Shown here: positions 1 to 64,000 of the stretch, one piece after another
Position numbering within the stretch: the stretch's first letter is position 1
Layout of the letters: every line of letters starts with the position of its first letter
Origin: Candidatus Saccharimonadota bacterium
GTDB lineage: Bacteria; Patescibacteriota; Saccharimonadia; Saccharimonadales; UBA4665
Length of the DNA stretch: 64,000 nucleotides
NCBI GenBank assembly: GCA_025928155.1
Contig: JAICKC010000003.1
Coordinates: 9,069-73,068 of the forward strand
Direction of reading: 5' to 3'
The notes under the pieces: model-generated
Database searches by the model: none
Told to the model about the DNA's origin: nothing
What the model saw: the letters and a program-made list of their open reading frames with translations, nothing else
Made by a program: the position numbers and the translations under genes

Positions 1-711
1 GTTATCGGTTGCATAACCGTGGCAGCGTTTTTTGGGATTATGTTCGTACTCATGCCCAAGCTAGCGAGTATTTTTAAACAGCTGGCTGGCCCGGACTACC
101 AACTACCTATTTACACGCGCGTGCTGCTCAATACTGCCGACTACTCGCGCCGATATGTATTTATATACATGCCGCTCATCATCACCGGCATTTACTTTTT
201 GCGGCGCTATATGAAAACGCCTAAAGGCAAATACCAATGGCACGGCCTGCTGCTGCGTATGCCGATTGTTAAGCCGATCGTGACCAAACTGGCTATCGCC
301 CGGTTTGCCCGCACATTCAGCTCGCTTATGGGTGCGGGCGTGAATGTGCTGGATGCATTGGCCGTAACCGGCGGCGCCGTAGGCAACAAGGTCATCGAAA
401 AAGAGCTGGCCGAAGCTGCTGAAGCCGTGAAAGCCGGCAAGCCCCTCTCGAGCCAGCTGGCGCAGAGCAAGCACTTCCCCCGCATCATCCCCGAGATGCT
501 GCAAGTGGGCGAGGAAACCGGTCAGATCGACCAGGTGCTCGTGAAGGTCGCCGACTTCTACGAAGAGGAAGTTAAGACCACCATGGACGGCTTGGCGAGC
601 ATTATTGAGCCGATTATGATTGTGGTGCTCGGCGCCGGCGTGGGCATAATTGCGGCCAGCGTTATGGGTCCGCTCGCGCAGCTGACGACCCACATCAATG
701 CCAGCTCGTAG
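1..711 (+). CDS. pilC: Type IV pilus assembly platform protein PilC (GspF family), C-terminal part; 5' end outside window
   Basis: Frame is open from nt 1. Polytopic GspF-like sequence (GEETGQIDQVL, C-terminal TM helix IEPIMIVVLGAGVGIIAASV). Lies directly upstream of pilin genes. Confidence 0.85.
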   Translation, partial: VIGCITVAAFFGIMFVLMPKLASIFKQLAGPDYQLPIYTRVLLNTADYSRRYVFIYMPLIITGIYFLRRYMKTPKGKYQWHGLLLRMPIVKPIVTKLAIARFARTFSSLMGAGVNVLDALAVTGGAVGNKVIEKELAEAAEAVKAGKPLSSQLAQSKHFPRIIPEMLQVGEETGQIDQVLVKVADFYEEEVKTTMDGLASIIEPIMIVVLGAGVGIIAASVMGPLAQLTTHINASS

Positions 712-738
712 CACAGCGTGCACGTGCTGCGAAAAAAC

Positions 739-766
739 TTGACGGCAAGTTGCTTATGGCTATAAT
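739..766 (+). promoter_or_regulatory. Sigma70-like promoter for the major pilin gene (TTGACG - 16 nt - TATAAT)
   Basis: ttgacg at 739-744 and tataat at 761-766. A strong SD (aaggaggtg, 835-843) lies 7 nt before the ATG at 851. Confidence 0.45.
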
Positions 767-850
767 TGGGACTAGACCTTCGGCTATATCCCAAGTGGAT
801 CTGAAGCGTATATCAATTTCAATTCATAAACAATAAGGAGGTGGGTCCTT

Positions 851-1327
851 ATGATCTCACTCAAACAAAAGTCAAAAGGTTTCACAATCGTTGAACTTTT
901 GATCGTAATCGTCGTTATCGCAATTTTGGCGACCTTAGTCATTGTGACCTTCACCGGTATCCAACAGAAGGCTCGTGACAGTCAACGTCAGACTGACATC
1001 GACGCGCTCGACAGTCACTTAGAAGCGTACTATGCTGACAATGGTTACTACCCGACATTAAACGACCTCCAGACCTCCAGCTGGGTCGCTGACAACATGA
1101 AAGGTCTTGACCCAGAGTCACTCACCAGCCCTGACGGCAAGGCTATTGCCGACACAGCGGGCACTGGCGGCAGCGGCGGCTGGGCTTACGGCTACACCAC
1201 TACTGGCTGTACTGCCACCAGCCCGAGCAGCACCAGCAACGAGTGTACCAGCTTCCAGCTCAAGGCCAACTTGGAGGGTGGCAGCAGCTTTACCAAAAGC
1301 AGCAACACTCAGGGCAGCGGCAGCTAA
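851..1327 (+). CDS. pilA: Major type IV pilin (prepilin with N-terminal cleavage/methylation motif)
   Basis: Leader MISLKQKSKG|FTIVELLIVIVVIAILA (G|FT..E class III signal). Two C-terminal Cys. Strong SD and its own terminator. Confidence 0.85.
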   Translation: MISLKQKSKGFTIVELLIVIVVIAILATLVIVTFTGIQQKARDSQRQTDIDALDSHLEAYYADNGYYPTLNDLQTSSWVADNMKGLDPESLTSPDGKAIADTAGTGGSGGWAYGYTTTGCTATSPSSTSNECTSFQLKANLEGGSSFTKSSNTQGSGS

Positions 1328-1344
1328 TCTTAGCAACGCTTAAC

Positions 1345-1385
1345 AAAAGGAAAACGGAACCGGAAAACGGTTCCGTTTTCCTTTT
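1345..1385 (+). terminator. Rho-independent terminator after the major pilin gene
   Basis: Perfect 18-bp stem (aaaaggaaaacggaaccg / cggttccgttttcctttt) with loop gaaaa and a T-rich 3' side. Confidence 0.8.
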
Positions 1386-1419
1386 CAGAGCAGTTTTTAC
1401 TATAATGAGCGTAAGCATT

Positions 1420-1809
1420 ATGGGTAAGCAAACGGGGTTCACTATTCCAGAGCTCGTCGTAACGATACTGTTTATCGGCTTTGCTTTCGTAGCCATTACC
1501 CAGCTTTATTTGAGTGTCCAGCGTATCCAAGACCAGACAGCGTACATACAAATCGCCTCACATGCCGCCCAGACCGAAATTGAGAGCTTGCGCAACGGCA
1601 ATTACAGTTCGCTGGCCGACAACTCGACTATCGACTTCAGTGGCTCTCTCCCGGCAGGCTTACCCGGGCCAAGTTCCGGGAACGTAGCTGTCACTTCGCC
1701 GATGGCCGGACTCAAGCGCGTTGATGTTACCGTCCTATACACCGACCACGGCAGTCAGCACAAGGTCGAGCTAACGTCGCTTATCGGCGTGATAGGAATT
1801 TCACAATGA
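1420..1809 (+). CDS. Minor pilin / pseudopilin-like protein (prepilin N-terminal motif)
   Basis: MGKQTG|FTIPELVVTILFIGFAFVAI. Alternative ATG at 1405. The upstream part of the track ORF (from 1243) overlaps pilA and its terminator, so it is unlikely to be coding. Confidence 0.7.
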   Translation: MGKQTGFTIPELVVTILFIGFAFVAITQLYLSVQRIQDQTAYIQIASHAAQTEIESLRNGNYSSLADNSTIDFSGSLPAGLPGPSSGNVAVTSPMAGLKRVDVTVLYTDHGSQHKVELTSLIGVIGISQ

Positions 1810-2480
1810 CGAACTTGCGTCACAATCAGTCGGGTCTGACTATTGTAGAGCTGAGCATTGCACTGAGCATTACCGTAGTGCTTCTAGGGATAGTGGTTAG
1901 CTTTTCAGTGGACAAGCTGCAACAAACCAATATCCAGAACTTTCAGTACCAGCTCCTTAGCAATGCACAGCGCGGACTGGACACCATTACGAATGACATC
2001 CGCATCGCCAGCGCGGCCGACGATAACAACCGATATATGGATCCCTACGCGCCGGGCGCGCCAACCAACGAACTGAGCTGGGCGTCAAACACCACCACGC
2101 TGGTGCTGGCTATAGCTGCAAAAGATAACCACCGCAATATTATTTTTGATGACGCCCACGACTATGTGAGCGCTAAAAATAACGCTATTTACTACTTGAG
2201 TGGCACGAGCGTTTACCGTCGCGAGCTGGCGGACAGTGTGACCGGCAATACCGCCACTACGACCTGCCCCGCTGCCCATGCCACGAGCAGCTGCCCGGCG
2301 GACAGCGACCTGCTTGACAATGTCAGCTCGTTTAGTATCAAGTACTACAACGATCAGAACCAGCAAGTGACGCCAAGTAATGCCCGTTCGATACAACTGA
2401 GCGTAATTCTGCTGGTGCACAAATATAATCGCAACATCACGGCCAGCTATACGACAAGGATGGTATTCCGGAATGGTTAG
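1806..2480 (+). CDS. Minor pilin-like protein (prepilin-type N-terminal domain, PilW-like)
   Basis: NQSG|LTIVELSIALSITVVLLGIV motif. ATGA overlap with the upstream gene. Confidence 0.7.
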   Translation: MTNLRHNQSGLTIVELSIALSITVVLLGIVVSFSVDKLQQTNIQNFQYQLLSNAQRGLDTITNDIRIASAADDNNRYMDPYAPGAPTNELSWASNTTTLVLAIAAKDNHRNIIFDDAHDYVSAKNNAIYYLSGTSVYRRELADSVTGNTATTTCPAAHATSSCPADSDLLDNVSSFSIKYYNDQNQQVTPSNARSIQLSVILLVHKYNRNITASYTTRMVFRNG

Positions 2481-3909
2481 TATCCAGCGACAAAGCCACA
2501 CTGGTGTTATATTGCCCACCGTACTTATCATCACGGCAGTATTAATGGGCATTGGCTTTGTGCTGCTCAGCGCCATCACCGGACAGTATACCCTGGCAAG
2601 TGATTCAGTTTATACCGACAACGCCCTGCAAACTGCCGAAGCGGGCGTAGAGCAGTCAGTTGACCAGCTTAACCAGAGCGACAGCTTTAGCGGCTACTCA
2701 GCCCCCCAGACACTGTTTAATAACGCGCTGCAAGGTTACGGCGTTTTCACGACCACCGTTGCCAATAGTCCGGATGACAGCAACGCCAAAGTCATTGTCA
2801 GTACCGGCACGGTGTACCACTACGGCCAAACGACTAATCCGGTTAGCACTCGTAAGGTCAAGGTAACGGTAGTAGGAACGCAGTCGCAGGGGTACTCGGT
2901 ACTCACCGGCCCGGGCGGTCTCATCTTGAGTGGCAGCGGTTCCATCACCAACTCGCAGGTTTACGTCAACGGCACCATAACCTTGACCGGTGCCGCATCA
3001 ATCGGTACACAAAATCAGCCGCTGAACGTCGATGCCGCCAACTATGCCTGTCCGGCTACCGGCGGCGCAACCTGGCCGCAGCTGTGCACGACGACGCAGC
3101 CAATTAGCATGGCACAGAGTACGCACATTTACGGTACCGTGTGTGCCACGGGGCAGACCAGCACGGGGCCCAACAACAACATCCAACCAGGCAATGGCGG
3201 TTCCGGCTTGCAGGTTGGCTGCACTGCGCCCCAAGTCTCTCCGCCCACCTACGATCGGTTGGCGCAGATTAATGCCGTCACGACCACTGGAGTTGGTAGC
3301 AATATCACCTACGACTGCTCGCAGTGGCAGAGCCCTAACGGTTTCGTGCGCACCTGGCCCGCCAACCTCAAGCTTACCGGCAATGTAAACCTGGCCAGTA
3401 GCTGTGACCTGACTGTGACGGGGAATGTATATATTACCGGCAACCTAACGATCGGTGGCTCCACCCATCTCCGTGTCGCCAACAGTCTTGGCACCACCCG
3501 TCCGGTCATTATGGTAGACGGCACCATAAACACCGGCGGTTCAATCACCCCCGTCGCCAACAGTTCGGGAACGGGTGTAGAGTTTATAAGTTTTAAGAGT
3601 TCCAAGAGTTGTACTGTGGCGACGACCGTAGCTACTTACTGCTCAGCTATTACCGGCAACGACCTGTTTACTTCTCAATCGCAGACCACCGTAACCGTAG
3701 GGGGCGGCGGCCCGGGCTTGGCTGGGTTCGTGTTCGACTCTTACTGGGGCACGGTGGTGGTGACTGGTAGCGGTAATATAGGCGCGGCAATAGGCCAAGT
3801 GGTGAACATGAGCGGGTCTGGCACGGTAACGTTCGGCACACAGATTGGGGCTGGATCGAAAACCTGGACGATTAGCAGCTACCAGATAATCCCGAATGGC
3901 TCAGGATAG
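2473..3909 (+). CDS. Large pilus-associated protein with PilX-like N-terminal anchor and G/T/S-rich beta-helix-like body (candidate tip adhesin)
   Basis: N-terminal hydrophobic segment GVILPTVLIITAVLMGIGFVLLSAITGQYTLA resembles PilX_N. Repetitive TGN(V/L)x(I/L)TG segments follow. Translationally coupled within the pilin operon. Confidence 0.6.
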   Translation: MVSIQRQSHTGVILPTVLIITAVLMGIGFVLLSAITGQYTLASDSVYTDNALQTAEAGVEQSVDQLNQSDSFSGYSAPQTLFNNALQGYGVFTTTVANSPDDSNAKVIVSTGTVYHYGQTTNPVSTRKVKVTVVGTQSQGYSVLTGPGGLILSGSGSITNSQVYVNGTITLTGAASIGTQNQPLNVDAANYACPATGGATWPQLCTTTQPISMAQSTHIYGTVCATGQTSTGPNNNIQPGNGGSGLQVGCTAPQVSPPTYDRLAQINAVTTTGVGSNITYDCSQWQSPNGFVRTWPANLKLTGNVNLASSCDLTVTGNVYITGNLTIGGSTHLRVANSLGTTRPVIMVDGTINTGGSITPVANSSGTGVEFISFKSSKSCTVATTVATYCSAITGNDLFTSQSQTTVTVGGGGPGLAGFVFDSYWGTVVVTGSGNIGAAIGQVVNMSGSGTVTFGTQIGAGSKTWTISSYQIIPNGSG

Positions 3910-3961
3910 AACCTGCCTAATGGTATACTAATAGCTGAAGTGCTTATGTAAACGTGGGAAC

Positions 3962-5044
3962 ATGGCAAACAAAACTACAACACTACCGCTGTTTTTCGAA
4001 GATAAACCGCTATTCGGTCTGGATATTGGTCACGGCAAAGTACGCGTGCTGCAGCTGCATGGCGGCGGTCACCACAAACCCAAAGTCGTCGGGTACGGCG
4101 AAACTACCTTTGACCCGAGCGCCATTAAAGACGGAGTGGTTGAAGTGCCGGAGGCAATTGCTGCGGCCGTCTTGGATCTGTTCAAACACCATTTGATTGG
4201 TGACATTACCACCCAGCGCGTCGCCCTTTCGGTGCCGATTGCCCGGGCTTTTACCCGTTCCATGGAGGACGTGCCCGACCTGAGCACCAAAGAACTCGCT
4301 GAGGCGGTGCAGAATGAAGCCGCCCAGTATATTCCCGCCTCACTCGATAACCTCTACATCGACTACGCCCAAGTAAAGCGCGGCGCCAACAACAATACTG
4401 TGCTCATCGTGGCGATGCCCAAAAACATTGTCGATTCGTATGTTCTGCTCGCCCGCATACTTGGGCTTGAAGCGGTCATGATGCAAACCAGTAGCGGTGC
4501 CGGGGCGCACCTGTTCGCCCGCGACCCGCAGGGTGATACGCCTTCGCTGCTGGTCGATTTCGGGAGTGACAGCGCTGATATCACCGTATACGACGGCGGC
4601 CCGGTAGTCAGTGGCACCGTGGCCTGCGGCAGCGACTTGTTTACCGAAGCTATCGCCCGAGAGCTGGGCCTATCTGAGAAGGAAGCGCTGCTGGTAAAAG
4701 CCAAATATGGCCTCGGGCACAGCAAAAAACAGGCCCAGATTGAGAAGGCTCTGCAGCCCACTCTGGCGCTGCTTATCAAAGAGCTTAAACGTACCGCCCG
4801 CTATTACGAAGAGCACAGCCACGACAAGCAAAAAATTACCCAGGTCGTCATAGCCGGCGGCGGTGCCAACATGCCCGGCCTGGCCGAGTGGCTCACCAGC
4901 AGCTTACGTCTGGCGGTGCGATCGTTTGATCCCACGCCATACATCGACTTTGGCCACCTGCAGCCCTTTAACCTAACCGAGCGCATGTCATATGTGACCG
5001 TGGCGGGCCTGGCTGCGATACATCCCGACGAGGTATTCGCATGA
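3962..5044 (+). CDS. pilM: Type IV pilus assembly protein PilM (actin-like ATPase fold)
   Basis: LFGLDIGHGKVRVLQL N-terminus. Length is about 360 aa. Followed by ATGA-coupled pilN/pilO. Confidence 0.85.
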   Translation: MANKTTTLPLFFEDKPLFGLDIGHGKVRVLQLHGGGHHKPKVVGYGETTFDPSAIKDGVVEVPEAIAAAVLDLFKHHLIGDITTQRVALSVPIARAFTRSMEDVPDLSTKELAEAVQNEAAQYIPASLDNLYIDYAQVKRGANNNTVLIVAMPKNIVDSYVLLARILGLEAVMMQTSSGAGAHLFARDPQGDTPSLLVDFGSDSADITVYDGGPVVSGTVACGSDLFTEAIARELGLSEKEALLVKAKYGLGHSKKQAQIEKALQPTLALLIKELKRTARYYEEHSHDKQKITQVVIAGGGANMPGLAEWLTSSLRLAVRSFDPTPYIDFGHLQPFNLTERMSYVTVAGLAAIHPDEVFA

Positions 5045-5640
5045 TAAACCTGCTGCCGCCGGACCTCAAAGAAACCTACCGCTACGGCCGGCGTAACCGT
5101 GTGCTGGCGCACTGGATATCTACTATGGTGCTGTGCTTAGCCGGTGCTGTATTGTTGACGGCTGGCGGCTACCTGTACCTCAACATGTCTATCCACAATA
5201 CCGAACAGCAAATCGCCGACACTCAAAAACAGTTGGAGTCTGCCAACCAGACCAAGGTCCAAAAACAGGTCACCGACATTTCCAACAATCTCAAGTTGGC
5301 CGTACAGGTGCTTTCCAAAGAGGTTCTATTTTCTAAGCTTCTCAAGCAGCTGGCCTCGGTCACACCCAACGGTGTCATACTGACCGGCCTGTCTATTACT
5401 CAGGCGCAAACCGGTATCGACCTCAGCGCCAAGACCACCGACTACAAGAGCGCCACCCAGCTACAGGTAAACCTCACCGACCCCCACAACCAGATCTTCA
5501 CCCAGGCTGACATCGTCAGCATTGACTGCAGCGGCACGGGCGGCGACATCAACCACCCATGCGCGGTCAAAATTCGCGCCCTGTTTGACAAAAACAATCC
5601 GTTTTTATTCACGAATAGCGGCCAGAAAGGTAGCTCATGA
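5041..5640 (+). CDS. pilN: PilN-like fimbrial assembly protein
   Basis: Starts MINLLPPDLKE (canonical PilN INLLP motif), then a single TM and a coiled coil. Confidence 0.75.
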   Translation: MINLLPPDLKETYRYGRRNRVLAHWISTMVLCLAGAVLLTAGGYLYLNMSIHNTEQQIADTQKQLESANQTKVQKQVTDISNNLKLAVQVLSKEVLFSKLLKQLASVTPNGVILTGLSITQAQTGIDLSAKTTDYKSATQLQVNLTDPHNQIFTQADIVSIDCSGTGGDINHPCAVKIRALFDKNNPFLFTNSGQKGSS

Positions 5641-6236
5641 AAGCTAAGCAGCTTTATTTTGTACTCCTTGGCGGCTGCTGCTTGGCACTCGTAGCTTTTG
5701 TAGGCGTAGGCTTCGGGGCAAACAAGCTGCTGGCGCGCCAGGCAGGTAAGCTCTCCGACCTGCGTGCATTGAACGACGCTGCAGAGCAGCAGCAGGCTTC
5801 GCTCGCCCGCGACAGGCAAGATATAACCAAATACAATGACCTTAACACCATTGCCGCCAGCGTCGTTCCCCAGGATAAAGATCAGGCGCAAGCCGTACGG
5901 CAAATTGTGAACATCGCCACCGCTTCCGGCATACCACAGCTGTCGTCCATCACCTTCCCAGATTCCACGCTCGGCGCTACCGTTGGCGGTGCGCCAAAGG
6001 CCGGACTCACACAGCTTTTGCCCGTCACAGGTATTAGGGGCGTTTACAACTTGCAAATTACTATCACACAAAAAACGGATAGCAGCGTGCCCTACACCAA
6101 TTTCCTGAAGTTCCTTACCGGCCTCGAGCAAAACCGCCGTACGGCCGAAGTTACAACCATCGCTATAACCCCAAGCCAGGATAACCCTAACCAGGTAGCA
6201 TTCACACTGGTGATAAACGAGTTTATAAAACCATGA
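5637..6236 (+). CDS. pilO: PilO-like pilus assembly protein
   Basis: N-terminal TM plus coiled coil. Positioned after pilN with ATGA coupling. Confidence 0.6.
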   Translation: MKAKQLYFVLLGGCCLALVAFVGVGFGANKLLARQAGKLSDLRALNDAAEQQQASLARDRQDITKYNDLNTIAASVVPQDKDQAQAVRQIVNIATASGIPQLSSITFPDSTLGATVGGAPKAGLTQLLPVTGIRGVYNLQITITQKTDSSVPYTNFLKFLTGLEQNRRTAEVTTIAITPSQDNPNQVAFTLVINEFIKP

Positions 6237-6535
6237 AAAACGGCAATATAGACTTAGGCACACTTAGTACACAGTTCAGTGGCTTGCTTAAAAAGCTGCG
6301 GGGCTATAGCGGTCTTACCTTTTTCCTGGCCGTGGCCGTACTGTATGGATTCATTTTATGGCGGATAAACGTCTACAGTAGCGTGCCGGCTAACCAGGCG
6401 GAGGAAAATGCTCACCTTGCTACACAGCCTCATGTCGACCAAACGACGGTGCAGAAGATGCTCGATCTGCAGGACAACAGCGTAAACGTGCAAGCATTGT
6501 TCGACCAAGCACGCCAAAACCCGTTTCAGGAATAG
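6233..6535 (+). CDS. Small single-pass membrane protein, last gene of the pilMNO unit
   Basis: ATGA-coupled to pilO. TM helix LTFFLAVAVLYGFILW. Confidence 0.5.
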   Translation: MKNGNIDLGTLSTQFSGLLKKLRGYSGLTFFLAVAVLYGFILWRINVYSSVPANQAEENAHLATQPHVDQTTVQKMLDLQDNSVNVQALFDQARQNPFQE

Positions 6536-6536
6536 T

Positions 6537-7232
6537 TTATTGCCGCTGCCCGTTGGGCTGAGTCGGATCAAAGGGTTGGCCGGTTTGAGCCGACCCTTGG
6601 ACTGGCTGCCCGTAGGCTTGATTAAACGCCGCCGCGTTGGCTAATGCCCGGTTGGCAGCGTAGGTTTCACTGGGGTTTTCGGCGATGTAGGCTTCGTGGG
6701 CGGCTATAATCTGCTTGGCGCAGTCGTTGGGACGTGGACAGTAATCGAACACAAATTTGCCACGCTGTCCGGCCGACTCGGCGCGCAGACGGCCATAACC
6801 GAGCATCGACGGCAAGAAGCCGTTTTGCTCGACTGTGACATCTTCTAGGTTTGCCATACTGAGCTGGCTGGTTTGCTTGCTGAACAAGCTGGTTTGATCT
6901 ATTTGTGTAATGCTGTCAGTCGTCACAACCCAGCGGTTGCCCTTGTAGACTATCGACCCGACGTACGTAAACAGTCCCACAATGGCGCAGACAATAACCG
7001 CGCCGAGCGCCAGTACCGCCTGATTTTGCGAGGTTATGCCAAGAAAGATTCGCGGTGCCAATGCCACCGCGCAAACTGCCGCCACCACAACTACCGCCAG
7101 CATAAAATATATGCCAAAAAGTCCTATCGGGTGCCGGCGAAGTTCACACACCACACGCTCGCCCGGTTGCATTACTTTAAGCGGGTTGTACGCACTCTGC
7201 AGAGCGTCGTTTTGAGGTTGATTGGGGTTCAT
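6537..7232 (-). CDS. Membrane protein with bacterial PH (YdbT/bPH_2-like) domain
   Basis: ELRRHPIGLFGIYFMLAVVVV two-TM hairpin followed by a PH-like segment. This is a fold guess from motif memory. Confidence 0.55.
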   Translation of the reverse strand: MNPNQPQNDALQSAYNPLKVMQPGERVVCELRRHPIGLFGIYFMLAVVVVAAVCAVALAPRIFLGITSQNQAVLALGAVIVCAIVGLFTYVGSIVYKGNRWVVTTDSITQIDQTSLFSKQTSQLSMANLEDVTVEQNGFLPSMLGYGRLRAESAGQRGKFVFDYCPRPNDCAKQIIAAHEAYIAENPSETYAANRALANAAAFNQAYGQPVQGSAQTGQPFDPTQPNGQRQ

Positions 7233-7254
7233 AGCCGTCTTATTATACCGCAGA

Positions 7255-8286
7255 TTATAGCAGGCTAGCTTGAGCCATGTCTTTCGGCGGCTGCTTGTCG
7301 AGGTGTTTGTACGTTTTGTACGTCACTTTGCGGCCGCGTGGTGTGCGCTCCAGCAGGCCGATTTGCATGAGGTACGGTTCGATAAAATCTTCAATAGTGC
7401 TGCGTTCTTCGGCTGTTAGCGCGGCTAGCGTTTCCACGCCCACCGGCCCGCCGTCATAGCTTTCGATGATGGCGTCGAGCAGCATGCGGTCAGCCGGGTC
7501 AAGTCCCAGGTCGTCGATCTCCAGCAACTGGAGCGCCTTAGTACTCGTGGCTACGTCAATGATGCCGTCGCCGTTCACATCGGCATAGTCTCTGACTCGC
7601 TTGAGAAGTCGATTGGCGATACGCGGCGTCTGGCGGCTCCGTTCGGCCAGCTTCAGCGCTGCTGGCTCGTCAATCCTGATATCAAGAATACTGGCCGCGC
7701 GCGTAATAACCTGCTGCATCTGATCGTGCGTATAGAATTCCAGCCGGTGGGTATGTCCGAACCGGTCGCGCAAAGGCGCCGCCAAGGCACCCGCCCGCGT
7801 GGTCGCGCCAATGAGCGTAAACTGTGGCAGATCAAGCCGGAGCGAACGCGCCGACGGCCCCTTACCAAGCATAATATCCAGTTTGTAGTCTTCCATGGCA
7901 CTGTACAGCACCTCTTCGACCGTGCGATGTAGCCGGTGAATTTCGTCGATAAACAGGATGTCGCCGTCCTGCAGGTTAGTAAGCAAGCTAGCAAGGTCAC
8001 CCGCCCGCTCAATGGCCGGCCCACTGGTAATGCGAATCTGCGCGCCCATTTCGTTGGCAATCACACTCGCCATGGTGGTTTTGCCGAGACCCGGCGGTCC
8101 GTACAGTAGTACGTGGTCAAGCGCTTCGCCACGCTTTTTAGCTGCTTGGATCGCCAGCTGCAGGTTTTGCTTGAGTCTGTCTTGACCGATATAATTCGCG
8201 AAGTCGTGCGGCCGCAATTTGACCTCAAACTCCTGTTCAACGTCATCGTCCGTTTGTGGAGCAGCCCCGACAATCCTTTCAATCAT
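7255..8286 (-). CDS. ruvB: Holliday junction branch migration ATPase RuvB
   Basis: GPPGLGKTT Walker A, DEIHRL, and full-length similarity to RuvB. Start moved to MIERIVG (ATG at 8286). Confidence 0.95.
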
Positions 8287-8353
8287 TAGCTTTATTATAC
8301 TGCAATAAGCTAAGCTCCACGGCAAATATATTTCCGAGGTGTCTATGTGGTTG

Positions 8354-9085
8354 CTAGAAACTTCGTAACAAGAGCGTACCTACCACTAGCAGTAAGAGTG
8401 GCGGGACTACGAAAATGAAAAACAGAACAGTCAGTATAATGCGTATTACACTGCGAGCGCGAACCGGCTTTTCTGCCACCAGCTCCGGATGTTGCTGCAA
8501 GTACAAACGGTACATCACAGCCACAATCACGCTTAACGTTACATCCACGATAGCCGACGCCGCCAGCAACCGGCCATAAAAACCACTCAGCAGGACTTGT
8601 CCATCGTGCGCATAGACCACGCCCACAATCATCAAAGCAACGACAGCTATAAAGAAGTAGTTGGCGTAGACATATCGCTTTGCTTTCCAGTAAAGTACGT
8701 CCACATCAATTAGCGTTTTAACATGGACTAGCACAAACAGTGCCACAACGTACGTGGTATACAGCTTGAGCGCCAGATCGCCACCAACCACCTGCCAGAT
8801 AGCAAAGACCGAGGTAAAGAAACTTAAAACGGCGATAGCAATCGATGCATTGATGACAAAATCGGAAGCCCGGGGAGATGGGTCGTTTTTGTGTGAGGCC
8901 ACTACAGACACCAGTCCGAACAAAATGCCAATGTGTAACAGCGCAACAAAAATTGTAGCCAGCGCCTTCCCGGTTGTGTCGCTAAACTTACCGACCAGGA
9001 TTGTGACAACCGCAACTGCCGCGGCAGCTACCAGGCAGTACAACATTGATTTTATGAGTGAACTTCTTAGTTTTAACTTGTCCAT
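8354..9085 (-). CDS. Polytopic membrane protein of unknown function, inserted between ruvA and ruvB
   Basis: At least 7 hydrophobic helices. No recognisable motif. Confidence 0.55.
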
Positions 9086-9134
9086 GCCCAGCTAATCTCC
9101 ATCTAATTATCCACCATTATACGCCACGCATGCG

Positions 9135-9710
9135 TTATTGCTTTAATGCGAGTTTGATACGTTCTTCAGCGGGTAACGAGAGGTCGATATCCTTAAGCGC
9201 CACCACGGCATCTTGCGGGGAGTAGCCAAGAGACACCAGTGCTTCGACGGCTTCATCGCCGGCGTTTATGCCGGGGCGGCCCACGATTCCCTGTGCCGTC
9301 TCGGTGACAACCAGGCCCACTTTATCGCGGAGCTCCACTACAATCTGTTCGGCAGCGCGCTTGCCGACGCCTTTAGCACTCTGCAGCACCTTGACGTCGC
9401 CAGCTGCGATGGCGCCACGCACGGCCGGTGCTGTGCCGATATCTAGCACAGCCAGCGCCACCCTGGGTCCTACATTCTTTACCCCCAGCAATTGCTCAAA
9501 TAATCGTTTAGTATCTAGGCTCATAAAGCCATACAGGTCGTAGCCTTGCTCACGGATATGCTCGTACACGTACACTTTTGTCGCCGTGGTGGTATTCCGT
9601 CGCCCGAAATCCTCGGCCGTCACCTGCAGGCCAGATCCTACACCATGCACATCTAGCACTACCATGTCAGCCAGCTTTTCGCTCACCACCCCAGAAAGCG
9701 TCGCAATCAT
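9135..9710 (-). CDS. ruvA: Holliday junction DNA helicase subunit RuvA
   Basis: MIATLSGVV...VLDVHGVG N-terminus. HhH segments (GVKNVGPRVALAVL, SAKGVGKRAAEQIV). Confidence 0.9.
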   Translation of the reverse strand: MIATLSGVVSEKLADMVVLDVHGVGSGLQVTAEDFGRRNTTTATKVYVYEHIREQGYDLYGFMSLDTKRLFEQLLGVKNVGPRVALAVLDIGTAPAVRGAIAAGDVKVLQSAKGVGKRAAEQIVVELRDKVGLVVTETAQGIVGRPGINAGDEAVEALVSLGYSPQDAVVALKDIDLSLPAEERIKLALKQ

Positions 9711-9718
9711 TGGGGATA

Positions 9719-10189
9719 TTATCTCACAGTTTGTGCATGAGTTAATGCAGCGGCAATAGCGTCAGCCGCATCGTCTGGTTTAGGAATTTCCGGCAGGCCG
9801 AGCAACACTCGCACCATTTCCTGCATCTGCTTTTTATCGGCCTTGCCATAGCCGGTGATGGCCTGCTTGATTTGCATGGGCGTATACTCGTAGATTTCCA
9901 TATCCGCCTGTTTGCCGCACAGCAGCACCACGCCCCGGGCCTGCGCTACTGTCATGGCCGTCGTGACATTGCGGGCAAAAAATAACTTCTCCACGCTCAT
10001 GACTTCCGGATGCGTATTGGTGATAATGTCAGTCAGCTCCTCGTAAATGGTTTGTAGCCGCACCGCGTCGTCTTCGTGGACTGGCGTGCGGATCACCCCG
10101 CCGTCTACCAGTGTAGCCTTGCCCTTGGTAGCTTCAATAATGCCGAAGCCGAGTATCCCCGTTCCCGGATCAATGCCGAGTATTCTCAT
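9719..10189 (-). CDS. ruvC: Crossover junction endodeoxyribonuclease RuvC
   Basis: MRILGIDPG start. Length 156 aa. Conserved C-terminal DAADAIA. Confidence 0.9.
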   Translation of the reverse strand: MRILGIDPGTGILGFGIIEATKGKATLVDGGVIRTPVHEDDAVRLQTIYEELTDIITNTHPEVMSVEKLFFARNVTTAMTVAQARGVVLLCGKQADMEIYEYTPMQIKQAITGYGKADKKQMQEMVRVLLGLPEIPKPDDAADAIAAALTHAQTVR

Positions 10190-10676
10190 GCTCTGCTACA
10201 GCTTTCTTCACCAATGGGCGCCAATCGTGCGTGCCTGTATACTTCAGTTCATCGAGGCTTACCAGCGGATACCATTCTGGCATCTCTGCGTACACTTTTT
10301 CATAGCTATCAAAACCTTCCATAGAAAACTCCCCACCCACAAAGTCGCATAAGTAATACAGGAGAAGGGTTTGATAGTACTGAGCCGTGCCGTCACCATT
10401 ATTCCAAGCGAAAAACTGGGGCGCGACTGCCAGGAATTGGGGGTTGGCAACGTCAATTCCCGTCTCCTCTTTCGTCTCCCGCACGACCGCCTCTTCCGGC
10501 GCCTCTCCCAGCTCAATACCACCCCCGGGTAAATTGTTGCGCCCAAAATGCTTCGCCGTTAGCAGTTGACCGTCCTTCATGACGATGGCGTAAGCCGAGG
10601 GGCGCCATCGTAGCTTGTCAGGCGATACGCTGTACGCATTGCCATCAACATCGTAACAGGTGACTGTTCTGGTCAT
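10170..10676 (-). CDS. NUDIX hydrolase
   Basis: Nudix box GGGIELGEAPEEAVVRETKEETGI. Its 3' end overlaps the ruvC start by 20 nt. Confidence 0.8.
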   Translation of the reverse strand: MTRTVTCYDVDGNAYSVSPDKLRWRPSAYAIVMKDGQLLTAKHFGRNNLPGGGIELGEAPEEAVVRETKEETGIDVANPQFLAVAPQFFAWNNGDGTAQYYQTLLLYYLCDFVGGEFSMEGFDSYEKVYAEMPEWYPLVSLDELKYTGTHDWRPLVKKAVAEHENTRH

Positions 10677-10716
10677 ATAGCTATTGTAGCCTACGGTTAG
10701 TATAAAATAGGCTAGT

Positions 10717-11766
10717 ATGATCGCTGGACGCTACCATTTCAGCAGCCGTATGGAGTATTTTCAGGAGCTCACCGATTTTGCTCGACACGCTGGCAAAGGT
10801 GACCGAATGTCCGTAGCGACTATGGTGTTTACGGCCGAGGAGCCGGCCATTGGTGAGATGATATACGAGATGACGAATGCGGCGCGGCGCGGCGCACGCG
10901 TTATTCTATCGGTTGATGCGTTTAGTTTCTTGTTAGGCCAGCACTTGAAGCCGGGTCCACTATGGTTTGGCACCGAGCTTTCAGCACGTTCGCCGGAGCC
11001 GTTCGGCGAACGGTTCGCAGCACTCAAAACATTAGCCGAAGCGGGCGGTGCGTACGTCATTACTAACCGACCGAAGCGGCGATTCACCATTCCGCAGGCC
11101 GGACGCTCGCACATCAAATTCGCCGTGCTAAACGACCGCATCTACATCGGCGGCCACAACCTTGAAAGGCCGAGTGACATAGACGTAATGGCTCACTGGG
11201 ACGACCATGGGGCCGCGGATTACCTTCTTGGTTTTACCCAAGCAGTAGTGAAGACGGGCAGTCCGCGTATGGTGCTCCATGGGCACGACGTGCAGCGGCG
11301 TCTCAATGACGACACAACGCTGCTTATCGACGCTGGCACGCCGCGCCAATCGCTCATTCTGGACGAGGCATGGCAGCTCATCGACGAAGCCGAGGAGCGG
11401 CTGTTCATGACCTGTCAGTACTTTCCCGGCGGACGCACCGGCCAGCACCTCGCACGCGCCCTGCAGCGCGGCGTGCAGGTAACGCTGTATTATAGCCACC
11501 CTAGTGCTCAGGACAGCGAAGCGGCCGGACACCATCTGTATGCTCTGCGGGAGCGCCTCCGCTTGCCCGCCGAGCTCTTTACGCATCGGTTGCCGAAAAA
11601 CTACCCAAAGCTCCACGCTAAGGTGCTCGTGAGCGAAAAGGCTGCCATGCTCGGCAGTCATAACTACGTAGTGCAGGGTGTACGCCTCGGAACCTCCGAG
11701 ATCGCCTTGCTATCCAAAGATCCTGTATTCGGGCAGCAACTAGTTGAGTGTTTTTCGAACTTATAA
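10717..11766 (+). CDS. Phospholipase D-like (two HKD-type motifs) family protein
   Basis: HIKFAVLNDRIYIGGHN and HAKVLVSEKAAMLGSHN. Both HKD motifs are slightly non-canonical. Confidence 0.7.
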   Translation: MIAGRYHFSSRMEYFQELTDFARHAGKGDRMSVATMVFTAEEPAIGEMIYEMTNAARRGARVILSVDAFSFLLGQHLKPGPLWFGTELSARSPEPFGERFAALKTLAEAGGAYVITNRPKRRFTIPQAGRSHIKFAVLNDRIYIGGHNLERPSDIDVMAHWDDHGAADYLLGFTQAVVKTGSPRMVLHGHDVQRRLNDDTTLLIDAGTPRQSLILDEAWQLIDEAEERLFMTCQYFPGGRTGQHLARALQRGVQVTLYYSHPSAQDSEAAGHHLYALRERLRLPAELFTHRLPKNYPKLHAKVLVSEKAAMLGSHNYVVQGVRLGTSEIALLSKDPVFGQQLVECFSNL

Positions 11767-11812
11767 ACAAACTGCGCACCGAGGAGCTGGAACTATCAGA
11801 CTATTTTGTAGG

Positions 11813-11837
11813 AATAAGAGAGAAAGAGAAGATTGAG
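11813..11837. repeat. Left arm of the inverted repeat bracketing the lsr2 patch
   Basis: aataagaga[gaaagaga]agattgag. Without the bracketed 8 nt it is the exact reverse complement of 12509-12525. Confidence 0.7.
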
Positions 11838-12007
11838 CGGGTAGTAGGGACAGGAGTAGCGGCGATGAGTGCCGGAAGCATGACTACAAAAACCACAGGG
11901 GGGTTAGCAAGCAGCGCCGCCGGAGCGGATGGTAAAGAGCGTGTTACAGCTCACGAGGCGTCCGGAGACGGCTCGTCCATCCGCCCCTGCGGGCTGCCCG
12001 TACCGAG

Positions 12008-12331
12008 CTACTTGCCGGTGGCGGCCTGGTATCTGGCGATGACCTCGGCGGGAACGCGTCCGCGTTCCTTGATGTCGATGCCATTCTCATGGGCCCAGGC
12101 ACGGACCGCCACGGTGTCGACGGAGCTCGGCTTGCGGGTGGGGCGGCGCGGCGCACTGCCAACCTTGCGGGCGTGCTGGATGTAGTTCTTCAGGGCGTCG
12201 CGCAGCTCGTCGGCGTGGCGGGTGCTGAGGTCGATCTCGTACGGGGTGCCGTCGAGGCCAAACCGCACGGTCTCGTCCGCGGGACCCTCGTCGAGGTCGT
12301 CGACGAACAGGACCTGTACTTTCTGACTCAT
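12008..12331 (-). CDS. lsr2: Lsr2 family nucleoid-associated protein (actinobacterial H-NS analogue)
   Basis: MSQKVQVLFVDDLDEGPADETVRFGLDGTPYEIDLS...ERGRVPAEVIARYQAATGK is collinear with mycobacterial Lsr2, including the RGR DNA-binding motif. Sampled lines in this CDS are about 65-72% GC. Confidence 0.85.
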   Translation of the reverse strand: MSQKVQVLFVDDLDEGPADETVRFGLDGTPYEIDLSTRHADELRDALKNYIQHARKVGSAPRRPTRKPSSVDTVAVRAWAHENGIDIKERGRVPAEVIARYQAATGK

Positions 12332-12508
12332 TGCTAATGGGTACCTCTCTGTGGGGGTTGACCTGGCAGCGCCGAGGTCCTTTTTTCCCTGATCTCAACC
12401 ATCGTTGGTTAGGACTGGGTTCGTAAGTTCGAGAAGACAACCCTAACAGGTTCTACTCAAACGTACCAAGCCAGTCCCGACACTAAACGGAGGGGAGATA
12501 ATTAGATA

Positions 12509-12525
12509 CTCAATCTTCTCTTATT
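12509..12525. repeat. Right arm of the inverted repeat bracketing the lsr2 patch
   Basis: ctcaatcttctcttatt is the reverse complement of aataagagaagattgag. Confidence 0.7.
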
Positions 12526-12597
12526 AAGGTGCAGGTTAGCGGTATAAGCCAACCAGCAAACTGATATTATACAATATATTATGCTATTAAGTCAAAA

Positions 12598-13320
12598 TTA
12601 TAGTAGCGACTCATCGATGTCGAAATTGACGTGAGCGTTGGTGACGTCATCAACCTCATCCAGAGCGTCCATGAGGCGCATGATTTTGCCGGCAGTATCT
12701 TTATCGGTAATTTCGATTACGGTGTTAGGTACGTAGCTGAGTTCGGCCTCAATAACTTCTACGCCAGCGTCGCGCAGCGCGTCGCGCACCTTAGCAAGAT
12801 CGCCCGCGGCTGTGTAGACCACACTCTCGTCACCCTCTTCTTGCACATCGTCGGCGCCGGCATCAAGCGCCTGGAGCATCAGCTCGTCACCTATCCCCTT
12901 CACGCGTATCACACCTTTGCGGTCAAATTGGAACGCCACCGCGCCCTTTTCGGCAATATTGCCACCATGTTTACTGAACGCCAATTTAACCATCGGGTAA
13001 GTACGGTTGATATTGTCGGTCGCAGCCTCTACCAAAATTGCCACGCCACCCGGACCGTAACCTTCGTACAGCACTTCTTGCAGTTGCGCCGCATCCTTGT
13101 CCTTTGCGCGGTCAATGCTGCGCTGGATATTGGCCATCGGCATGTTGGAAGCCTTGGCCTTATCAACGGCCAAACGCAACGCGAAGTTCGTCTCCGGGTC
13201 GGTGCCAGCGCGCGCCGCTATAGCAATATTGTTGCCGAGTTTCGTAAACAGCGCGCCGCGCGCCGCGTCTTTGGCGCCCTTTTCGCGCTTAATAGTCGAC
13301 CATTTGGAGTGTCCCGACAT
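12598..13320 (-). CDS. yebC: YebC/PmpR family DNA-binding transcriptional regulator
   Basis: MSGHSKWSTIKREKGAKDAARG. Full-length family signature. Confidence 0.95.
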   Translation of the reverse strand: MSGHSKWSTIKREKGAKDAARGALFTKLGNNIAIAARAGTDPETNFALRLAVDKAKASNMPMANIQRSIDRAKDKDAAQLQEVLYEGYGPGGVAILVEAATDNINRTYPMVKLAFSKHGGNIAEKGAVAFQFDRKGVIRVKGIGDELMLQALDAGADDVQEEGDESVVYTAAGDLAKVRDALRDAGVEVIEAELSYVPNTVIEITDKDTAGKIMRLMDALDEVDDVTNAHVNFDIDESLL

Positions 13321-13473
13321 GTCCTAAATATTGCTCCTTTATATCTGTTATTCTAACAGATTTCTCCCGGATTTGAAATCGATATGGGAGCTTCCCAAAA
13401 TAGTACAGCGGAAATGAAAAACAGACTACCGGAGCGCAGGTTTTCGCTCGCACTGTGCGGTTTTGGAAGATCC

Positions 13474-13878
13474 CTACGCGGCGGGCTGGGAGGCGTTGTC
13501 AACCTCACGAATAAGTTTAATAAGCTCATCCGGCGTAGCCCAAGCCTTAAGCATGTAATGCATGGCGCCAAGTGAAAACGCTTCGTCAATTTCGTGCTGA
13601 TCGTCGTAGTTACTGAAGACAATGATTTTGGTCTCAGGGTAGTTGTCCTTGGGTTTCAGTTGTTTCAAAAATTCTATGCCGTCCATAACGGGCATGCGCA
13701 GGTCCAGCAGAATAATGTCCGGTTTCTCTTTAGTAAGCAGGTCCAGCGCTTCCTTGCCATTGTAGGCACGCAGCAATGAAATATTCGCTGCTGCCAGCAC
13801 GCGCGCGTATGCCTCATTGAGCAGCTGTTCATCCTCTACGATGAGCACTTGTAAGTCTTTGTCGTTCGTTTTTGCCAT
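13474..13878 (-). CDS. Single-domain response regulator (REC only)
   Basis: VLIVEDEQ, DIILLDLRMPVMDG, and a conserved K region. Start set at MAKTNDK (ATG at 13878). Confidence 0.85.
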   Translation of the reverse strand: MAKTNDKDLQVLIVEDEQLLNEAYARVLAAANISLLRAYNGKEALDLLTKEKPDIILLDLRMPVMDGIEFLKQLKPKDNYPETKIIVFSNYDDQHEIDEAFSLGAMHYMLKAWATPDELIKLIREVDNASQPAA

Positions 13879-13959
13879 AGCTACTCCTCTTGTACTGCCG
13901 ATTGGTCCATTATACGAATGGGGAGAGCGTTTGTACTGTAACCCAGTTCGCATATTTCT

Positions 13960-15630
13960 TCAGCCCTTTCTTCGGGCGTCTCCCTTTTTGATATTTTTAT
14001 TGTGCATGAGCGGCAGCGAAATGGCAAACGTCGTACCTTTGCCAATGCGTGACTCCACGTCCACGGTACCGTCATGCAGCCGGACAATTTCGGCCGTAAG
14101 ATACAGGCCGATGCCGCTCCCACCGGCCTCCACGCTCAAAGGGTTATGAATACGCGAAAATTTCACAAACAATTTGCCAATATCTTTTTTGCGAATGCCG
14201 ACGCCCGTGTCACTAACGCGCAAGACGGCATTCCCCCGTACCACCGTGAGCGTCATGCGGACGCTACCGCCTTTGGGTGTGTAAACGCTCGCGTTTTGTA
14301 CGACGTTTTCGATGGCCATACGCAGGTAGCTCAAATCGGCCGCAACGTACACCGGGTCGGCTGGCACGCGCACCGTAAAGGTATGTTCGCGCTGTTCGAA
14401 CACAGGCCGCATTTCAGCGGCAATACCTTGGACAAGCGAACGCAGGTCGAGCGGCATTAGGGCGACCACCAGCTTGCCAGTATCAACGCGCGCGGCGCTC
14501 AAAATTTGGTTGATGATCTGAATTTGCCGCTCATTGCCTTCAAACGCCTTTTCAAGTACGTCGTACTGCATTTCGGTTATGTCGCCCACATAGCCTTGCA
14601 GCATCATGCCGATATACTGCTTCACCGCTGTGGCAGGCGTGCGCAGCTGGTGGCTGGCCAGCGCCACGAACTCGTCCTTGCTGCGCGAGATAGCTTCGAG
14701 CTCCTCGTTGCGCTGCCGCAGGATGCGCGCCGCTTGGCGGTTCAGCCGGTCCTGCTGGCGCGCCAGCGCAACCTGGGCTTGGAGAGTTCGCTGCTCGGTC
14801 AGGTCAACCACTACGCCAGAAAACGTACCGTCTTCGCCCTTTTCTGGCTCGCCGCGAGCCAGAATCCAACGAATCGTTCCGTCTTGCATATACACTCGAC
14901 ACTCTTCCTCGAACAGCACATTTCGCTTCAGACTACGCTGCACGGCAGCAATTACGCGCGGCCGGTCATCCTTGTGCACGGACTCCAGAAACATATCAAT
15001 GGTGTAGGTATGGGCTAGTTCATCAGGCGTGAAAAATAGTTTTTTGAAGTTTTCGTCACCCGTAATCCTGCCATCTGTCGGATCGAAGACCCAGCTGCCA
15101 AGCTTGCCGATAGTGAGCGCGGCGCTCAACCGACTCTCCATTGCCTTAGTCTCCTCCGCAGCCTGCATTTCGTCCGTCACATCGTGGATGATGCACAATA
15201 TGTGACACACTTTGCCCGCAGTATCTCGTAGCGGTACGTAGGCGCCTTGCAGATAGACAGTGCGCTTTACACCGCCAACACCAAACACGGTACCTCGCAC
15301 CGCCTCAAGTCGATAAGAACGGCCGGTACGCATGACTTGCTGCAGGTGTTGCCGCAAGTCTTTGCCAGGCCCACTTTTGAATTGCTCGCCGGTATACGGC
15401 GGTACCGAAAAAAGCGGCCGGCCAATGGTATCGGCACGCGAAATCTGCATCATTTCCTCGCGCGCCTTATTTGCTTCTACAATCATGTAGTCGGGGTCAG
15501 ACGCTTCAAACAGCAAACAGGCGTCGGGTAAATCCCGAAACAGCCGCCAGTAATCAACGGTTTTTTGCCCATCCGCCACCGCCCTAGACCGCGACGTTTT
15601 CGAACTCATCGCTCCCTGTTGCGGCCACAA
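13960..15630 (-). CDS. Soluble sensor histidine kinase with tandem PAS domains (PAS-PAS-HisKA-HATPase)
   Basis: H-box ALASHQLRTPATAV, N-box NVVQNASVYTPKGG, G-boxes VSDTGVGI and GGSGIGLYL. No TM segment. The start is uncertain (15630 or 15609) and overlaps the crp-like gene end. Confidence 0.85.
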   Translation of the reverse strand: MWPQQGAMSSKTSRSRAVADGQKTVDYWRLFRDLPDACLLFEASDPDYMIVEANKAREEMMQISRADTIGRPLFSVPPYTGEQFKSGPGKDLRQHLQQVMRTGRSYRLEAVRGTVFGVGGVKRTVYLQGAYVPLRDTAGKVCHILCIIHDVTDEMQAAEETKAMESRLSAALTIGKLGSWVFDPTDGRITGDENFKKLFFTPDELAHTYTIDMFLESVHKDDRPRVIAAVQRSLKRNVLFEEECRVYMQDGTIRWILARGEPEKGEDGTFSGVVVDLTEQRTLQAQVALARQQDRLNRQAARILRQRNEELEAISRSKDEFVALASHQLRTPATAVKQYIGMMLQGYVGDITEMQYDVLEKAFEGNERQIQIINQILSAARVDTGKLVVALMPLDLRSLVQGIAAEMRPVFEQREHTFTVRVPADPVYVAADLSYLRMAIENVVQNASVYTPKGGSVRMTLTVVRGNAVLRVSDTGVGIRKKDIGKLFVKFSRIHNPLSVEAGGSGIGLYLTAEIVRLHDGTVDVESRIGKGTTFAISLPLMHNKNIKKGDARRKG

Positions 15631-16261
15631 GCAACGACACGTTTACATAGTACGAAAAACGCTGGTAGCTTATGAGTTTTTTAGCCTTCAGTTTGTGCAG
15701 TTCTACGGCCGTAGTTTCGCGTGTCAAGCCGACCATTTCGGCGATGTCCTGGTGACTTAAGCGCAGGCAGATTTTCGTAAGGCCGTTGGCCTGCTTTTCA
15801 CCGAACCGCGCTACCAGATACTGTAAGATATACACGAGCTTTTCCTGTGCATGCGAATGTTCCAGCGCGTATATGTGCATGGTGGCGCTGATGTAGTGCG
15901 ACATGTAGGCCTGGAAGATCTGATCCTTAAGAACCGGGTCGGTTTCAAGCGCTGCCATAAATTCATTTTTGGGCAAATTGCGCACCGTGCAATCGGTGAG
16001 AGCTTCGTAGTAGTACAAACTCACGCGCGACATGCCAAATATACATTCCACCGGGAAAATATCGCCCGGGCTGAGTAATGTAACTGTGCGCTGGTCACCG
16101 CCATTGGTTATACCGTACACCTTTACGAGGCCGCTTTCCAACACCAACACGCCGCGCGGGACTTCGCCCTGGAACATAACGGTACGCTTCTTAGCGAACT
16201 GTCGTGTAACTCCCGCAGCCTTGAGCGCTCTCAATGTGTCAAGTCTTAGCCTCTCATCCAT
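15584..16261 (-). CDS. Crp/Fnr family transcriptional regulator (cNMP-binding domain + HTH)
   Basis: Beta-roll segment GDIFPVECIFG. C-terminal HTH SHQDIAEMVGLTRETTAVELHKLK. Confidence 0.8.
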   Translation of the reverse strand: MDERLRLDTLRALKAAGVTRQFAKKRTVMFQGEVPRGVLVLESGLVKVYGITNGGDQRTVTLLSPGDIFPVECIFGMSRVSLYYYEALTDCTVRNLPKNEFMAALETDPVLKDQIFQAYMSHYISATMHIYALEHSHAQEKLVYILQYLVARFGEKQANGLTKICLRLSHQDIAEMVGLTRETTAVELHKLKAKKLISYQRFSYYVNVSLLVAATGSDEFENVAV

Positions 16262-16509
16262 ATCATCTTTAGTATAGCTTCGCCAGCATTAATTACCAGT
16301 GTTTTCCGTTGCTCTTCGGGCCTGAAGCGCAGCGTAGCTAAAATGGTGATGACGCCCGCTTAGCCGCGCTATCGCCAGCAGAACTGCCCACCCAGATAGC
16401 ATACAGCCATATCTATAGCTGACCGGTACTAGTTTTCGCAAAAATACGCGGTAAACCGCTGAGCAAGTGGACGATATTGAACGATAAGCGCGCCCCACGA
16501 ACGTAAACG

Positions 16510-18309
16510 CTAGGCACCCTGCGAAAGTACTAACGCTGTGCTAGGGGGCAACACAAATGTGCCGTTGCCTGACTGTACGTGTACATCCGGCACATGTATG
16601 CCTGCGAAATCCGGGCTGTATTTTTTGTCGCTGCTGCAAAAACGCACACGCCATGTGCCGCTCAGCGGAAAGCCTATGCTGTAATTCGTGAACGCGTGGC
16701 TGCCAAAATTTACCACCACTACCACGTCGTCTTTGCTGCCGCCATTTTGCCAGCGGTGATAGGCGATGACTTTGTCGTTTTCGTTGACGTGCAGCAGGTT
16801 AAACGAGCGGCCGCCTAGTCCCGCACTTGTACCGTGCAGGTTGCGGCGTAGCGCTATCAGGTCGCGGTAGGCGCTTACAATACCCTTAAAATCTTCGGCA
16901 TTTTGCCACTCCAGCCCCTCCCAGTCATTGAAGTTACCGCTCATCATAAACTCCTGGCCTTGCAGCAGCATGGGAATACCGGGAGCCGTTAGTAGCAGCG
17001 TAGCCGCGAGTAGTGACTGCTGACGTGCAAACTGTCCGTCCGCCTTGCCCGGTGCAATAGCTTCGTTAAACCGCGCGGAGCCGTTGGCCGCCGAGTCGTG
17101 CGAGTCTACAAACACGATTCGCTGCATCGCGTCACCGTTGTAGGTTAGGTTCAGTTCGCCGAGCACGCCCGCCAGATTGATTTGTGCTGGATCGCTCGCT
17201 TGCAACGCTTCGCGCAACGCGTGTGGAAAGCCAACTCCCCACTGCGCCGAAAACCCTGCACCACCCTCACCAGCGGGCTTGGTTATATAATGGTTGGCCC
17301 CTACATCCTCACCAACAGTGAATGTGGCGGGGTTAAGTTTATGTGCCACTTCGTTGACCTGCTGCAGCAAGTGCCAGCCGTCAGCCAGGTCAGTGTCGGG
17401 TGCGTCGTTATAGCCGTTCGCATTGCGGATAAAGATAGTCGAGTCCACGCGCAGCCCATCCACATGGCAGTCGTACATCCACATGCGCACGTTGTCCAGA
17501 ATGTAGTCACGCACTTCAGGCCGACCGTAATCCGGCCGCGTATCACCCCACGGCGTCTTGCTGCGCCAGTCGTTATAAAAATAAATACCGCCTTTACCAT
17601 CCTGCGACCAGCCGTCGAACTGCCAGATGTCGATATCCGCCGGGCCGAGATGGTTGTACACCACATCCAGAATGACCGATATGCCACGCTCGTGGGCCGC
17701 GTTGACAAACTCATGGAACTTGTATCGCCCACCGTACTGTGACTCTACCGTGTAGATATACATGGGCGTATACCCCCACCACTCGCGCTGCGGTGTCATT
17801 GTGCTGATGGGCATAAGCTCGATGGTGGTCACACCAAGTTTGTGCAGGTAATCGAGTTTGGTCGTGATATCCTCGAACGTACCAATAGTCGACGGATCCG
17901 GCCGGTAGAACGTACCGACGTGCATCTCGTATACCACCTGCCGCTCAGGCTCGACCGGCTTAAAATCCTGGTCGGTCCAGTCAAAGTGCTTGTCCACCAC
18001 CACCGAATTGCCGGCCGAAGTCGTCACCTGCAGTGCCCGCGGGTCGTTCTTAAATAAATGCTGGTCGCCGTTAGTAATGGCGTAACGATATTCCTGGCCA
18101 GCCTGCGCGCCCGCTACAAAGGTCGCCCAGTAGCCATCGCCCTCGCTCTCCATAGATTGCTGTTGCCAGTCGTTGAACGAACCGCTCACGGCCACGGCGT
18201 TAGCAAACGGCGCCCACACCCGGAAGCTCACCCCGTTCTTTTGCAGTACCGCGCCGACATCTTTTTTGTGGTGCCCACTCATTTCCCCCATATTATGCCC
18301 GAGGGCCAC
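16510..18309 (-). CDS. GH13 alpha-glucan-active enzyme with N-terminal CBM48 (branching-enzyme / TreZ-like)
   Basis: GVSFRVWAPFANAVAVSGSFNDW (CBM48). GH13 regions VILDVVYNH, GLRVDS and FVDSHD. Confidence 0.85.
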   Translation of the reverse strand: MALGHNMGEMSGHHKKDVGAVLQKNGVSFRVWAPFANAVAVSGSFNDWQQQSMESEGDGYWATFVAGAQAGQEYRYAITNGDQHLFKNDPRALQVTTSAGNSVVVDKHFDWTDQDFKPVEPERQVVYEMHVGTFYRPDPSTIGTFEDITTKLDYLHKLGVTTIELMPISTMTPQREWWGYTPMYIYTVESQYGGRYKFHEFVNAAHERGISVILDVVYNHLGPADIDIWQFDGWSQDGKGGIYFYNDWRSKTPWGDTRPDYGRPEVRDYILDNVRMWMYDCHVDGLRVDSTIFIRNANGYNDAPDTDLADGWHLLQQVNEVAHKLNPATFTVGEDVGANHYITKPAGEGGAGFSAQWGVGFPHALREALQASDPAQINLAGVLGELNLTYNGDAMQRIVFVDSHDSAANGSARFNEAIAPGKADGQFARQQSLLAATLLLTAPGIPMLLQGQEFMMSGNFNDWEGLEWQNAEDFKGIVSAYRDLIALRRNLHGTSAGLGGRSFNLLHVNENDKVIAYHRWQNGGSKDDVVVVVNFGSHAFTNYSIGFPLSGTWRVRFCSSDKKYSPDFAGIHVPDVHVQSGNGTFVLPPSTALVLSQGA

Positions 18310-18397
18310 TCATAAGCGCAAGCGTGATGCTGAATCTACCGCTTTGACAGCATGTGCCCTATTTGCACGCTTTACAAAAAAGTTCTATGGTTAGAGC

Positions 18398-19183
18398 ATG
18401 AAGTGGCCCAGCTCGATTCGATTGATACGGCATGGGGAGTCGAAATATAACGCGCTGAGAGCCGCCAAAGCAGCCGACCCAGATTATCAGGACTTCCTGG
18501 CCTCCTACCACAACCGTAAAGAAGACCCCCGGACAGCTCGGACACTCGCCGAGGCGCTCATTTCCCACGGCGGCCTTATGCTCGGAACCAGCGACTACGA
18601 CACCGATATTACCGACCGCGGCAGATGGCAAGCCGAAGTCACGGGCGAAAAGTTACGCGAACGCGGCACGAAGCCGCCTGACATCATATTTGTTTCTCCG
18701 TATAAACGAACTACCGAGACGCTAGCCCATCTAGCGATTGGCTGGCCGGAGCTAAAAAGCGTGAGAACCGTAGAGGATGAGCGAGTACGCGAACAGGAGC
18801 ACGGGTTATCACTGCTATACAACGACTGGCGAATTTACCATGTAATGCACCCGGAGCAAGAACGACTCTATGAGCTAGAAGGCCCGTATTGGTACCGCTA
18901 CGCTCAGGGCGAGAACGTACCGGATATCCGAGAACGCTGGCGCTCTATGACCGGCACGTTTACGCGCGACTTTTCGGAGCAAGATGTACTCATAGTCACC
19001 CACCATTTGTCAATTCTTGCCTTTAGGGCAAACATGGAGCGCCTTGACCACCACGGCTTTACGCACCTTGACCGCACCCAGAAGCCGGTGAACTGTGGCG
19101 CAACTGACTACCTGGGCGACCCCACTCAGGGCAGCGATGGGCACCTAAGCCTCCATATGTACAACGAAAAGCTGTATGACTGA
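18398..19183 (+). CDS. Histidine phosphatase (phosphoglycerate mutase-like) family protein
   Basis: IRLIRHGES catalytic RHG motif. A second His region is VTHH. Confidence 0.8.
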   Translation: MKWPSSIRLIRHGESKYNALRAAKAADPDYQDFLASYHNRKEDPRTARTLAEALISHGGLMLGTSDYDTDITDRGRWQAEVTGEKLRERGTKPPDIIFVSPYKRTTETLAHLAIGWPELKSVRTVEDERVREQEHGLSLLYNDWRIYHVMHPEQERLYELEGPYWYRYAQGENVPDIRERWRSMTGTFTRDFSEQDVLIVTHHLSILAFRANMERLDHHGFTHLDRTQKPVNCGATDYLGDPTQGSDGHLSLHMYNEKLYD

Positions 19184-19225
19184 CCGACGTTACTAAGAAC
19201 GGACACCATACAGTACAATCAGAGC

Positions 19226-19828
19226 ATGCAGTATTGGATTATCGGAACGCTTATTTTGTCCCTTATTTCGCCCATTTTCTATACTAAGAGTATCCTCGCG
19301 CACAAGGCAAAACCTCACAAGGTTACCCGGCTGATCGTCTGGCTAGCCTCTATCGCCGGTATCTTGGCGGTTGTTCATTCGAACAATGGAGCGGGTAAGG
19401 TATTTGCCGGTATATTCTTGGCCCGCGCGACCTACCTTCTGGTATTGGCAATGCTATACGGCGTGGGCGGAGCGTCAAGGCTGGATCGCACTTGTTTAGT
19501 AATTGGCGTGCTGGCGTTGGGTATCTATGCGACAACTGGCAGCGGGTTACTGGCGCTATCGTGCGCGGTACTTTCGGACCTCATAGGGTATATACCGACC
19601 TTCGTTAAGACCTGGCGCGAACCGACCAGTGAAAGCGCAACGTTCTTTGCCATCGAAGGCCTCGCCGCGTTTTTAGGCGTGCTAGCGATCTGGCAGCTGA
19701 GGGTGGATATCATCTTGCCGGTATATTTCACGCTCTGCTGCGTCATTGTCGTGCTGCTTATTTATCGTAAGAGGATAGCGGGCGCCTTAAAGCTGCGCGG
19801 CGCAACGACACTTGATTCACCTCAGTAA
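19226..19828 (+). CDS. Polytopic membrane protein; paralog of 51827-52405
   Basis: Six hydrophobic helices. Shares the K(A/T)KPH...W motif and the basic loop (VKTWREP / IRKAYRKP) with the other copy. Confidence 0.6.
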   Translation: MQYWIIGTLILSLISPIFYTKSILAHKAKPHKVTRLIVWLASIAGILAVVHSNNGAGKVFAGIFLARATYLLVLAMLYGVGGASRLDRTCLVIGVLALGIYATTGSGLLALSCAVLSDLIGYIPTFVKTWREPTSESATFFAIEGLAAFLGVLAIWQLRVDIILPVYFTLCCVIVVLLIYRKRIAGALKLRGATTLDSPQ

Positions 19829-19848
19829 AGTCGGCTTGTGGCGCGCGG

Positions 19849-20496
19849 TTAAAACAAATGCTTTGCCGCGAGCTCCGTCAACTCCTCCCGGACTACTACC
19901 AGCTCGGCGAAGTCAGGAAACTGCTGCTTAAGGTGTTCGGCCCGGGCTACAAAGTTGCTGCGCAGCTCCTCGGGGGTGATGTATGAGCGCAGCGTTGCTC
20001 CCCGGTCGGCGAAATGCACCAGTATAGGCGTCCATTTATCGATAATACGCACAAAACGTGCTTCCATAACTTCCTGCGCTTCATACTGAATAACGAGCTT
20101 TACGAAACTCGGTATACCAGCAAAGTCCTCCCTTAACCGGCGCAGCCCTGTCGCTTCACGCCTAGCTTTTTGCTTTAATTCTTCCCGGCTTAGGGTATGC
20201 GTGTTTGTGTCGCCCACATACGCCTCCGCGGCGTCGTGGATGGTCGCAAAGCGAGCCACTAGATTTGCGTCCAGGCCGGGATAATACAACTCGGCGATAG
20301 CCGGGGCGATTATAGCCAACATCGCGGAATGTTCAGCAACATTCTCAGCCCTCCCCGTTACATGTCGTACGAGTGTACGGTCTTCAAGAGCTAGGCGTGA
20401 TGAAAGTGCCGTCAGCTGAAGGGCAGTGTAGGCGATATCGGACATGTCAGGCAGTCTTGCGAGAAGCTGGAACGTCTGCGATATCGTGTTTTTCAT
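19849..20496 (-). CDS. HD-domain phosphohydrolase (YfbR-like 5'-nucleotidase family), paralog 1 of 3
   Basis: ENVAEHSAMLAIIA and TIHDAAEAYVGDT (H...HD...D metal ligands). Confidence 0.75.
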   Translation of the reverse strand: MKNTISQTFQLLARLPDMSDIAYTALQLTALSSRLALEDRTLVRHVTGRAENVAEHSAMLAIIAPAIAELYYPGLDANLVARFATIHDAAEAYVGDTNTHTLSREELKQKARREATGLRRLREDFAGIPSFVKLVIQYEAQEVMEARFVRIIDKWTPILVHFADRGATLRSYITPEELRSNFVARAEHLKQQFPDFAELVVVREELTELAAKHLF

Positions 20497-20630
20497 AGGT
20501 AAATGATAGCAAACTCCTCTAAGAACGCACGGCTTTCTTTGTCGGATACCTTACAGATGCAGGGCTAGGGGCATATATACTCTACGGTGGACGTCACAAG
20601 ACGTCTACCCATCGCAGAAGGGAGCTACGT

Positions 20631-21623
20631 GTGCGACGCGTACTTCACGGAAGCCAGCTGGCGCTGGGATCGGTGATCGCAGTCCTTGCTGCACTCACCA
20701 TCATCCCTACGCCCGCTCTCGCGGCACCGCAGCACAGCATCAACGGCCAACCTTGTCTGGTCGACAGTCCACCAGCGGGCTCGGCCATGCCCACCCCCTT
20801 CCTCAAGCTGCCGTTCCGGCAACGCGACGGAATAGGGTCAACGTATGACAGCCAGGGGTGGATTACCTCCCCTGACGAGCTCGCCATCGACGACGAGGTC
20901 AACGGCGACCTGCATGGCGCCAACGACCTGGAGTTCGTTAACAAGCCGGACTACGGTTACGGGCTCCCCATTCTCGCCGCCGCCAGCGGTCGGGCGTACT
21001 ACAGCTATCAGTACATCAGCGGGACTTGGACTGACCCGGTAACGGGTATCACCCACCAAGTCGGCATGGGTGCAGGCCTCGTTGTGGAAATTCGGCACGC
21101 CAAGGATCAGGCGGGTAACCCAGGCTGGGTTACCCAGTACATTCACCTGTCCAAGGTGGCACCGGGAATCCCGTATCTGCAGGCAACGGCTGTAGATGAC
21201 CCGAACGACCCCATTCACCCTGACTGGTTCCCCACGGGGCTCATCCAGGACGACGACACGCTCTGGAATCTCGGCGTACCGGTCACCCAGGGCCAAGTCA
21301 TCGGTTACATGGGCGATACCGGTATTGGGTATGACTGGAAGGATAACTTCAACCCAGTGACCGGCCAGGTCGCACCGCGCAATCGTGCCGTACTCAAGCC
21401 GTGGGATCCCCCACAGCTGCACTTCCAGCTATACCGGGGCCGGGTTAATGGTGTCAAGCAAGACATCGTTGACCCCTTCGGGCTCTATGCCCAAGTGTGT
21501 CCAGGTGAGTGGAAGCCACTGCGGCCGACCACCAACCCCTACACACCACTACCGGGTATGGTCCGCGCAGCACCGGTTACCGCGTGGATTACCCACGCTG
21601 GCCGACCGGTCTACGCCGGCTAG
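20631..21623 (+). CDS. Secreted M23 (LytM-type) metallopeptidase
   Basis: GTG start behind the SD gaagggag. Signal peptide ...IIPTPALA|AP. M23 motifs YIHLSKV, GYMGDTG and HFQLY. Sampled lines are about 62-65% GC. Confidence 0.8.
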   Translation: MRRVLHGSQLALGSVIAVLAALTIIPTPALAAPQHSINGQPCLVDSPPAGSAMPTPFLKLPFRQRDGIGSTYDSQGWITSPDELAIDDEVNGDLHGANDLEFVNKPDYGYGLPILAAASGRAYYSYQYISGTWTDPVTGITHQVGMGAGLVVEIRHAKDQAGNPGWVTQYIHLSKVAPGIPYLQATAVDDPNDPIHPDWFPTGLIQDDDTLWNLGVPVTQGQVIGYMGDTGIGYDWKDNFNPVTGQVAPRNRAVLKPWDPPQLHFQLYRGRVNGVKQDIVDPFGLYAQVCPGEWKPLRPTTNPYTPLPGMVRAAPVTAWITHAGRPVYAG

Positions 21624-21638
21624 CATTTCTGTGACGGG

Positions 21639-21670
21639 CGGTCGGAGCCTGTGCCTAAAGGCTCCGACCG
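21639..21670 (+). terminator. GC-rich hairpin after the M23 gene (11-bp stem, no U-tract)
   Basis: cggtcggagcc (21639-49) pairs with ggctccgaccg (21660-70). Confidence 0.5.
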
Positions 21671-21710
21671 ACTCATCTTAAGGTTCTCAAGTACGTATTA
21701 GTCCTAGGAA

Positions 21711-22283
21711 CTACAGAGAGACTTTTACGCCTGCTTTTATCAGTTCACCTTTGAGCTGCTTGGCAGACAAGAATCGAATGCTCGCAATGCCTATCTTTTC
21801 GGCTGCCGCAACATGTCCTGGATTGTCATCAATAAAAATCGCTTCAGATGCAGACACTCCCAACTTTGACAGCGTATGCTCAAATATTTCTGCACTCGGT
21901 TTTACCATACCCACCTCGCTTGAGATCACTATCTCGTGGAAGTGTCGCTCCAGATCATGCGCCACAAGTAGTTTGCGGATAAACGCTGAGGGGGCATTAG
22001 ACAACAGGGCAATGCGATATCCAGACTTAAGGCTATCGGCAACGGTTACGACTTCCTCATCAACCCGAGCAGTCGCATCGAGTTCTTCACTTGTCACCTT
22101 TCGCCCCTGGAGTTCGCTCAGCCGCTCCAAGAATTGTTCGACCGTTATATTACCCAAATCCATCTGGCGATTTGCCTCAAAGTAGGCTCCTTCATGCGGG
22201 ATGCCGTTGGTCCGCAGCCAAGCTTTGTACGAGTCAGTACGGAAAACGTCAAAGAAGTCAAAGATTATTGCCTTAATCATCAC
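21711..22283 (-). CDS. HAD superfamily hydrolase-like protein
   Basis: Motif I is degenerate (IIFDFFDVF). Motif IV is FIDDNPGHV. Length is typical of the IA subfamily. Confidence 0.65.
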   Translation of the reverse strand: MMIKAIIFDFFDVFRTDSYKAWLRTNGIPHEGAYFEANRQMDLGNITVEQFLERLSELQGRKVTSEELDATARVDEEVVTVADSLKSGYRIALLSNAPSAFIRKLLVAHDLERHFHEIVISSEVGMVKPSAEIFEHTLSKLGVSASEAIFIDDNPGHVAAAEKIGIASIRFLSAKQLKGELIKAGVKVSL

Positions 22284-22651
22284 CTAAACTATAGCAAAGA
22301 AAAACTCCCCATCCTGAGGGGTTTAAATATAAGCTTCTTGGAGTGGTGCCGCTGAAGTCAGTTGCGTGAGCATCTGCTACATCTCCTTTGCGGGTAGCGC
22401 GTTACCGCTCCTCAGGACATAGCTCCATGTGCCCTCTCTGACTATTTACAGGTGTCGAGGGGGTGACTGCGAGCTAAGCGGTATTGCGTTCTAGTCGTAC
22501 GGGTAGCGCTGAGTAATTGATACCGTCATTACTCAGACTATATCAAATAGACATTCCCTAGCACGAGGAGTCGTTATATAAGCACGCATGGAGGGCCCAA
22601 TACTACTCTGCTGCAACCGCTCTACAAAGAAATGAATTCGAACTTAGTGAG

Positions 22652-22681
22652 TTAAGCCCCGGCGTATAATCCGGGGCTTAA
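22652..22681 (-). terminator. Hairpin terminator downstream of hsp20
   Basis: 11-bp stem ttaagccccgg / ccggggcttaa with an 8-nt loop, starting 8 nt after the hsp20 stop. Confidence 0.65.
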
Positions 22682-22688
22682 CTGTCGC

Positions 22689-23156
22689 TTAGCTTTTAGC
22701 GGCTAGCTCTTTACTGTTGCCGGATGAGATAGAAATTCGTTTCGCTTCCGGCCGCTCAACCGGAACTTTAATTTTCAAAATACCTTTATCAAGCTCAGCC
22801 TCAATGTTATCGGCATTAGCGCCTTCCGGCAAAACTACGCGACGGGCGAAGCTTGCACGGCTTTCCCGCATCAGGTAGTTGCGCTTCTTGTCGTCGTCCT
22901 TTTGCTTACTTGCTGTTTCACCTTTGATTTCGAGTACCCCGTTTCGGACATTGATTTCAATATCGTCTTCACTAAAGCCGGGCGCCTGCATTTCAACAAC
23001 CATGTGCTTGTCATCTTCACTATAGATATCCACCGATGGCATACTGAAGCCAGTTGGCAGGCCTGTACTTTTCCAAAAGTCATCCAGCAGACGATCAAAT
23101 TCTTCAAAAGTTGATAGTCCGAGAGAAGAGCTTGGACGACGAATGATATCCATCAT
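22689..23156 (-). CDS. Hsp20 / alpha-crystallin family small heat-shock protein
   Basis: ACD signature: VDIYSEDDKHMVVEMQAPGFSEDDIEINVRNGVLEIKGE...F.R.V.LP...A.L..GIL.I.VP. Confidence 0.9.
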   Translation of the reverse strand: MMDIIRRPSSSLGLSTFEEFDRLLDDFWKSTGLPTGFSMPSVDIYSEDDKHMVVEMQAPGFSEDDIEINVRNGVLEIKGETASKQKDDDKKRNYLMRESRASFARRVVLPEGANADNIEAELDKGILKIKVPVERPEAKRISISSGNSKELAAKS

Positions 23157-23322
23157 ATAAACTCCCTTCTTGCCTCACCGTAGCATTGCTTCAAGGGGTG
23201 ATACGCCTAGAGGAGTTGGCATTAATGTATCTCTCAACCCCAGAAGCTACCTTACGGAGTATAGACATGCATTTAAGTTAATCATCTTGGTAAGTTACCT
23301 TACCTTACTTCAGTTTAGAAAA

Positions 23323-23349
23323 CTAGCACTCTCATGTCAAGAGTGCTAG
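23323..23349 (-). promoter_or_regulatory. CIRCE operator (HrcA site) overlapping the hsp20 promoter
   Basis: CTAGCACTC-tcatgtcaa-GAGTGCTAG versus consensus TTAGCACTC-N9-GAGTGCTAA. On the coding strand the spacer contains TTGACA, followed 17 nt later by TAAACT (23312-17). Confidence 0.85.
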
Positions 23350-23443
23350 TTAGTGCAACCGACTGTCATCTGCAATAACAGATTGATAGATGTGGTGCTG
23401 ATTGGTGAACTTCCACTGAAGTCCGGGAATCTTCGGTGCTAGA

Positions 23444-23944
23444 TTAGTATGTAGAAGGAATGCCTGCCAAGAGCTTTTCGATCATCGGTACTGCAGCCTC
23501 CAGGTAGCTGGTCATCTTCATGTTTGGAGCGTCTATCCGCAATCTTTCTAAGGAATAACTTTCTGCTTTTTCAATTGCAGCCTCTTCAAGTTTATACGGA
23601 CCTTCACTCCTGCCGATGAAGACCGTAACGATCTCTTTGTCTGCCTCGGAGGTAAACTTACCAATCTCCCGAAGTGAAGTCTTTATGCCTAATTCCTCTT
23701 CAGTCTCACGAATTGCAGCTTCAAGATATGACTCGCCAGCTTGAACGTGTCCAGCGGCCGAGCCTGACCAATACAGGGGATAGGTTTTCTTGGTAGACTT
23801 ACGTTGCTGTAGGTAGAGTTCGCTTTTTGAGTTGACGAGAATGACAAATGAAACCCTGCTAAGCAGACTTTTTTGTCTGACTTCGTCTTTTGGTGCAGAG
23901 CCAATTACCGTATCGTTTGCGTCTACAATATCAACGATTTCCAT
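23444..23944 (-). CDS. NUDIX hydrolase
   Basis: Nudix box GHVQAGESYLEAAIRETEEELGI. Confidence 0.8.
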   Translation of the reverse strand: MEIVDIVDANDTVIGSAPKDEVRQKSLLSRVSFVILVNSKSELYLQQRKSTKKTYPLYWSGSAAGHVQAGESYLEAAIRETEEELGIKTSLREIGKFTSEADKEIVTVFIGRSEGPYKLEEAAIEKAESYSLERLRIDAPNMKMTSYLEAAVPMIEKLLAGIPSTY

Positions 23945-23984
23945 GTCGGAAGTATACCAAACGAGGAGACCCCTCTGCCGAGCA

Positions 23985-24014
23985 GTCTTTCATAGTGCTT
24001 ATGCTTGGAGGGCC
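23985..24014. repeat. Distal direct repeat (att-like): copy of the tRNA-Lys 3' end plus its downstream flank
   Basis: gtctttCatagtgcttatgcttggagggcc matches 25851-25880 at 29/30 positions. Confidence 0.75.
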
Positions 24015-24048
24015 GCCGTAGATGTTATCGCAACTCATATTGAGCTTG

Positions 24049-24627
24049 TTAGTGTAGTTTCTCGCCTCGATTTAACATATCGATAAATTTCTCGATTTTT
24101 GCCTTTCTGGTTTCCGGCTTTTTAGCGGTTTGTATACGCCAAGAAAACCCGTAAACGTTTGCTTTATTGAGTGTTTCAAAAAATTGTTTAGCTTTTGGAT
24201 TTTTATCCAGTGCAGCCTGAAAATCCTCTGGAACCTGACTATTACTCGGCGAATCATATGCTGCGTCCCATCTGCCAACTTGCTTTGCTGCATCGATTGC
24301 CACACGTCCAGCCGGTTGCATCTTGCCGGAATGAATAAGTGTTTCTACCTTGGCTACGTTGACTTTTGACCAAATGCTTTTTGGGCCCCTAGGGGTAAAC
24401 TTCTGCAGGTAGTAGTCTTTATCGTATGCTTGCTTTTGGCTATCGATCCAGCCGTAGCACAAAGCTTCTTCCAGTGCTTCGTTGTAGCTAACTGACGTTT
24501 TGTCGGATGACTTTTTTGCGTGCTTAAGCCATAAGCCCTGTGGCTGGGTATGGTTCTCTTCAAGCCAAACCCTCCAGTCTTCTTGACTTACGAATAAGCG
24601 AACGGGCAGGTCTTTAAACATTTCCAT
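24049..24627 (-). CDS. YdeI/OmpD-associated (bacteriocin-protection, DUF1801-like) family protein
   Basis: W..WL..NH......W.....K......SY.EA.EEALCYGWIDS...FTPR...S.WS..N pattern. Start set at MEMFKDL (24627). Confidence 0.7.
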   Translation of the reverse strand: MEMFKDLPVRLFVSQEDWRVWLEENHTQPQGLWLKHAKKSSDKTSVSYNEALEEALCYGWIDSQKQAYDKDYYLQKFTPRGPKSIWSKVNVAKVETLIHSGKMQPAGRVAIDAAKQVGRWDAAYDSPSNSQVPEDFQAALDKNPKAKQFFETLNKANVYGFSWRIQTAKKPETRKAKIEKFIDMLNRGEKLH

Positions 24628-24768
24628 AGTCAAAGGATAGCAATAAAAAACTCCTCGAAACAGAGGAGCTTTATAGTGCGTATTTGGAGGGCCATAGTGG
24701 AACTTATCAGGACGAAACTCATGAGGGATGGCGAAATAAGCATTGCAAAAATGTGACATAATATATTT

Positions 24769-25830
24769 ATGGAATCGTCAAATTATGATAAACCTTTGCC
24801 ATCGATTCGTGTTGCCGTAACAGAAACATGTAATCTTCGATGTGATTATTGCCCGACTGATGGTGATAGTGTCGAGATGCAGAACGGTAGTCTTGATACT
24901 GACGGTTTTGAAGACATGCTTACAGCAGCAATTGACGTTGGTTTTACTGATTTTAGTTTCACTGGCGGAGAGCCGTTGTTAAGCAGAAGGACGGCAGACC
25001 GTACTTTTCAATTGGCGCGTTTGGTCAATGATCTGCGTGCTGAAAAAGGCAGTGATGGCTATACCAAGTTGAATACCAACGGAGCCAATCTTCTCAGATA
25101 CCAAGATGGCGTAGTGAGTGCTGGATTTGATGAGCTAAAAGTTAGCCTTGATACATTAAATCCTGCGACATTCGAAGAGCTTGCCAAGCGTAACGAGAAA
25201 GTTTTCGATGCTACCCTACAAGGAATACTTGCTGTTAAAGATGAAGTGCCCGTTCGCTTACAGACGGTTGTCGGTAAATACAATATAGACGAGCTTCCTC
25301 AAATGTTGGATTTTTGTATCGCACATGGATTAGATATCAAGCTATTTGATATAAGCAGATATAATAATGCACTCGCTGGCTCAGGAAATTTTGCAGACAC
25401 GAACTATGTATCTTTGGATGCGGTTAGTCAAATGTTGGAAGAACAATACGGTGAACCAATAATAAAATTTGCTGTTGGTGGATACGGTCATGCAAAGAAA
25501 GTGTTTACTAGCCCAGAAGGAACTCGCATTGAAATCCGAGACACTTCTAAGAGCGCCCAATATTCTCCTGATTTATGTGAAAGCTGCCCGAATTACATGT
25601 GCCAAGACGGGCTATGTAATTTAGTTATCGCAGCCGATGGGCATATAAGATTTTGTCGAGAGGGTGGAGCCGAGCAAACAATCCCTACTCAAAACGAGCA
25701 TGGTATTAAGTCACTCGATGAACTCAGAAGCGATTTTATGAAAGCGGCTGGCATATTTGCCTTGGCACAGAGTATTGAGCGACCAATCAAGCCACTTCGT
25801 CGATTAATACCACTTACGGTCATCAAATAA
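24769..25830 (+). CDS. Radical SAM enzyme, MoaA-like architecture (N-terminal CX3CX2C plus C-terminal Cys cluster)
   Basis: IRVAVTETCNLRCDYCP, FTGGEPLL, and C-terminal CESCPNYMCQDGLCNLVIAADGHIRFC. Sampled lines are about 37-45% GC. Confidence 0.8.
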   Translation: MESSNYDKPLPSIRVAVTETCNLRCDYCPTDGDSVEMQNGSLDTDGFEDMLTAAIDVGFTDFSFTGGEPLLSRRTADRTFQLARLVNDLRAEKGSDGYTKLNTNGANLLRYQDGVVSAGFDELKVSLDTLNPATFEELAKRNEKVFDATLQGILAVKDEVPVRLQTVVGKYNIDELPQMLDFCIAHGLDIKLFDISRYNNALAGSGNFADTNYVSLDAVSQMLEEQYGEPIIKFAVGGYGHAKKVFTSPEGTRIEIRDTSKSAQYSPDLCESCPNYMCQDGLCNLVIAADGHIRFCREGGAEQTIPTQNEHGIKSLDELRSDFMKAAGIFALAQSIERPIKPLRRLIPLTVIK

Positions 25831-25832
25831 AA

Positions 25833-25858
25833 AGACGTCTCGGCTGAGAAGTCTTTTA
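25833..25858 (+). terminator. Terminator hairpin after the radical SAM gene
   Basis: agacgtctc-ggct-gagaagtct followed by ttttat. It runs into the proximal direct repeat. Confidence 0.55.
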
Positions 25859-25880
25859 TAGTGCTTATGCTTGGAGGGCC
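25851..25880. repeat. Proximal direct repeat (att-like) overlapping the last 9 nt of tRNA-Lys
   Basis: gtctttTatagtgcttatgcttggagggcc. 25872-25880 is the tRNA 3' end including the encoded CCA. Confidence 0.75.
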
Positions 25881-25948
25881 CAGTGGGACTCGAACCCACG
25901 ACACGCGGCTTAAAAGGCCGCTGCTCTAACCAACTGAGCTATGGGCCC
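25872..25948 (-). tRNA. tRNA-Lys (anticodon UUU), CCA encoded
   Basis: The reverse complement folds as a cloverleaf: GGGCCCA-TA-GCTC..GAGC-A-GCGGC-CTTTTAA-GCCGC-GTGTC-GTGGG-TTCGAGT-CCCAC-TGGGCCC-T-CCA. Confidence 0.9.
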
Positions 25949-26029
25949 GCGCTACGGTTGCGGGCAAAATAACTTCTTATATTATCGATATTTTCGGGGA
26001 AAAGTCAATCTGTAGACCCCTGTGCTACT

Positions 26030-26500
26030 ATGGTAGCTATGGTCACCAACACTACACTCTTCCAATATTGTCAGAAGCTCGTAATTCTCTCAAGCGATAA
26101 GCAAAAGGTATTGCTTGCGAAACGCAAAGGCGAGGCGGACTATGATGGCACGTTCTCGTTCATCGGCGGCAAGATGGAAACCACTGATGAAAGCCTATTG
26201 GCCGGCATGAGGCGTGAAAAGGACGAAGAAATTGGTCCAGATGCCAAAGTGCAAATACTGCCCACCGAGAGCTATAACTTACTCTTCAGAAAAAAGGACG
26301 GCAACGTGATGGTGCTGCCGCACATTGCGGGCACTTACGTCTCCGGCGACATACACTTGAGCGACGAGTATAGCGAATATCGGTGGGTTCCGCTCACCGA
26401 TCTCGCCACCTTCGAGCCCAAGATTGATAACATCCCGCTACTTGCCGAGTGGGCAGCACGCAAGCTTACCGAGCCCGGCATAGCACTTACGGAAATTTAG
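26030..26500 (+). CDS. NUDIX hydrolase
   Basis: Nudix box GGKMETTDESLLAGMRREKDEEIG. Confidence 0.8.
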   Translation: MVAMVTNTTLFQYCQKLVILSSDKQKVLLAKRKGEADYDGTFSFIGGKMETTDESLLAGMRREKDEEIGPDAKVQILPTESYNLLFRKKDGNVMVLPHIAGTYVSGDIHLSDEYSEYRWVPLTDLATFEPKIDNIPLLAEWAARKLTEPGIALTEI

Positions 26501-26514
26501 GGCTAAAGTCCGGA

Positions 26515-27024
26515 TTAGTGCTTGCTGTGCTTTTTCTTGCCCTCTTCTTCACCACCTTTGTGTTTGCGGTGAGTAAAGAGCAAAAACACCAAGCTAAACA
26601 CGGCACCCGCCAAAATTACCCCAGTTTGTGCATTGCTCAGCTGATGCCACGCACTTTGCTGATGCACCTGTCGCTGCACGCTCGATGGCAGCAGTGGCAC
26701 CACCAGTAACGCGCAAAGTAACCCTGTGGCCAATGCAGGCAGGACATTGGTGAGGTTTTTGAGTCCTTTTACATGCCCGCGCGTAAATAAAATGGTCAGC
26801 AAAAAGGGTGCGACTAAAAGCGCCAGCTGCACCCATTGATTAGTTGCCAGTGCGTCTTTGTTAACGAAACTCGTAAATACCGTATCGACATCGCTCGACG
26901 TGTACGTCACCAGCACACTGCCCAGACATAAGCTCATAAAGGCTATCGCGCCGTTTACGCGCAGCAGCAAAATAGCTAGGACCGGCACCAGTGCCAGCGC
27001 ACCGAGTATGACCAGTGGTGTCAT
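26515..27024 (-). CDS. Membrane protein of unknown function
   Basis: Five hydrophobic helices and a basic C-terminal tail. Confidence 0.55.
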   Translation of the reverse strand: MTPLVILGALALVPVLAILLLRVNGAIAFMSLCLGSVLVTYTSSDVDTVFTSFVNKDALATNQWVQLALLVAPFLLTILFTRGHVKGLKNLTNVLPALATGLLCALLVVPLLPSSVQRQVHQQSAWHQLSNAQTGVILAGAVFSLVFLLFTHRKHKGGEEEGKKKHSKH

Positions 27025-27064
27025 ACCCTGATTCTACCATAAGGGCGATGACGTCCGACGCCTA

Positions 27065-27970
27065 TTATGCGCCGACTCTGTCTTTGCGTGGACGGGCTTT
27101 GGCGTTATGTTCGACGTACTCAATAATCTTCGTCGCTACATCACGACCAGTTACCAGCTCAGGGGTCTTGATACTGGCACTACTATTCACTTCAAGCACC
27201 TTCGGACCATCTTTGGAGCGCATCATGTCCACGCCGCAAATCGGCAGATTCATGGCTTTGGCTGCGCGTACTGCCGTCTTTTCTTCATCGGATGTTAGCT
27301 TAATGGCCGTACCGACACCACCCTGGTGCGTGTTGCTACGAAAATCGTCGTCCAGGCTCTGTCGCTGTATACTTGCCACCACGCGGCCGCCAACGATCAG
27401 GGCACGGATATCGGTGCCGACACTCTCGGCCACAAATTCCTGGACGATGAAGTTCACGCCCTCGACGTAAAATGCCTGCATCACGGCTTTGGCCGCCTTT
27501 TTGGTTTCGGCGAGCACGACGCCGTTGCCGTGTGTGCCGCGAGCAACTTTGATGATCACCGGAGCACCGCCAGCCAGGTCCACTACTTCTTCCAAGTTGG
27601 CGGTTTCACGCGCAAACACCGTCTTTGGGATGCCGACATCCTGGCGGGCCAGAATCTGGTACGAACGCAGCTTGTCACGCGAACGGTTAATGGCAATAGA
27701 GCTTGCCGTCGTATACGAACCCTGCATTTCAAACTGGCGCACTACAGCCGTACCGTACTTGGTGTAGCTCTGGGCGATACGCGGAATTATCGCGTCGAAC
27801 TTTGGTAGCACATTGCCCTTGTAGTACACGACCGGCTTACCTTTCTCCATTGTCATATAGCACTTGGCGTAGTTTATAACTTCCACATCGTGCCCGCGCA
27901 CTTCGGCAATCTCTTTGAGCCGCTTGGTCGTATAGTTCAGAGAGCCTTTCGATAAAATTGCAATCTTCAT
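27065..27970 (-). CDS. rimK: RimK-type ATP-grasp alpha-L-glutamate ligase
   Basis: Collinear with E. coli RimK over its length (MKIAILS..., IPRI......YGTA..RQFE..G......S.AI...RDKLRS.Q.LAR, GAP...K...GT.G.GVVLAE, DFRSN.H.GG). Confidence 0.9.
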   Translation of the reverse strand: MKIAILSKGSLNYTTKRLKEIAEVRGHDVEVINYAKCYMTMEKGKPVVYYKGNVLPKFDAIIPRIAQSYTKYGTAVVRQFEMQGSYTTASSIAINRSRDKLRSYQILARQDVGIPKTVFARETANLEEVVDLAGGAPVIIKVARGTHGNGVVLAETKKAAKAVMQAFYVEGVNFIVQEFVAESVGTDIRALIVGGRVVASIQRQSLDDDFRSNTHQGGVGTAIKLTSDEEKTAVRAAKAMNLPICGVDMMRSKDGPKVLEVNSSASIKTPELVTGRDVATKIIEYVEHNAKARPRKDRVGA

Positions 27971-27979
27971 ATTACTTTC

Positions 27980-29299
27980 CTACTTACTTAGTTCCGTTTC
28001 AATAAATTTGGCAAACGCCACCTGCTTCTCAGCTGTAAACGCCCCGGTCGCGAGTTGCGGACCACTGTTCACTTCAAAACAATACCACTCGCCGGTCTGC
28101 TTGTCTTGTACCATATCCACTCCGGCTACGCCGTGCTCCATGACTTTCGCGGCAGTAATGCTCTGTACCTGTACCGATCCTGGTAGCTCGCTCAAGTCGA
28201 CCAGCCGCGCAGTGCCGCCCTGCGACGTGTTGTTCAGGTGAGTAGACGTACCGTTGCGGCTGCGATATATAACGAGCGCGATGCGCCGGCCTAAAATCAA
28301 AATCCGGTAGTCGCCGTCGTTCGGCACAAACTTTTGCCCTATCATGAAGGTACCTTCGTTACTGACGGCGTCGCAGGCCGTATCGTAGTCTTCACGTGTA
28401 CGGATAAGGTAGTTATGTGCCCCACGACTAGCGTGGATACCTTTCAACACGAACGGTAGGCCCAGGTGCGCCACAAACCGTTCGTACGACGTTCGGAGCT
28501 GGCTCGGCGCGACGTAGAGTGACGCCGGAATGGCGACGTCACTGTCGGCCAAAATAACATACTGGTACAGCTTACTGCTCGGCGCAAAGTGCAGCGTCGA
28601 TTCGTCAATAACTTTTACGCCGCGCTTCTTGAGGTAGCGTCCCATCGCGGCAGTTACATCGCGCTCGCCGGAAGTTTTGAAGTGGACGATGTCAAATGAC
28701 GCGATGTCGTCTCCTGTCGAAATGAGCGTAACGCGTGTCCCTTGCGGACCAAAACAAAACTGTACATCATCGTAGGTAGCGTGCGTAATACTGAGGTCTT
28801 CGGCCGCTTTCTCTACGCCTTTCACGAACTTGCTGACGTTAGGGCTTATGAAGGTACTCATTAGGAGCAAGCGAGCGGAAGTGTCCTGAGACTTTGCGGC
28901 AACGTCTACTAAGAACTTGCCGTGGAGCGTACGCCGGCCAATGAGAATCGGCTGACTGTTGTTTTCACGGTTAGCGAGCGTGAAACGGACGCGGATCGTG
29001 CGGCCAGCCAAACGAACTTTGAGGGTAATTTTATAGCGGAACTCGGCCGCGCCAAATGAATTTTTGATAGATGTGACCCCAAATTTTTTGGTCTGCAGCA
29101 CCTTACCGGTGTAGTACGGCGAGACTTTATCAAACAAGACAAACGAGAGCACGCCGTCGTCTTCGCGGATGTCACTCGCCCACACCGCCGAGCTATCAGC
29201 ACCAGTGTCAACTTTGGCGGGCACCTCAAAAACCCCCAGGTCTGGGAAGTCGATGTTCTCCTTGGGGCCGACAACGGTGATTGGTTTACTGAGCGCCAT
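27980..29299 (-). CDS. Fusion protein: N-terminal RimB-like retropepsin-type protease domain (PF05618-like) plus C-terminal RimK-like ATP-grasp domain
   Basis: N-terminus VGPKENIDFPDLGVFEVPAKVDTGADSSAVWA (DTGA aspartyl signature). The C-terminal half has ATP-grasp blocks (FVLKG.HASRG..N, GDYRILILG, NNTSQGG, GVDMV...GEWYCFEVN). Confidence 0.7.
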   Translation of the reverse strand: MALSKPITVVGPKENIDFPDLGVFEVPAKVDTGADSSAVWASDIREDDGVLSFVLFDKVSPYYTGKVLQTKKFGVTSIKNSFGAAEFRYKITLKVRLAGRTIRVRFTLANRENNSQPILIGRRTLHGKFLVDVAAKSQDTSARLLLMSTFISPNVSKFVKGVEKAAEDLSITHATYDDVQFCFGPQGTRVTLISTGDDIASFDIVHFKTSGERDVTAAMGRYLKKRGVKVIDESTLHFAPSSKLYQYVILADSDVAIPASLYVAPSQLRTSYERFVAHLGLPFVLKGIHASRGAHNYLIRTREDYDTACDAVSNEGTFMIGQKFVPNDGDYRILILGRRIALVIYRSRNGTSTHLNNTSQGGTARLVDLSELPGSVQVQSITAAKVMEHGVAGVDMVQDKQTGEWYCFEVNSGPQLATGAFTAEKQVAFAKFIETELSK

Positions 29300-29506
29300 A
29301 AATGAATCCGGTTTTAGTTACCATTATTATAACACTTTTGGTTATTTATAGCAATACTAATGCTGAGCCCTGGCTACCGCATGATACGACACATACAGCA
29401 CGGCGACAATGATGAGAACCAGGCAGATTATCATCGGTACAAAGCCGCTTTGGTCACGCTGGAAGTTACGCATTTATTCGCACTATACCGCTTTTGGCTG
29501 CGTTTG

Positions 29507-30991
29507 TTAAGCTGCCTCAAGGTATGCGGCTGCCGGATCACCGCCTACCAGCTCGACGTGCTCAGGGTTGGTCGGGTCGAAAGTGGTGCTCATGAGCCAC
29601 CTGAGGCGCGCCTGGCGCACTTCTTTCGGTAGCGCAGCGGTCTCGTTTAGGAACTGGGTAGCTTTGCGCGCACCTACAAAGTAGCTAATGTCGCGGTTAT
29701 CGCGCGCATTGCCGCGAGCGGTGCGCATAACGGAACTGTAGGAAGCCCCTTGTAGTTTTGCTCTGTCTATTGGACCTTTTTCCTGCAATGCCGCCCGACG
29801 CCACATGATCTCGTTCACGGCGTGGAATGACTGCTCTTTACCCATACCAATGTCGTGTAGGCCTTTCAGAAGACCAATTTGCAGGTAGTACTTCACACCG
29901 GGTACGCGTTTTTTACCGCTAAAGATCTGTTCGAGGACTACCGGAAGACCTTCGCCAAAGTCCAGGGTTCGAGGCAAAGAGCTTTGAAGGTGGGGCTGCT
30001 CTTGCATTTTGGCGTTTTGAAATAACCGAGCATGCCAACCCTCGTGCAGCGGCTTTGTGAGCATTTCGTCGGACGTAAAGTCGTTGCGTAACTCACCAAT
30101 AGTAATTTCACTCCGGGCCTCGCTCGCCTCGGCTGCTACTTTCTTACCCGTCAGGATACGGACGGGCCAATCCACCCCCATCGCCCGGAGTGCCGCCTGG
30201 AAGGCAGGCTGAGCGTCTGCCGGCTTTACACTGTGGTCAAGACCAGTATACGGCCGCATAGCTTCCTCAAAATCGGGGAAGATTTCGCAGAAGTCTTCAC
30301 GGATAATCTGCATAGTATCGTCGCGGAGCTCCTCGTATGGCTCTCCCTGGGGCATGGTGGCGAGTTTTTGCTCTGCCTCTTCTCGGCTCTCAAAACCGAG
30401 ACAGCCTAGATACTCGCGGGCGATTTGATCCTTCGCCGCATCCTCTGAACCCCAGTACGCCAGCGCGAGCTGAATATCGGCGGCGAGCATCATTTCAAAC
30501 AGCTCAGTTTCGGGTTCTCCGAAGATTTCGCCGGACATACTCGCAGCGCGTCCCCGTGATTCCTCGGCCCGTACGGCTGCAGTCTCGCGAAATTCCTCAT
30601 CTCTCGCACCTTCGCTGGCGGCGACATGCCCGAGGAGGCGCAAAACCTCCTTATGTCTGTACACTTCAGCCAGCTTAGCAGCCACTTTCTCGTAGATTAC
30701 GGCCGCTTCGGTCGTCTCATCGCCTGTTTGTTCTACATAATCGGTTATGGCGTTGAGTTGTTGCCAGTATTGGCGCTCGGACGCGTCAAGTGAGGGAGTG
30801 TCGAGGAGGGGATAGCGCGTAATCGCCGGCCAGGCACCTTCACCCGCCAGGAAGGCCCTTTTCGCCTCTTTGCGCTCGCCTGAAGCGGCCGCATGGCCTT
30901 CACCGACTCCGTACGGTTCGTTTGAGGGTATAGAAGTGTGCGGTACCTCATTAAATGCTCGTGCAACGTCTGCTAGCACACCGATAGCCAT
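29507..30991 (-). CDS. Putative HExxH metallopeptidase, DUF1704/MATCAP-like (QEGLA-type motif)
   Basis: LHEGWHARLFQN (HExxH) followed by FGEGLPVVLEQ. The family assignment is from motif memory only. Confidence 0.45.
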   Translation of the reverse strand: MAIGVLADVARAFNEVPHTSIPSNEPYGVGEGHAAASGERKEAKRAFLAGEGAWPAITRYPLLDTPSLDASERQYWQQLNAITDYVEQTGDETTEAAVIYEKVAAKLAEVYRHKEVLRLLGHVAASEGARDEEFRETAAVRAEESRGRAASMSGEIFGEPETELFEMMLAADIQLALAYWGSEDAAKDQIAREYLGCLGFESREEAEQKLATMPQGEPYEELRDDTMQIIREDFCEIFPDFEEAMRPYTGLDHSVKPADAQPAFQAALRAMGVDWPVRILTGKKVAAEASEARSEITIGELRNDFTSDEMLTKPLHEGWHARLFQNAKMQEQPHLQSSLPRTLDFGEGLPVVLEQIFSGKKRVPGVKYYLQIGLLKGLHDIGMGKEQSFHAVNEIMWRRAALQEKGPIDRAKLQGASYSSVMRTARGNARDNRDISYFVGARKATQFLNETAALPKEVRQARLRWLMSTTFDPTNPEHVELVGGDPAAAYLEAA

Positions 30992-31031
30992 AGTACTTGT
31001 ATTATACCATAATAACTACGATGTGGCAATT

Positions 31032-32129
31032 CTAGAAGAGGCCACGCTTTTTGCTGCCACCTTTTGCAAACTGCTCTAGCAGCTCTTTTTGCTGACGAGT
31101 GAGCTTGGTAGGAGTATCGACGGTAATAGTTACGATGTGCGACCCGCGGGATTCGGAGCGAATATGGGGCACACCGTGGCTGCTGAGCTTGAAATCGGTG
31201 CCACTCTGAGTGCCGGCCGGGACCTTCATGCGTACCTTGCCGTCTACCGTATCGACATTTATTTCAGTACCGAGCGCAGCTTCCACCATACCAATGTGCT
31301 CTTCGCTCAAGATAAGGTCACCTTCACGCGTAAAATACTTATGAGCCTTGACTCGCACGTGCACGTACAGATCACCTTTCGGGCCGTTGGCGACTGCTTC
31401 GCCGTGTTCCCGTAAGCGTATAGTTGCGCCGTCGTCAATCCCGGCCGGGACTTTCAGCTGCACGTTCTGTGTGCGGCGTTCCGTGCCCTTGCCGTGACAC
31501 ACGGTGCAGACCTTTTCGGGCACTTTGCCGGTACCTCTACAGGTCGGACAGATGCTAGCCTGCTGGATATTGCCAAAAATGGTGCGCGTGGCCGTGACGA
31601 CCTGGCCGCTGCCGCCGCACGTTTCGCAAGTTTTGAGCGAGTAGCCAGGCTCGGCCGTCGTACCTTTGCAGTGGCTGCAGGTGTCTTCGAGGTTGAGCTT
31701 TAGGTTCACGTCGGTGCCAAAAACCGCCTCTTCGAAGCTGATTTCAATGCGAGTTTCCACATCGCTGCCGCGCGCCTGCCTCTGCCTGCCGCCAGGCTGA
31801 CCGCCCCCGAAAAAGCTGCTAAATATATCGCCTAGGCCTAGGTCACCGAAGTCGAAGTTTACGTTCTGGCCGTTAAAGCCGCCAAACGGATTACCGTCGC
31901 TCGCTGCACTGCTGCCCACGCCCGCGTGGCCGAACTGGTCGTAGCGCTGGCGTTTGCTGGGGTCTTTCAGCACTTCGTAAGCTTCGTTAACCTCTTTAAA
32001 CTTCTCTTCGTCGCCACCGCGGTCGGGGTGCAGCTCTACCGCCTTCCGGCGGAAAGCCTTTTTGATTTCGTCGGCACTGGCGGCTTTACCCACGCCAAGC
32101 ACCTCGTAATAGTCACGTTTTTCAGCCAT
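31032..32129 (-). CDS. dnaJ: Molecular chaperone DnaJ
   Basis: J-domain with HPD (ELHPDRGGD), a G/F region, and four CxxCxGxG repeats ([32 protein letters not shown]). Confidence 0.95.
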
Positions 32130-32191
32130 ACTGTAGAGAGTATTTTAGCACTTACTGATGCCGAGTGCCAGGAGGATGTTCCTACTAATCT

Positions 32192-32638
32192 TTATCGTGT
32201 TTTCCACTCGTCGGGCTTTTGAAGGAATGAGTCTACAATTTGCTCGAAGGGCTGTGTGTCATCACCCGTAAAATCCCGAGAACGTACATTTTGGCCATCA
32301 GGCCGCTGAACCTCTATGAAATCCGGTGCTAGGCTATTGTCAGCCCCTACGGCAAACTCTGCCGTGTATTCACGGGCATGCTCAAGGCTACCTCCGTCTT
32401 CTCCAGAGTCTTCTGGCCAACCTTCATGCACAACCACAGAAGCCCGACCACCAACCACTAGACCCTCGACACTGGCGTGGTCTCGTCGTTTTGCAAAGAA
32501 CTGTCTCACGCCCCTTCCCTCAGACATCTCACCGACTACGGCATGCATGAGATCTGCCGCACTAGAAAGCGCGCTCCAGTACTCAGGAGAGTGTTGGTCG
32601 TCTTCTCCGCCTGCCGGTGCAAAAAGGGCTTCTCCCAT
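32192..32638 (-). CDS. Acidic hypothetical protein inserted between dnaK and dnaJ
   Basis: 148-aa ORF on the operon strand with no recognisable motif. Its coding status is unverified. Confidence 0.4.
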   Translation of the reverse strand: MGEALFAPAGGEDDQHSPEYWSALSSAADLMHAVVGEMSEGRGVRQFFAKRRDHASVEGLVVGGRASVVVHEGWPEDSGEDGGSLEHAREYTAEFAVGADNSLAPDFIEVQRPDGQNVRSRDFTGDDTQPFEQIVDSFLQKPDEWKTR

Positions 32639-32692
32639 ATTTTTACTTTACAGCTTACTGCAGCGAACCTTCTGTAAGGCTACGGACACTGG

Positions 32693-34606
32693 CTACTTTT
32701 CTTTGTCGTCAACGACTTCGCCTTCGATGGGACCATCGCCCTTTTTGTCGTCGTCAGAGAGATTTTTGTCCTCTTCGGGAGTCTCTTCTTTGCTCGCCGC
32801 TTCGTACAGCTTAGCACCGATAGGCATAAGTACGCCGTTGAGCTCCTTAGCGGCACCGTCGAGCATGTCTTTGTCGGCGATATCGTCGGCTACGACCTTT
32901 TTGGCTTTCTCGATCGCTTCGTCAATGGCTTTTTTGTCGTCATCGGTCAGCTTGTCACCACTGTCGCTCTTGAGTTTCTCGGCCTGGTAGACGGCGCTGT
33001 CGAGCTGGTTGCGTGCCTCCACGGCCTCTTTCTTTTTCTTGTCCTCTTCGGCGTGGGCTTCGGCGTCTTTGGCCATCTTTTCCACCTCTGCTTTGTCGAG
33101 GCTACCGCTGCCCTGGATGGTAATATTCTGCTCTTTGCCGGTGCCCTTGTCCTTGGCGGTCACGTTCAGGATGCCGTTGGCATCGATGTTAAATGTTACC
33201 TCAACCTGCGGTACGCCGCGCGGTGCCGGCGCGATGCCGTCCAAGATGAATGTGCCGAGCACCTTGTTGCCATCCATCATTTCGCGTTCGCCCTGACCGA
33301 CTTTGATTTCTACCTGCGACTGGTTGTCAGCAGCAGTACTAAACACCTCTGATTTGCTGGTCGGGATAGTGGTGTTGCGCTCGATGAGCTTGGTCATGAC
33401 ACCGCCCATGGTCTCGATACCAAGGCTCAGCGGGGTCACATCCAGCAGCAGCACATCCTTGACATCCCCTTGCAGCACGCCGCCCTGAATGGCAGCGCCC
33501 ACAGCCACCACTTCGTCTGGGTTCACGCCCTTCATTGGCTCTTTGCCGAAGATAGCTTTAACCTTTTCCTGCACGGCCGGCATGCGGGTCATACCGCCTA
33601 CTAGTACTACAGCTTCAATGTCACTAGCCTTGAGACCAGCATCTTTGAGCGCCTTCTCACATGGGTCGGCAGTCTTGGCGACGAGATCACCCACCAGCTG
33701 CTCTAGCTTGGCGCGGGTCAGCTTGTGCTCAAAGTGCTTCGGACCCTCGGCGTCAGCCGTCAGAAACGGCAGGTTGATGTCGACTTCCTGTGCCGTTGAG
33801 AGTTCAATCTTGGCCTTCTCGGCTTCGTCGCGCAGGCGCTGCATAGCCGCGTTGTCTCCGGAGATGTCGATGCCGCTTTCTTTCTTGAACGCTTCAACAA
33901 AATAGTTGACGATAACCCGGTCAAAGTCGGCGCCACCCAGGTGGGTGTCACCGTTGGTGCTTTTAACCTCAAACACGCCGTCGCCGAGTTCCAGGATAGA
34001 CACGTCGAACGTGCCGCCACCCAAGTCGTATACGGCGATCTTTTCGTCGGCTTTGCCACCCTTGTCAAGGCCGTAGGCCAAAGCTGCGGCGGTTGGCTCA
34101 TTGATGATACGCTTCACTTCGAGACCGGCAATTTTACCGGCGTCTTTGGTGGCCTGACGTTGGCTGTCGTCGAAGTAGGCCGGCACGGTAATGACCGCTT
34201 CGGTCACTTTGTCGCCTAGGAAACTTTCGGCGTCGGCCTTGAGCTTACCGAGGATCATGGCGCTGATTTCTTCGGGGCTGTATTCTTTGTCGCCCATCTT
34301 GACCTTGACGCCATTGCCGCTCTTGACGATCTCGTAGCCCATAAGCTTGAGGTCGCGCTGGACTTCTTGGTCGTCGAAATTGCGACCGATGAGGCGCTTG
34401 ACTTCATAAATGGTGTTCTTTGGGTTGGTAACCTGCTGGCGGCGAGCCAGTGCTCCAACCAAACGTTCGCCGTTCTTGTTGATAGCTACCACGCTTGGCG
34501 TAGTGCGATTACCCTCAGAGTTCGCGATAATCTCCGGCTTGCCGCTTTGCATTACGGCCATTGCCGAGTTGGTAGTGCCGAGGTCGATTCCGATAATTTT
34601 TGCCAT
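32693..34606 (-). CDS. dnaK: Molecular chaperone DnaK (Hsp70)
   Basis: [18 protein letters not shown] and [10 protein letters not shown] signatures. Length 637 aa. Confidence 0.97.
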
Positions 34607-34623
34607 GGATATATTCCCTTCCG

Positions 34624-34650
34624 TTAGCAGATAGTCACTTTGAGTGCTAG
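34624..34650 (-). promoter_or_regulatory. Degenerate second CIRCE-like element between the dnaK promoter and the start codon
   Basis: On the coding strand: CTAGCACTC-aaagtgact-ATCTGCTAA. The left arm matches 8/9 and the right arm 6/9. Confidence 0.5.
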
Positions 34651-34670
34651 TACTATTCTAGCATAAAAAA

Positions 34671-34697
34671 TTAGCACTCTCGTGTCAAGACTGCTAA
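34671..34697 (-). promoter_or_regulatory. CIRCE operator overlapping the dnaK promoter
   Basis: TTAGCACTC-tcgtgtcaa-GACTGCTAA (one mismatch). On the coding strand the spacer holds TTGACA (34683-88), followed 17 nt later by TATGCT, with TGcTAGAAT adjacent. Confidence 0.85.
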
Positions 34698-34996
34698 CCG
34701 CCGATTGCTCTACGGCTCGCTGCGCTTTGCGCGAACGCACGAAGCATCCGCCCCTCCACATAGCCGGGAGCCATGTCTGCCTCAGTATGCCCTTCTCGTA
34801 CCGACATAGCGTAGCCAGTCTGTAACATGCCGAGTTGCTCGTCTCTGATGTCGGGCGGCAGCTGTGGATCAAGCAGAATTTTTATCATTGTTCGAACTAG
34901 GGCCTCTTGCCTTCCCAGCACTGGTGCGGCGGGCGGTAGTTCGTAAATCTCAAGTGGGGACGGCGGCGTAAGACGGGCTGACTCAGGGTCAGACAC
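34694..34996 (-). CDS. Hypothetical protein between grpE and dnaK
   Basis: 100-aa ORF on the operon strand. Its stop abuts the dnaK CIRCE. No motif found. Confidence 0.35.
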   Translation of the reverse strand: MSDPESARLTPPSPLEIYELPPAAPVLGRQEALVRTMIKILLDPQLPPDIRDEQLGMLQTGYAMSVREGHTEADMAPGYVEGRMLRAFAQSAASRRAIGG

Positions 34997-35124
34997 CGCA
35001 GTTTCCGGACACTACGGTGGTGATAGAAAAAATACCCCCGCTATAGATACACTCTCTAGCTTCAGGGTATTGCATTAGTGCTTATTGTACAAAAGTCCGG
35101 CACAAAGACAAGCGCAATCTGGCT

Positions 35125-35664
35125 CTAGACCGTCTTCACGCGAACCATTGCGTGGCGTATCACTTCGTCACCGAGCTGATAACCAGCCTGGAGCTCTTCG
35201 CTCACCACCTCTTGTGCACCCTCACCCTCTTCCATGCTCACGGCCTCGTGCAGGCGTGGGTCAAACAGCTCGCCAACTGTTTTTATTTTTACAACGCCTA
35301 TGTCAGCCAGCGTCTTTTCGAACTGCTTAACGATGCCTTGTACGCCCTTTATATAGTCATTGGCTTCTAGGTCTGGTGGCACATGCTTAAGGGCACGCTC
35401 AAAATTATCGACAACTGGCAGCAGCGCGCGTACCACGCCTGCCTTGACGACGCTTTGCAGGCCGGTGACTTGCGCTTCATGCCGACGGCGGATATTAATA
35501 GTATCTGCACGCTCACGCTGTAGCGCCTCTGTCAGCTCTTGGACTTGGAGAGCGAGGTCGACGGTCTGAGTGTCGTCAGTCTGGGAGTCTGACGGCGCAG
35601 GGGCGCTTTCTTCCGGCACATCCTTTTGATACTTGTCAGCTTTGCGGCCTTGCTTGTCAGTCAT
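35125..35664 (-). CDS. grpE: Nucleotide exchange factor GrpE
   Basis: Coiled-coil N-terminal half, then the conserved C-terminus FDP..HEA......G.....V.EE...GY.L.D.V.R.A.V.V. Confidence 0.9.
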   Translation of the reverse strand: MTDKQGRKADKYQKDVPEESAPAPSDSQTDDTQTVDLALQVQELTEALQRERADTINIRRRHEAQVTGLQSVVKAGVVRALLPVVDNFERALKHVPPDLEANDYIKGVQGIVKQFEKTLADIGVVKIKTVGELFDPRLHEAVSMEEGEGAQEVVSEELQAGYQLGDEVIRHAMVRVKTV

Positions 35665-36366
35665 TTATAGAACCTCCTCCAATGTCTTACCAGTGTGGGC
35701 AACCAGAGCCATGACGCCCCGATAGCTCTGACGGGTGGGCCCGAGCGTACCGATGTAGCTGTGGTCGCTAAAGGGGCTTCTGAACCGGCTGATGATAAGG
35801 CTAACCCCGGCACTGCGGCCAATCGGGTTTTCGCTGCCGATGTAAACGCTTAAGGGTTCGTTCGGCGCCGCTTCGCGCAGCCATGGCTCCAGGTTGTCGA
35901 GCAACCGTGCCACCTGCTGAACCTGTTGGCCGCTTACAAACTCGGGTTGGCCGAAGAGGTTGCTCAGCCCACTCATGTATAGCTGGTTGCCGATGGTGGC
36001 AAGCCCCAGATTATGCGTGAGTTCTACCAGCGTGTCAACGGCGTTGCGAATGGTACGCTCCGGCATGCCGCCGTGCTGCACCCGGGCGGTCAGCGCACGC
36101 TCAGCCCGCTTTTCGGGCTGCGTGGCTTCAGTTCCTGCAGCCAGATTATTGACGTAAAAACGGTAGCCCCGGTCGGTCGGGATACGACCGGCGCTGGTGT
36201 GCGGCTGACGAATGTAGTCCAGGCGCTCCAACTCTGCCATTTCTGCCCGAATAGTGGCACTAGAGACGTCAAACACTTTGGCCAGCAAGCTGCTGCCCAC
36301 CGGCACCGCCACCTCGGCGTACTGCTCGATGATGGCTGAAAGAATTTGCTTTTGACGCTCTGTCAT
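35665..36366 (-). CDS. hrcA: Heat-inducible transcriptional repressor HrcA
   Basis: MTERQKQILSAIIEQY...VGS..L winged-helix N-terminus. Start placed at 36366 because the longer ORF start would lie inside the CIRCE/promoter. Confidence 0.9.
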   Translation of the reverse strand: MTERQKQILSAIIEQYAEVAVPVGSSLLAKVFDVSSATIRAEMAELERLDYIRQPHTSAGRIPTDRGYRFYVNNLAAGTEATQPEKRAERALTARVQHGGMPERTIRNAVDTLVELTHNLGLATIGNQLYMSGLSNLFGQPEFVSGQQVQQVARLLDNLEPWLREAAPNEPLSVYIGSENPIGRSAGVSLIISRFRSPFSDHSYIGTLGPTRQSYRGVMALVAHTGKTLEEVL

Positions 36367-36385
36367 TACATAACAGTATAGCTCT

Positions 36386-36412
36386 CTGGCACTCAAAACT
36401 CAAGATTGCCAA
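36386..36412 (-). promoter_or_regulatory. CIRCE-like operator and promoter of hrcA (autoregulation); mRNA is near-leaderless
   Basis: On the coding strand: TTGGCAATC-ttgagtttt-GAGTGCCAG (7/9 + 7/9). TTGAGT in the spacer, 17 nt, then TATACT (36375-80). The ATG lies 8 nt after the -10. Confidence 0.6.
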
Positions 36413-36418
36413 GCGTGA

Positions 36419-36961
36419 CTAGGCCGCCAGGGCAAGCTCAGCTAAAAGCAATGAACTCATAATGAGCCGCTCGCGCGGTTGGTCGGGGGTGTTGAGAGGA
36501 CGCTCAACAACACGCCCTTCGTAGCTCGCCTGAGCCTGCAACGCTATCGGCTTACCAGCATCCGTGAAACCAGTCAGGATGCTGACATGCGCAATGGCTG
36601 GCCCATCGCCTGGCTCAAGCAGCCTGGAAAACACGAGGTTGCCAATGTCTTCCGCTCGCACTTCACGAAACGGTTTTACCTTGCCGCCTGCCGCCTCGAG
36701 CGCGGCGAACATTTCGCGCGTATGGCGAAGACGCGACGGCCACGACGCCAGCTTCATTGCCTCGATTACCAGACCTGAGCAGTCAAGCCCGTCTCGAGCC
36801 CGCCCAACCTCCATGCACCTGCGTGGTGTCTGTATGGACTCAAAACACCCGGGCGAAAGCTCGTAGTGATATATTGCCGGACAGCCAAGGTACGCTCGGC
36901 CATTGTTAATAAACTCTGCTTTACATAAAATTTCTGCTGCATTATCCTCGCAATCCACCAT
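36419..36961 (-). CDS. NlpC/P60-family cysteine peptidase-like protein without a signal peptide
   Basis: GLDCSGLVIEAM (catalytic Cys motif) and IAHVSILTG (His). Confidence 0.55.
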   Translation of the reverse strand: MVDCEDNAAEILCKAEFINNGRAYLGCPAIYHYELSPGCFESIQTPRRCMEVGRARDGLDCSGLVIEAMKLASWPSRLRHTREMFAALEAAGGKVKPFREVRAEDIGNLVFSRLLEPGDGPAIAHVSILTGFTDAGKPIALQAQASYEGRVVERPLNTPDQPRERLIMSSLLLAELALAA

Positions 36962-37020
36962 TTATAGTTGCTAAACGTATGGGGGGGTTGCGAGAGTAGC
37001 TAGATCATTGTTAGGCTTCT

Positions 37021-37764
37021 TTACTTCTTAGCGAGTTCCTCACGAACTCGCTGTAACAGTTCTTGGGCAAGTTCACGAGCTTGCCGCTGCTTGTTTACAT
37101 CAACAATGTCCCGCTCAACGAGGTCACGAAGATCCTCGACCGCCCGCTCGATGGTATCATTCACCACAAACTGGAAATATGGCAGGTCGAGCATATTTTC
37201 CAAGACTTTTTCAGCAGTCTGGAGTCGGTTGGCAAACTCTTCGGGGTGTAGTTCTTCGCGCCCCAATAGCCGTTTGAGCCACACGTCGTAGCTGCTTGGC
37301 AGCAAACCAATAATATGCGCGTCCGGCTTGGCTTTCGCAACATTCTGTGTGCCCAGGTATTCAAAGTCCCGGATTGCAATCTTGTTGGCCTCGGTTGCCC
37401 GCTCGATTTCGCGGATGCTCAGACCCGAGACCTGTTGGTTGTGGATAATTTCGGCCTCTATAAACTCACCGCTGCGAATATCTTCCAGCATACCCTCTTC
37501 GGTTCTGAAGTAGTAGTTGACGCCGTCCTTTTCCATGGCGCCATTGCGCAACTTAGGCGGCCGCGTTGTGTCGGATATTACAAAGTAGTAGTTATAGTGC
37601 TTAGCCAAGTAGTCAATAATTGTATTACGGCCACCACCAGCCAAGCCCGACATTGCAACTAGATTGGCTTGTTTTAGCACGTGACGTGCGTGCTCAGAAA
37701 GGCGCAAATGCGCAATCGATTCCCGAAACTCTTTCATGTGCTCCAAGCGAACCGGTTCTGCCAT
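37021..37764 (-). CDS. Guanylate kinase-like protein with non-canonical P-loop
   Basis: ISDTTRPPKLRNGAMEKDGVNYYF matches the Gmk S.TTR.pR.gE.dG.dY.F block. The P-loop reads GLAGGGRNT instead of GPSGxGKST. Confidence 0.65.
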   Translation of the reverse strand: MAEPVRLEHMKEFRESIAHLRLSEHARHVLKQANLVAMSGLAGGGRNTIIDYLAKHYNYYFVISDTTRPPKLRNGAMEKDGVNYYFRTEEGMLEDIRSGEFIEAEIIHNQQVSGLSIREIERATEANKIAIRDFEYLGTQNVAKAKPDAHIIGLLPSSYDVWLKRLLGREELHPEEFANRLQTAEKVLENMLDLPYFQFVVNDTIERAVEDLRDLVERDIVDVNKQRQARELAQELLQRVREELAKK

Positions 37765-37866
37765 GAACCGATTATACCAGAATTAGTTCCGTTGTAAATT
37801 CCTCCACCTTGGTCAATATCGTAACAACGCTATACTAGAGGGACCATGGCAAAATAGAGTAAAGCA

Positions 37867-38403
37867 GTGAGCCAGGAAGCCAGCATCTCAGAACTTCACT
37901 ACCAGCTTGTTGCCCATCACCGGCGTTGTGGCGGCGATGTGTTGAGAGGCTACGGCTTGTGTACGCGTATTCTTGAAGTCCGCAGCCCCGTACGCTATAC
38001 CGCTTGGGGCGCGGACTACCTCACTGATGCAGGACGTATGCCTAGCATATTCTCCTGGAGGCGTCTTTCCGCGGCTCAGAGAAATGCGATGAGAGATCCA
38101 CTCGGGGTTCCGGCGCCAGCGCCTGCCGAGGCTTGGCTGAGCACTGCCATTCTGCTGAACAGCAGGCAGACGTCACTGACTCGCTTCGAATACAATGCCG
38201 AGACATGGAAACAGCTCGGAGAAGGCGATCCGATGGTGAGTACCGTAACCATTGATGCGCCTTACAACGATATCCATATAGACGATATGCGGGCAGGATT
38301 GGGTTTTAAGCGCACTCTCCCGCTTAACTTCGAGCGTGCCACAGGTGCACAGGTTGACGAGCTTACGACAGCGCTGCAGGGTCTTATTGCGACCGTAAGC
38401 TAG
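37867..38403 (+). CDS. Hypothetical protein
   Basis: 178-aa ORF with a GTG start and no motif. It converges on lepA with a 4-nt overlap. Confidence 0.4.
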   Translation: MSQEASISELHYQLVAHHRRCGGDVLRGYGLCTRILEVRSPVRYTAWGADYLTDAGRMPSIFSWRRLSAAQRNAMRDPLGVPAPAPAEAWLSTAILLNSRQTSLTRFEYNAETWKQLGEGDPMVSTVTIDAPYNDIHIDDMRAGLGFKRTLPLNFERATGAQVDELTTALQGLIATVS

Positions 38404-40193
38404 TCACGTTTAAGCATGACCGTAAAGGCTTCGGCCGGAATGTCGACTTTGCCAAAACGCTTCATGCGCTTTTTGCCTTTGGCTTGCTTGGCGAGCACTT
38501 TCTTCTTGCGGCTGACGTCGCCACCATACAGCCCGATCGTCACGTCTTTGCGGTAGGCACTGATGTCCTCGCGGGCAATGAATTTGCCGCCGATAGCCGC
38601 CTGCAGTGCCACCTGGAAGTTTTGGCGCGGGATGACTTCCTTGAGCTTCTCAACTGTTTCTTTGCCCAGGCGCTGCGCTTCGCTGCGATGCACCATAACG
38701 CTCAGCGCGCTCACTATTTCACCGGCTATGTAAAAATCGAGTCGTACCAGGTCTTCGGCGCGGTAGTCGGCCAGCTCGTAGTTGAAGCTGCCGTAGCCGC
38801 TGGTGATGCTTTTGAGCTGGTCGTAAAAGTCGGTGAGCAAGTTAGCCAGCGGCGCTTCGAACGCAACCACGGCGCGCTCTTCCACGTAGCTCAGGTTGGT
38901 TTGCAGACCGCGCTTGCCGCTGATGAGCTGGATAACCGGGCCGACGTAAGTCTGCGGCACGATGATCTCACCCTTTATCCACGGCTCGCGGATTTCGGCG
39001 ATTTGCGCTGGGTCGGGCAGGTCGGCCGCACTTTTTATGTCCAACTCTTCGCCGCTCGTCATCTTGATCTGGTAGTCAGTCGACGGGTTGGTAACGACCA
39101 GCTCGAGGCTGTATTCGCGCTCCAGCCGTTCGCGGATAATATCCATGTGGAGTAAGCCTAAAAAGCCAATGCGTACGCCAAAGCCGAGCACCGGCGAATT
39201 TTCCGGCGCGAACTGCAGCGCACTATCACTTAAACTCAGCTTTTCGATGGCGTCCTTGAGCTCCTGGTAATGCTCGTTGCTCTCCGGAAAAAAGCCGGCA
39301 TACACGAATGGCTGCACATCTTTGTAGCCTGGCAACGGTGCACTGGACGGGTGAGAAACTAGCGTAATGGTGTCGCCGACTTTAGCGTCGCGGGTGGTTT
39401 TGAGATTGGTCACAATATAGCCGATTTCGCCGGCCTTTAGACCCTGGCCGGGCGTCATATCGGGTGTAAGCGCGCCGACCTCCAGCGCCAAACCACTGGC
39501 GTCGGTGTTCATCATCTTAATCTGGGCGTTTTTGGCAATCCCGCCGTCAAACACCCGCACGTACAAAATCACCCCGCGATAGTCATCGTAGTAACTATCG
39601 AAAATCAACGCTCGTGTCGCATCACCGGTGTTGCGGGATGACAGTCCTCCCGCCGGGGGTGGGACATCGGTGATTACGCGCCCCAGGACTGCCTCGACGC
39701 CCTGGCCGGTTTTGGCGCTAATCTGGAGGATATCGTCGAATGTACAGCCGAGCAGGCTAACAATTTCGGCTCCCACGCGCTCCACATCAGCCGCTGGCAA
39801 GTCAATTTTGTTGAGGACGGGGATAATCGTGAGATCGGCGGCCATTGCCAAGTACACATTCGCGAGCGTCTGCGCTTGAATGCCCTGACTGGCATCAACT
39901 ACCAGCAGTGCCCCCTCGCAGGCCTGCAGGCTGCGTGACACTTCGTAGCTAAAGTCCACATGGCCGGGCGTGTCGATAAGGTTCAGTTCAAAGCCTTTGT
40001 ACTCCATACGTACAGGAGCTAGCTTAATCGTGATGCCCTTTTCGCGCTCCAAGTCCATGCGGTCGAGCAGCTGCGCCTTCATGTTACGCTTTTCCACGGT
40101 ACCGGTGAGCTCCAGCAGCCGATCAGCCAATGTGCTTTTGCCGTGGTCGATGTGCGCAATAATACAGAAGTTACGGATCTTTTCCTGATTCAT
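38400..40193 (-). CDS. lepA: Translation elongation factor 4 (LepA)
   Basis: IRNFCIIAHIDHGKSTLADR, DTPGHVDF and NKID. Conserved LepA C-terminal domain. Confidence 0.97.
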   Translation of the reverse strand: MNQEKIRNFCIIAHIDHGKSTLADRLLELTGTVEKRNMKAQLLDRMDLEREKGITIKLAPVRMEYKGFELNLIDTPGHVDFSYEVSRSLQACEGALLVVDASQGIQAQTLANVYLAMAADLTIIPVLNKIDLPAADVERVGAEIVSLLGCTFDDILQISAKTGQGVEAVLGRVITDVPPPAGGLSSRNTGDATRALIFDSYYDDYRGVILYVRVFDGGIAKNAQIKMMNTDASGLALEVGALTPDMTPGQGLKAGEIGYIVTNLKTTRDAKVGDTITLVSHPSSAPLPGYKDVQPFVYAGFFPESNEHYQELKDAIEKLSLSDSALQFAPENSPVLGFGVRIGFLGLLHMDIIRERLEREYSLELVVTNPSTDYQIKMTSGEELDIKSAADLPDPAQIAEIREPWIKGEIIVPQTYVGPVIQLISGKRGLQTNLSYVEERAVVAFEAPLANLLTDFYDQLKSITSGYGSFNYELADYRAEDLVRLDFYIAGEIVSALSVMVHRSEAQRLGKETVEKLKEVIPRQNFQVALQAAIGGKFIAREDISAYRKDVTIGLYGGDVSRKKKVLAKQAKGKKRMKRFGKVDIPAEAFTVMLKRD

Positions 40194-40307
40194 TGACCTC
40201 TATTATACTTGAAGAACGGATGAAAATGTGCGTTTACTTGCATTTTCTGAATACCGAAGAAGTCCATAGGGCGTACTAGCGGTGACTGTCTGGACGATAT
40301 AGGCCAC

Positions 40308-40583
40308 CTAGCTCTTTTTGGTGATAGCGTAGTAACGCTGCAAGTAAATAAGCTGGCCGATGATATCCTGCAGCTGGTGTTGTTCGACACTGGTTGCAGG
40401 CACGGCGTCAGCAACCTGCTCCAAGCGAGCTGCAAACGTTTCAAATAGATCACCCGATGCCACCATAGCCTGCAGGCGCAGTGCGTCAGTGCTTCTGGGC
40501 GCATCCCGCAGCAGCAAATCTATCCCTTCCCCTTCCGTTAAGGTCACATCTCTGGTGCTTATCACGTACGTCACGCTATTCAT
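40308..40583 (-). CDS. Hypothetical small protein downstream of radC
   Basis: 91-aa ORF with a 4-nt overlap on the radC stop. Confidence 0.4.
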   Translation of the reverse strand: MNSVTYVISTRDVTLTEGEGIDLLLRDAPRSTDALRLQAMVASGDLFETFAARLEQVADAVPATSVEQHQLQDIIGQLIYLQRYYAITKKS

Positions 40584-41314
40584 ATAAACTCCAGTATACT
40601 CTGGTAGCCTTTGGCTGCAATAATGAGGTGGTCAAGTAAATCGATACCGAGAATTTTGCCGGCCGCTACCAGCTGTTGTGTGACTTCCAGGTCAGCCTCG
40701 CTAGGCTCCAGGCTACCGGAAGGGTGGTTGTGCGCGATTATGACCGCTACTGCACCGTATTCGACAGCCGGCTGAAAGACCTCGCGCGGATGCACAACAT
40801 TAGAAGTAAGACTGCCGATGGAAATAATTTCGTCGTGGACAACCTGGTGCCGACTGCCTAGGTAGAGGCCGCGCAGCTGCTCTTTGCTGCTCGCGTACAT
40901 GTCGTGGAAATACTGGTGCGCTTGAGCAGATGTATGGATTTCGACAGGCTGGCCGCCGCGGCGCGTAGCATAGGCCCTGCGGCCAAGTTCAAAGGCGGCT
41001 ATCAGCTGGCAGGCTTTAGTAAATGGAATGTCGAGGGCTTCGGCAAGCGCGGTGGGCTGGGCATCGTTAAACACAGCCCGTTCGCCATATTCTTGCAGCG
41101 TACGTCTGGCCATGGTTAACACGTCCTCGCGGCGCGTGCCTACGCCCCACAACACGGCTAGCAGCTCTGCCTGGGTCAGACTCTGAGCCCCGGCGGCGAG
41201 CAGCTTTTCACGGGGCCGATCTTCGTCGGGTAGGTCTTTAACACGTATAACATACTCGTCGAGCAGCAGATCGGCATCGGATATACGGTATGGTCGGGAC
41301 AGCGTGGCAGACAT
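40580..41314 (-). CDS. radC: RadC-family JAB/MPN domain protein
   Basis: HhH-like N-terminus (ELLAVLWGVGT) and JAMM motif AVIIAHNHPSGSLEPSEAD. Confidence 0.85.
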   Translation of the reverse strand: MSATLSRPYRISDADLLLDEYVIRVKDLPDEDRPREKLLAAGAQSLTQAELLAVLWGVGTRREDVLTMARRTLQEYGERAVFNDAQPTALAEALDIPFTKACQLIAAFELGRRAYATRRGGQPVEIHTSAQAHQYFHDMYASSKEQLRGLYLGSRHQVVHDEIISIGSLTSNVVHPREVFQPAVEYGAVAVIIAHNHPSGSLEPSEADLEVTQQLVAAGKILGIDLLDHLIIAAKGYQSILEFI

Positions 41315-41378
41315 ATATGTATTAAACCACCTGGGGAGGAAAAAACGCTAGCTTTGTTGCGAAAAGTACGCTAATCCG

Positions 41379-42992
41379 TCAATATTCGATTTTTACTGGC
41401 CGATACAACACCCGTCGGATCCACCTCCAGAACGGACGAGCCTCTTCCAGCCCGAACAGACCCGAAATAGCAAAGTGCGTCGTCAGTACCACACCGGCCA
41501 GTATCAAGAACTTGGTGCCGACGGTAACGAGACCACGGTCGGCCGCGCCCAGCGGAATAAACCCGACCGTGACGTAGCCCGCCACCAAGCTAAATCCAGT
41601 AACCGATACGCTGCGAAACACGCCACTCCAGAAGGTACGTTCAAACAATGCACGGTCGCGCAGAATCATCACAACGCACAGGATAGCGACTTCTACCGCC
41701 GCCACAATGGACTGCGCTATAGCCAGACCGGCTAGGCCATAGCCACCTGGCTGTGTCAGCAAATCCGCGAGCGCAATGTTAAGCGTAATAGTAAAGATTG
41801 AAACATACAGCGGCGTTTTAGTGTCCTTCTGAGCATAGAACCAGCGTGAAATAATAGCATAGATGGTGCGGAAAAATATAGCCACTGTTAGAAAACCAAA
41901 CAGGTAGGCGATATCGGTACTGTTCTTAGAAAAAATGAGGTGGGCCAAGTAACCACGGCCGAAGTACGACACCACCACGACCGGCAACGCGATCCAAATA
42001 ATAAGCCGCAAATAACGCAGGAAGTCTTCTCGAAACAGGTCGGCGCGGCCGTGACTCAAACGATTATTAAGCCGCGGGAAGACCGCTGTGGAAATGGCGG
42101 TTCCTATCAGCAGCACCGGAGCGAGCTGCAATGTAAAAGCATTGTTATAGTATGAAACTGATCCCACGGCAAAGCGGCTTGCAAAGCGGGTCTCAACGAT
42201 AGATTCAAGCTGGTCCATCCCCTGGTCGATAGAGCGCGGTGGCAAGTTTTTAAGTACCTGGCGAAATTCGGCGCTGCGCCAGCTGATGTGCGGCGTCCAG
42301 CGAAAGCCAGTTCCGTATGTACCGGCAGCCACCACTAGCAGCTGCAGCACCGCGCCTACCAGCGCGCCGATACCAAGGCCGGTAATCCCCATATGCCACG
42401 GCCCGCCCTGGTGGCCGTTCGCCGTTGAAAATATCAGTGCGGCCAGGACAATACAGCCGTTGTATAACAGCGGGGCCGTGGCATAGAAGAAAAACCGCCC
42501 GAGCGCCTGCTGCGTCGCCGTGAGGATACCCGAAATGGTAAAAAGAAGCGGGTTTAGACTGAGGAAGCGCATGATCACCACTGAGTCATGCAACTGCGCT
42601 GGGCGCACGTGCACAATGTCTCGCATAATCGGCTCGGCACAGACAAATATGACTACCGCGGCGGCGACCATGATGAGCGTGAGCAGATTAAGCAGGCTGC
42701 CCACCAGCTTCCACATGCCCTTACGGTTATTCTTCGCTAAATAGTCAGCTAGTACCGGCATGAAGGCCACGCCCAGTGCGCCGGCCGATATCGTAAAGAA
42801 AAAGAAGTCAGGTATGGTGAAGGCGGCAAAGTAGCTATCGGTGCTATGCGGGCCAGTGGGTGAAAAGTTGGCGTTTACTAGTTTGGTACGGTAGAAACCG
42901 AGCAGCTGCGCGAGCAACGAGCTGCCCACGAGCAGAATGGCCGCCGAGCCCAGCGAAATCCGTTTACGTGTACGAGGTATGGTGAGATGCAT
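41379..42992 (-). CDS. murJ: Lipid II flippase MurJ (MviN family)
   Basis: 537 aa with about 14 TM helices. N-terminal LGFYRTKLVNANF..., typical of MurJ. Confidence 0.85.
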   Translation of the reverse strand: MHLTIPRTRKRISLGSAAILLVGSSLLAQLLGFYRTKLVNANFSPTGPHSTDSYFAAFTIPDFFFFTISAGALGVAFMPVLADYLAKNNRKGMWKLVGSLLNLLTLIMVAAAVVIFVCAEPIMRDIVHVRPAQLHDSVVIMRFLSLNPLLFTISGILTATQQALGRFFFYATAPLLYNGCIVLAALIFSTANGHQGGPWHMGITGLGIGALVGAVLQLLVVAAGTYGTGFRWTPHISWRSAEFRQVLKNLPPRSIDQGMDQLESIVETRFASRFAVGSVSYYNNAFTLQLAPVLLIGTAISTAVFPRLNNRLSHGRADLFREDFLRYLRLIIWIALPVVVVSYFGRGYLAHLIFSKNSTDIAYLFGFLTVAIFFRTIYAIISRWFYAQKDTKTPLYVSIFTITLNIALADLLTQPGGYGLAGLAIAQSIVAAVEVAILCVVMILRDRALFERTFWSGVFRSVSVTGFSLVAGYVTVGFIPLGAADRGLVTVGTKFLILAGVVLTTHFAISGLFGLEEARPFWRWIRRVLYRPVKIEY

Positions 42993-43063
42993 GAGAGTCT
43001 GCCGTCTAGTATAAACGTCTTGCGGATCAGATGACAGATGAATCCGGCATGGGGCGTGGAAAA

Positions 43064-45742
43064 CTAGTGGAGCTTAATAACACCGGATTCTACGTCGCGC
43101 GCGACTTTGGTGACGCTCGGCTCGGTTTGCGGTTCAGGAGCGCCGGCAGGTTTCTTTCTGCGGGTACGCTTGCGTTTGCGTTTAGCTGGTGGCGCCGGAG
43201 CGGCACCTGGTTCGAGTGCTTGCGGACCACGACTGGCCGGAGCTGGCGTTGGCGCAGGTTTTGGTAGGCTGCCGAGCACAGCTTGCGACAAGGCTACAGC
43301 CGGCGATTGTGGTTTTTTAGCAACTGGTGGCGCCGGAGCGGAGACAGGTGCCGCTGGCTTTGGCGCCTGCGGCTGAGCAGCTGCGGGTGACTGCTTGGCA
43401 GGTTTGGGTTCGGCAGGCTTTGGAGCGGCACTATCTGTAACCTGGTAGCGCTCGGCCATATAACGTTCCAGATAGTCTCGGGTTTGGGCGTACTGCGCAC
43501 GGGAGTGAGCGATAATCTGCGGGCTGTAGTCGGCGCCAAACGGCGGCAAATTAAGACTAATAGCACTAAAGGCCGGCACTTTTTCGCCGCCGATTGTCAT
43601 ACTGATGGCAAAGTGACGGTTGTTCATATGCACCAGATCGTGCTCTTCAAACTTCGGTTCGAAATATTTGAGCATAATGCGGGCGTCGTCGGCGCTGGTA
43701 CGGAAGCTGATGATGCTGCCCACGTTACCAAACACCGCGTCTTTAACCTCTTGCATCATCTGGGCGGTGTACTGGTTAGCGACAGTGAGGTTCAGACCAT
43801 ACTTACGGGCTTCACTCAAAATGGTCGCGAAGCTGTCAGTAGCAAAGTTCTGAAACTCGTCCACATAGAGATAGAACGGCGTCCGCTGCTCACCGCTGAT
43901 ATCAGCCCGACTCATGGCGGCCATCTGTACCTTGGTAACCAGCAGCGCGCCGAGCAGCGCAGCGTTGTCTTCGCCCACCAGACCCCGGCTTAGGTTCACA
44001 ATGAGGATTTTGTGCTCATCCATAATTTGGCGGATGTTGAAGCTGCTCCTGGGCTGGCCGATGATGTTACGCACCAGCGGGTTAGCGGTAAATGCACCTA
44101 CCTTGTTCAGGATCGGCGCTACAGCTTCGGTCATGAACCGATCGTTCCAGCTGGCAAACTCGATGATCCAAAAGTTACGCACCACTGGGTCGGCCACATA
44201 CTTCAGCACATCGTTCCGGAATTTTTTCTCGGTCAGAATGCGCGTGATGTCAAGCATGGTCGCGTCTGGATAGTCGAGCAGAGCCAAAATGCTGTAGCGC
44301 AAGATGTACTCCAGCCGCGGTCCCCAGCTGTTTTCGAAAATCCGCTTAATAACGCCGATCAGCTCGGAGCAGGTGTGGGTTTTGAGCTTGGGGTCGTAGA
44401 CCTCCAGCGGATTGAAGCCCATGGGGTAATCGGTGTCCGCCGGATTGAAGTACACCACGTCAGCTGCGCGCTCAGCCGGAATTCGTTTGAGAATCGCCTG
44501 TGCGTAGTCGCCGTGCGGATCGACAACCGCAAAACCGTAGGGACTGTAGATGTCGGAAATCGTCAGCAGCTCGAGCATACCAGACTTACCGGTGCCGGTC
44601 TGTCCGATGATGTACAGGTGCCGTCCGCGGTCGGACCTCGGCAAACCAAACATGGTGTTGTGCCCGCGGAAATTGGTGGCTGCGACAGGACTCAGACCTT
44701 CCCCCGTTTCGGGCGTAATCATCGGCAGATTGGCCGGTGGTTCGGCCGTTTGTGTCATCGCCCACAAGATATAGGGCGTTTCCACGTTGGTGTGGGGCAA
44801 GTGATACAGCGTGGCAACTTCTTCGATGTTGCACATAAAGCCGGTTCTATTGAAGGCACGGCTGCGGTAGTGTGCCACCAAAAACGCGTCATCTGCCACT
44901 CGTTTGGCTTCAAAGCCGTTCAGGTACGTACTGTTGAACTGCTTGTAGCTGGCAATGATACTCTGCATCTGTAGCTTGGCCTGCTGCTCGCTGGTGTTAC
45001 CGCGATACACAATACGCAGTTGGGTTTCAAACGCCAGTTTTTGAGCCTTCTCCTGCGCGGCACTCACCCGCGTCGTTTCGTAATCGCTGAGCTTGGGGGT
45101 CTCGGTTTTTGCCTCGGGCGGTTTCCAGAGCATACTCATATTCAATCCAAGACCGGCTCCTCCTCCGCCGCCTTTCATCCCAGCGATATAGCGCTCGCTG
45201 TTCTTGTGCCAGTTGCTAGCCGCCGGGCGGATGAGCGTTTGCAGCCAGGCCTCTTCGTCTTCGGTAAATTTGGCGAGCGTAGCCGTAATGGCCGCCAGGG
45301 GGTCAACCTCAAAGCTCTGGAACGTCTTGATGGGCAGCGCGTTGTGGCCGACAAACTTCAGCTCCGTAACGAGTTGGGTAGCAAAATTCTGCTCTGGATT
45401 GTAGGCGGCATAGTCGTCCACCTCACTGATATGTACCGTAGGATACTGGGCGTAAATTTGCTCTTCTACGAAGCTCTTGAGATAATTCGGCACCCACACG
45501 TAAAAGCCGATGCGCTTTTTGAGTACCGCAATCTCAAAGCTGAGGCACTCGCGCAGCACGGGCTTGAGCAGTCCCTGCTGCGGAATAGTAAGTAGCCCGT
45601 GCAAGCTGGCAAACATCTGTTCGGCAGCCAGCTCCTTCTGATCATTGGTGCGAGGCACCTGCAACAAAAGCACCACACCGCTATTGTCGTGGTCCTGGCC
45701 GCTGGAAGAGTTATGTATGCCTACCATATTCAAAAAGACCAC
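43064..45742 (-). CDS. VirD4/TraD-like (type IV secretion coupling protein-type) P-loop ATPase with a long Pro/Ala-rich and Lys/Arg-rich C-terminal tail
   Basis: Walker A IIGQTGTGKSG and Walker B LYVDEFQNF (TraM-recognition-type core). The tail is ...PKPAEPKPAKQSPAAAQPQAPKPAAP...PAKRKRKRTRRKKP. GTG at 45742 or ATG at 45727. Confidence 0.65.
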   Translation of the reverse strand: MVFLNMVGIHNSSSGQDHDNSGVVLLLQVPRTNDQKELAAEQMFASLHGLLTIPQQGLLKPVLRECLSFEIAVLKKRIGFYVWVPNYLKSFVEEQIYAQYPTVHISEVDDYAAYNPEQNFATQLVTELKFVGHNALPIKTFQSFEVDPLAAITATLAKFTEDEEAWLQTLIRPAASNWHKNSERYIAGMKGGGGGAGLGLNMSMLWKPPEAKTETPKLSDYETTRVSAAQEKAQKLAFETQLRIVYRGNTSEQQAKLQMQSIIASYKQFNSTYLNGFEAKRVADDAFLVAHYRSRAFNRTGFMCNIEEVATLYHLPHTNVETPYILWAMTQTAEPPANLPMITPETGEGLSPVAATNFRGHNTMFGLPRSDRGRHLYIIGQTGTGKSGMLELLTISDIYSPYGFAVVDPHGDYAQAILKRIPAERAADVVYFNPADTDYPMGFNPLEVYDPKLKTHTCSELIGVIKRIFENSWGPRLEYILRYSILALLDYPDATMLDITRILTEKKFRNDVLKYVADPVVRNFWIIEFASWNDRFMTEAVAPILNKVGAFTANPLVRNIIGQPRSSFNIRQIMDEHKILIVNLSRGLVGEDNAALLGALLVTKVQMAAMSRADISGEQRTPFYLYVDEFQNFATDSFATILSEARKYGLNLTVANQYTAQMMQEVKDAVFGNVGSIISFRTSADDARIMLKYFEPKFEEHDLVHMNNRHFAISMTIGGEKVPAFSAISLNLPPFGADYSPQIIAHSRAQYAQTRDYLERYMAERYQVTDSAAPKPAEPKPAKQSPAAAQPQAPKPAAPVSAPAPPVAKKPQSPAVALSQAVLGSLPKPAPTPAPASRGPQALEPGAAPAPPAKRKRKRTRRKKPAGAPEPQTEPSVTKVARDVESGVIKLH

Positions 45743-45808
45743 TGGCTAACGTGGTTACTCTTATTCTCGCACTTTTCTAAGACGAAATACAGTGACTGGG
45801 TCGTTTGG

Positions 45809-46429
45809 TCACTGGTAGAAGAACTGCGGGTTTGCCAGCAGCAGGTTCCATAGTTCGTCGTAATATTTGAATGCGCCCAGATGCTTGCTGGCCTTTTCAC
45901 GGTGCTTTTGCATTGCTGCCTGCCACTGTTCGAGGGTGATTCTATTTTTCTGATAAAAGTAGCCTTCTTCGATAAAGTCGTAGAGCAGGACCAGAAGCTT
46001 GTCTACCGATTTAACAAACTGCGCCTCGTCGGAATCCTGTCGCTCGTAGGCTTGTAGTGTTTCCGCAATCCACGGTAGCGCCAAGGGCTCCTCCGAGAGG
46101 CGTCGTAGGGCTGCCTCTTCTCGTAGCTCTTTGGTGGCAAGATCGGCTTTTGATGCAAAGTTCGAAGTGTCTCCTGCATACACTTCCAGTAAGTCATGAA
46201 CGATAGCATACTGACACACCTTGCCGATATCCAGCTTCGGATCTACCTGCGGAGCAAGCGCAGAGGCAAACAGCGCCACCGACCATGAATGTTCGGCATT
46301 ATTCTCATGCCTGCCATGTGCAAAGCTCAGCTCGCCATGACGTTCTATCTGGTAAAACGGAAAAATTATTTCCTGAACAAACTTCTGGAGGTCTGCAATG
46401 GTCGGCTTGGGGGTGCTCATTCCGGGCAA
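45809..46429 (-). CDS. HD-domain phosphohydrolase (YfbR-like), paralog 2 of 3
   Basis: ENNAEHSWSVALFA and AIVHDLLEVYAGDT. Confidence 0.75.
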   Translation of the reverse strand: MPGMSTPKPTIADLQKFVQEIIFPFYQIERHGELSFAHGRHENNAEHSWSVALFASALAPQVDPKLDIGKVCQYAIVHDLLEVYAGDTSNFASKADLATKELREEAALRRLSEEPLALPWIAETLQAYERQDSDEAQFVKSVDKLLVLLYDFIEEGYFYQKNRITLEQWQAAMQKHREKASKHLGAFKYYDELWNLLLANPQFFYQ

Positions 46430-46432
46430 TTT

Positions 46433-48301
46433 CTAGTACAGGGCTGCTTCTTTGGGCATATGGCTGCCCTCGAAGACGGCTTTGACTTCTTCGGCGTCCA
46501 CGGTTTCTTTCTCGAGCAGACGGTCTTTGAGTGCCTCGATGAACTTCAGGTTCGTCTTGATGACGGCGCGGGCGCGGTTAGCGGCTTCGGTGATCAGGCT
46601 TTCGACCTCCTGGTCTATGAGCTTGGCAGTGTCGTCGCTGTACTCACGCTCATGTACCATACGCTCCAGCATCATCCCCTCTTCCACATGGAAGACCTGG
46701 TCGCGCAGCTTGCCGCTGCCCATACCCTGTTTGATGATCATGTCACGGGCCAGTTCAGCTGCTGACTGTAAGTCGCTGCCGGCACCGGTCGTGACCTTGT
46801 CGTGGCCGTAGATGACTTCCTCGGCGATGCGGCCGCCCAGGCTGCGAGCCAGCACGTCTTTGTACTCCACAATACTGTGGTAACTGCGGTCTTCGGGCGG
46901 AATAGACCAAGTCACACCGCCGGTGCTGCCGCGCGGGATGATGGTGACTTTGTGGATCGGATCGCTGTCCGGCAGTACATGACCGACAATGGCGTGTCCG
47001 GCTTCGTGGTAGGCGGTCAACTCCTTCTCTTTGTCGTTCATGACCTTGCTCTTGCGCTCCGGGCCGATGGCCACGCGCTCAAACGCTTCAGTCACGTCGG
47101 CCTGCGAAATTTGACTATGGTTGCTGCGGGCGGCAATAATGGCCGACTCGTTGGCAATATTGGCTAGATCTGCGCCTGATGAGCCAGCAGTTTTAGCAGC
47201 CAGCGCGTCGAGGTCGACGCTGGCGGCCAGTGGCTTCTTTTCATAGTGAACTTTCAGTATAGCTAAGCGATCGGCACGCTCCGGCAGGGCAATATTGACA
47301 CGGCGGTCAAAGCGGCCAGGGCGCAGCAGCGCCGGGTCAAGCACATCGGAACGGTTCGTAGCAGCCAGCACAATCACATTCTGCCCCTGTTCAAAGCCGT
47401 CCATCTCCACCAGAATCTGGTTCAGGGTCTGCTCGCGCTCGTCGTGGCCACCACCCATGCCGCTGCCGCGGCGACGCCCCACAGCGTCGATTTCGTCGAT
47501 AAAGATAATGCACGGTGCGTTCTTTTTAGCCTTAGCGAACAGGTCACGCACGCGGCTTGCGCCCACACCAACGAACATTTCCACAAACTCGGAACCGGAA
47601 ATGCTAAAGAATGGCACGCCCGCCTCGCCGGCCACCGCGCGGGCCAGCATGGTTTTGCCGGTACCCGGAGGACCCACCAACAGTACCCCTTTAGGGATAC
47701 GCGCTCCCAGAGCGGCGAACTTTTTGGGGAACTTAAGGAACTCAACCACCTCTTGCAAGTCCTGCTTGGCTTCGGCCTGGCCAGCGACATTCTTGAAGGT
47801 TGCCTTGTCCTTTTCGTTGCCATACAGCCGAGCCCGGCTCTTGCCGAATGACAGTGCCTGGTTGCCCTGCCCCTGGGCACTCCTGAGCATAAAGTACAGC
47901 AAACCGCCGATCAGAATGACCGGAATGATGTTAATGGCCAGACTTCCGAGCACGGCGCCCGTACTGCTCGGCGGTTTTACCGTCACTTCAACTTTGTTGT
48001 AGTCGAGACCTTCGGCTTTCAGACCAACGCCGTCTTCCTTGGTGGAACGAAGCGTTGGGCGGCTATCGCCCTTTTTGGTGATATCCAGTTCGTTGCCGTT
48101 CAGCTCAATTTTTTTGTAGTTGCCGGCATTAGACTGCTTTATAGCCTGGGTGAGCGGAATATCGGTCAGTGTTGGCTGCTGGTGGTATGCCGCCCAGCTT
48201 ATGAGCACTACCAGTACAATAAACGCCGCAAATCCGACGTTCTTATATCCACGCCCTCCGGCACCCCGTTTTGCATTCGGTCGTAAAGGTTTTTTCTCCA
48301 T
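46433..48301 (-). CDS. ftsH: ATP-dependent zinc metalloprotease FtsH
   Basis: GPPGTGKT, the SRH region and the HEAGHA zinc motif. N-terminal TM pair. Confidence 0.97.
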
Positions 48302-48336
48302 GTTTATATAGTATACATGCTCCTGCCTAGCTTTGC

Positions 48337-49224
48337 CTAGCGCTCTCGGACCTCAAGTGCCAGCTGCGTGCGGCCAATATTCAGCCAATAGCCTTTATTG
48401 ATGTCTACCCTTGTGCCTGCCTTGCCGGTTTTGGCGGCAATCACCAGCCGTTCCAATAGCTTGCGCGATAGTTCCGCGCCGGCGTTTTGCAGTAGCCATT
48501 CGGCCATAATCTCGCGAGCTACGGCGTGGGGCAGCATGGTAAATTCGTGTCGGTCGAGTGTGCCGGGCGCCGGCTGCACATGCAAATAATTAGCCGTCTG
48601 TCGCTCAATTTCCCTATTGAGTGCCTGTGCCCGTTCAGCGATCATCAGCAGGACTTCCCTGTCCGAGTCAGCGAAGCGAGGCATTATGCGTAAGCGGATA
48701 TAGTTGCGCAAATACCGCTCGTCGGCGTTGGTACTGTCTTCGCGCCACTGCAGCCCTTCCCCTTCAGCGTAGCGTAGCAATTCGTTTTTGGGCAGATGCA
48801 ACAACGGCCGTTTAATGACATCGGTGCTTTTGAGCGAACTCAAGCCCCGTCGCCCCGTGCCGCGCAGCAGGTTCAAAATAATCGTCTCGAGCAAATCATC
48901 CTGGTGATGCGCCGTTACGATCGCCGTCGCCCCGCTCGCCTGGCGGACTTGGTGCAGAAAATCGTAGCGGGCTTGGCGCGCTGCCGCCTCGCTCACATCT
49001 TTGCCTAACTCCGCGCGAGCATACACGAACGGCAGGCCATGCTGTCCAGCCAGCGCCTGCACATGGTGACGGTCTTCTACTGAATCGTCGCGAACGCCGT
49101 GGTCAAAGTGCGCCACCGTCAGCTGCAAGTCCGTTCGGCCCGCCAGCAAGTGCAGGAGTGTCATGCTGTCCACACCACCACTCACTGCCACTACATACCG
49201 TCCTGGCTGTAAATCAATATCCAT
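48337..49224 (-). CDS. tilS: tRNA(Ile)-lysidine synthase TilS
   Basis: PP-loop VAVSGGVDSMTLLHLL. Length 295 aa (short form). Confidence 0.9.
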   Translation of the reverse strand: MDIDLQPGRYVVAVSGGVDSMTLLHLLAGRTDLQLTVAHFDHGVRDDSVEDRHHVQALAGQHGLPFVYARAELGKDVSEAAARQARYDFLHQVRQASGATAIVTAHHQDDLLETIILNLLRGTGRRGLSSLKSTDVIKRPLLHLPKNELLRYAEGEGLQWREDSTNADERYLRNYIRLRIMPRFADSDREVLLMIAERAQALNREIERQTANYLHVQPAPGTLDRHEFTMLPHAVAREIMAEWLLQNAGAELSRKLLERLVIAAKTGKAGTRVDINKGYWLNIGRTQLALEVRER

Positions 49225-49244
49225 ATCTGTTTTAATTATAGCCG

Positions 49245-49814
49245 ATGCTGTCTCTACACTTTGCGACCGGAAACGTTGAGAAATTCGAAATTGCCCAAGC
49301 GGCCTGCAAGCCGTTTGGCGTTATGCTCGAGCAAGCTAAGCTCGACATTAACGAAATCCAGAGCGAAGACAGCGAAGTAATTATTCGCGACAAAGCGCAG
49401 AGAGCTTTTGCAGTTCTTAAGCAGCCGGTTATTGTCAGCGACGACTCTTGGAACATACCGGCCTTACGCGGCTTCCCTGGCCCGTACGCAAAATCGATCG
49501 ACCATTGGTTCACGCCGGAAGATTTCCTGAACCTAACGCGCCCGCTGCAAGACCGACGCATTATCCTCGTGCAGCTGCTGGCGTACCAGGACGAACACAC
49601 CCAGAAGGTCTTTCGCAAAGAATACGAAGGCGCGCTGCTTACGGAAGCCCGCGGTTCGTATGGCAGGCCGCTGCAAAAGGTTCTCACCATGCCCAGAGAT
49701 AACGGCTTGAGTGTCGCCGAGGCGTATGACCGGGGCGCCGTTCGTGCCGAACGTGAGGTAGCGGCTGGCTGGCAAGAATTTGCGAGGTGGTTTGTGGAGG
49801 ATGCCCGTGCCTAA
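49245..49814 (+). CDS. Non-canonical purine NTP pyrophosphatase (Ham1/RdgB/ITPase family)
   Basis: LHFATGNVEKFEIA, INEIQ, and SDDSW...L.GFPGPY blocks. Confidence 0.8.
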   Translation: MLSLHFATGNVEKFEIAQAACKPFGVMLEQAKLDINEIQSEDSEVIIRDKAQRAFAVLKQPVIVSDDSWNIPALRGFPGPYAKSIDHWFTPEDFLNLTRPLQDRRIILVQLLAYQDEHTQKVFRKEYEGALLTEARGSYGRPLQKVLTMPRDNGLSVAEAYDRGAVRAEREVAAGWQEFARWFVEDARA

Positions 49815-50400
49815 GCCTGATGCCCAACGACTGATTGATCTGCAAGAACTCATGATGCAGTTTGCGGCCGTAGACCGCCGAGTTTACTTTCCCGCTCCGA
49901 TGAATCGCGTAGAGAACGACGTTGAGCACACGTACACACTGGCGATGGCGGCATGGTTTTTGGCTCAACACTTTCCGGAGCTTAACCGCGACACGCTTAT
50001 CCACCTGGCTCTGGCACACGACCTACTGGAAGTGCACGCCGGAGACACCTTTGTATACGCCAAGGACGACTCCCTGGCCACCAAACACAAACGCGAGGCT
50101 GCCGCGATCAAGCAACTCAAACAAGAGTGGACGGATTTTCCTGAACTATCGGCAGCTATCGATGAATATGAGAGGCGAGAGTCGCCCGAAGCCAAGTTCG
50201 TTTATGCACTCGATAAGGTCATGGTTATCACTCTTAATATGCTGAGTGGCGGCAGTTCCTGGCGGAAGCATGGCATAACGCTTGAGCAATTCATAGCCGA
50301 AAAGGAAGCCAAAGTGCCGACTTCACCCGAGATATACGCGTACTACGAACAACTTCGGGACATCCTCACCCAAAATCAATCGAAATTCTTCGCCAGTTGA
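49801..50400 (+). CDS. HD-domain phosphohydrolase (YfbR-like), paralog 3 of 3
   Basis: ENDVEHTYTLAMAA and ALAHDLLEVHAGDT. The ATG at 49801 overlaps the Ham1 gene end by 14 nt. Confidence 0.75.
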   Translation: MPVPKPDAQRLIDLQELMMQFAAVDRRVYFPAPMNRVENDVEHTYTLAMAAWFLAQHFPELNRDTLIHLALAHDLLEVHAGDTFVYAKDDSLATKHKREAAAIKQLKQEWTDFPELSAAIDEYERRESPEAKFVYALDKVMVITLNMLSGGSSWRKHGITLEQFIAEKEAKVPTSPEIYAYYEQLRDILTQNQSKFFAS

Positions 50401-50413
50401 TATACTAACGAGC

Positions 50414-50824
50414 ATGGAACCAGTCGTACACGTCGGTGTAGCCTGTTTTGTCTGGAAAGATGGCAAGTTTCTCATGGGCAGAAGGCGAGCACAGCACGGG
50501 CGTGGCACTTGGAGCGTGCCCGGCGGTCATCTGGAGGTAGGCGAGGCATGGGCGGACTGTGCCGCACGGGAAGTTGCCGAGGAGACCGGGATGCAGATTA
50601 CGAATGCTCGACTGCTGGTTATTACTAATGATGTTTTTCCGGAGTCGGGAAAACACTATGTGTCCATATGGATGAATGCTGATTGGGCTGGTGGTGAACC
50701 CCAAATAATAGAGCCCGACAAATTTGTCGACCAGGGTTGGTACGATTTTCGATCGTTACCAGCTCCGTTGTTTGAGCCCTGTTGGCAGAACTTACGCGGC
50801 GCCCAGCCAGAGCTGTTCGTCTAA
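50414..50824 (+). CDS. NUDIX hydrolase (MutT-like)
   Basis: Nudix box GGHLEVGEAWADCAAREVAEETGM. Confidence 0.8.
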   Translation: MEPVVHVGVACFVWKDGKFLMGRRRAQHGRGTWSVPGGHLEVGEAWADCAAREVAEETGMQITNARLLVITNDVFPESGKHYVSIWMNADWAGGEPQIIEPDKFVDQGWYDFRSLPAPLFEPCWQNLRGAQPELFV

Positions 50825-50858
50825 CCTGATATACTAAAAGCACTGAGCGAAAATAAAC

Positions 50859-51620
50859 ATGGTGCAAGACATTATCCTATTGGTTGCCGGGTTTATCGTC
50901 GGCAGCATGAACGCCATTGCCGGTGGCGGTATGCTGATAGGTTTTCCTGTGCTGATTACCCTGGGCGTACCCGCGCTGTTCGCCAATGCTACCGCCAATA
51001 TCGTGACACTGCCCGGACAGCTGACCTCAGCCTACGGTTATCGGCAGTATATCCGGCGTGTACCGCTGCGGTATGCTCTCTTCCTTCTGCCAATTGTGGT
51101 CGGCGCGGCAGCCGGTGCACTCGCTCTGCGCCACACTCCCCCGGGTAAGTTCGCCGACATGGTGCCATTGCTGTTGTTGTTTGGCGTGGGGCTTTTTACA
51201 TTTCAGCCGCTGCTGCATTTCCATCTGCACAGTCACGTAAAAGGCGAGCGCCGAGGTTGGCTACCCATGGTGTTACTTGGGCTCGTCATCATACCGCTCA
51301 GTGTTTACGGCGGCTACTTCGGGGTCGGTTACGGGTTTATGATGCTGGCCTTCTTGGGCTTCACCAGCCTGCCCGACACCCACATGATGAACGGCATGAA
51401 AAACATCGCGGCCACGTTTGTAGCCGCCACTTCGATGGTTTGCTTATACAGCGGCCATTTTATACATTGGCACGCCGGCCTCGTCATGGCCGTCGGTTCG
51501 ACCATTGGTGGCTACACCGGTGCGCGTAGCGCGCAGAAGTTCTCCAGCCACAAACTGCGCATCGCTATCATTGCCGCCGGACTCGCCGCCGTCGTCTATC
51601 TTGCCTTACGCGAATACTAG
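50859..51620 (+). CDS. TauE/SafE family anion exporter-like membrane protein
   Basis: Eight TM helices with the duplicated GGG...G motif (NAIAGGGMLIGFPVL). Confidence 0.75.
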   Translation: MVQDIILLVAGFIVGSMNAIAGGGMLIGFPVLITLGVPALFANATANIVTLPGQLTSAYGYRQYIRRVPLRYALFLLPIVVGAAAGALALRHTPPGKFADMVPLLLLFGVGLFTFQPLLHFHLHSHVKGERRGWLPMVLLGLVIIPLSVYGGYFGVGYGFMMLAFLGFTSLPDTHMMNGMKNIAATFVAATSMVCLYSGHFIHWHAGLVMAVGSTIGGYTGARSAQKFSSHKLRIAIIAAGLAAVVYLALREY

Positions 51621-51664
51621 CCTTCCCCTCCGTAATCTGCTAAAATCAATCTGTTATCGAGTGG

Positions 51665-51741
51665 GGCGGCGTAGCTCAGCTGGTTAGAGCACAGGACTCA
51701 TAAGCCTGGGGTCAGTGGTTCAAGTCCACTCGCCGCTACCA
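51665..51741 (+). tRNA. tRNA with CAU anticodon (elongator Met-like; Ile2/lysidine identity not excluded), CCA encoded
   Basis: GGCGGCG-TA-GCTC..GAGC-A-CAGGA-CTCATAA-GCCTG-GGGTC-AGTGG-TTCAAGT-CCACT-CGCCGCT-A-CCA. The body resembles E. coli elongator tRNA-Met. Confidence 0.85.
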
Positions 51742-51757
51742 AGCAGTACGTGATCAG

Positions 51758-51778
51758 AACGGCCATGCGCCGTTTTTT
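51758..51778 (+). terminator. Rho-independent terminator after the tRNA
   Basis: aacggc-catgc-gccgtt followed by tttt. Confidence 0.6.
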
Positions 51779-51826
51779 GCTATTATGTAGGTTGTGAAAA
51801 CAGTGCTGTATGGTGGCGAGGACTAG

Positions 51827-52405
51827 ATGAGTCTTAAACTATTCTTCGGCATCCTATCTCTCATTCCGGCTGTCGCCGCTTACTACTTTTACTTCCGGGA
51901 TATGTTCAGGGGCAAGACCAAGCCGCATGCATTCTCTTGGCTGGTTTGGGGCACGCTATCTGGCGACGGCTTTTTTGCACAGGTCAGTGCGCACGCCGGT
52001 ATTGGGGCCTGGGCAACCGGCCTTACTTCCCTTGCAAGTCTGACGATTGCCCTCTTCGCATTACGAATCGGTGCTACCCGCCCTACCCGTTTTGACTGGA
52101 CGCTTTTGTCGTTAGCCCTAACGGGTTTGCTATTGCTGTTTGTGGTCAAAAATAAAGAAGCGGCGCTCTGCATAACCCTGTTTGCATTAGTGGCGGGGTT
52201 TGCTATGAATATCCGCAAAGCGTACAGGAAACCTTTAGAAGAAAATGCTGTAGCTTTTTGGCTCAATACATTAAAGTTTATACCCGCCATATTTGCACTT
52301 ACTAGCTTTTCATTCCTGACGGTTGCCTACCCTTTCGTTGCCGCGGTGGGTAACGCCGGTGTTGCCCTGACCGTGAATATGCGCAGCAAGATGGCGCACC
52401 GGTAG
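51827..52405 (+). CDS. Polytopic membrane protein; paralog of 19226-19828
   Basis: Shares the GKTKPH..SWLVW motif, topology and length with the other copy. Confidence 0.6.
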   Translation: MSLKLFFGILSLIPAVAAYYFYFRDMFRGKTKPHAFSWLVWGTLSGDGFFAQVSAHAGIGAWATGLTSLASLTIALFALRIGATRPTRFDWTLLSLALTGLLLLFVVKNKEAALCITLFALVAGFAMNIRKAYRKPLEENAVAFWLNTLKFIPAIFALTSFSFLTVAYPFVAAVGNAGVALTVNMRSKMAHR

Positions 52406-52456
52406 GCGTACGCGGTAAAATAGGGTAGTAGATACAGTCATTAGCAGAGCTATATA

Positions 52457-53224
52457 ATGAACCATAACGAGACACTCGAAAGCACCCCTGAGATTCCGTT
52501 CTCAGTTGAAAACCAAGGGCCGCCGCTCAGTCCTGAAGATCTTCGGGACATCAACATCGGTGCTTACCGCTTTGCCCAAGGTATTCCCGCGAGGCACACG
52601 CCAATCTTGGAGTATGTTCGACTGTATTATGGTGACCGGATTACGGACGACGCACTAAGGCAATCTCTGGAGCTAAGCGTCCAACCTATCAGCCGATTCA
52701 TCAGCCGAGGGGCGGGACTCGTCCACCAAAGTGTAGTCGAGAACGAATCCGATATCGACACGAAGGTTAGAGGCGACCTGGCAGAAGTCGCTGAGCGCTG
52801 GGAAGAGGCGAAACAGCCCGACCTATTAAACCTCCCTGATGTCGTCGGTACTATTATGAAGAACAGTATAGGGAGCGATTATAAGAACCTATGCCAGCAA
52901 GGCGGTCGACTCGGAAGAGGCGCCGATGAAAGGACGAGTGCCCACCCTCATTCGCGGTTTCTCAGCCAGTTCGCCTTTTACGGACTCAGCAGAAACACTA
53001 CCGGCATACTTGTGTATGACGCAATGTTTCGTGACACCGTCGCAGCACTAGATACGTATGGACACGATTGGATGGATACAATAGGCGCTACAGCCGAGGA
53101 TGCTCTGCGCAAAGTGCTGGCCGTGTACGCTGCCCACTACCCGGACGAAATACAGCGGCTACCGGATCAGTGGAGGCTCCCTCCGGACGACGATAGTCAG
53201 CAACCGATGCTTCAGCACGTTTAG
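52457..53224 (+). CDS. Hypothetical cytoplasmic protein
   Basis: 255-aa ORF with no recognisable motif. Confidence 0.45.
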   Translation: MNHNETLESTPEIPFSVENQGPPLSPEDLRDINIGAYRFAQGIPARHTPILEYVRLYYGDRITDDALRQSLELSVQPISRFISRGAGLVHQSVVENESDIDTKVRGDLAEVAERWEEAKQPDLLNLPDVVGTIMKNSIGSDYKNLCQQGGRLGRGADERTSAHPHSRFLSQFAFYGLSRNTTGILVYDAMFRDTVAALDTYGHDWMDTIGATAEDALRKVLAVYAAHYPDEIQRLPDQWRLPPDDDSQQPMLQHV

Positions 53225-53265
53225 AGAACGGGGAATCGTTACAAATTGCCGCCTCACGGTGAAGC

Positions 53266-53805
53266 TTATTTTCTGCGCTTGACAGGTCGAGGCTGGAGCA
53301 TGCAATACCCCATGACGAGGCAGCCCACGCTCACTAGCCAGCCAAACGCCGCGAGCGCCAAAACAATGTCATCCCGATTTTCCGTAAGTTTGAGCGACTG
53401 CCCGGCGAGCACATAGTAGCTGCCGGCCTTAGTTTCTACGCTGGCAACCCGCACGCCAGACTGCGGCTGCCAGGTCACCGTGTGATACATGCCCGCAGCC
53501 GTGTGCGTGAAGACTCCACTATCCGGATGTGCCAGCTCGCCATTCAGGTAGCCGGTGCCGGCAAGTGGTCGGAAGTTCTGGTCGTATACGACAAAAAATG
53601 GCTGGTACGTTGCCGCTGCGTCCAAATGCATATCCACTAGACTCGCCGGTGACGCTCCGGTTGATAAGCTACTTGCTACCGACTGCGCCAGGGCGATCGG
53701 GGCATCATTCGCCGCTGAGCGGCCGTATTGTTGCGCCACCACATAGATCGTTCCAAACCCAATCGTTACCAATACAGCGAGCAGCAGGGCGTGTAGTTTT
53801 CTCAT
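53266..53805 (-). CDS. Hypothetical bitopic membrane protein (N- and C-terminal TM helices)
   Basis: MRKLHALLLAVLVTIGFGTIYVV plus a C-terminal helix and a KRRK tail. Lies downstream of the ABC pair. Confidence 0.5.
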   Translation of the reverse strand: MRKLHALLLAVLVTIGFGTIYVVAQQYGRSAANDAPIALAQSVASSLSTGASPASLVDMHLDAAATYQPFFVVYDQNFRPLAGTGYLNGELAHPDSGVFTHTAAGMYHTVTWQPQSGVRVASVETKAGSYYVLAGQSLKLTENRDDIVLALAAFGWLVSVGCLVMGYCMLQPRPVKRRK

Positions 53806-53834
53806 ATCTTAATTGTACCCTACAAGCGCAAGCA

Positions 53835-55280
53835 TTATTCGTAGTGAAGTGCTTCGACGGGGTCGAGATGGGCAGCGCGGCGGGCAGGGTAGAGACCGGC
53901 TAATATGCCAATAATTGTCGTGAGAGATACAACGCCTACGATAAGCCAGATGGGGAGAGTGATGATGTTCGACCCGGTAATGCTATTGCTGGAAAGCTGT
54001 TTATTAATGATCGGGTTAGCGGCCAATACTACCCCGTAGCCTACCAATAAGCCGATAATGCCACCGAAGAAGCCGAGCAGGCCTGCTTCAAAGGTGTAAA
54101 GAGCGCTTACCGTGCCGCGGCGTGCGCCCACTGCCCGCATGACGCCGATTTCGCGCGTCCGCTCCAGGATACTCATAATCATGGTGTTCACTACGCCCAC
54201 CGCCGCCACTACCAGCGCGATGCCGCCGATACCGCCAAGCACCAGACCTAAGATGTTAAAGATGGCAAGCTGCTGCTTAATTTCCGTCTGGGCGTCGGCC
54301 GCGCCGATCTTATAGGTGTTACGAATGGTTTTGGCGACCGCGGCGGCATTGGATGACTGGTCAACCTTGACGATATACGAGTTATAGCCTTGCTTCGCCA
54401 ACTCGTCGCTGACCTGTACGGCTGAAGCTACCGGCTGAGTGTTACATCCCTGCGGCGTGTGCTGTTGCCGGCATTTGGCTTGTGCGGCGTCCTGGTCCGC
54501 CTGGGTAACGACCGCCATCTGGTTTTCCTCCATGCCCCGCGCCCAATCCAGCGGCACCCGTATCGCGTAGCTGCGATCGGTCGTGCTGGTGACACCCACG
54601 ATCTTGCCGGTCAGCGTGGTTGGCGCAGGTTGATAATCCTGCCCGTTCGCGCCCGGATGTGAGCTGAAGAACGCCTGCTGATTTTTGGACGCTTGAATCG
54701 GGTCGGAGCCCACGCCGCTGTACCAGCCCTGGGTCATTAACCCCACCTGCTTGCCGATAAGCGCCTGGTAGTTGTGCTTGAAGCCGAGTTTATCGGCATA
54801 GTCAGAGCTTATCGTCAACACGCCGGTTTTATCGCTGGCGCTTATATCACGGCCTGCCAGCACCTGCGTGGTAATAATGCCGTTGGCGTCGTACGCCGAG
54901 ATTTCCTGTGTCCGCAGCTTCTGTGTGCCGTATGTAAGTGCCTGGAATTGCCCGACTTGTGTCTGGCGCGCTACGCCGACAACATGCTGCAGTTGCCCGA
55001 GTTTGGCTGCCAAACTGTCGGTGAGCTTCACACAATCCTGGCATTGGTTACCCGAGTAGTCACCCCAGTTGATATCGGTCTGCGGTGACACCATAATCTG
55101 TTGGAACGTGCCATTGGCCTCGAACTGTTTAGTCATAAAGCCCTTCAGACTGAACACCGCTGCCAGCATGATGGTAATGCTCGTAGCGCCGATAACGACC
55201 GCGAAAATGGTCAGACTGCTACGCAGCTTGGAACGCATGATGTTGCGCAGCGCCAAGGTGACGTAGTCGGCAAATCTCAT
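53835..55280 (-). CDS. MacB/FtsX-type ABC transporter permease with a large extracytoplasmic domain
   Basis: N-terminus ALRNIMRSKLRSSLTIFAVVIG. C-terminal FtsX block ERTREIGVMRAVGARR. C-terminus DPVEALHYE. Confidence 0.85.
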   Translation of the reverse strand: MRFADYVTLALRNIMRSKLRSSLTIFAVVIGATSITIMLAAVFSLKGFMTKQFEANGTFQQIMVSPQTDINWGDYSGNQCQDCVKLTDSLAAKLGQLQHVVGVARQTQVGQFQALTYGTQKLRTQEISAYDANGIITTQVLAGRDISASDKTGVLTISSDYADKLGFKHNYQALIGKQVGLMTQGWYSGVGSDPIQASKNQQAFFSSHPGANGQDYQPAPTTLTGKIVGVTSTTDRSYAIRVPLDWARGMEENQMAVVTQADQDAAQAKCRQQHTPQGCNTQPVASAVQVSDELAKQGYNSYIVKVDQSSNAAAVAKTIRNTYKIGAADAQTEIKQQLAIFNILGLVLGGIGGIALVVAAVGVVNTMIMSILERTREIGVMRAVGARRGTVSALYTFEAGLLGFFGGIIGLLVGYGVVLAANPIINKQLSSNSITGSNIITLPIWLIVGVVSLTTIIGILAGLYPARRAAHLDPVEALHYE

Positions 55281-55945
55281 GCGATCTTCCCATCCTTTAT
55301 TTGTATAACCCGGTCAGCTTGTCTGGCAATACTCATGTCGTGCGTGATTACTACCAGTGTAATTCCTTGCTTGTTCAGGTCTTTGAGCAGCTTCAGGATC
55401 TCGGCGCCGCGCTCGCTGTCGAGGTTGCCCGTTGGTTCGTCGGCCAAAATAATACTTGGCTTGACTGCCAGAGCACGGGCAATCGCCACACGCTGCCGCT
55501 GACCACCACTTAGCTGGCTTGGTTTGTGCTTAAGCCGATCGCCTAAGCCTACCGCCTCTAGACATTCTTTGGCGCGGGCTTTGCGCTCGCCAGGCTTCAT
55601 GCGGGCAAACAGCAACGGCAACATAACGTTCTCGAGCGCCGTCTGCGTACCCTGCAGGTTAAATGACTGGAACACAAAGCCGATGTGACGGTTGCGGTAG
55701 TCGCTGAGCTGACGGTCGCGCACATGCGACAGATCCTGTCCGTCCACCACCACCGTGCCAGAGGTAGGTTTATCGAGTCCGCCAATAATGTTCGCCAGCG
55801 TCGACTTACCGGAGCCGGACGGCCCGGTTATGGCCACAAACTCGCCGGACTGCACCGTACAGCTCACATTATCAAGTGCGTTCAGCACCTCGTCACCCAG
55901 CCGGTACGTCCGGGTAATGTCTTTGAACTCGATAACGGCGGCCAT
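55277..55945 (-). CDS. ABC transporter ATP-binding protein (MacB/LolD type)
   Basis: GPSGSGKST, LSGGQRQRVAIARAL and ILADEPTGNLD. Start set at MAAVIEFKD. 4-nt overlap with the permease. Confidence 0.9.
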   Translation of the reverse strand: MAAVIEFKDITRTYRLGDEVLNALDNVSCTVQSGEFVAITGPSGSGKSTLANIIGGLDKPTSGTVVVDGQDLSHVRDRQLSDYRNRHIGFVFQSFNLQGTQTALENVMLPLLFARMKPGERKARAKECLEAVGLGDRLKHKPSQLSGGQRQRVAIARALAVKPSIILADEPTGNLDSERGAEILKLLKDLNKQGITLVVITHDMSIARQADRVIQIKDGKIA

Positions 55946-56142
55946 ATTATGCTTAAGATCTTCCTTAAACATAAGGATAACGAAACAATCCCGCCCACAC
56001 AAGCAAGTTTAGGGCCTAGGTGCCGCTTGCGAAAGCCGGTTTTGTCAGAAATTTTACATTATAACCAGGCAACGATGCGCTACTATTGCACGTAATAAGT
56101 ACGTCATTCACACATACTTGCCGGCGTACTGTAGGAGTCTGC

Positions 56143-57045
56143 ATGAAAATACGGTCGAGGATTTTTTACGGTTACGCCATCTTCGTAACGGTATATACTC
56201 TGCTCGCATTACTCCCCGCACCCGACCACACCGCGCTTACCAAATACCACCTCAGCCCTTCCGGTCTGCGCTTGCTTGACATTACGCTGTTAGTGCCTTT
56301 GTACGTCATGTGGTTTGCCATATTTTACGGCTATGCCCGCATGCACCGTTACAGCCAGCTCATTAAGCAGGGCCGCGACGGCAAGCAGGTCGTGAGGCTG
56401 GTGAGAGGGCTGCTCGTGCTGGCGCTGGGTTTACCGCTCAGCTCAATTATTAGCGTAGCGTTTACTCTGATCGCCCGCGTACATCCCGGTTTCCTGGCTG
56501 CGGGCACGATAATCTCAAACTATCTCGGCGTTGTCTACCTGCTCATGGCGTTCATTTTTATCATCATGGGAGCCCGCGGCCTCAATGCATTCTCTGGCAG
56601 CCGCCCCAGTTTTGCCTTGACCCATATGGTAGTAGGAGCAGTTATTGTGCTCGGCGTTATTTTCTGTGATCTGATCGCCCGCGCCCATCACAGTTTGCAG
56701 ACGACCTATCACATGTCGTACGCATTGGTTATGCTGACGTTTGCCATTCCGTATATGTATATATGGTACATGGGCTTGAGCGCCATAGCCGAAATGTATG
56801 TATATAGCAAACAGGTGGCTGGCGTGCTGTACCGCAAAGGATGGAACCGGCTGACGTTTGGGCTCGGGTCTATTATCGCTGTCGACATTGCGCTGCAATA
56901 CCTGAGCACGCTTGTCACCTGGCTCAACGGCTTGTCACTTGCAGGTTTGCTGGGATTGTTATATGTATTACTGCTTCTAATGGCGGTTGGGTTCATAGTA
57001 GTGGCTTTGGGCACTAAAGAGCTAATGAAAATAGAGGAAGCGTGA
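56143..57045 (+). CDS. Polytopic membrane protein of unknown function
   Basis: About 8 TM helices. Start set at MKIRSRIFYG. Confidence 0.55.
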   Translation: MKIRSRIFYGYAIFVTVYTLLALLPAPDHTALTKYHLSPSGLRLLDITLLVPLYVMWFAIFYGYARMHRYSQLIKQGRDGKQVVRLVRGLLVLALGLPLSSIISVAFTLIARVHPGFLAAGTIISNYLGVVYLLMAFIFIIMGARGLNAFSGSRPSFALTHMVVGAVIVLGVIFCDLIARAHHSLQTTYHMSYALVMLTFAIPYMYIWYMGLSAIAEMYVYSKQVAGVLYRKGWNRLTFGLGSIIAVDIALQYLSTLVTWLNGLSLAGLLGLLYVLLLLMAVGFIVVALGTKELMKIEEA

Positions 57046-57308
57046 AGGCAATATTGATGGCAAAAACCAGCCTGTTTGACGATGTGGTGACTATTACCTA
57101 CGACTACCTTGGACCTGCCGCCGACCGCTTCGTCATACGCCAAATCCGCAACCACCTACAAAAGGATCCGGCCGAGCTCCGCCACCAAGACTTGCGCCAG
57201 CTCATCGACTGGATCCGGCTAGCCATGCGGCTGATCAGCGACGACATCGATGTGGTTGATCGCTACATTGCCGACCTGGAGCATCTAGCACGCATCAAGG
57301 AGCGTTAA
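57042..57308 (+). CDS. Small hypothetical protein preceding the histidine kinase
   Basis: The 88-aa ORF is coupled at both ends (GTGA and TAATG overlaps). An alternative ATG lies at 57057. Confidence 0.4.
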   Translation: MKAILMAKTSLFDDVVTITYDYLGPAADRFVIRQIRNHLQKDPAELRHQDLRQLIDWIRLAMRLISDDIDVVDRYIADLEHLARIKER

Positions 57309-58426
57309 TGGCAGCCAAACGACAGTCCCCGGGCATTAAGCACGTACCAGAAGAATCTCTCCACGACAGCGCCCGGCTTGAGGCATTATTCGCCAGTATC
57401 GGTGAAGGAGTGATTGCTACCGATGAAGCCGGGACTATCACGCGTATCAACAAGTCAGCCCTGGACCTGCTAGGCATGCGCGAGCATGATGTGCTGCACA
57501 AACCATTCCTAAACACCGTTATTTCAGTACATGACAATGGTAAACCGCTCGACGCTTTTGAGCGTGATATTGTCCGCGCATTCCAGACCGGCAAGTCGGT
57601 GAGCGCCCGGCGGCTTTACCAGAAAAAAGGCGGTGCGCTCCTACCCGTCTACCTTACCGTGTCGCCCATTATTTACCGACGGCGACCTATTGGTGCCATC
57701 GAGGTATTCCGCGACCTCACCAGCGAAATCGAGAACGATAAGCTCAAATCCGACTTTATCTCGATCGCTTCGCACCAATTGCGCACGCCTTTGAGCGCCA
57801 TAAACATGTACGCTCTGATGCTGCGCGACGGCCTAGCTGGCGAACTTACCGAAGAGCAGCTAACGTACATACGCACCATCCTGAAATCAGCTGAACGCAT
57901 GAATACGCTCATCGATACCCTGCTCAACATCACCCGCATAGAAGCCGGCAGCATCAAGATCAAAGTCCAACCCGTGCGTCTCGACAAACTTGCCCAGGAA
58001 ATGCTTGCCGAATTTATACCGACTGCACGAGCCAAACGTCTCACTCTTACCGCCGAAATTCCTGCTACTATACCAGCGATTCATACTGACAACCTGCTCG
58101 TTAAAGAAGTTTGCGCCAACCTGCTCAGCAACGCCGTGAAGTATACTCCCGAAGGTGGATCGGTGTATCTCAAGCTTGCTGAAACTCCGCAGGAAATCCG
58201 CTGGACAGTGCGCGACACCGGCTACGGCATACCGGCGAACGAACAAAAGAACATCTTCCTCAAGTTCTTCCGGGCTGAGAACATTCTGGACAAAGATGTG
58301 AGCGGCACCGGCCTAGGACTTTATCTTATCAAAAACATTGCTGAATCTTTGGGCGGTGACCTATGGTTTGAAAGCGCCGAAAATGCCGGCTCAACCTTCC
58401 ACTTTTCACTCCCCAAAAACCTATAG
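57308..58426 (+). CDS. Soluble PAS-HisKA-HATPase sensor histidine kinase (no adjacent response regulator)
   Basis: H-box IASHQLRTPLSAI, N-box NLLSNAVKYTPEGG, and G-boxes VRDTGYGI and GTGLGLYL. Confidence 0.85.
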   Translation: MAAKRQSPGIKHVPEESLHDSARLEALFASIGEGVIATDEAGTITRINKSALDLLGMREHDVLHKPFLNTVISVHDNGKPLDAFERDIVRAFQTGKSVSARRLYQKKGGALLPVYLTVSPIIYRRRPIGAIEVFRDLTSEIENDKLKSDFISIASHQLRTPLSAINMYALMLRDGLAGELTEEQLTYIRTILKSAERMNTLIDTLLNITRIEAGSIKIKVQPVRLDKLAQEMLAEFIPTARAKRLTLTAEIPATIPAIHTDNLLVKEVCANLLSNAVKYTPEGGSVYLKLAETPQEIRWTVRDTGYGIPANEQKNIFLKFFRAENILDKDVSGTGLGLYLIKNIAESLGGDLWFESAENAGSTFHFSLPKNL

Positions 58427-58427
58427 C

Positions 58428-60152
58428 TTACTGGCCGCCGGTTGTGGTGGTTTTAGGCACCGAGCTCTGGCCGATAATCAGGATGAAATCGGCATTTGGA
58501 TAGGTGGCCGTCAAGTGGGTGTTCGTGACAAGGCTGGCGCTGTATTTCTTTTCTAGGTAGGTGAGGGAGTTGGGCATTTTGCCTGCCGAGTTATCGATGA
58601 GCGTGTTGGTAGCTTGGGCGGCTGGAGCGTCGCCAATCGTCACTGACATGCCTTTGGCAATGAGCGCATTTTCCTGCTGCGATGCCAGCCCGCTCACTTC
58701 GGTACCGTTCAGTATTACTACCGTGGCGCCCTCACGCGAAACCGGGTCGCTTGAAAGTATCTTGGTGATTTGTGCCTGAATATCACTGAAGTCGTCGATC
58801 CCGGCTGCCGGGATCAGCACCGACTGTGGCGGATTGGTGGGCGCTGTGAAATTCTGCAGCATGGTGGTGTTACCACCCTTCAGCGTGTTGACATTGTACG
58901 AGGCGACGTTGTTGTCGTTGACCTTCTTCATGTAGGTGTAGAGGGTCTCGATTTCGTCGAGCCGCAAGTTGGTCTTGACGTTGTTACCCACGGCGTCCAC
59001 GAGTGCCGAAATCTTGAGGGGGTTAGCGATGACACTAGCCTGGCTAGACTTGTCCTTAATAGCCATAAGCATTTGCCGCTGATGCTCGGTGCGGTCAAAG
59101 TCGCTATCAGGAAAACCATAGGGGATACCATAAGGGTTCGGATCGCCGCGCGCCCGAGCCAGGTTGAGCGCCTGCTTGCCGCTAAGCGTCACCGGGCCGT
59201 TCGGATATTTGGCTAGCGCGCAGCACTTCCGGGTGGTGTAATCAATGTTCGGGTCATAAATACCGCGCGGGTCAGTGCTATTGATAGTAATAGTTATACC
59301 ACCCACGGCATCTACTAAATCCCGGAATGCACCGTAATTCACGAGCGCCTGATAGTCGATGGTAAGCCCCAGGTTATCCTGTATAACGCCTTGCAGTTTA
59401 TCCATACCGCCGTTGGGGTAGGCGGCATTTATTTTGGAGTGACCCACGCCCGGTATGTTCACCCACAGGTCGCGCGGAACGCTTAAGATAAGGGCGGTAT
59501 TCTTTTTGGTGTCCACGCTGAGTACCATGATGGAGTCAGTCAGGTTAGCCCCATCATGCCCCGGGTCATCAGCCGAGTTGGCTGCCAGTAAAATGTTAAC
59601 GCGACCATCTTGGTTTTTGAGTGGTACCGGGTTGAAGACCTGTAATAACGCCAACGGGTTTTTGTTACCCGTAATTTTGGCAATATCACGGTAGAATCTA
59701 AAGCCGAGTACACCAGCCGCCAGCAACACCATGACGCTTAGACCGATCCCAATCCGCTTAACTATGCGCCTTCGCGGACTTATGCCCCGCTCTTTTTTGC
59801 GAGTCCTCCGCTCTTTGCGGCGCTGGCGCCAGCTCTTTTTGCCCGCTTGCTCTGGTTGTTCTTCGGCAGGAGCGCGGCGGCGACGGCGCAGTTCTTCGCC
59901 GGCCAGCGACCCCGCCCCAAAACTGCCCTGCCCCGGCACCGGGGGCAATACAGAATCATCGGCAGCGCCCAAAACCGGCTGCGCGGCATTTCGCCGTGGC
60001 ATGTCGGTCAATTCTGACCGACGAAGCTGCGGACTAACCGAAGGACTGTGAAATACCGGCTGGCGTGGCCGCGCTGGCACCGGCTTCGAAAAGAAGCCGT
60101 CAATATTCGTACTACGCTTCGGAGTGAAGCTATCCTTTTTTTCGAGTGCCAT
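58428..60152 (-). CDS. LCP (LytR-CpsA-Psr) family cell-envelope phosphotransferase with a basic disordered N-terminal tail and a LytR_C-like C-terminus
   Basis: NILLAANSADD...TDSIMVLSVD...SVPRDLWV LCP core, a single TM helix, and the R/K-rich cytoplasmic N-terminus RRRRAPAEE...RQRRKERRTRKKER. Confidence 0.85.
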   Translation of the reverse strand: MALEKKDSFTPKRSTNIDGFFSKPVPARPRQPVFHSPSVSPQLRRSELTDMPRRNAAQPVLGAADDSVLPPVPGQGSFGAGSLAGEELRRRRRAPAEEQPEQAGKKSWRQRRKERRTRKKERGISPRRRIVKRIGIGLSVMVLLAAGVLGFRFYRDIAKITGNKNPLALLQVFNPVPLKNQDGRVNILLAANSADDPGHDGANLTDSIMVLSVDTKKNTALILSVPRDLWVNIPGVGHSKINAAYPNGGMDKLQGVIQDNLGLTIDYQALVNYGAFRDLVDAVGGITITINSTDPRGIYDPNIDYTTRKCCALAKYPNGPVTLSGKQALNLARARGDPNPYGIPYGFPDSDFDRTEHQRQMLMAIKDKSSQASVIANPLKISALVDAVGNNVKTNLRLDEIETLYTYMKKVNDNNVASYNVNTLKGGNTTMLQNFTAPTNPPQSVLIPAAGIDDFSDIQAQITKILSSDPVSREGATVVILNGTEVSGLASQQENALIAKGMSVTIGDAPAAQATNTLIDNSAGKMPNSLTYLEKKYSASLVTNTHLTATYPNADFILIIGQSSVPKTTTTGGQ

Positions 60153-60334
60153 ACTAGAGTCTTGGTTGCAGTGCCAGCCTACTGGCAAGATAGATTACTA
60201 TTGTCCCGATGTAAGTGCAGTTTTGGGTAAGGTGGGCGGAAGCAGCAAGCGCGGTGGCTTGAGCAGAGCGGAAATTTCTGACGCTATGAGGAAGCTGCAT
60301 TACTCTGGTTTATTTTACGGGAAAACGGACATCA

Positions 60335-60371
60335 AATAAACCCACCTTGCTCGTAAGTAGGTGGGTTTATT
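60335..60371. terminator. Strong bidirectional-looking hairpin terminator
   Basis: 13-bp stem aataaacccacct / aggtgggtttatt with an 11-nt loop. On the minus strand the stem runs into TTTATTTG. Confidence 0.7.
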
Positions 60372-60564
60372 GCAGACAAACGATTAGAGCTTGGCTAGCA
60401 TCTCGTCTATTGCCAGCAGGCGCTTATCTCTGGTAGGTACCAGCATAAAGCCGCCCAGACTGGGTTGGTCTGTGGCAAGTCGCATTACGGCTGCCTTTCT
60501 TTTTAATTTTGTTTTGTGATTTTTGTTTTAAGATTTTCTTGTGCAAATCTCAAAACTAATGCAT

Positions 60565-60593
60565 AGTATAGCAAAAGGCTTACGCTTTGTCAA
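60565..60593 (-). promoter_or_regulatory. Near-consensus sigma70 promoter firing toward lower coordinates (TTGACA - 17 nt - TATACT)
   Basis: Plus-strand tgtcaa at 60588-93 and agtata at 60565-70. It lies just downstream of the corA stop. Confidence 0.55.
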
Positions 60594-60608
60594 TGGCAAC
60601 CGTGGACA

Positions 60609-61565
60609 CTAGAACCACCTCCGCTTACGGAAGTAGATGTACATGCCAAGTGCCGTGCAAGCCGAAAGCGCCAGTACCAGCCAGAATGTCGTATATTTGC
60701 CCAGGAATAGCCACGAGCCGGATTCCAAGCCACCGGGCACGAAGACGTTCATGCCGTACAGCGCCGCTGCGACCGTTGCTGGGATGGTAAACGTAAACAC
60801 CAGCGTGAGCAGTGCCAAAATGCGGTTCGTTTGCTCGGTACTGGTTATAAAATCGGCATCTTTGTAGATTTCGACGGTCTCACGCGCTTCGTCGAGTTCG
60901 TCCCACAAGCGGTTAACGGTTTTGAGATTGTAGGCATAGTAGTGGGTGAGATCGCTGCCAGCAAAGCCGCCGATTTGCTCACGCAGATCGTCGAGCAGCA
61001 GCCGCTTAGGGCCAGTCAGACGGCGCAAACGAATAATTTTTTCGCGGAGGCGGCCGATGCGCTCGGCGTCGGAGGAGTTATTTTCAAACACTAAGTCCTC
61101 GACCTCATCGAGTTCCACATCTATGCCTTCGGCTATAGTTTCCATGGTCTGGAGCAGGGCGGCGATAATGCGGAACAGCAGATAACCAGCACTGCGAGCC
61201 TCTTGCTTATCGGTGGTACGCGAAAAGTGGGTGTAGAAATCATCGATAAATGGTGCCTCTTTAACGTGCACGGTCACCACATAGTCCTTGCCTAGGAACA
61301 CCCCCAGCTGGCCAACGGTAATTTTTCCGTCAGGTTGCAGCGCAGGATAGTGCATAACCAAGAAAAAATAGTGCTTTTCGCGCTCCACCTGATTGTGCTG
61401 CACTTTGCGGACGCTTTCGCCCACATGCACCGGATGCAAGCGGTACTCCTGCTCGAGCCGCTCCAGCACAGTCGTGCCCGGCGCCTGCGCATCCACCCAG
61501 GTCACGCCACCCAAGGTGTGTTTTCGCACATCCCCGCCACCGTCAGTATGCCCATCCATATTCAC
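60609..61565 (-). CDS. corA: Magnesium/cobalt transporter CorA
   Basis: The YGMNV (GMN) motif precedes the last TM helix. Length is 318 aa. Confidence 0.9.
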   Translation of the reverse strand: MNMDGHTDGGGDVRKHTLGGVTWVDAQAPGTTVLERLEQEYRLHPVHVGESVRKVQHNQVEREKHYFFLVMHYPALQPDGKITVGQLGVFLGKDYVVTVHVKEAPFIDDFYTHFSRTTDKQEARSAGYLLFRIIAALLQTMETIAEGIDVELDEVEDLVFENNSSDAERIGRLREKIIRLRRLTGPKRLLLDDLREQIGGFAGSDLTHYYAYNLKTVNRLWDELDEARETVEIYKDADFITSTEQTNRILALLTLVFTFTIPATVAAALYGMNVFVPGGLESGSWLFLGKYTTFWLVLALSACTALGMYIYFRKRRWF

Positions 61566-61598
61566 TTTATAATAGCAACAAACGCGCGCCGATTCACG

Positions 61599-62525
61599 CT
61601 AACTGGGGTTGCTCGCCACCACCGCAGTCCTGAGCTGTTTGAACGCGCCTATATACTTTTGGGTAGCCGCTTTATAGCTCGCGTCGGGCCCAACAGAGAC
61701 TGAGCCACCTAGATAAACCGGCAGGCTTGCCGGTTCGCCATAGCCCTGAAGGCTCAAGGACCAATTCCCGCCCTGCGCCTGCGGGCGGGTGAGCGTGTAG
61801 CAGATGTTGAAAACTTTGTCGCCGGTAGTAAGACCCTTGGTCGTGTCATTAGCGCAGGCGGCGGTGTCCGTTTTGAGCTGTGAAATAAACGCCTTTTTGT
61901 CAGCAACACTCAGCTGCTTGCCACCGGCACCTGCGCCAGGGTAGCTAGCGGGCGCAGCGTCGGCCACGGCAGCCCACTGTGTCATGTCAGATACAAAAAA
62001 GGTGCCTGTGGTAGTCGTGCCAGCCGGTGCGTCAGGGGTGCCCGAGCCTTGAAACAGCCAGTTAGCCAAAACGTCGCTTGAGCTCGTGGCAAAGTAGGCC
62101 GCTAGGCCTACTGGTGTCGTAACGCCCGGTGCAAGGTTAAGCGCACTCTGGTCTGCTGGCAGTGTAAGCGTGGTGACAACTGTTTTCGTTTTGAGTGAAG
62201 CCGGCACGCCGACTGCTGAATAGGTAGCATATTGATCTGCGGCGGCTTGCGCCTGCTGGGCTTCCTTCAGACTAGCCTGAGACGTGGACAGCCTGCTGTT
62301 GAGGTCTGAAATCTGGCTGTGCTGCCACAAGTATATGCCGGCAGCCACGGCAAACAGAGCTACCGCCCACACGATGTGCGCCAACACCGAACTGCGCGGT
62401 TCTTGCATGTTCACACCGGTAGCAGGTGGTGTAGTAACGGGGCCCGTAACCTGTGGTGCTACTGGCTGTGATTGTTGCTGATAGCTGGGTGGCATATCTT
62501 TAAAGTTTATGCTTGGACCGCTCAT
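61599..62525 (-). CDS. Hypothetical membrane-anchored protein (P/Q-rich N-terminus, TM, coiled coil, extracytoplasmic domain)
   Basis: TM helix IVWAVALFAVAAGIYLW. No recognisable catalytic motif. Upstream of corA on the same strand. Confidence 0.5.
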   Translation of the reverse strand: MSGPSINFKDMPPSYQQQSQPVAPQVTGPVTTPPATGVNMQEPRSSVLAHIVWAVALFAVAAGIYLWQHSQISDLNSRLSTSQASLKEAQQAQAAADQYATYSAVGVPASLKTKTVVTTLTLPADQSALNLAPGVTTPVGLAAYFATSSSDVLANWLFQGSGTPDAPAGTTTTGTFFVSDMTQWAAVADAAPASYPGAGAGGKQLSVADKKAFISQLKTDTAACANDTTKGLTTGDKVFNICYTLTRPQAQGGNWSLSLQGYGEPASLPVYLGGSVSVGPDASYKAATQKYIGAFKQLRTAVVASNPS

Positions 62526-62538
62526 TTTGCAAAGCTGT

Positions 62539-62567
62539 TTGACATTTCACAATACCTTGTATAGCAT
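62539..62567 (+). promoter_or_regulatory. Candidate promoter of the padR-pspC pair (TTGACA - 17 nt - TAGCAT)
   Basis: ttgaca at 62539-44. The -10 ends 8 nt before the padR ATG, implying a near-leaderless transcript. Confidence 0.4.
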
Positions 62568-62575
62568 AGTAGTGT

Positions 62576-62932
62576 ATGAACAAGAATAGCGAAAACAGTC
62601 TCCGCGCCCAATCCGAGGTGCAAATGCGCAAGGGCATGCTCGTGTATTGCGTATTACTCCTGCTGGGGGATGGCAAAGTGTATACGTCGGAGCTCATCCG
62701 CGCCCTACACCAGGCTGAACTTATTGTGGTGGAAGGCACCCTCTACCCTTTACTCAATCGCTTGGCCAAGGATGGCCTACTGGCCTACGAGTGGCAGGAA
62801 AGCGAGCAGGGGCCACCACGCAAGTACTACTGGCTAACCGACGGGGGTAAAAAATTGCTGGCAGATTTACAGCAAACCTATCACAGACTGCACGCCTCAG
62901 TTAGCGCACTCGAGAAAGGAACTAACACATGA
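62576..62932 (+). CDS. PadR family transcriptional regulator
   Basis: EGTLYPLLNRLAKDGLLAYEWQESEQGPPRKYYWLTDGGKK (canonical PadR wHTH). Confidence 0.85.
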   Translation: MNKNSENSLRAQSEVQMRKGMLVYCVLLLLGDGKVYTSELIRALHQAELIVVEGTLYPLLNRLAKDGLLAYEWQESEQGPPRKYYWLTDGGKKLLADLQQTYHRLHASVSALEKGTNT

Positions 62933-64000
62933 ACGAAGTAACTAAGATCCACCTGGGACGGCAAGCGTTTACCATTTCGGTGGACGCGCACCGCGAGCTC
63001 AAAGGCTACCTGGACGCGATTAAGCGGCACGTCAGCGATGAAGGGGTAGTAAGCGAGGTGGAGCTACGCATGGCAGAACTACTCGCTGAACGTGATGTGA
63101 AAGACGAACAGGTTATTTTGCCCGCGGACGTCGATTTCCTGAAAGAGCAGTTGGGCAACCCGAAAGACTTTGCTGAGGACGACGAGCAAGAGACAGCCGA
63201 CCAACCTACCGACACCAAGCGGCTGTTCCGAGACACCGATAACGCTATGCTCGCGGGCGTGGCAGCCGGGCTCGGCAATTACTTCGGTGTGGACGTGCTG
63301 ATTATCCGGCTATTATTCGTCATCGCCACCTTTGCCGGCGGCTGGGGGATCTTGATTTACATTGTGCTGTGGTTACTGGTACCGGAAGCAAAAACATCGA
63401 GTGAACGTCTGCAGATGGCTGGTAAACCAGTCACCATCGACAGTCTAAAGGAAGTCGTAGAACGCGCGGACGTTGGTGGCGCGGCCCGACGCGCTAATAA
63501 TTCGCTGGCTGGACCGGTGAATGCAGCTTTCAGGACCCTCCTGAAGGTCGTCGGCGTATGCTTTGTGGTCATAGGCATGAGCCTACTGCTCGGCCTGGCT
63601 ACGGCGGCATTGTATGTATTCTTCCATAACAGCAGCATCGTGCAAGACAACCTATTTCCCATAGGTATCAAAGAGCATCTGCTCGTGTACAGTGCAGCTG
63701 TGGTGGGCATTCTGCTGTCGCTCTTTGTGGTGCTGTTCGGCATGGCTCTGTACCGGCGTAAATGGCCTATCCACGCTTGGATTACCGGCACGCTCATTGG
63801 CATGACTCTCATCGGTATGGCAGCCGGCGGTGCACTCGCCGCCGATGTGGCACCGCACATCCGCGATCGCTACAACGCCAACCTGCACACCACCGTACGC
63901 ACGGTTCAGCCCTTCAGCGCTGTAGACCTCAGCCAGCTCGGCAACGGTGTTACCATCAACTACGAAACCGCCCCCACCTACTCCGTGAGTCTACACTACT
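62929..64000 (+). CDS. PspC-domain membrane protein; 3' end outside window
   Basis: Own translation from the ATG at 62929 (ATGA overlap with padR): ...KRLFRDTDNAMLAGVAAGLGNYFGVDVLIIRLLFVIATFAGGWGILIYIVLWLLVP is a PspC domain. The frame stays open to nt 64000. Confidence 0.8.
   Translation, partial: MNEVTKIHLGRQAFTISVDAHRELKGYLDAIKRHVSDEGVVSEVELRMAELLAERDVKDEQVILPADVDFLKEQLGNPKDFAEDDEQETADQPTDTKRLFRDTDNAMLAGVAAGLGNYFGVDVLIIRLLFVIATFAGGWGILIYIVLWLLVPEAKTSSERLQMAGKPVTIDSLKEVVERADVGGAARRANNSLAGPVNAAFRTLLKVVGVCFVVIGMSLLLGLATAALYVFFHNSSIVQDNLFPIGIKEHLLVYSAAVVGILLSLFVVLFGMALYRRKWPIHAWITGTLIGMTLIGMAAGGALAADVAPHIRDRYNANLHTTVRTVQPFSAVDLSQLGNGVTINYETAPTYSVSLHY

Follow-up and report, generated by a model that had tools for sequence, protein, structure and literature searches.

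An actinobacterial-type lsr2 gene, probably acquired by horizontal transfer, is intact in one Saccharimonadales strain and a pseudogene in another

Lsr2, a nucleoid-associated xenogeneic silencer, is usually taken to be characteristic of Actinobacteria and of the mobile elements that they carry, and Saccharimonadales are tiny epibionts living on other bacteria. The presence of an lsr2 gene in the 64-kb stretch of Saccharimonadales DNA analysed here (the window) raises the questions of whether it is a genuine member of its family, how it arrived and whether it is of use to its present carrier. The full explanation that we consider probable is a genuine horizontal acquisition, with the gene surviving as a dispensable and possibly transient passenger.

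The lsr2 gene occupies positions 12008..12331 on the minus strand and encodes an intact protein of 107 residues. An earlier sequence-only reading had recognized Lsr2 here from several motifs and proposed a Pfam search, and both the motifs and the assignment are confirmed: the protein scores above the gathering thresholds of both Lsr2 models over their full length, namely PF11774 (Lsr2 dimerisation domain; E=4.3e-27, 94 bits with the cut-off at 29.6, profile positions 1-58 of 58) as well as PF23359 (Lsr2 DNA-binding domain; E=3.7e-13, 49 bits with the cut-off at 26.9, profile positions 3-37 of 37). Residues 1-58 form the dimerisation and oligomerisation region, residues 59-69 a basic linker, and the C-terminal DNA-binding region carries the RGR motif at residues 90-92. 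Solved structures of Lsr2 from Mycobacterium tuberculosis (Mtb) match both parts of the protein, PDB 4e1p the N-terminal domain (E=1.9e-14) and PDB 2kng the C-terminal one (E=6.3e-06). The C-terminal domain likewise matches 6qkp (E~6e-06), and in these alignments 'rgrvpaevi' lies opposite 'RGRIPADVI'. AF2 predicts strands at residues 13-15, 21-26 and 29-34 and a helix at 41-58, followed by a disordered linker and by helices at 73-82 and 95-105 on either side of R90-G91-R92. The mean pLDDT of the monomer model is 63, and Foldseek returned no PDB match at E<=0.001, as is to be expected when both domains are tiny and one of them exists only as a dimer. Additionally, the homolog alignment shows the family-invariant columns to be intact, including W79 and R90-G91-R92. 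The open reading frame is thus a bona fide, full-length member of the Lsr2 family, and the protein is probably still biochemically active. An antisense frame at 11748-12185 (+), with 145 codons for amino acids, was rejected as a gene, having no Pfam match and being missing from the protein collection.

The composition of lsr2 is foreign to its surroundings. Its GC content is 0.670 and its GC3 0.870, compared with a mean GC of 0.540 and a mean GC3 of 0.608 (sd 0.069) for the 68 other open reading frames of the window, among which the highest GC3 is 0.719. The most GC-rich 324 nt of the entire window (0.701, at 11981) lie in the lsr2 patch, and a sliding analysis in 200-nt windows peaks at 0.715; the very GC-rich patch described earlier is therefore real, with lsr2 as the GC maximum. 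Furthermore, the GC3 of lsr2 falls within the range of its homologs in contigs of 68-72% GC (GC3 0.79-0.88). The composition of lsr2 is therefore foreign to the recipient and donor-like.

Lsr2 proteins are known from Actinobacteria and from their plasmids, phages and islands (review, PMC7074111). Among the matches listed, the closest homologs share 69-75% amino acid identity with the window protein in alignment; the nearest named ones are a protein from a Streptosporangiaceae metagenome-assembled genome (71%) and a Trebonia protein (67%). Nucleotide similarity to the homologs is 75-77% and is confined to the coding sequence. Scans of genome contigs and of metagenome contigs with the Lsr2 protein gave at least four loci each, and the nearest homologs whose DNA was examined, among the matches listed, all lie in DNA of 68-72% GC (a Streptosporangiaceae genome and soil metagenomes). 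Some of them have a gene for a TraG/VirD4-type T4SS coupling protein or a transposase-like HTH gene as neighbour. Phage-encoded Lsr2 proteins reach at most 47% identity, every match coming from a phage of one of five actinobacterial genera; plasmid-encoded ones reach at most 53%, all ten named plasmid genera (10/10) being actinobacterial; a scan of IMG/VR found no relative of the window protein. In a neighbour-joining tree (107 aa; one Patescibacteria sequence, that of the window), the window protein sits on a long branch as sister to its 120 best hits, of which the few that have DNA or a source name are of actinobacterial type. It deviates at 10 of the 69 columns that are at least 90% conserved among 30 homologs, whereas every other member deviates at four or fewer, and its dN to the actinobacterial homologs is about twice the dN among those homologs, with similar dS.

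Composition and taxonomic distribution suggest that the transfer ran from Actinobacteria to the epibiont. The donor would be a soil actinomycete and more likely a mobile element of one, since the nearest homologs are found in mobile contexts, next to a transposase-like gene or a T4SS coupling protein. Because the best matches reach only 69-75% at the amino acid level and 75-77% at the nucleotide level, the real donor is unsampled, and the step to a direct host is ours. Of the host-to-epibiont transfer put forward in the sequence-only reading, the transfer from an Actinobacteria-type source thus stands, resting on composition, empty sites and homologs, whereas the host as the donor is an assumption.

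The DNA on either side of lsr2 is of a different kind. As reported previously, the patch lies between two convergent genes, a PLD-like gene to the left (10717..11766, +; Pfam PF13091) and yebC to the right (12598..13320, -; Pfam), and their coordinates confirm this arrangement. YebC shares 84-100% amino acid identity with Saccharimonadales YebC proteins, the relatives of both PLD and YebC bear the name Ca. Saccharimonadales, and the order RuvB-RuvA-RuvC-PLD-YebC-RR-HK is conserved among relatives; by these comparisons, the backbone around lsr2 is Saccharimonadales. In four relatives (L005, L008, L020 and L021), PLD abuts yebC with spacers of 13, 15 or 37 nt or with a 12-nt overlap, and in a fifth (L027) yebC is followed by a NUDIX gene, so that lsr2 is missing beside yebC in 5/5 relatives examined (about 99 kb of relatives' DNA searched). 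The comparison of empty sites proposed earlier hence yielded four PLD-yebC junctions without lsr2, but a hairpin at none of the empty sites. Nucleotide homology to the relatives ends at 11708 and restarts at 12608, and the extra, lineage-specific DNA between the stop codons of the PLD-like gene and yebC (11767..12597) measures 831 nt. The C-terminus of YebC is the same as in L005 (...NFDIDESLL). The last ~5 residues of the PLD-like protein are unlike those of relatives in alignment and the protein falls short of theirs by 7 aa; the left junction may therefore lie within the ancestral 3' end of the gene. Continuation of the PLD tail in another frame after a frameshift was discarded; in the +1 frame, by eye, only 4/12 residues match.

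Within the inserted DNA, the 3' flank of lsr2 (11838..12007, minus strand) has a GC content of 0.64 and is predicted by minimum-free-energy folding to form a long imperfect stem with arms at 11917-11932 and 11977-11992, after which a U-rich run follows on the minus strand. The leader (12332..12508, minus strand) has a GC content of 0.50 and contains a Shine-Dalgarno-like GAGAGG motif 12 nt before the ATG, a spacing that is long for such a motif. Directly past the yebC stop and oriented towards lsr2 lies a putative sigma-70-type promoter (12566..12595, minus strand; TTGACT-18 nt-TATAAT), which has 11/12 matches in a consensus scan, the one method behind this call; it falls in one of the three places of the window below 40% GC and would give a 5' UTR of ~230 nt, with a predicted TSS near 12559. 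Rfam, searched at a permissive threshold, assigned no family to the leader at the gathering score, and we take the sub-threshold SorX and CsrC matches as chance. The leader is not clearly homologous to the ~70-nt leader common to actinobacterial homologs, and blastn and MAFFT found no convincing homology between the insert flanks, including the 3' flank, and the flanks of actinobacterial lsr2 genes.

A second strain proved informative about both the reality and the fate of the insert. L026 (JGI 3300067034), an independently assembled contig, aligns to window positions 14527-11055 at 96.43% nucleotide identity, with 124 differences and only two 1-nt gaps, and is colinear through both junctions. 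Since it spans both junctions in this way, the lsr2 insert is not an assembly chimera, a concern raised in the sequence-only reading, and since the two strains share lsr2, its acquisition is older than their split. However, lsr2 is a pseudogene in L026: the codon of the invariant W79 is TGA, a frameshift follows at codon 96, and the allele codes for the 78-aa oligomerisation domain only. The death of this copy indicates that lsr2 is dispensable in the lineage. Insert identity between the strains is 94.4-95.5%, close to that of intergenic DNA (94.8%) and below that of yebC, RR and HK (97.4-97.9%). While the pS of lsr2 (0.106) is similar to that of its neighbours (0.08-0.11), its pN/pS is 0.32 (12 differences, 6 synonymous and 6 non-synonymous) compared with 0.02-0.17 for the neighbours. 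The -35 hexamer of the promoter-like site reads TTGGCT in L026 (12592 T>C). The 90% cluster of the window protein contains two members among ~15 billion proteins, and its representative is the truncated 78-aa form.

The GC-rich patch is bracketed by an inverted repeat with its left arm at 11813..11837 (aataagaga[gaaagaga]agattgag) and its right arm at 12509..12525 (ctcaatcttctcttatt). The sequences are as first described, but of the 17-nt repeat claimed for them only 14 nt (11824-11837 / 12509-12522) are contiguous and perfect, and 17 nt are reached when the 8-nt 'gaaagaga' of the left arm is counted as an indel. Both arms are found in L026, the left with 11813 A>G and the same 8-nt extra and the right with 12514 T>C, and they pair around the whole open reading frame in the minimum-free-energy fold of the minus-strand RNA. 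The window holds 2 perfect 14-mer inverted pairs spaced 50-2000 nt apart, against a mean of 0.475 in locally shuffled windows, so that a 14-nt repeat is not rare in itself; that the arms should fall in both short junction zones by chance is unlikely (~1e-3 to 1e-4, a rough estimate from pair counts). The 14-mer arm has no second copy in the 64-kb window and none in the 27 loci examined, and the 17-nt arm gave four single matches in IMG/VR, which is chance level. No direct repeat beside the arms marks a target-site duplication, the flanks reading ...ttttgtagg on the left and aaggtgcag... on the right.

The repeat admits two accounts of how the insert was delivered. The 713-nt stretch from arm to arm might be a non-autonomous, MITE-like mobile cassette with lsr2 as passenger, mobilised in trans; the arms stand exactly at the edges of the foreign patch, GC-rich DNA starts with the very base that follows the left arm, and such a placement is unlikely by chance. 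The repeat-bounded unit proposed earlier is supported to this extent, but not by any target-site duplication or further copy of the arms, be it in the window, in the 27 loci or, above chance, in IMG/VR. Furthermore, no transposase is encoded nearby, the arms diverge at the neutral rate between the window and L026, and they occur in no actinobacterial homolog locus examined, which makes a mobile cassette improbable. Alternatively, foreign DNA may have split a pre-existing palindrome between PLD and yebC (AATAAGAGAAGATTGAG/CTCAATCTTCTCTTATT) at its centre, for example when a break at a hairpin was repaired. Removing 11838-12508 gives back a near-perfect palindrome in AT-rich DNA of intergenic type, this model expects no target-site duplication, and the 8-nt extra of the left arm resembles later AAGAGA slippage. 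Nonetheless, the short spacers or overlap in the four PLD-yebC relatives contain no palindrome, its stem would be just 36% GC and loop-less, and the C-terminus of PLD has changed as well, leaving this route a rather doubtful one. The earlier suggestion that the gene entered a former bidirectional terminator was rejected, as a consensus scan found no terminator-like site between the two genes and the relatives lack a hairpin.

Other explanations concern the reality, ancestry and function of the gene. The sharp jump in GC and the derivation of the window from one MAG contig might suggest an actinobacterial fragment joined into a Saccharimonadales contig in silico, by assembly or binning error; however, a separate JGI contig from a different strain runs through both junctions, the synonymous divergence of lsr2 equals that of its neighbours, and the PLD-like gene and yebC are both intact, so that such an artefact is extremely unlikely. 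It is also very unlikely that this Saccharimonadales group inherited lsr2 from its ancestor and the relatives examined lost it, or that the gene came from a phage rather than a cellular or conjugative source. Lsr2-like genes are frequent in actinophages (PMC8612146), and only ~99 kb of DNA of relatives was searched; on the other side stand a GC3 of 0.87 against 0.61 for the genome, five relatives without lsr2 at the site, a best phage match of 47% against 69-75% for homologs in cellular or conjugative contexts, the lack of a relative in IMG/VR and the two-member 90% cluster. Harder to set aside is a real transfer of a gene that is functionless even in the window strain, the intact copy being one not yet hit and on its way to loss. 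This is possible, though hardly probable. The two disabling lesions in the sister strain, the near-intergenic identity of the insert, the raised pN/pS and the 10 deviations at columns conserved in its clade all favour it, whereas the open reading frame is intact with all family-invariant residues, the lineage-specific changes are mostly conservative (I>V, I>L, V>I, K>R, A>S), pN/pS is below 1 and a strong promoter-like site lies upstream. Moreover, 2/6 inter-strain replacements (R23Q and N49D) look derived in L026, a polarity that we infer, the other four being ambiguous.

In the acquisition that we favour, ~0.7-0.8 kb of DNA with a complete, high-GC, actinobacterial-type lsr2 would have entered the site where the PLD-like gene and yebC converge, in an ancestor shared by two or more strains of a single soil Saccharimonadales species, the epibiont presumably having taken up DNA from its host or a neighbour. 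Transcription of lsr2 would start from the AT-rich promoter-like site past yebC or result from yebC read-through. The protein is expected to dimerise and oligomerise via its N-terminal sheet-helix domain, and its C-terminal RGR loop would enter the minor groove of AT-rich DNA, leading to bridging and repression of transcription. The predicted targets are the AT-richest spots, namely its own promoter region (autoregulation) and an island at 22-26 kb. Selection on lsr2 appears to be weak, with faster evolution than in its neighbours and a pseudogene in the sister strain. We regard the gene as a passenger that is dispensable and may be transient rather than as an established part of epibiont chromatin, and the intact copy may be functionally neutral or already impaired by the 10 lineage-specific substitutions. 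Silencing of AT-rich acquired DNA, suggested in the sequence-only reading, is weakened by the dead L026 copy and the relaxed constraint between strains. Modest weight goes to the view that the intact Lsr2 is expressed and acts as a silencer or nucleoid organiser in the Patescibacteria cell, taming the tRNA-Lys-adjacent AT-rich island at 22-26 kb, which we consider fairly unlikely. Delivery of Lsr2 into the host, also suggested there, and the bolder idea that Lsr2, whole or truncated as in L026, interferes with the Lsr2 of the host find no support in the sequence.

Comparison with known systems places the gene within a familiar family and in an unfamiliar setting. The window protein has the same length and two-domain architecture as Mtb Lsr2 (Rv3597c) and Streptomyces Lsr2/LsrL, and it has identical residues at the aligned positions that we take to be Mtb D28 and R45 (dimerisation) and R84 and R97-G98-R99 (DNA binding). 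In contrast to these systems, its gene lies in a 54% GC chromosome of a non-actinobacterial organism (Saccharimonadales, Patescibacteria), has 10 substitutions where its own clade is conserved and is dispensable, with a pseudogene in the sister strain; nor does it lie in a lysS-lsr2-clpC1 neighbourhood like that of Mtb. Truncated silencer homologs of the H-NST type lack the DNA-binding domain and antagonise H-NS, and the 78-aa L026 allele likewise consists of the oligomerisation domain only, the intact window copy not being comparable. However, that allele has a second lesion, the frameshift, and no known full-length partner, and decay is the simpler reading. Closer parallels are the mobile Lsr2 proteins of actinobacterial plasmids, conjugative elements, islands and phages (e.g. 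CgpS of the CGP3 prophage), which are travelling silencers too. Those on plasmids are a known class whose function is unstudied (PMC7074111), and this class resembles the nearest relatives of the window protein beside a TraG/VirD4-type or transposase-like gene. Unlike these, the window gene stands alone between core genes, without genes of an element, and its recipient is outside the Actinobacteria. Gene flow between Saccharibacteria/Patescibacteria and monoderm bacteria has been described, for example for the MPF-FATA T4SS (bioRxiv 10.1101/2025.01.22.634366); the direction (Gram-positive to CPR) and the ecological logic, in which an epibiont encounters the DNA of its host, are the same, whereas the cargo here is a nucleoid silencer. 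Our literature search found no paper linking Lsr2 with Saccharibacteria, Patescibacteria or the candidate phyla radiation.

In summary, our analysis points to a real transfer of a standard Lsr2 from Actinobacteria to an epibiont. No new mechanism is demonstrated, and the evidence of decay speaks against a major adaptive role. Nevertheless, a verified lsr2 gene in a Saccharimonadales genome indicates that silencer genes are able to cross into an epibiont, and the whole course of such a transfer can be followed inside one species, from donor-like composition through accelerated amino acid change to the coexistence of intact and dead copies. The affinity of lsr2 also provides a testable hint to the actinomycetes associated with an uncultured soil epibiont. 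Should the silencer reading prove true, no earlier H-NS/Lsr2-type silencer would have been known to work outside the phyla that confine each family, and lsr2 would have been borrowed from the host lineage, serving as a pointer to an uncultured, Streptosporangiales-like actinomycete host.

The open reading frame at 12008-12331 on the minus strand is present as described in the sequence-only reading, with the quoted 107-aa protein, and its assignment to Lsr2 holds: the Pfam models PF11774 (E=4.3e-27) and PF23359 (E=3.7e-13) are each matched from end to end, above gathering scores. The solved domains of M. tuberculosis Lsr2 are matched at the N-terminus (4e1p, E=1.9e-14) and the C-terminus (2kng, E=6.3e-06), and in this structure-sequence match the RGR loops align with each other. 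In all sequence tests the protein behaves as a typical Lsr2. The gene has a GC of 0.670 and a GC3 of 0.870, against a mean GC3 of 0.608±0.069 and a maximum of 0.719 in the 68 other window ORFs. The GC profile bears out the very GC-rich patch noticed earlier: its peak 324-nt value in all 64 kb falls on lsr2, and in composition lsr2 lies at the window's extreme. Neither the window nor 99 kb of DNA from relatives contains a second lsr2. The second-highest GC3 (0.719; GC 0.619) belongs to ORF 20631-21623, which has only a weak M23 peptidase match and lies just before an AT-rich island.

As had been claimed, lsr2 sits between convergent neighbours, a PLD-like gene (10717-11766, +) and yebC (12598-13320, -). 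A YebC search recovered a 3471-nt JGI contig (L026; sample 3300067034) that is colinear with window positions 14527-11055 at 96.43% identity, with 124 differences and just two 1-nt gaps; it spans the histidine kinase, response regulator, yebC and the whole insert, including both repeat arms and the 8-nt extra in the left arm, and runs into the PLD-like gene. The contig was assembled separately and comes from another strain within the species-level group. Since it is colinear across both junctions, these are not an assembly artefact, which dispels the worry about a chimera. Between the strains, pS is 0.106 in lsr2 and 0.08-0.11 in its neighbours; lsr2 was therefore already present in their common ancestor.

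Comparison with more distant relatives indicates what the site looks like without the gene. The PLD-like relatives examined share 51-68% identity and the YebC relatives 84-100%, and they include proteins named Candidatus Saccharimonadales by NCBI. The order RuvB-RuvA-RuvC-PLD-YebC-response regulator is kept in four relatives' contigs (L005, L008, L020 and L021), with a histidine kinase next in all except L021. The empty site proposed earlier was found in all four, where PLD abuts yebC without an intervening gene (intergenic distances of 13, 15 and 37 nt, and in one case a 12-nt overlap); the hairpin expected there was seen in none. A fifth contig (L027; YebC 93%) also lacks lsr2 and carries, directly after yebC, a gene homologous to the NUDIX gene that lies between RuvC and PLD in the window; PLD is absent from it. 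Nucleotide homology between the window and its relatives ends at 11708 and starts again at 12608. The YebC C-terminus is the same as in L005; that of the PLD-like protein is 7 aa shorter with different last residues, its tail (11745-11766) reading ...LVECFSNL before the stop and the unrelated tail of the relatives ...LEKQITKTIRETLGE. The original 3' end of PLD was probably replaced by the insertion or a later event. Additionally, the RuvB-RuvA-RuvC-PLD-YebC neighbourhood (window 8354-10676 and the five relatives' contigs) is a hot spot of small-gene turnover: His_Phos_1 lies between RuvA and RuvC in L005 and L008, and ORFs without assigned identity occupy other positions in L020 and L021.

The inverted repeat reported around the gene (11813-11837 and 12509-12525) is real, with 14 nt perfect (11824-11837/12509-12522); the 17 nt originally described are reached only with an 8-nt indel in the left arm. 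By itself, a perfect inverted pair of 14-mers no more than 2 kb apart is not unusual: there are two in the window and, on average, 0.475 in locally shuffled sequence. That both arms fall by chance in two short junction zones is unlikely, by our estimate about 1e-3 to 1e-4. The minus-strand RNA fold pairs the arms and encloses the ORF; this pairing follows from their complementarity and is hence no evidence of function. One change per arm separates the strains (11813 A>G and 12514 T>C), in keeping with the neutral rate. It is possible, if rather unlikely, that the arms are halves of an older palindrome in which foreign DNA was captured; this would require no target-site duplication, although such a palindrome occurs in no relative. 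We consider it distinctly improbable that the arms mark the ends of a small cassette with a passenger gene, given that a target-site duplication and a nearby transposase are absent and no further copies of the 14-mer were found in the window. The larger share of the probability falls to origins other than these two.

The Lsr2 family is known from Actinobacteria and their plasmids, phages and islands (review, PMC7074111). The closest of 7046 homologs share 69-75% identity in alignment with the window protein, and the close ones for which DNA was available all lie in DNA of 68-72% GC with GC3 of 0.79-0.88. Of the listed matches with a named source, a Streptosporangiaceae MAG (71%) and a Trebonia sp. 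protein (67%) come nearest. Because nucleotide similarity to homolog loci is 75-77% and confined to the CDS, the actual donor is unsampled. Identity peaks at 47% for copies on phages (470 records, with hosts in five actinobacterial genera) and at 53% for copies on plasmids (287 records; ten genera named, all actinobacterial); IMG/VR yielded no relatives. Among about 15 billion proteins, the 90% cluster of the window protein has two members, the window and L026 copies, and a neighbour-joining tree puts the window protein on a long branch, sister to the 120 best matches as a whole. The genomic contexts of the homologs are accessory, not housekeeping: a TraG/VirD4-type T4SS coupling protein gene immediately precedes lsr2 in L017-L019, a transposase-like HTH gene follows it in L011, and a UvrD-like helicase is encoded nearby in L001. 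The L017-L019 clade (L017:2206-4266), among the closest (69% identity, 107 aa, ~69% GC DNA), has entries in 65 blocks of the contig collection, and in one homolog (P0040) the coupling protein and Lsr2 are called as one protein. This arrangement suggests that soil actinomycetes harbour an Lsr2 lineage borne on conjugative elements. Furthermore, a stretch of about 70 nt ahead of lsr2 is conserved between actinobacterial loci that are otherwise unrelated (L001:5930-6000, L011:1950-2024, L013:1865-1934, L017:3870-3942; consensus ...CTTTGGAACTTGCTAAGATCTTTTCTAATCCG...TGGAG..TTCCATGG) and could represent a leader or operator retained across this clade; the window does not clearly share it.

The GC3 of lsr2 gives no indication of drift toward the recipient's value, and on the amelioration time-scale the transfer is recent. 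Compared with three close homologs from Actinobacteria, lsr2 has a dS of 0.55-0.88, similar to the 0.52-0.98 between those homologs themselves, and a dN of 0.21, about double the 0.08-0.11 between them. At columns conserved in at least 90% of 30 homologs, the window protein departs at 10 of 69 (A2S, I10V, I13L, G15E, G20E, G59S, one deleted Arg, R81H, V98I and K100R) and any other member at no more than 4; the departures are mostly conservative and leave invariant columns untouched. At least six of these substitutions (six checked in translation) also occur in L026, so their fixation predates the divergence of the two strains.

In L026, lsr2 (L026:2196-2520, window 12331-12008) has a first lesion, TGG>TGA at the invariant W79, that removes the whole DNA-binding domain, and a second, a 1-nt deletion with a frameshift at codon 96; the gene caller predicts a 78-aa product with PF11774, the oligomerisation domain, only. 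Decay is the simple reading of this allele, an H-NST-like truncated antagonist a less likely alternative. Between strains, pN/pS is 0.02 in yebC, 0.03 in the response regulator, 0.12 in the kinase, 0.17 in PLD and 0.32 in lsr2 codons 1-78, the last from just 6 synonymous and 6 non-synonymous changes. Identity in the insert (94.4-95.5%) is on a par with intergenic DNA (94.8%) and below that in yebC and the two-component genes (97.4-97.9%). Because the sister-strain allele is broken and constraint is relaxed, lsr2 is dispensable. We hold it doubtful, though a serious minority possibility, that the window copy is a functionless relic; its ORF is intact, all family-invariant residues are kept and its expression signals are plausible.

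These signals comprise a promoter-like site on the minus strand directly after the yebC stop (12595-12566; TTGACT-18 nt-TATAAT, 11/12 consensus match), implying a leader of ~230 nt, and a GAGAGG motif read 12 nt before the ATG. A scan found no terminator-like site between yebC and lsr2, which also leaves room for transcription running on from yebC. The GC-rich 3' flank is predicted to form a long stem. By family behaviour (PMC7074111), the protein would oligomerise through its N-terminus, bind the minor groove of AT-rich DNA through the RGR loop, and bridge and repress the bound DNA. In this 54% GC genome, preferred targets would be the AT-richest segments, namely the 22-26 kb island by tRNA-Lys and the promoter region of lsr2 itself, the latter suggesting autoregulation. 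Only three window sites fall below 40% GC: upstream of lsr2, at 751, and within 24-25.5 kb in the island. The proposed delivery of Lsr2 into the host is unsupported. The island itself (21700-25950; 43-49% GC vs 54%) ends at tRNA-Lys (25872-25948, -), encodes a HAD hydrolase, HSP20, NUDIX, OmdA-domain and radical-SAM proteins (GC3 0.34-0.51), contains the one further perfect 14-nt inverted pair in the window (24595/25247), and has the look of a genomic island gained separately from a low-GC source.

In sequence the window protein is like the rest of the Lsr2 family; the recipient is what differs. Our literature search found no paper joining Lsr2 with Saccharibacteria, Patescibacteria or the candidate phyla radiation. 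Since the protein is an ordinary Lsr2 by sequence and gene flow from monoderm bacteria to Patescibacteria is documented for other genes (bioRxiv 10.1101/2025.01.22.634366), this is a known family in an unexpected phylum and not a new kind of system. Its main value lies in a clean, doubly assembled transfer from host lineage to epibiont, caught between gain and loss, and lsr2 may serve as a pointer to the epibiont's host.

What the first reader, a model, noticed from the sequence alone, without database searches (positions are those of the whole stretch)
23985..25948. 1.8-kb AT-rich two-gene cassette flanked by 29/30-nt direct repeats that include the 3' end of tRNA-Lys
Seen in sequence:
- gtcttt(C/T)atagtgcttatgcttggagggcc occurs at 23985-24014 and at 25851-25880.
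- The second copy covers the last 9 nt of tRNA-Lys(UUU), CCA included, plus 21 nt of its downstream flank.
- Weaker similarity continues about 25 nt further into a hairpin on both sides.
- Between the repeats lie only a YdeI/DUF1801-like gene (-) and a MoaA-like radical SAM gene (+). Both are visibly more AT-rich than the backbone.

Established knowledge: integrative elements that target tRNA 3' ends leave exactly this signature, an intact tRNA plus a displaced partial 3' copy.

Inference: this is a small integrated or decayed island, or a trans-mobilised cassette, because no integrase gene is visible in or next to it.
Basis: partly seen in the sequence, partly recalled or inferred. Interest (0 to 1): 0.65.

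Follow-up and report, generated by a model that had tools for sequence, protein, structure and literature searches.

The report
Gene-cassette island at tRNA-Lys end
The repeat-flanked block is two single-gene cassettes at the start of a roughly 9.6-kb flexible island that has grown by repeated insertion at the 3' end of tRNA-Lys in a Saccharibacteria genome. Related genomes carry a large serine integrase gene at exactly this junction.

Summary
In detail: the 29/30-nt repeat lies at 23985-24014 and 25851-25880, and the second copy includes the last 9 nt of tRNA-Lys(UUU).

The block is therefore two single-gene cassettes, not one two-gene unit.

- **Setting:** the organism is a Saccharimonadales (TM7) bacterium. 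Across about 170 related loci, RimK-mem169-tRNA-Lys is conserved, and everything on the 3' side of the tRNA varies, from 5 nt to more than 9 kb.
- **Extent here:** the variable stretch in the window is 16262-25871.
- **Empty site:** a near-identical strain (L001) has 106 nt where the window has 2,419 nt (NUDIX, YdeI, radical SAM).
- **Same cassettes elsewhere:** the radical SAM and YdeI cassettes recur in other genomes with different neighbours. Homology stops exactly at the CCA.
- **Boundary site:** boundaries carry a conserved site, GTTGCnACAGCGTCnACGATGGCCCTCCA, that mimics the tRNA 3' half.
- **Recombinase:** in at least eight other loci a large serine recombinase gene abuts this tRNA end. 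It heads 5.5-8.7-kb defence-cargo elements that end in the same kind of site.

No recombinase lies in this window. I read this as a new variant of a known kind: SCC-like and tycheposon-like accretion.

The parts
25872..25948 (-). tRNA-Lys(UUU), CCA encoded. Its 3' end anchors the island and acts like attB.
   Evidence: ARAGORN; Rfam tRNA, 74 bits.
25829..25880 (-). Copy C. It comprises the last 9 nt of the tRNA plus the 'W' trailer AGCATAAGCACTATAAAAGAC, a hairpin and a T-run. The hairpin serves as a shared terminator for the tRNA and the radical SAM gene.
   Evidence: An nhmmer W-module profile gives E=5e-16. The same trailer follows tRNA-Lys in L005, L072, L088 and L166.
24769..25830 (+). 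Cargo of cassette 1: a MoaA-like radical SAM protein of 353 aa that lacks the MoaA C-terminal domain. The family is specific to Saccharibacteria and other CPR bacteria.
   Evidence: Pfam PF04055. NCBIfam matches are below cut-off. Homologues are 91, 85 and 73% identical in Saccharimonadales.
24685..24704 (-). Copy B core, AGTTCCACTATGGCCCTCCA. It is the distal boundary site of the radical SAM cassette.
   Evidence: Homology with L088 (88.8% over 1265 nt) and with L179 (79.9%) ends exactly at 24685. In L088 this core is a perfect 18-nt tRNA 3' end.
24628..24684 (-). B trailer: a terminator hairpin (24647-24672) plus an extended -10 box (TGCTATCCT) in front of YdeI. It travels with YdeI.
   Evidence: Terminator scan. 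The same trailer precedes YdeI in L180.
24049..24627 (-). Cargo of cassette 2: a YdeI/OmdA-family protein of 192 aa.
   Evidence: Pfam PF13376. The cassette is 679 nt here and 680 nt in L180, at 75% nt identity.
24006..24035 (-). Copy A core with its left arm, GTTGCGATAACATCTACGGCGGCCCTCCA. It is the distal boundary site of the YdeI cassette.
   Evidence: It belongs to the conserved boundary-site family, which has 17 hits against 1.2 expected.
23964..24005 (-). W trailer of copy A, 20/21 identical to that of copy C. It contains a hairpin and an extended -10 box (TGGTATACT) in front of the NUDIX gene. It is orthologous to the distal copy in L005.
   Evidence: nhmmer E=4.5e-15; terminator scan.
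23444..23944 (-). NUDIX hydrolase (YfcD/IPP-isomerase-like), the third variable gene. It is absent from the conspecific contig L001.
   Evidence: Pfam and NCBIfam. Homology to L001 resumes at 23452.
22589..22608 (-). Copy X, a degraded tRNA-3'-like core, GAGTAGTATTGGGCCCTCCA. Eleven nt are exact. It is also present in L001.
22339..22352 (-). Copy Y, a doubtful core remnant (GGCACCACTCCA). Its trailer resembles the trailer that follows the tRNA in L100.
   Evidence: The evidence is weak.
16262..25871 (.). The whole flexible interval between the tRNA-Lys 3' end and the first conserved backbone gene on that side, a Crp-like gene at 15584-16261. The 21650-25871 part is AT-rich. The far part is less certainly acquired.
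   Evidence: Each gene in the interval is shared with 5 or fewer of about 170 related loci, while the flanks are shared with 18-162.

Best explanation
The block is the newest part of a genomic island that grows by site-specific insertion at the CCA end of tRNA-Lys(UUU).

Each unit reads trailer (terminator plus extended -10 promoter), then one gene, then a roughly 30-nt boundary site ending in GRCCCTCCA that mimics the tRNA 3' half. In the window the order is: tRNA | W trailer, radical SAM, core B | B trailer, YdeI, core A | W trailer, NUDIX, and so on.

A circular DNA carrying 'boundary site | trailer' as its attP recombines with the tRNA end as attB. The crossover falls inside the shared CCCTCCA. 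This leaves the tRNA intact and pushes older units outward.

The likely catalyst is the large serine recombinase family that sits at this junction in related Saccharimonadales. Here the cassettes have no recombinase of their own. They are either remnants or are moved in trans.

**Shown:** the hot spot, the strain-level presence or absence, the cassette-wise mosaic with breakpoints at CCA, the conserved boundary site, and the recombinase gene at the same junction in relatives.

**Inferred:** that this recombinase made these particular junctions, where exactly the crossover lies, and that the cassettes are still mobile.
For: - **Hot spot:** RimK-mem169-tRNA-Lys is conserved. The next backbone gene starts 5 to 5136 nt after the tRNA in 42 loci. 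The gap reaches about 8.5 kb in L100 and L005 and 9.6 kb here.
- **The variable DNA follows the tRNA 3' end:** where the tRNA is inverted, the variable DNA is still on its 3' side.
- **Strain-level difference:** L001 matches the window at 97.5% up to 25872, the CCA. It then has 106 nt in place of 2,419 nt.
- **Core copies are placed and oriented non-randomly:** G[GA]CCCTCCA occurs 32 times downstream on the tRNA strand, against 1, 0 and 4 in the three control compartments.
- **Cassette mosaic:** homology with L088 and L179 ends at 24685. Homology with L180 begins at the same core and covers the YdeI cassette. Neighbours differ on both sides.
- **Conserved boundary site:** 17 hits in 2.46 Mb against 1.2 expected.
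- **Recombinase in relatives:** large serine recombinase genes overlap the tRNA-Lys 3' end in L004 (two in tandem), L007, L047, L095/L096, L185 and L186, with remnants in L109 and L168. Pfam Resolvase gives 3e-12 and PHROG 95 integrase about 1e-30.
- **Complete elements end the same way:** elements of 5.5-8.7 kb end in ...ACCTCCA or ...ACGGTGACCCTCCA. In L185 a recombinase-less one-gene cassette with the same arm follows the element.
- **GC gradient:** GC rises with distance from the tRNA.
Against: - No recombinase lies in the 64-kb window. The rest of the genome was not available.
- No circular junction or excision product was seen.
- Serine recombinases normally leave only a 2-bp repeat. The 30-57-nt similarity of copies A and C therefore needs the extra assumption that the incoming circle carried a W-type trailer. 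That would follow if it had been excised from another tRNA-Lys array.
- The arms of the recombinase-bearing elements share only 6-14 nt with the window's cores.
- The radical SAM gene next to tRNA-Lys in three genomes could be vertical inheritance.
- The distal NUDIX boundary at 23452 has no recognisable core.
Confidence: 0.65

Rival explanations
1. The boundary modules are old scars or simply conserved terminator-promoter modules. Cassettes then move between Saccharibacteria by natural transformation and homologous recombination. The tRNA gene and the 30-60-nt modules serve as homology anchors, and no dedicated site-specific recombinase acts on them today.
For: - A ComEC competence gene is part of this very neighbourhood.
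- Identity to L001 drops from 97.5% to 91.9% across the island, as expected for recombinational replacement.
- The modules are shared between genomes and lie at block boundaries.
- No recombinase lies in the window.
Against: - Homologous recombination does not create direct partial copies of a tRNA end.
- It does not explain their strict orientation and position.
- Nor does it explain why a non-tRNA left arm (GTTGCnAnAnC...) is conserved across species.
- A recombinase gene sits exactly at the junction in eight or more genomes.
Confidence: 0.17
2. This is classical tyrosine-integrase integration into the tRNA gene with a crossover in the T-loop. The 17-20-nt copies would then be displaced fragments of the resident tRNA, and the integrase gene has since been lost.
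For: - Several cores begin at the boundary between T-loop and T-stem.
- Many species have perfect 17-20-nt copies of their own tRNA end 150-195 nt downstream.
- This is the textbook signature used by the Islander database (abstract of PMC4383910, listed).
Against: - A phmmer search with an E. coli XerD sequence written from memory found nothing among the ORFs of the window and 81 loci. The search was not validated, and the companion resolvase query in the same run missed the serine recombinases later found in L004, L007 and L047.
- The window cores carry one extra nucleotide and a non-tRNA left arm shared with other genomes, so they are not fragments of the resident tRNA.
- In L179 the core differs from the resident tRNA.
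Confidence: 0.1
3. The modules are functional RNA or expression signals. They would be tRNA-like 3' mimics that direct processing or stabilise each mRNA, duplicated locally, and the genes are native.
For: - Each module contains a terminator-like hairpin and an extended -10 box.
- The related units of roughly 135-155 nt in other species show compensatory base changes.
Against: - The modules occur almost only downstream of tRNA-Lys and in one orientation.
- They mark the limits of strain- and species-specific DNA.
- YdeI homologues elsewhere (L182) lack them.
- Rfam finds nothing here except the tRNA.
Confidence: 0.05

Closest known systems
Staphylococcal and enterococcal cassette chromosomes (SCCmec, ECC)
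   Same: - Large serine recombinases insert elements at the 3' end of one conserved gene.
- The elements are flanked by direct att repeats with a conserved central motif.
- Cargo is highly variable.
- Remnants lacking the recombinase remain at the site (PMC6222049, read).

Here the equivalents are tandem elements (L004), recombinase-less cassettes (window, L185, L180) and a conserved core.
   Different: - The target is a tRNA gene's CCA end, not rlmH.
- There is one recombinase gene, not a ccrA/ccrB pair. NCBIfam similarity to CcrB is far below cut-off.
- Units can be single genes of 0.5-2.3 kb, each with its own terminator and promoter.
- The host is a CPR bacterium.
Tycheposon-shaped tRNA islands of Prochlorococcus
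   Same: - The genome is streamlined.
- Islands are anchored at tRNA genes.
- Successive integrations push older elements inward.
- Partial tRNAs and degraded elements are scattered through the island.
- Most islands hold no active element (bioRxiv 10.1101/2020.12.28.424599).
   Different: - In that screen, 910 of 937 integrase-carrying elements have a tyrosine recombinase, and many also have replication genes. Neither was found here.
- The recombinase here is a large serine recombinase whose ORF runs into the tRNA.
- The boundary sites are mimics of the tRNA end, not exact partial tRNAs.
Integron gene-cassette arrays
   Same: Both are arrays of mostly single-gene cassettes, each ending in a conserved recombination site and all stacked at one entry site. 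The same cassette appears in different arrays.
   Different: - There is no IntI tyrosine recombinase.
- There is no attC-type folded site.
- Cassettes carry their own promoters and are not all in one orientation. The radical SAM gene is reversed.
Classical tRNA-gene genomic islands (Islander type)
   Same: An intact tRNA lies at one end. A displaced copy in direct orientation lies at the other. The island is absent from relatives.
   Different: The abstract of PMC4383910 (listed) describes tyrosine integrases and true displaced tRNA fragments. Here there is no integrase in the island, the cores are not resident-tRNA fragments, and the junction lies at or after the CCA rather than inside the tRNA body.

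Membership tests
tRNA-anchored integrative genomic island | Intact tRNA gene at one end | tested here: met
   tRNA-Lys(UUU) at 25872-25948; Rfam 74 bits.
tRNA-anchored integrative genomic island | Direct repeat of the tRNA 3' end at the far end | tested here: met
   Copies A, B and X have 9-11 exact nt and up to about 20 similar nt. All are in direct orientation.
tRNA-anchored integrative genomic island | Integrase gene inside the island | tested here: not met
   The window has none. Related genomes have a serine recombinase at the same junction.
tRNA-anchored integrative genomic island | Island absent from close relatives (empty or alternative site) | tested here: met
   L001 has 106 nt in place of 2,419 nt. 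Other species have the backbone gene 5-200 nt after the tRNA.
SCC-like serine-recombinase cassette chromosome | Large serine recombinase encoded by the element | tested here: not met
   The window's cassettes have none. Sister elements in L004, L047, L095, L185 and L186 do.
SCC-like serine-recombinase cassette chromosome | Insertion at the 3' end of one conserved gene, with conserved att repeats at every boundary | tested here: met
   All junctions fall at ...CCCTCCA|, and the site family is conserved.
SCC-like serine-recombinase cassette chromosome | Tandem arrays that include recombinase-less units | tested here: met
   L004 has two elements in tandem. L185 has an element followed by a recombinase-less cassette. 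The window has at least two or three units.
SCC-like serine-recombinase cassette chromosome | Demonstrated excision to a circle and re-integration | not testable with these tools
   No read-level data or experiment was available.
Integron | IntI tyrosine recombinase next to attI | tested here: not met
   An unvalidated phmmer search with a XerD sequence written from memory hit nothing in the window and 81 loci. The genes beside the tRNA are a NUDIX hydrolase and the radical SAM gene.
Integron | Promoterless cassettes with attC hairpin sites | tested here: not met
   Cassettes carry their own extended -10 boxes and terminators. The boundary site is a tRNA-end mimic, not an attC.
Tycheposon | Hallmark tyrosine recombinase plus replication module | tested here: not met
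   Neither was seen in the window or in the annotated related elements.

The most novel reading that the evidence does not exclude
Saccharimonadales, which are ultra-small episymbionts with genomes of about 1 Mb, may keep an active, integron-like exchange system. Single-gene cassettes (trailer, gene, tRNA-mimic site) would be captured at, and excised from, the CCA end of tRNA-Lys by a dedicated large serine recombinase acting in trans. Recombinase-less cassettes such as the radical SAM and YdeI units would then circulate among genomes as a shared flexible gene pool.
Probability: 0.3. Interest if true: 0.75.

Novelty: new variant of a known kind. Interest (0 to 1): 0.55.

Why it matters
- **Gene gain in reduced genomes:** Saccharibacteria have tiny genomes, and little is known about how they gain genes. 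A single conserved entry site at tRNA-Lys would explain part of their strain-level variation. The site is served by a lineage-specific serine integrase family and stocked with defence systems and small accessory genes.
- **A possible genetic tool:** a serine integrase with a natural landing pad in a conserved tRNA would be useful in a group where genetic manipulation has only just become possible.
- **A caution for island-finding software:** tRNA-fragment signatures can be element-borne mimics rather than displaced tRNA pieces. They can also be made by serine rather than tyrosine recombinases.

Tried and rejected
- **phmmer with E. coli XerD and gamma-delta resolvase sequences written from memory.** I ran these against all ORFs of the window and 81 loci and found nothing. 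The resolvase query was too insensitive. The recombinase was later recognised by eye and confirmed with Pfam and PHROGs.
- **IMG/VR search for a phage-borne attP.** The trailer motif gave 6 hits with no extension beyond the pattern, so they are chance matches. The tRNA 3' 23-mer gave none.
- **Rfam on the island and on four related loci.** Only the tRNA was found, plus a spurious antisense plastid hit.
- **Exact-sequence lookup of the NUDIX protein next to the tRNA.** It is not on record.
- **PDB sequence search with the recombinase.** No match.
- **Search for the class I structured unit in the window.** Absent.
- **Promoter reading of the repeat, based on the TATAGT on the plus strand.** Rejected, because two of the three copies would point into antisense DNA.
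- **The idea that the whole 9.6 kb is one island with an att site at its far end.** No core lies next to 19829-19848 or 16262-16509. Only the tRNA-proximal 3.5 kb shows cores.
- **Literature searches.** I found no description of this system in Saccharibacteria or Patescibacteria.
Full report
**Observation.** tRNA-Lys(UUU) lies at 25872-25948 on the minus strand. The 30-mer is present at 23985-24014 and 25851-25880 with one mismatch, and similarity extends to 57 nt at 82%. A 24-nt version with up to 3 mismatches hits only these two sites in 64 kb, and no shuffle reached that. The tRNA-side copy contains the last 9 nt of the tRNA, CCA included, plus 21 nt of trailer that runs into a hairpin. Between the copies lie a YdeI/OmdA gene (24049-24627, minus) and a MoaA-like radical SAM gene (24769-25830, plus). 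The block is 43% GC against 53.9% for the window.

- TTGGAGGGCC occurs a third time, at 24684-24693, between the two genes.
- Read in the tRNA's orientation, this copy B is AGTTCCACTATGGCCCTCCA, then AATACGCACTATAAAG, a 10-bp terminator hairpin, and an extended -10 box just before the YdeI start.
- A degraded fourth copy, X (GAGTAGTATTGGGCCCTCCA), lies at 22589-22608.
- A doubtful fifth, Y, lies at 22339-22352.
- GC rises stepwise away from the tRNA. The values are radical SAM 42.6, YdeI 44.0, NUDIX 45.1, Hsp20 46.4 and HAD 48.3%, followed by a 61.9% peptidase gene.

**Organism and locus.** RimK, 1.1 kb from the tRNA, retrieved 80 species genomes and 80 metagenome contigs. Nearly all the titled genome records are named as Saccharibacteria or Saccharimonadales.
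- The order RimK, 169-aa membrane protein, tRNA-Lys is conserved.
- None of the window's genes on the 3' side of the tRNA is shared with more than 5 loci.
- The backbone resumes with ComEC, a Crp-like gene, YebC and others at very different distances. ComEC starts 5 to 5136 nt after the tRNA in 42 loci. The Crp-like gene starts 1.2 to 8.8 kb after it in the closest relatives.
- In the window the interval is 16262-25871, or 9.6 kb.
- Where the tRNA is inverted relative to RimK (L094, L109, L088), the variable DNA and the recombinase remnant are still on the tRNA's 3' side.

**Strain-level presence or absence.** Contig L001 comes from JGI sample 3300067034. Its RimK is 100% identical to the window's. 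It matches the window at 97.5% from 29522 to 25872, which is exactly the CCA. It then has 106 unrelated nt, and then matches 23452-22367 at 91.9%. The window's 2,419 nt holding NUDIX, YdeI and radical SAM are absent. The variable block is therefore three genes, not two.

**Cassettes.** The radical SAM gene lies convergent with tRNA-Lys, with the same trailer, in L088 (protein 91% identical). It also does so in L179 (85%), though L179's trailer differs.
- Nucleotide homology to the window runs from the tRNA to 24685 in L088 (88.8% over 1265 nt). It runs to the same base in L179.
- Beyond that base the three genomes carry different genes: YdeI, a 259-aa protein and a cytidylyltransferase.
- In L088 copy B is a perfect 18-nt tRNA 3' end. 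In L179 it differs from the resident tRNA.
- YdeI itself is widespread in the order.
- L180 holds an array downstream of tRNA-Lys(CUU). There, YdeI is flanked by ACGATGACCCTCCA on both sides and preceded by the same B trailer. The cassette is 680 nt against 679 nt in the window, at 75% identity, and its neighbours differ.
- The W trailer of copies A and C also follows displaced cores in L005, L063, L099 and L180.
- The units are therefore: trailer, gene, core. The breakpoints fall within the shared CCCTCCA.

**The boundary site.** Cores in the window (A, B) and in L009, L029, L071, L099, L123, L180 and L185 align to GTTGCnACAGCGTCnACGATGGCCCTCCA. There are 17 hits in 2.46 Mb against 1.2 expected.
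- The site parallels the tRNA 3' half position by position. It has one extra base and a left arm that is not tRNA sequence.
- It is therefore an element-borne mimic, not a fragment of the resident tRNA.
- Across the RimK-anchored loci that carry tRNA-Lys(UUU), G[GA]CCCTCCA occurs 32 times downstream on the tRNA strand. The three control compartments have 1, 0 and 4.
- A 12-nt copy of the tRNA end, allowing one mismatch, occurs downstream in 18 of 119 loci, upstream in 1, and inverted in 4.

**The recombinase.** Clustering the ORFs downstream of the tRNA exposed a 516-554-aa protein with an N-terminal ...CRVSTKGQ... motif.
- It hits Pfam Resolvase (3e-12) and PHROG 95 'integrase' (about 1e-30, near full length). 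NCBIfam hits to XisF and CcrB are weak.
- The gene is convergent with tRNA-Lys, and the open reading frame runs antisense into the tRNA.
- It is present in L004 (two copies, 7.7 kb apart), L007, L047 and L095/L096, which are among the closest relatives. Fragments remain in L109 and L168.
- Two family members chosen without reference to the locus (L185, L186) sit at the same junction in the same interval.
- Complete elements are 8.66 kb (L047), 7.67 kb (L004), 6.85 kb (L185) and 5.5 kb (L186).
- Their cargo is defence-type: DpnII restriction-modification, a Macro domain, AAA_15/21 ATPases, a C5 methylase with an HNH nuclease, and a reverse transcriptase.
- The elements end in CCTTGGTAGACCTCCA, CTGCACCTCCA or GAGGACGGTGACCCTCCA, directly followed by the older trailer.
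- The L185 arm matches the window's copy A in 12 of 14 nt. In L185 a recombinase-less one-gene cassette with a second copy of the same arm follows the element.

**Mechanism.** I conclude that the tRNA-Lys CCA end is the attachment site of a Saccharimonadales serine-integrase family. The window shows two, probably three or more, recombinase-less cassettes stacked there.

The near-identity of copies A and C is explained if the incoming circle had itself been cut out of a tRNA-Lys array, so that it carried 'core | W trailer'. Insertion next to a native W trailer then gives two core-plus-W junctions.

Three things are inferred and not shown: that this enzyme made these junctions, the exact crossover position, and present-day mobility. 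No recombinase is in the window, and no circular junction could be sought.

**Rivals.** Three alternatives are scored separately.
- Exchange by transformation and homologous recombination, using the modules as anchors. This may well contribute.
- A lost tyrosine integrase.
- A purely regulatory role for the modules.

**Comparison with known systems.** The closest analogues are SCCmec and ECC: serine recombinases, the 3' end of one conserved gene as target, conserved att repeats, and recombinase-less remnants. Next closest are the tRNA islands shaped by tycheposons in Prochlorococcus. It differs from SCC and ECC in its target and its single recombinase, and from tycheposons in its recombinase class. 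Cassette size and host set it apart from both. Searches of the paper library found no description of this system in Saccharibacteria or Patescibacteria.

**Verdict.** This is a real feature, with the interpretation right in kind but wrongly delimited. It is a new variant of a known kind, of moderate interest.

Noticed in passing
L019:12553-12729, L014, L027, L029, L041, L074, L104, L133, L169 and others; absent from the window: Many species have a terminator directly after tRNA-Lys, then a unit of roughly 135-155 nt that ends in a perfect 17-20-nt copy of that genome's own tRNA 3' end. Unit-like sequence was found in 26 loci by blastn and 16 by nhmmer. The unit holds an inverted and a direct copy of the T-stem 5' half. 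Of 28 predicted pairs, 17 show compensatory changes. There are at least three sequence classes, sometimes two or three in tandem. Rfam has no match. Serine-recombinase elements insert between the tRNA and this unit (L047, L186). Its function is unknown.
   Followed up: partly
L004:12177-13835, L185:10001-11611, L095:11644-13308: The serine recombinase reading frame crosses the attachment junction and ends inside, or beyond, the antisense tRNA-Lys gene. The C-terminal tail of the protein would therefore differ between the integrated and the excised form. This could act as a built-in switch.
   Followed up: no
L090:10001-11256, L091, L092, L093: A 73%-identical homologue of the radical SAM gene lies convergent with tRNA-Trp(CCA) rather than tRNA-Lys, about 115 nt away. 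A possible degraded tRNA-Trp 3' copy lies upstream of the gene (L090, about 9738-9757).
   Followed up: partly
L180:1364-7800: An array of cores (ACGATGACCCTCCA, three copies) lies downstream of tRNA-Lys(CUU) rather than tRNA-Lys(UUU). Both isoacceptors end in GGCCCTCCA, so both may serve as entry sites.
   Followed up: partly
window 22353-22588: This roughly 235-nt non-coding stretch between copies X and Y is conserved in L001 (inside a 91.9%-identical block). It has a clear hairpin (GAGTAAT...ATTACTC). No Rfam hit and no ORF.
   Followed up: no
window 23157-23443: A 287-nt leader lies upstream of the Hsp20 gene and is conserved in L001. It has a near-consensus promoter (TTGACA, 17 nt, TAAACT, running 23340-23312 on the minus strand). 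It could be a heat-responsive leader.
   Followed up: no
window 20631-21623: This M23-like peptidase gene is 61.9% GC, well above the window mean of 53.9%. It sits inside the flexible interval next to AT-rich genes, so it may be a separate acquisition from a different source.
   Followed up: no
L001:3653-3758: The 106-nt trailer in the conspecific strain starts GCCAAGTAAAATCAG. It shares AGTAAAATCAG with the tRNA-adjacent arm of the serine-recombinase elements of L047 and L186, and with the trailers of L025 and L076. It may be a remnant of such an element in this species.
   Followed up: partly
L005:11620-14480: A related species has the same arrangement with different cargo. A W trailer follows the tRNA, then a 2.8-kb insert (a PIN-like protein and a 467-aa protein with no family match), then a displaced core plus W trailer orthologous to the window's copy A.
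   Followed up: partly

Follow-up and report, generated by a model that had tools for sequence, protein, structure and literature searches.

Three minus-strand open reading frames (ORFs) were confirmed in the window, the whole 64,000-nucleotide stretch of DNA analysed here, at positions 27065-27970 (301 aa), 27980-29299 (439 aa) and 29507-30991 (494 aa). The length of the ORFs and their strong profile matches argue against chance, and, judged from sequence, all three genes are real and their identities correct. The host is a soil Saccharibacterium with a tiny genome. The genes and sites of the region, numbered along the window, are as follows.

26515..27024, minus strand: polytopic membrane protein with a basic tail, 169 aa, separated from the upstream rimK by 40 nt
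27065..27970, minus strand: canonical rimK, predicted alpha-L-glutamate ligase, 301 aa (profile scans and alignment)
27980..28876, minus strand: RimK-family ATP-grasp ligase ('ATP-grasp 2'), residues 142-439 of the fusion, including the pre-ATP-grasp domain
28892..29299, minus strand: retropepsin-like (RimB-type) aspartic peptidase domain, residues 1-136 of the 439-aa fusion (PF05618)
29201-29209, minus strand: catalytic DTG motif of the RimB domain, D31-G33
29326..29354, minus strand: promoter-like site TTGCTA-17-TATAAT, extended TG, 10/12 matches, 26 nt upstream of the fusion ATG
29507..30991, minus strand: MATCAP/DUF1704-family (PF08014) gluzincin, predicted metallocarboxypeptidase, 494 aa
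29951-29953, minus strand: third metal ligand E347, in GEGLP
30032-30046, minus strand: HEGWH motif with H316, E317 and H320
31001..31029, minus strand: promoter-like site TTGCCA-17-TATAAT, extended TG, 11/12 matches, ahead of the 494-aa gene
31032..34697, minus strand: stretch of heat-shock genes upstream of the 494-aa gene (ORF list and CIRCE matches)
31032-32129, minus strand: dnaJ (ORF list)
32192-32638, minus strand: 148-aa ORF between dnaK and dnaJ (ORF list)
32693-34606, minus strand: dnaK (ORF list)
32145-32171 and 34671-34697: CIRCE operators of the upstream heat-shock genes

The 301-aa protein is, as originally predicted, a canonical RimK collinear with that of E. coli. Family scans gave 127 bits for Rimk_N and 180.8 bits for RimK, TIGR00768 reached 241.8 bits (cut-off 143.4) and PRK10446 reached 321.3 bits (cut-off 331). 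Alignments to E. coli RimK (5zct; residues 1-291 with the same numbering in both proteins, 286 bits) and to P. aeruginosa RimK (7qyr; residues 1-290, 293 bits) are gapless and show that the DFRSN..GG and EVN motifs are retained, and by these measures the window protein can be regarded as a near-equivalog of both enzymes.

The N-terminal part of the 439-aa protein contains VPAKVDTGADSSAVWA, from which a retropepsin-like domain had been proposed, and this assignment holds. PF05618 matches residues 9-136 with 50.6 bits (cut-off 27), residues K29, D31, T32, G33 and A34, which include the DTGA motif, are invariant among 36 homologues, the predicted model of the domain is beta-rich, and a domain profile matches the PF05618-type structures 9g59, 9g58 and 2pma in the PDB. 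The RimB model NF052261 gives 57.2 bits, under its equivalog cut-off of 200. The remainder of the protein is a second ATP-grasp ligase domain, again as anticipated: RimK ATP-grasp matches residues 249-418 with 43 bits, hhalign pairs residues 3-291 of the window RimK with residues 144-438 of the fusion at 24% identity, and the top Foldseek matches are RimK (4iwx/5zct) and LysX/ArgX, while TIGR00768 yields 75.9 bits, under the cut-off of 143.4. Residues K286 (the ATP-binding Lys), D330, R332, N357, D395, E409 and N411 do not vary among 36 homologues, the most distant of them 47% identical, and D395, E409 and N411 are the Mg ligands; mean column identity in the fusion family is 57%. Two RimK motifs differ, QEF being QKF and FRSN being HLNN in the fusion, so that the Glu of the former and the Arg of the latter are substituted. 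Fusion of a protease to a ligase had been called an unusual architecture, a description that no longer stands, as a 2025 paper already described a RimBK hybrid and assayed it (PMC11957791), and the RimB::ligase fusion is known from more than 610 protein clusters, every organism-named one of them saccharibacterial.

We regard the ligase half as a divergent, probably active RimK-family enzyme. It would instead be a regulatory or scaffolding paralogue, co-assembling with RimK and placing RimB beside it to leave one ligase and two peptidases, if the two altered motifs marked a loss of catalysis; the RimBK hybrid of Desulfotalea psychrophila, which has protease activity and did not glutamylate RpsF in vitro, and the binding of RimB to RimK (PMC11957791) would fit such a role, as would relatives in which RimB stands alone with no second ligase (L019). 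We consider this unlikely, however, since invariance of K286 and of all three Mg ligands would be unusual for a dead enzyme, and the high column identity of the family also speaks against it.

The 494-aa protein contains KPLHEGWHARL ... FGEGLPVVLEQ, and its proposed relation to MATCAP/DUF1704 is supported at several levels. PF08014 scores 26.3 bits, just below the cut-off of 27, with model positions 116-220 matching residues 253-356 and an extra N-terminal helical region preceding this core; no other Pfam family, and hence no M32, was found at E up to 0.1. A profile of the family found 1171 cluster representatives, 8 of 10 distant members scanned pass the PF08014 cut-off, and H316, E317, H320 and E347 are the only invariant columns among 73 diverse members. 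The sole PDB match of the 73-member profile is human MATCAP (7z5g, E 1.4e-6), in which the HExGxH, EEGLA and RxxRG..KDxxY blocks align. The AF2 model (pLDDT 94.7) finds MATCAP with a Foldseek probability of 1.00 and a TM score of 0.42, and M32 carboxypeptidases with TM scores of 0.35-0.40. The HExxH motif first read in the protein is present, although MATCAP itself has HExxxH (PMC10499314). The window protein belongs to an HExxH clade, and within the family the motif has switched between the two forms at least five times.

Gene order ties this peptidase to its neighbours. The fusion-rimK pair comes after dnaJ across Saccharibacteria, and the MATCAP-like gene, the fusion and rimK follow one another on one strand in all 10 loci with a close MATCAP-like homologue (the window and nine others, the latter with 29-54% identity in the peptidase), while distant family members (17-25% identity) adjoin RimB and RimK genes or another ATP-grasp gene; the functional link suggested at the outset is thereby strengthened. 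An ATP-grasp or RimB gene lies beside the MATCAP-like gene in 14 of 15 distinct loci examined, and in the remaining one two ATP-grasp genes are three genes away. One locus (L019) has the order MATCAP-like gene, stand-alone RimB and RimK, with no further ligase called within a 13.4-kb stretch, which connects the MATCAP-like enzyme with the product of RimK and not with that of the second ligase; RimK's product is most likely what it acts on. Many genomes retain the fusion and rimK without the MATCAP-like gene (L002, L003 and L017), so the gene is dispensable and, on its distribution, an accessory that only some lineages have.

A single operon of the three genes, as first proposed, is not established, because the 494-aa gene lies 207 nt upstream of the fusion gene and has its own promoter-like site, as does the fusion. 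A search for RNA runs came up empty. The site ahead of the 494-aa gene falls within the 40-nt gap that follows dnaJ, where no terminator is predicted, and its -10 hexamer is nine bases from the ATG, so that the transcript would be near-leaderless. rimK starts 9 nt past the stop codon of the fusion, with a ribosome-binding-like GGAAAG at the junction. The heat-shock gene order upstream is common to relatives; hrcA and grpE lie farther upstream of dnaK, hsp20 is also in the region, and the CIRCE search gave three matches against 0.02 expected, none of them ahead of the 494-aa gene. Given these heat-shock genes and operators, the short unterminated gap after dnaJ, the separate promoter-like site and the 207-nt spacing, and the restriction to some lineages, the MATCAP-like enzyme might be a proteostasis peptidase that shares the position after dnaJ and has no functional relation to RimK. 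We think this quite improbable: the gene lacks a CIRCE element of its own, a family member away from dnaJ is still found three genes from two ATP-grasp genes (L013), the longest ORFs of the MATCAP-like and fusion genes overlap or share a base in three loci (L008, L010 and L012), and the near-constant ATP-grasp or RimB neighbour would be unexplained.

Downstream of rimK, homologues of the 169-aa membrane protein follow in 13 loci, sometimes with a DUF192 gene between. The protein matches no family in a Pfam scan, and its C-terminus carries basic rather than acidic residues; it keeps its place in the gene order and is, as a member of the module, an unproven candidate only.

The domain identities, the conservation of catalytic residues, the predicted folds and the conserved gene order observed here lead us to favour, as the probable reading, a Rim (RimK/RimB) glutamate-tail system in a Saccharibacteria version that lies right behind dnaJ and adds and trims acidic tails. 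We infer its activities and its glutamate-tail substrate as follows. RimK, by analogy with its characterized counterparts, would use ATP to add alpha-linked glutamates to a protein C-terminus (by analogy that of ribosomal protein S6), to free glutamate, giving poly-alpha-Glu, or to both. Neither the window nor the scanned loci L001-L016 contain rpsF, the S6 gene. The RimB-type domain would cut inside Glu runs and may in addition bind RimK and raise its activity, as Pseudomonas RimB, which cleaves poly-Glu tails, stimulates RimK; the RimBK hybrid is likewise proteolytically active (PMC11957791). The fused ATP-grasp half would probably act as a second RimK-family ligase. The 494-aa enzyme is predicted to shorten the tail residue by residue from its C-terminus, a role suggested by its match to human MATCAP/TMCP, which deglutamylate tubulin. 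Transcription reading through from the dnaJ promoter, which is under CIRCE control, may link expression to stress.

Whether the acidic chain is carried by a protein bears on a further alternative, that a free poly-amino acid is made and recycled to serve as a reserve, an osmolyte or a buffer for metals. RimK would then polymerise poly-alpha-glutamate, to which the second ligase might add decorations, with the RimB domain as endo-depolymerase and the MATCAP-like enzyme as exo-depolymerase. E. coli and Pseudomonas RimK do produce free poly-alpha-Glu, stimulated by RimB (PMC11957791). No gene for a target protein lies near the module, and the extra genes found after dnaJ in relatives vary (ATP-grasp_4 ligases, a glycosyltransferase and an S51 peptidase), a variability of ligases that suits polymer chemistry better than a constant mark on the ribosome. 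The window RimK, however, comes close to equivalog level for the S6 ligase (321 bits, cut-off 331), and it is 93% identical to its L001/L006 orthologue where DnaK is 88% identical, a degree of conservation expected if the enzyme has to fit one constant macromolecular partner. The module contains no gene for export or storage, and a free polymer in place of a protein tail seems to us unlikely.

Among known systems, RimABK of Pseudomonas (PMC4741518, PMC7343187, PMC11957791) likewise has a RimB-type retropepsin-like peptidase next to RimK, and in the RimBK hybrid of D. psychrophila (PMC11957791) RimB is N-terminal to a RimK-like ATP-grasp domain, as in the fusion described here. rimA is absent from the window, although at the locus several close relatives have a gene for a GGDEF c-di-GMP enzyme, in the position occupied in Pseudomonas by the phosphodiesterase RimA. 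The window differs from both systems in the divergent ligase paralogue, 24% identical to RimK and under the TIGR00768 cut-off, in the added MATCAP-family peptidase and in its place after dnaJ in a heat-shock cluster; a fusion alongside a separate canonical rimK is rare, at 0.9% by the figures of the published survey. RloABC of Pseudomonas aeruginosa (PMC12239564) also pairs a retropepsin-like poly-Glu peptidase with a RimK-related ATP-grasp ligase, but the window has no gene for RloB (a 7-TM inactive transglutaminase), and its peptidase domain, which lacks a signal peptide, forms one chain with a cytoplasmic ligase. Scores of the RloA1-3 models fall well short of their cut-offs, and TIGR02421 gives only 15.3 bits. 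The QEGLA protein of the TIGR02291/TIGR02292/TIGR02421 cassette is one that we take to belong to the same DUF1704/MATCAP superfamily.

Over its full length, the fold of the 494-aa model best matches the M32 (Taq-type) metallocarboxypeptidases (3hq2, 5giv and 3dwc), with E-values of only about 1e-2 and the low TM scores given above. These enzymes share with the 494-aa protein a length of about 500 aa, an all-helical fold, HExxH with a downstream Glu ligand and, for the latter by prediction, carboxypeptidase chemistry; the extra N-terminal helical region accounts for this M32-like size and weak fold similarity, and profile searches tie the family to MATCAP, not to M32. With human MATCAP1/TMCP1 and MATCAP2/TMCP2 (KIAA0895L and KIAA0895; PF08014; 7z5g and 7z6s), carboxypeptidases that also remove polyglutamylation (PMC10499314), the 494-aa protein has the gluzincin catalytic core in common, in which the metal-binding motif, the EEGLA-type third ligand and the RxxRG..KDxxY block align. 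The relation is at profile level only (26.3 bits with PF08014, TM about 0.42), and the window protein differs in its N-terminal helical region, in having HExxH in place of HExxxH and in a setting with no tubulin. In both settings the MATCAP enzymes are paired with ATP-grasp amino-acid ligases that build C-terminal tails, TTL/TTLL in eukaryotes and RimK here.

The candidate module for writing and trimming peptide tails consists of three minus-strand genes downstream of dnaJ, and the three open reading frames, together with the motifs quoted for them, lie at exactly the coordinates of the original prediction.

31032-32129, minus strand: dnaJ
29507-30991, minus strand: 494-aa protein, MATCAP/DUF1704-like
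27980-29299, minus strand: 439-aa fusion of an N-terminal RimB-type retropepsin domain and a C-terminal RimK-family ATP-grasp domain (the second ligase)
27065-27970, minus strand: RimK, 301 aa
26515-27024, minus strand: polytopic membrane protein of 169 aa, tail rich in Lys/His, no Pfam family

The last of these is a conserved neighbour of the module; a homologue follows rimK in 13/13 loci compared, sometimes behind a DUF192 gene.

The predicted identity of RimK is borne out by family models (Rimk_N PF18030, 127 bits; RimK PF08443, 180.8 bits; TIGR00768, 241.8 bits, cut-off 143.4) and by an alignment of residues 1-291 to E. coli RimK (5zct, 286 bits) in identical numbering. Residues 1-290 likewise align to P. 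aeruginosa RimK (7qyr, 293 bits), and the DFRSN..GG and EVN motifs are retained. On the S6-glutamate ligase equivalog NF007764/PRK10446 the protein scores 321.3 bits, 10 bits short of the cut-off of 331. Identity to the window's nearest relatives, loci L001 and L006, is 93% for RimK, 88% for DnaK, 80% for DnaJ and 75% for the fusion; for the MATCAP-like protein it is 47%, a figure from L001 only, as the L006 gene reads in two pieces with an X run in its translation and cannot be compared. In the trees, terminal branches have a median length of 0.09 in RimK and 0.13 in DnaJ, against 0.53 in the fusion and 0.97 in the MATCAP-like protein. The high identity and short branches therefore indicate that RimK is very strongly constrained in these small genomes, and its standing among the best-conserved proteins of the locus, in genomes of about 1 Mb, suggests a modification of importance to these episymbionts. 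For the same 12 loci, RimK and DnaJ give conflicting trees, RimK placing the window with L011/L012 and DnaJ with L002/L007; AU tests reject the swapped groupings (p 0.0105 and 0.00016), for clades named post hoc from the trees themselves. This conflict suggests that rim genes have been exchanged among Saccharibacteria at one fixed site.

The predicted retropepsin-like domain at the N-terminus of the fusion is confirmed by a match of residues 9-136 to PF05618 (50.6 bits, cut-off 27), by an invariant DTGA motif (K29, D31, T32, G33 and A34 across 36 homologues), and by profile matches of the fusion family to three PF05618-type PDB depositions titled 'putative ATP-dependent zinc protease': 9g59 (residues 10-133), 9g58 (24-135) and 2pma (24-125). 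Its 57.2 bits on the RimB equivalog NF052261 (cut-off 200) place the domain as a family relative of RimB, not an equivalog. An AF2 model built with the 36 homologues (pLDDT 89.7, pTM 0.82) resolves a beta-rich domain at 1-135, a pre-ATP-grasp alpha/beta domain at 142-225 and an ATP-grasp domain through residue 439, and the N-terminus, MALSKPITVVGPKE, is without a hydrophobic signal.

The C-terminal half carries a RimK-type ATP-grasp domain at residues 249-418 by HMM scan. This part of the fusion profile (best stretches, residues 192-428) matches RimK in the PDB; RimK (4iwx, 5zct) and LysX/ArgX take the top Foldseek ranks, and an hhalign comparison with the window's own RimK covers residues 3-291 of the latter at 24% identity. 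The ATP-binding lysine K286, D330-x-R332 and N357 are retained and invariant in the fusion family, as are the three residues that ligate Mg (D395, E409, N411), and a GG loop is present, with G361 nearly invariant. RimK QEF is replaced by QKF and RimK FRSN by HLNN. From these residues the second ligase is predicted to be probably active with altered specificity. The main alternative is a non-catalytic ligase with a scaffolding role. The retained ATP and Mg sites speak against it; in its favour is the RimBK hybrid of D. psychrophila, which is proteolytically active and for which no RpsF glutamylation was seen (Little et al. 2025, PMC11957791). The fusion is also less unusual an architecture than first supposed, as a RimBK hybrid is already published; among rim-bearing accessions, rimBK occurs in 12% and rimBK with an extra rimK in 0.9% (PMC11957791). 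The RimB domain, fused to its ATP-grasp partner, here lies 9 nt upstream of rimK; the fusion is next to rimK in all 13 other distinct fusion-carrying loci, and in every fusion locus opened rimK is directly downstream. Every named cluster among at least 610 of the fusion is from Saccharibacteria/Saccharimonadales, and the pairing of fusion and separate rimK is common in Saccharibacteria.

The 494-aa protein scores 26.3 bits on PF08014 (MATCAP, formerly DUF1704), just under the cut-off of 27, and 8 of its 25 closest relatives match that family at E<0.01. A profile of the close relatives, run against 1.84 billion cluster representatives at E<=1e-3, recovers 1171 of them, mostly near end-to-end, and 8 of the 10 distant representatives scanned pass the PF08014 cut-off with 34-67 bits. 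Against the PDB the profile of close relatives only (A1) gave no match; the broader alignment (A4) had human MATCAP as its sole significant match (7z5g, E 1.4e-6; 7z6s, E 2e-4), which upholds the proposed kinship to DUF1704/MATCAP. The metal motif, an EEGLA block and an RxxRG..KDxxY block align to 7z5g. H316, E317, H320 and E347 are the only invariant columns in 73 diverse members; E347, the third metal ligand some 30 residues further on, sits in GEGLP, and R423, R426, G427, D434 and Y437 are conserved in the family. Sequence profiles settle the family as MATCAP/DUF1704. The AF2 model (25 homologues; pLDDT 94.7, pTM 0.91) is almost wholly helical. Foldseek of this model found no PDB match at E<1e-3; MATCAP 7z6s/7z5g came at probability 1.00, E 0.07-0.08 and TM 0.42 over about 289 columns, and the M32 carboxypeptidases 3hq2, 5giv and 3dwc at a similar rank (TM 0.35-0.40, full length). 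Membership of M32 was rejected: the likeness of fold is weak, and no Pfam family but PF08014 matches at E up to 0.1. We know of no bacterial MATCAP/DUF1704 member whose function has been established by experiment.

The metal motif of the 494-aa protein, HEGWH (30032-30046), is of the HExxH form, and the MATCAP-type HExxxH is absent. Among 168 family members, 118 carry HExxxH and 40 HExxH, counting proteins with only one of the two motifs, and in a 65-member tree a one-residue indel switches between the forms at least 5-6 times; the 13-member clade of the window is uniformly HExxH (99% support). The H, E, H and downstream E are unchanged through all switches, and because both forms share these four invariant residues both are probably active. 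The repeated switching amounts to a natural experiment in zincin metal-site geometry.

The recurrence of the module was surveyed by scanning one genome per prokaryotic species with two short patterns, a scan that therefore reaches close relatives only. It returned 8 loci that encode a close relative of the 494-aa protein, 7 titled Saccharibacteria/Saccharimonas and 1 titled only 'uncultured bacterium'. The order MATCAP-like gene, fusion, rimK on one strand holds in 8/8 of these and in the metagenomic locus L001, with MATCAP-like identities of 29-54%; in L008, L010 and L012 the longest ORFs of the MATCAP-like gene and the fusion overlap or share a base, and L009 and L011 have an additional ligase gene. 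In L002, L003/L004 and L017, dnaJ is followed by fusion and rimK without a MATCAP-like gene. These loci are nested among carriers in the DnaJ tree, which implies repeated loss or gain of the gene, and the presence of the fusion without it marks the two as independent accessory parts. Distant MATCAP-like members, 17-25% identical to the window protein, occur in variants of the same island.

Gene orders around distant MATCAP-like members
L014-L016: dnaJ, MATCAP, GT4 and ATP-grasp_4 (opposite strand), free RimB, RimK
L019: dnaJ, GGDEF (opposite strand), MATCAP, free RimB, RimK
L021: dnaJ, GGDEF, ATP-grasp, MATCAP, ATP-grasp_4, RimB, RimK, DUF192
L020: dnaJ, S51 peptidase, MamF-like, MATCAP, ATP-grasp
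L013: two ATP-grasp genes three genes from the MATCAP-like gene

No ligase besides RimK was called in the 13.4-kb stretch of L019 covered; the simplest link for the MATCAP-like enzyme is accordingly to what RimK makes, not to the second ligase. A competing view would make the peptidase part of proteostasis, not of Rim; its gene follows dnaJ in the window, and it stands beside a RimB gene, free in L019 and fused in every close relative scanned. More generally, the post-dnaJ island varies by species, with ATP-grasp genes lacking a protease domain, an ATP-grasp_4/GT4 pair, or an S51 (PepE/cyanophycinase-type) peptidase, and five related loci have a gene for a GGDEF diguanylate cyclase placed divergently between dnaJ and the rim module.

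Variable genes of the post-dnaJ island
L009:2709-3683, variable island gene
L011:11340-12329, variable island gene
L020:1326-2102, minus strand, variable island gene
L001:9023-9808, minus strand, GGDEF gene
L002:7086-7739, minus strand, GGDEF gene
L006, about 9404-9796, minus strand, GGDEF gene
L019:5159-5764, minus strand, GGDEF gene
L021:3958-4746, minus strand, GGDEF gene

The GGDEF motif is intact in both genes read, L001 and L002. A tblastn search across the whole window found no GGDEF gene, and the gap between dnaJ and the 494-aa gene is only 40 nt.

The module stands on the same strand as a series of heat-shock genes, in the order hrcA, grpE, dnaK, a 148-aa ORF and dnaJ.

35665-36396, minus strand: hrcA, upstream of dnaK
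35125-35664, minus strand: grpE, upstream of dnaK
34671-34697: CIRCE operator (inverted repeat), dnaK
32192-32638, minus strand: 148-aa acidic ORF between dnaK and dnaJ, no family
32145-32171: CIRCE operator (inverted repeat), dnaJ
23323-23349: CIRCE operator (inverted repeat), hsp20
22689-23156, minus strand: hsp20, with the CIRCE-like repeat before it

L001, too, has a gene without a Pfam family between dnaK and dnaJ (145 aa). The CIRCE search gave 3 matches against 0.02 expected, and the three separate sites, with hrcA-grpE upstream (35125-36396), indicate a heat-shock regulon divided into units under separate control. That CIRCE governs the rim genes themselves was rejected, the sites preceding dnaK, dnaJ and hsp20 only.

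The proposal that the three genes form one operon stands in part. Fusion and rimK, 9 nt apart with a ribosome-binding-like GGAAAG, are favoured by this evidence as one operon. The 494-aa gene is separated from the fusion by 207 nt and has a promoter-like site of its own (TTGCCA-17-TATAAT, extended TG) in the 40 nt between the dnaJ stop and its start, where no terminator is predicted; it may have its own transcript, possibly with read-through from dnaJ in addition. With 9 bases between its -10 element and the ATG, its mRNA is predicted to be leaderless or nearly so. A similar promoter-like site precedes the fusion inside the 207-nt gap. The extended -10 elements (TGnTATAAT; 30991-31029 and 29299-29354) lie near start codons with no clear Shine-Dalgarno sequence. 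An Rfam scan of the window gave no structured RNA besides two tRNAs, and no RNA runs containing the stretch were found, the runs that contain it being soil and rhizosphere DNA metagenomes. The sole ORF of the 207-nt gap (29357-29473, minus strand) would encode a hydrophobic 38-aa peptide, MRNFQRDQSGFVPMIICLVLIIVAVLYVSYHAVARAQH; it is probably not a gene, because the gap of the closest relative, L001, is 87 nt and too short for a counterpart.

Several candidate acceptors were considered. Neither tblastn with E. coli S6 nor an HMM of three S6 probes (approximate sequences) finds rpsF, the gene for the RimK acceptor of other bacteria, in the window or in L001-L016, and none of the ORFs in the window shows a convincingly Glu-rich C-terminus. 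The membrane protein after rimK was rejected as a tail substrate, its C-terminus being basic, not acidic, as was the 38-aa ORF as a substrate peptide, for want of room in L001.

RimK extends the C-terminus of S6 with alpha-linked Glu and also makes poly-alpha-Glu; RimB cleaves poly-Glu tails and has a stimulating effect on RimK (PMC11957791). Enzymes of the MATCAP family take off C-terminal residues, Glu chains included (PMC10499314); MATCAP/TMCP are gluzincin carboxypeptidases with an HExxxH motif that also remove polyglutamylation (PMC10499314). By analogy, RimK would write a Glu tail, the RimB domain of the fusion would cut it endolytically and the MATCAP-like enzyme would trim it exolytically, while the second ligase might add a different residue, prime the acceptor or act as a scaffold only. 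The product could instead belong to free poly-Glu metabolism and not be a protein tail, an explanation that fits the changing set of ligases at this site, with its glycosyltransferase and S51 peptidase; the closeness of this RimK to the S6 ligase speaks for a protein acceptor.

In comparison with known systems, RimK and the RimB/RimBK hybrid are of known kinds, and the parts of the module are partly anticipated in the literature. DUF1704 was reportedly noted beside amidoligases by Iyer et al. in 2009. Our literature search found nothing joining Saccharibacteria with RimK, or MATCAP with a bacterial ATP-grasp enzyme, and we did not find described the Saccharibacteria-wide post-dnaJ placement, the regular pairing of the fusion with a separate RimK, the recurring MATCAP-like partner or the HExxxH/HExxH motif switching. 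Identity with RloABC was rejected: no gene for the RloB 7-TM inactive transglutaminase lies in the 24-37 kb region of the window, the HMMs for RloA1-3 give 18-33 bits where 210-280 are required, and the N-terminus of the fusion lacks the signal peptide of a secreted RloA. The GGDEF gene of the five related loci recalls Pseudomonas, in which c-di-GMP controls RimK via RimA. Conserved gene order ties a bacterial MATCAP/DUF1704 member to RimK and RimB, whose poly-Glu-tail chemistry is known, and if the MATCAP-like enzyme deglutamylates RimK products, the pairing known from the tubulin code, of an ATP-grasp ligase that builds tails and a trimmer of MATCAP type, would exist in bacteria too. Rather unlikely to hold in full, in our judgement, is a wider joint reading in which C-terminal tails of Saccharibacteria proteins would form a code with two writers (RimK and the fused ligase) and two erasers (the RimB endopeptidase and the MATCAP-type exopeptidase), under heat-shock transcription control and, in GGDEF-carrying relatives, c-di-GMP control too, with the MATCAP-type enzyme as the deglutamylase that ancestrally partnered ATP-grasp tail ligases. 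Were such a tail code true, the tubulin cycle of eukaryotes (TTL/TTLL-MATCAP) would be a descendant or a replay of a writer/eraser pair from prokaryotes.
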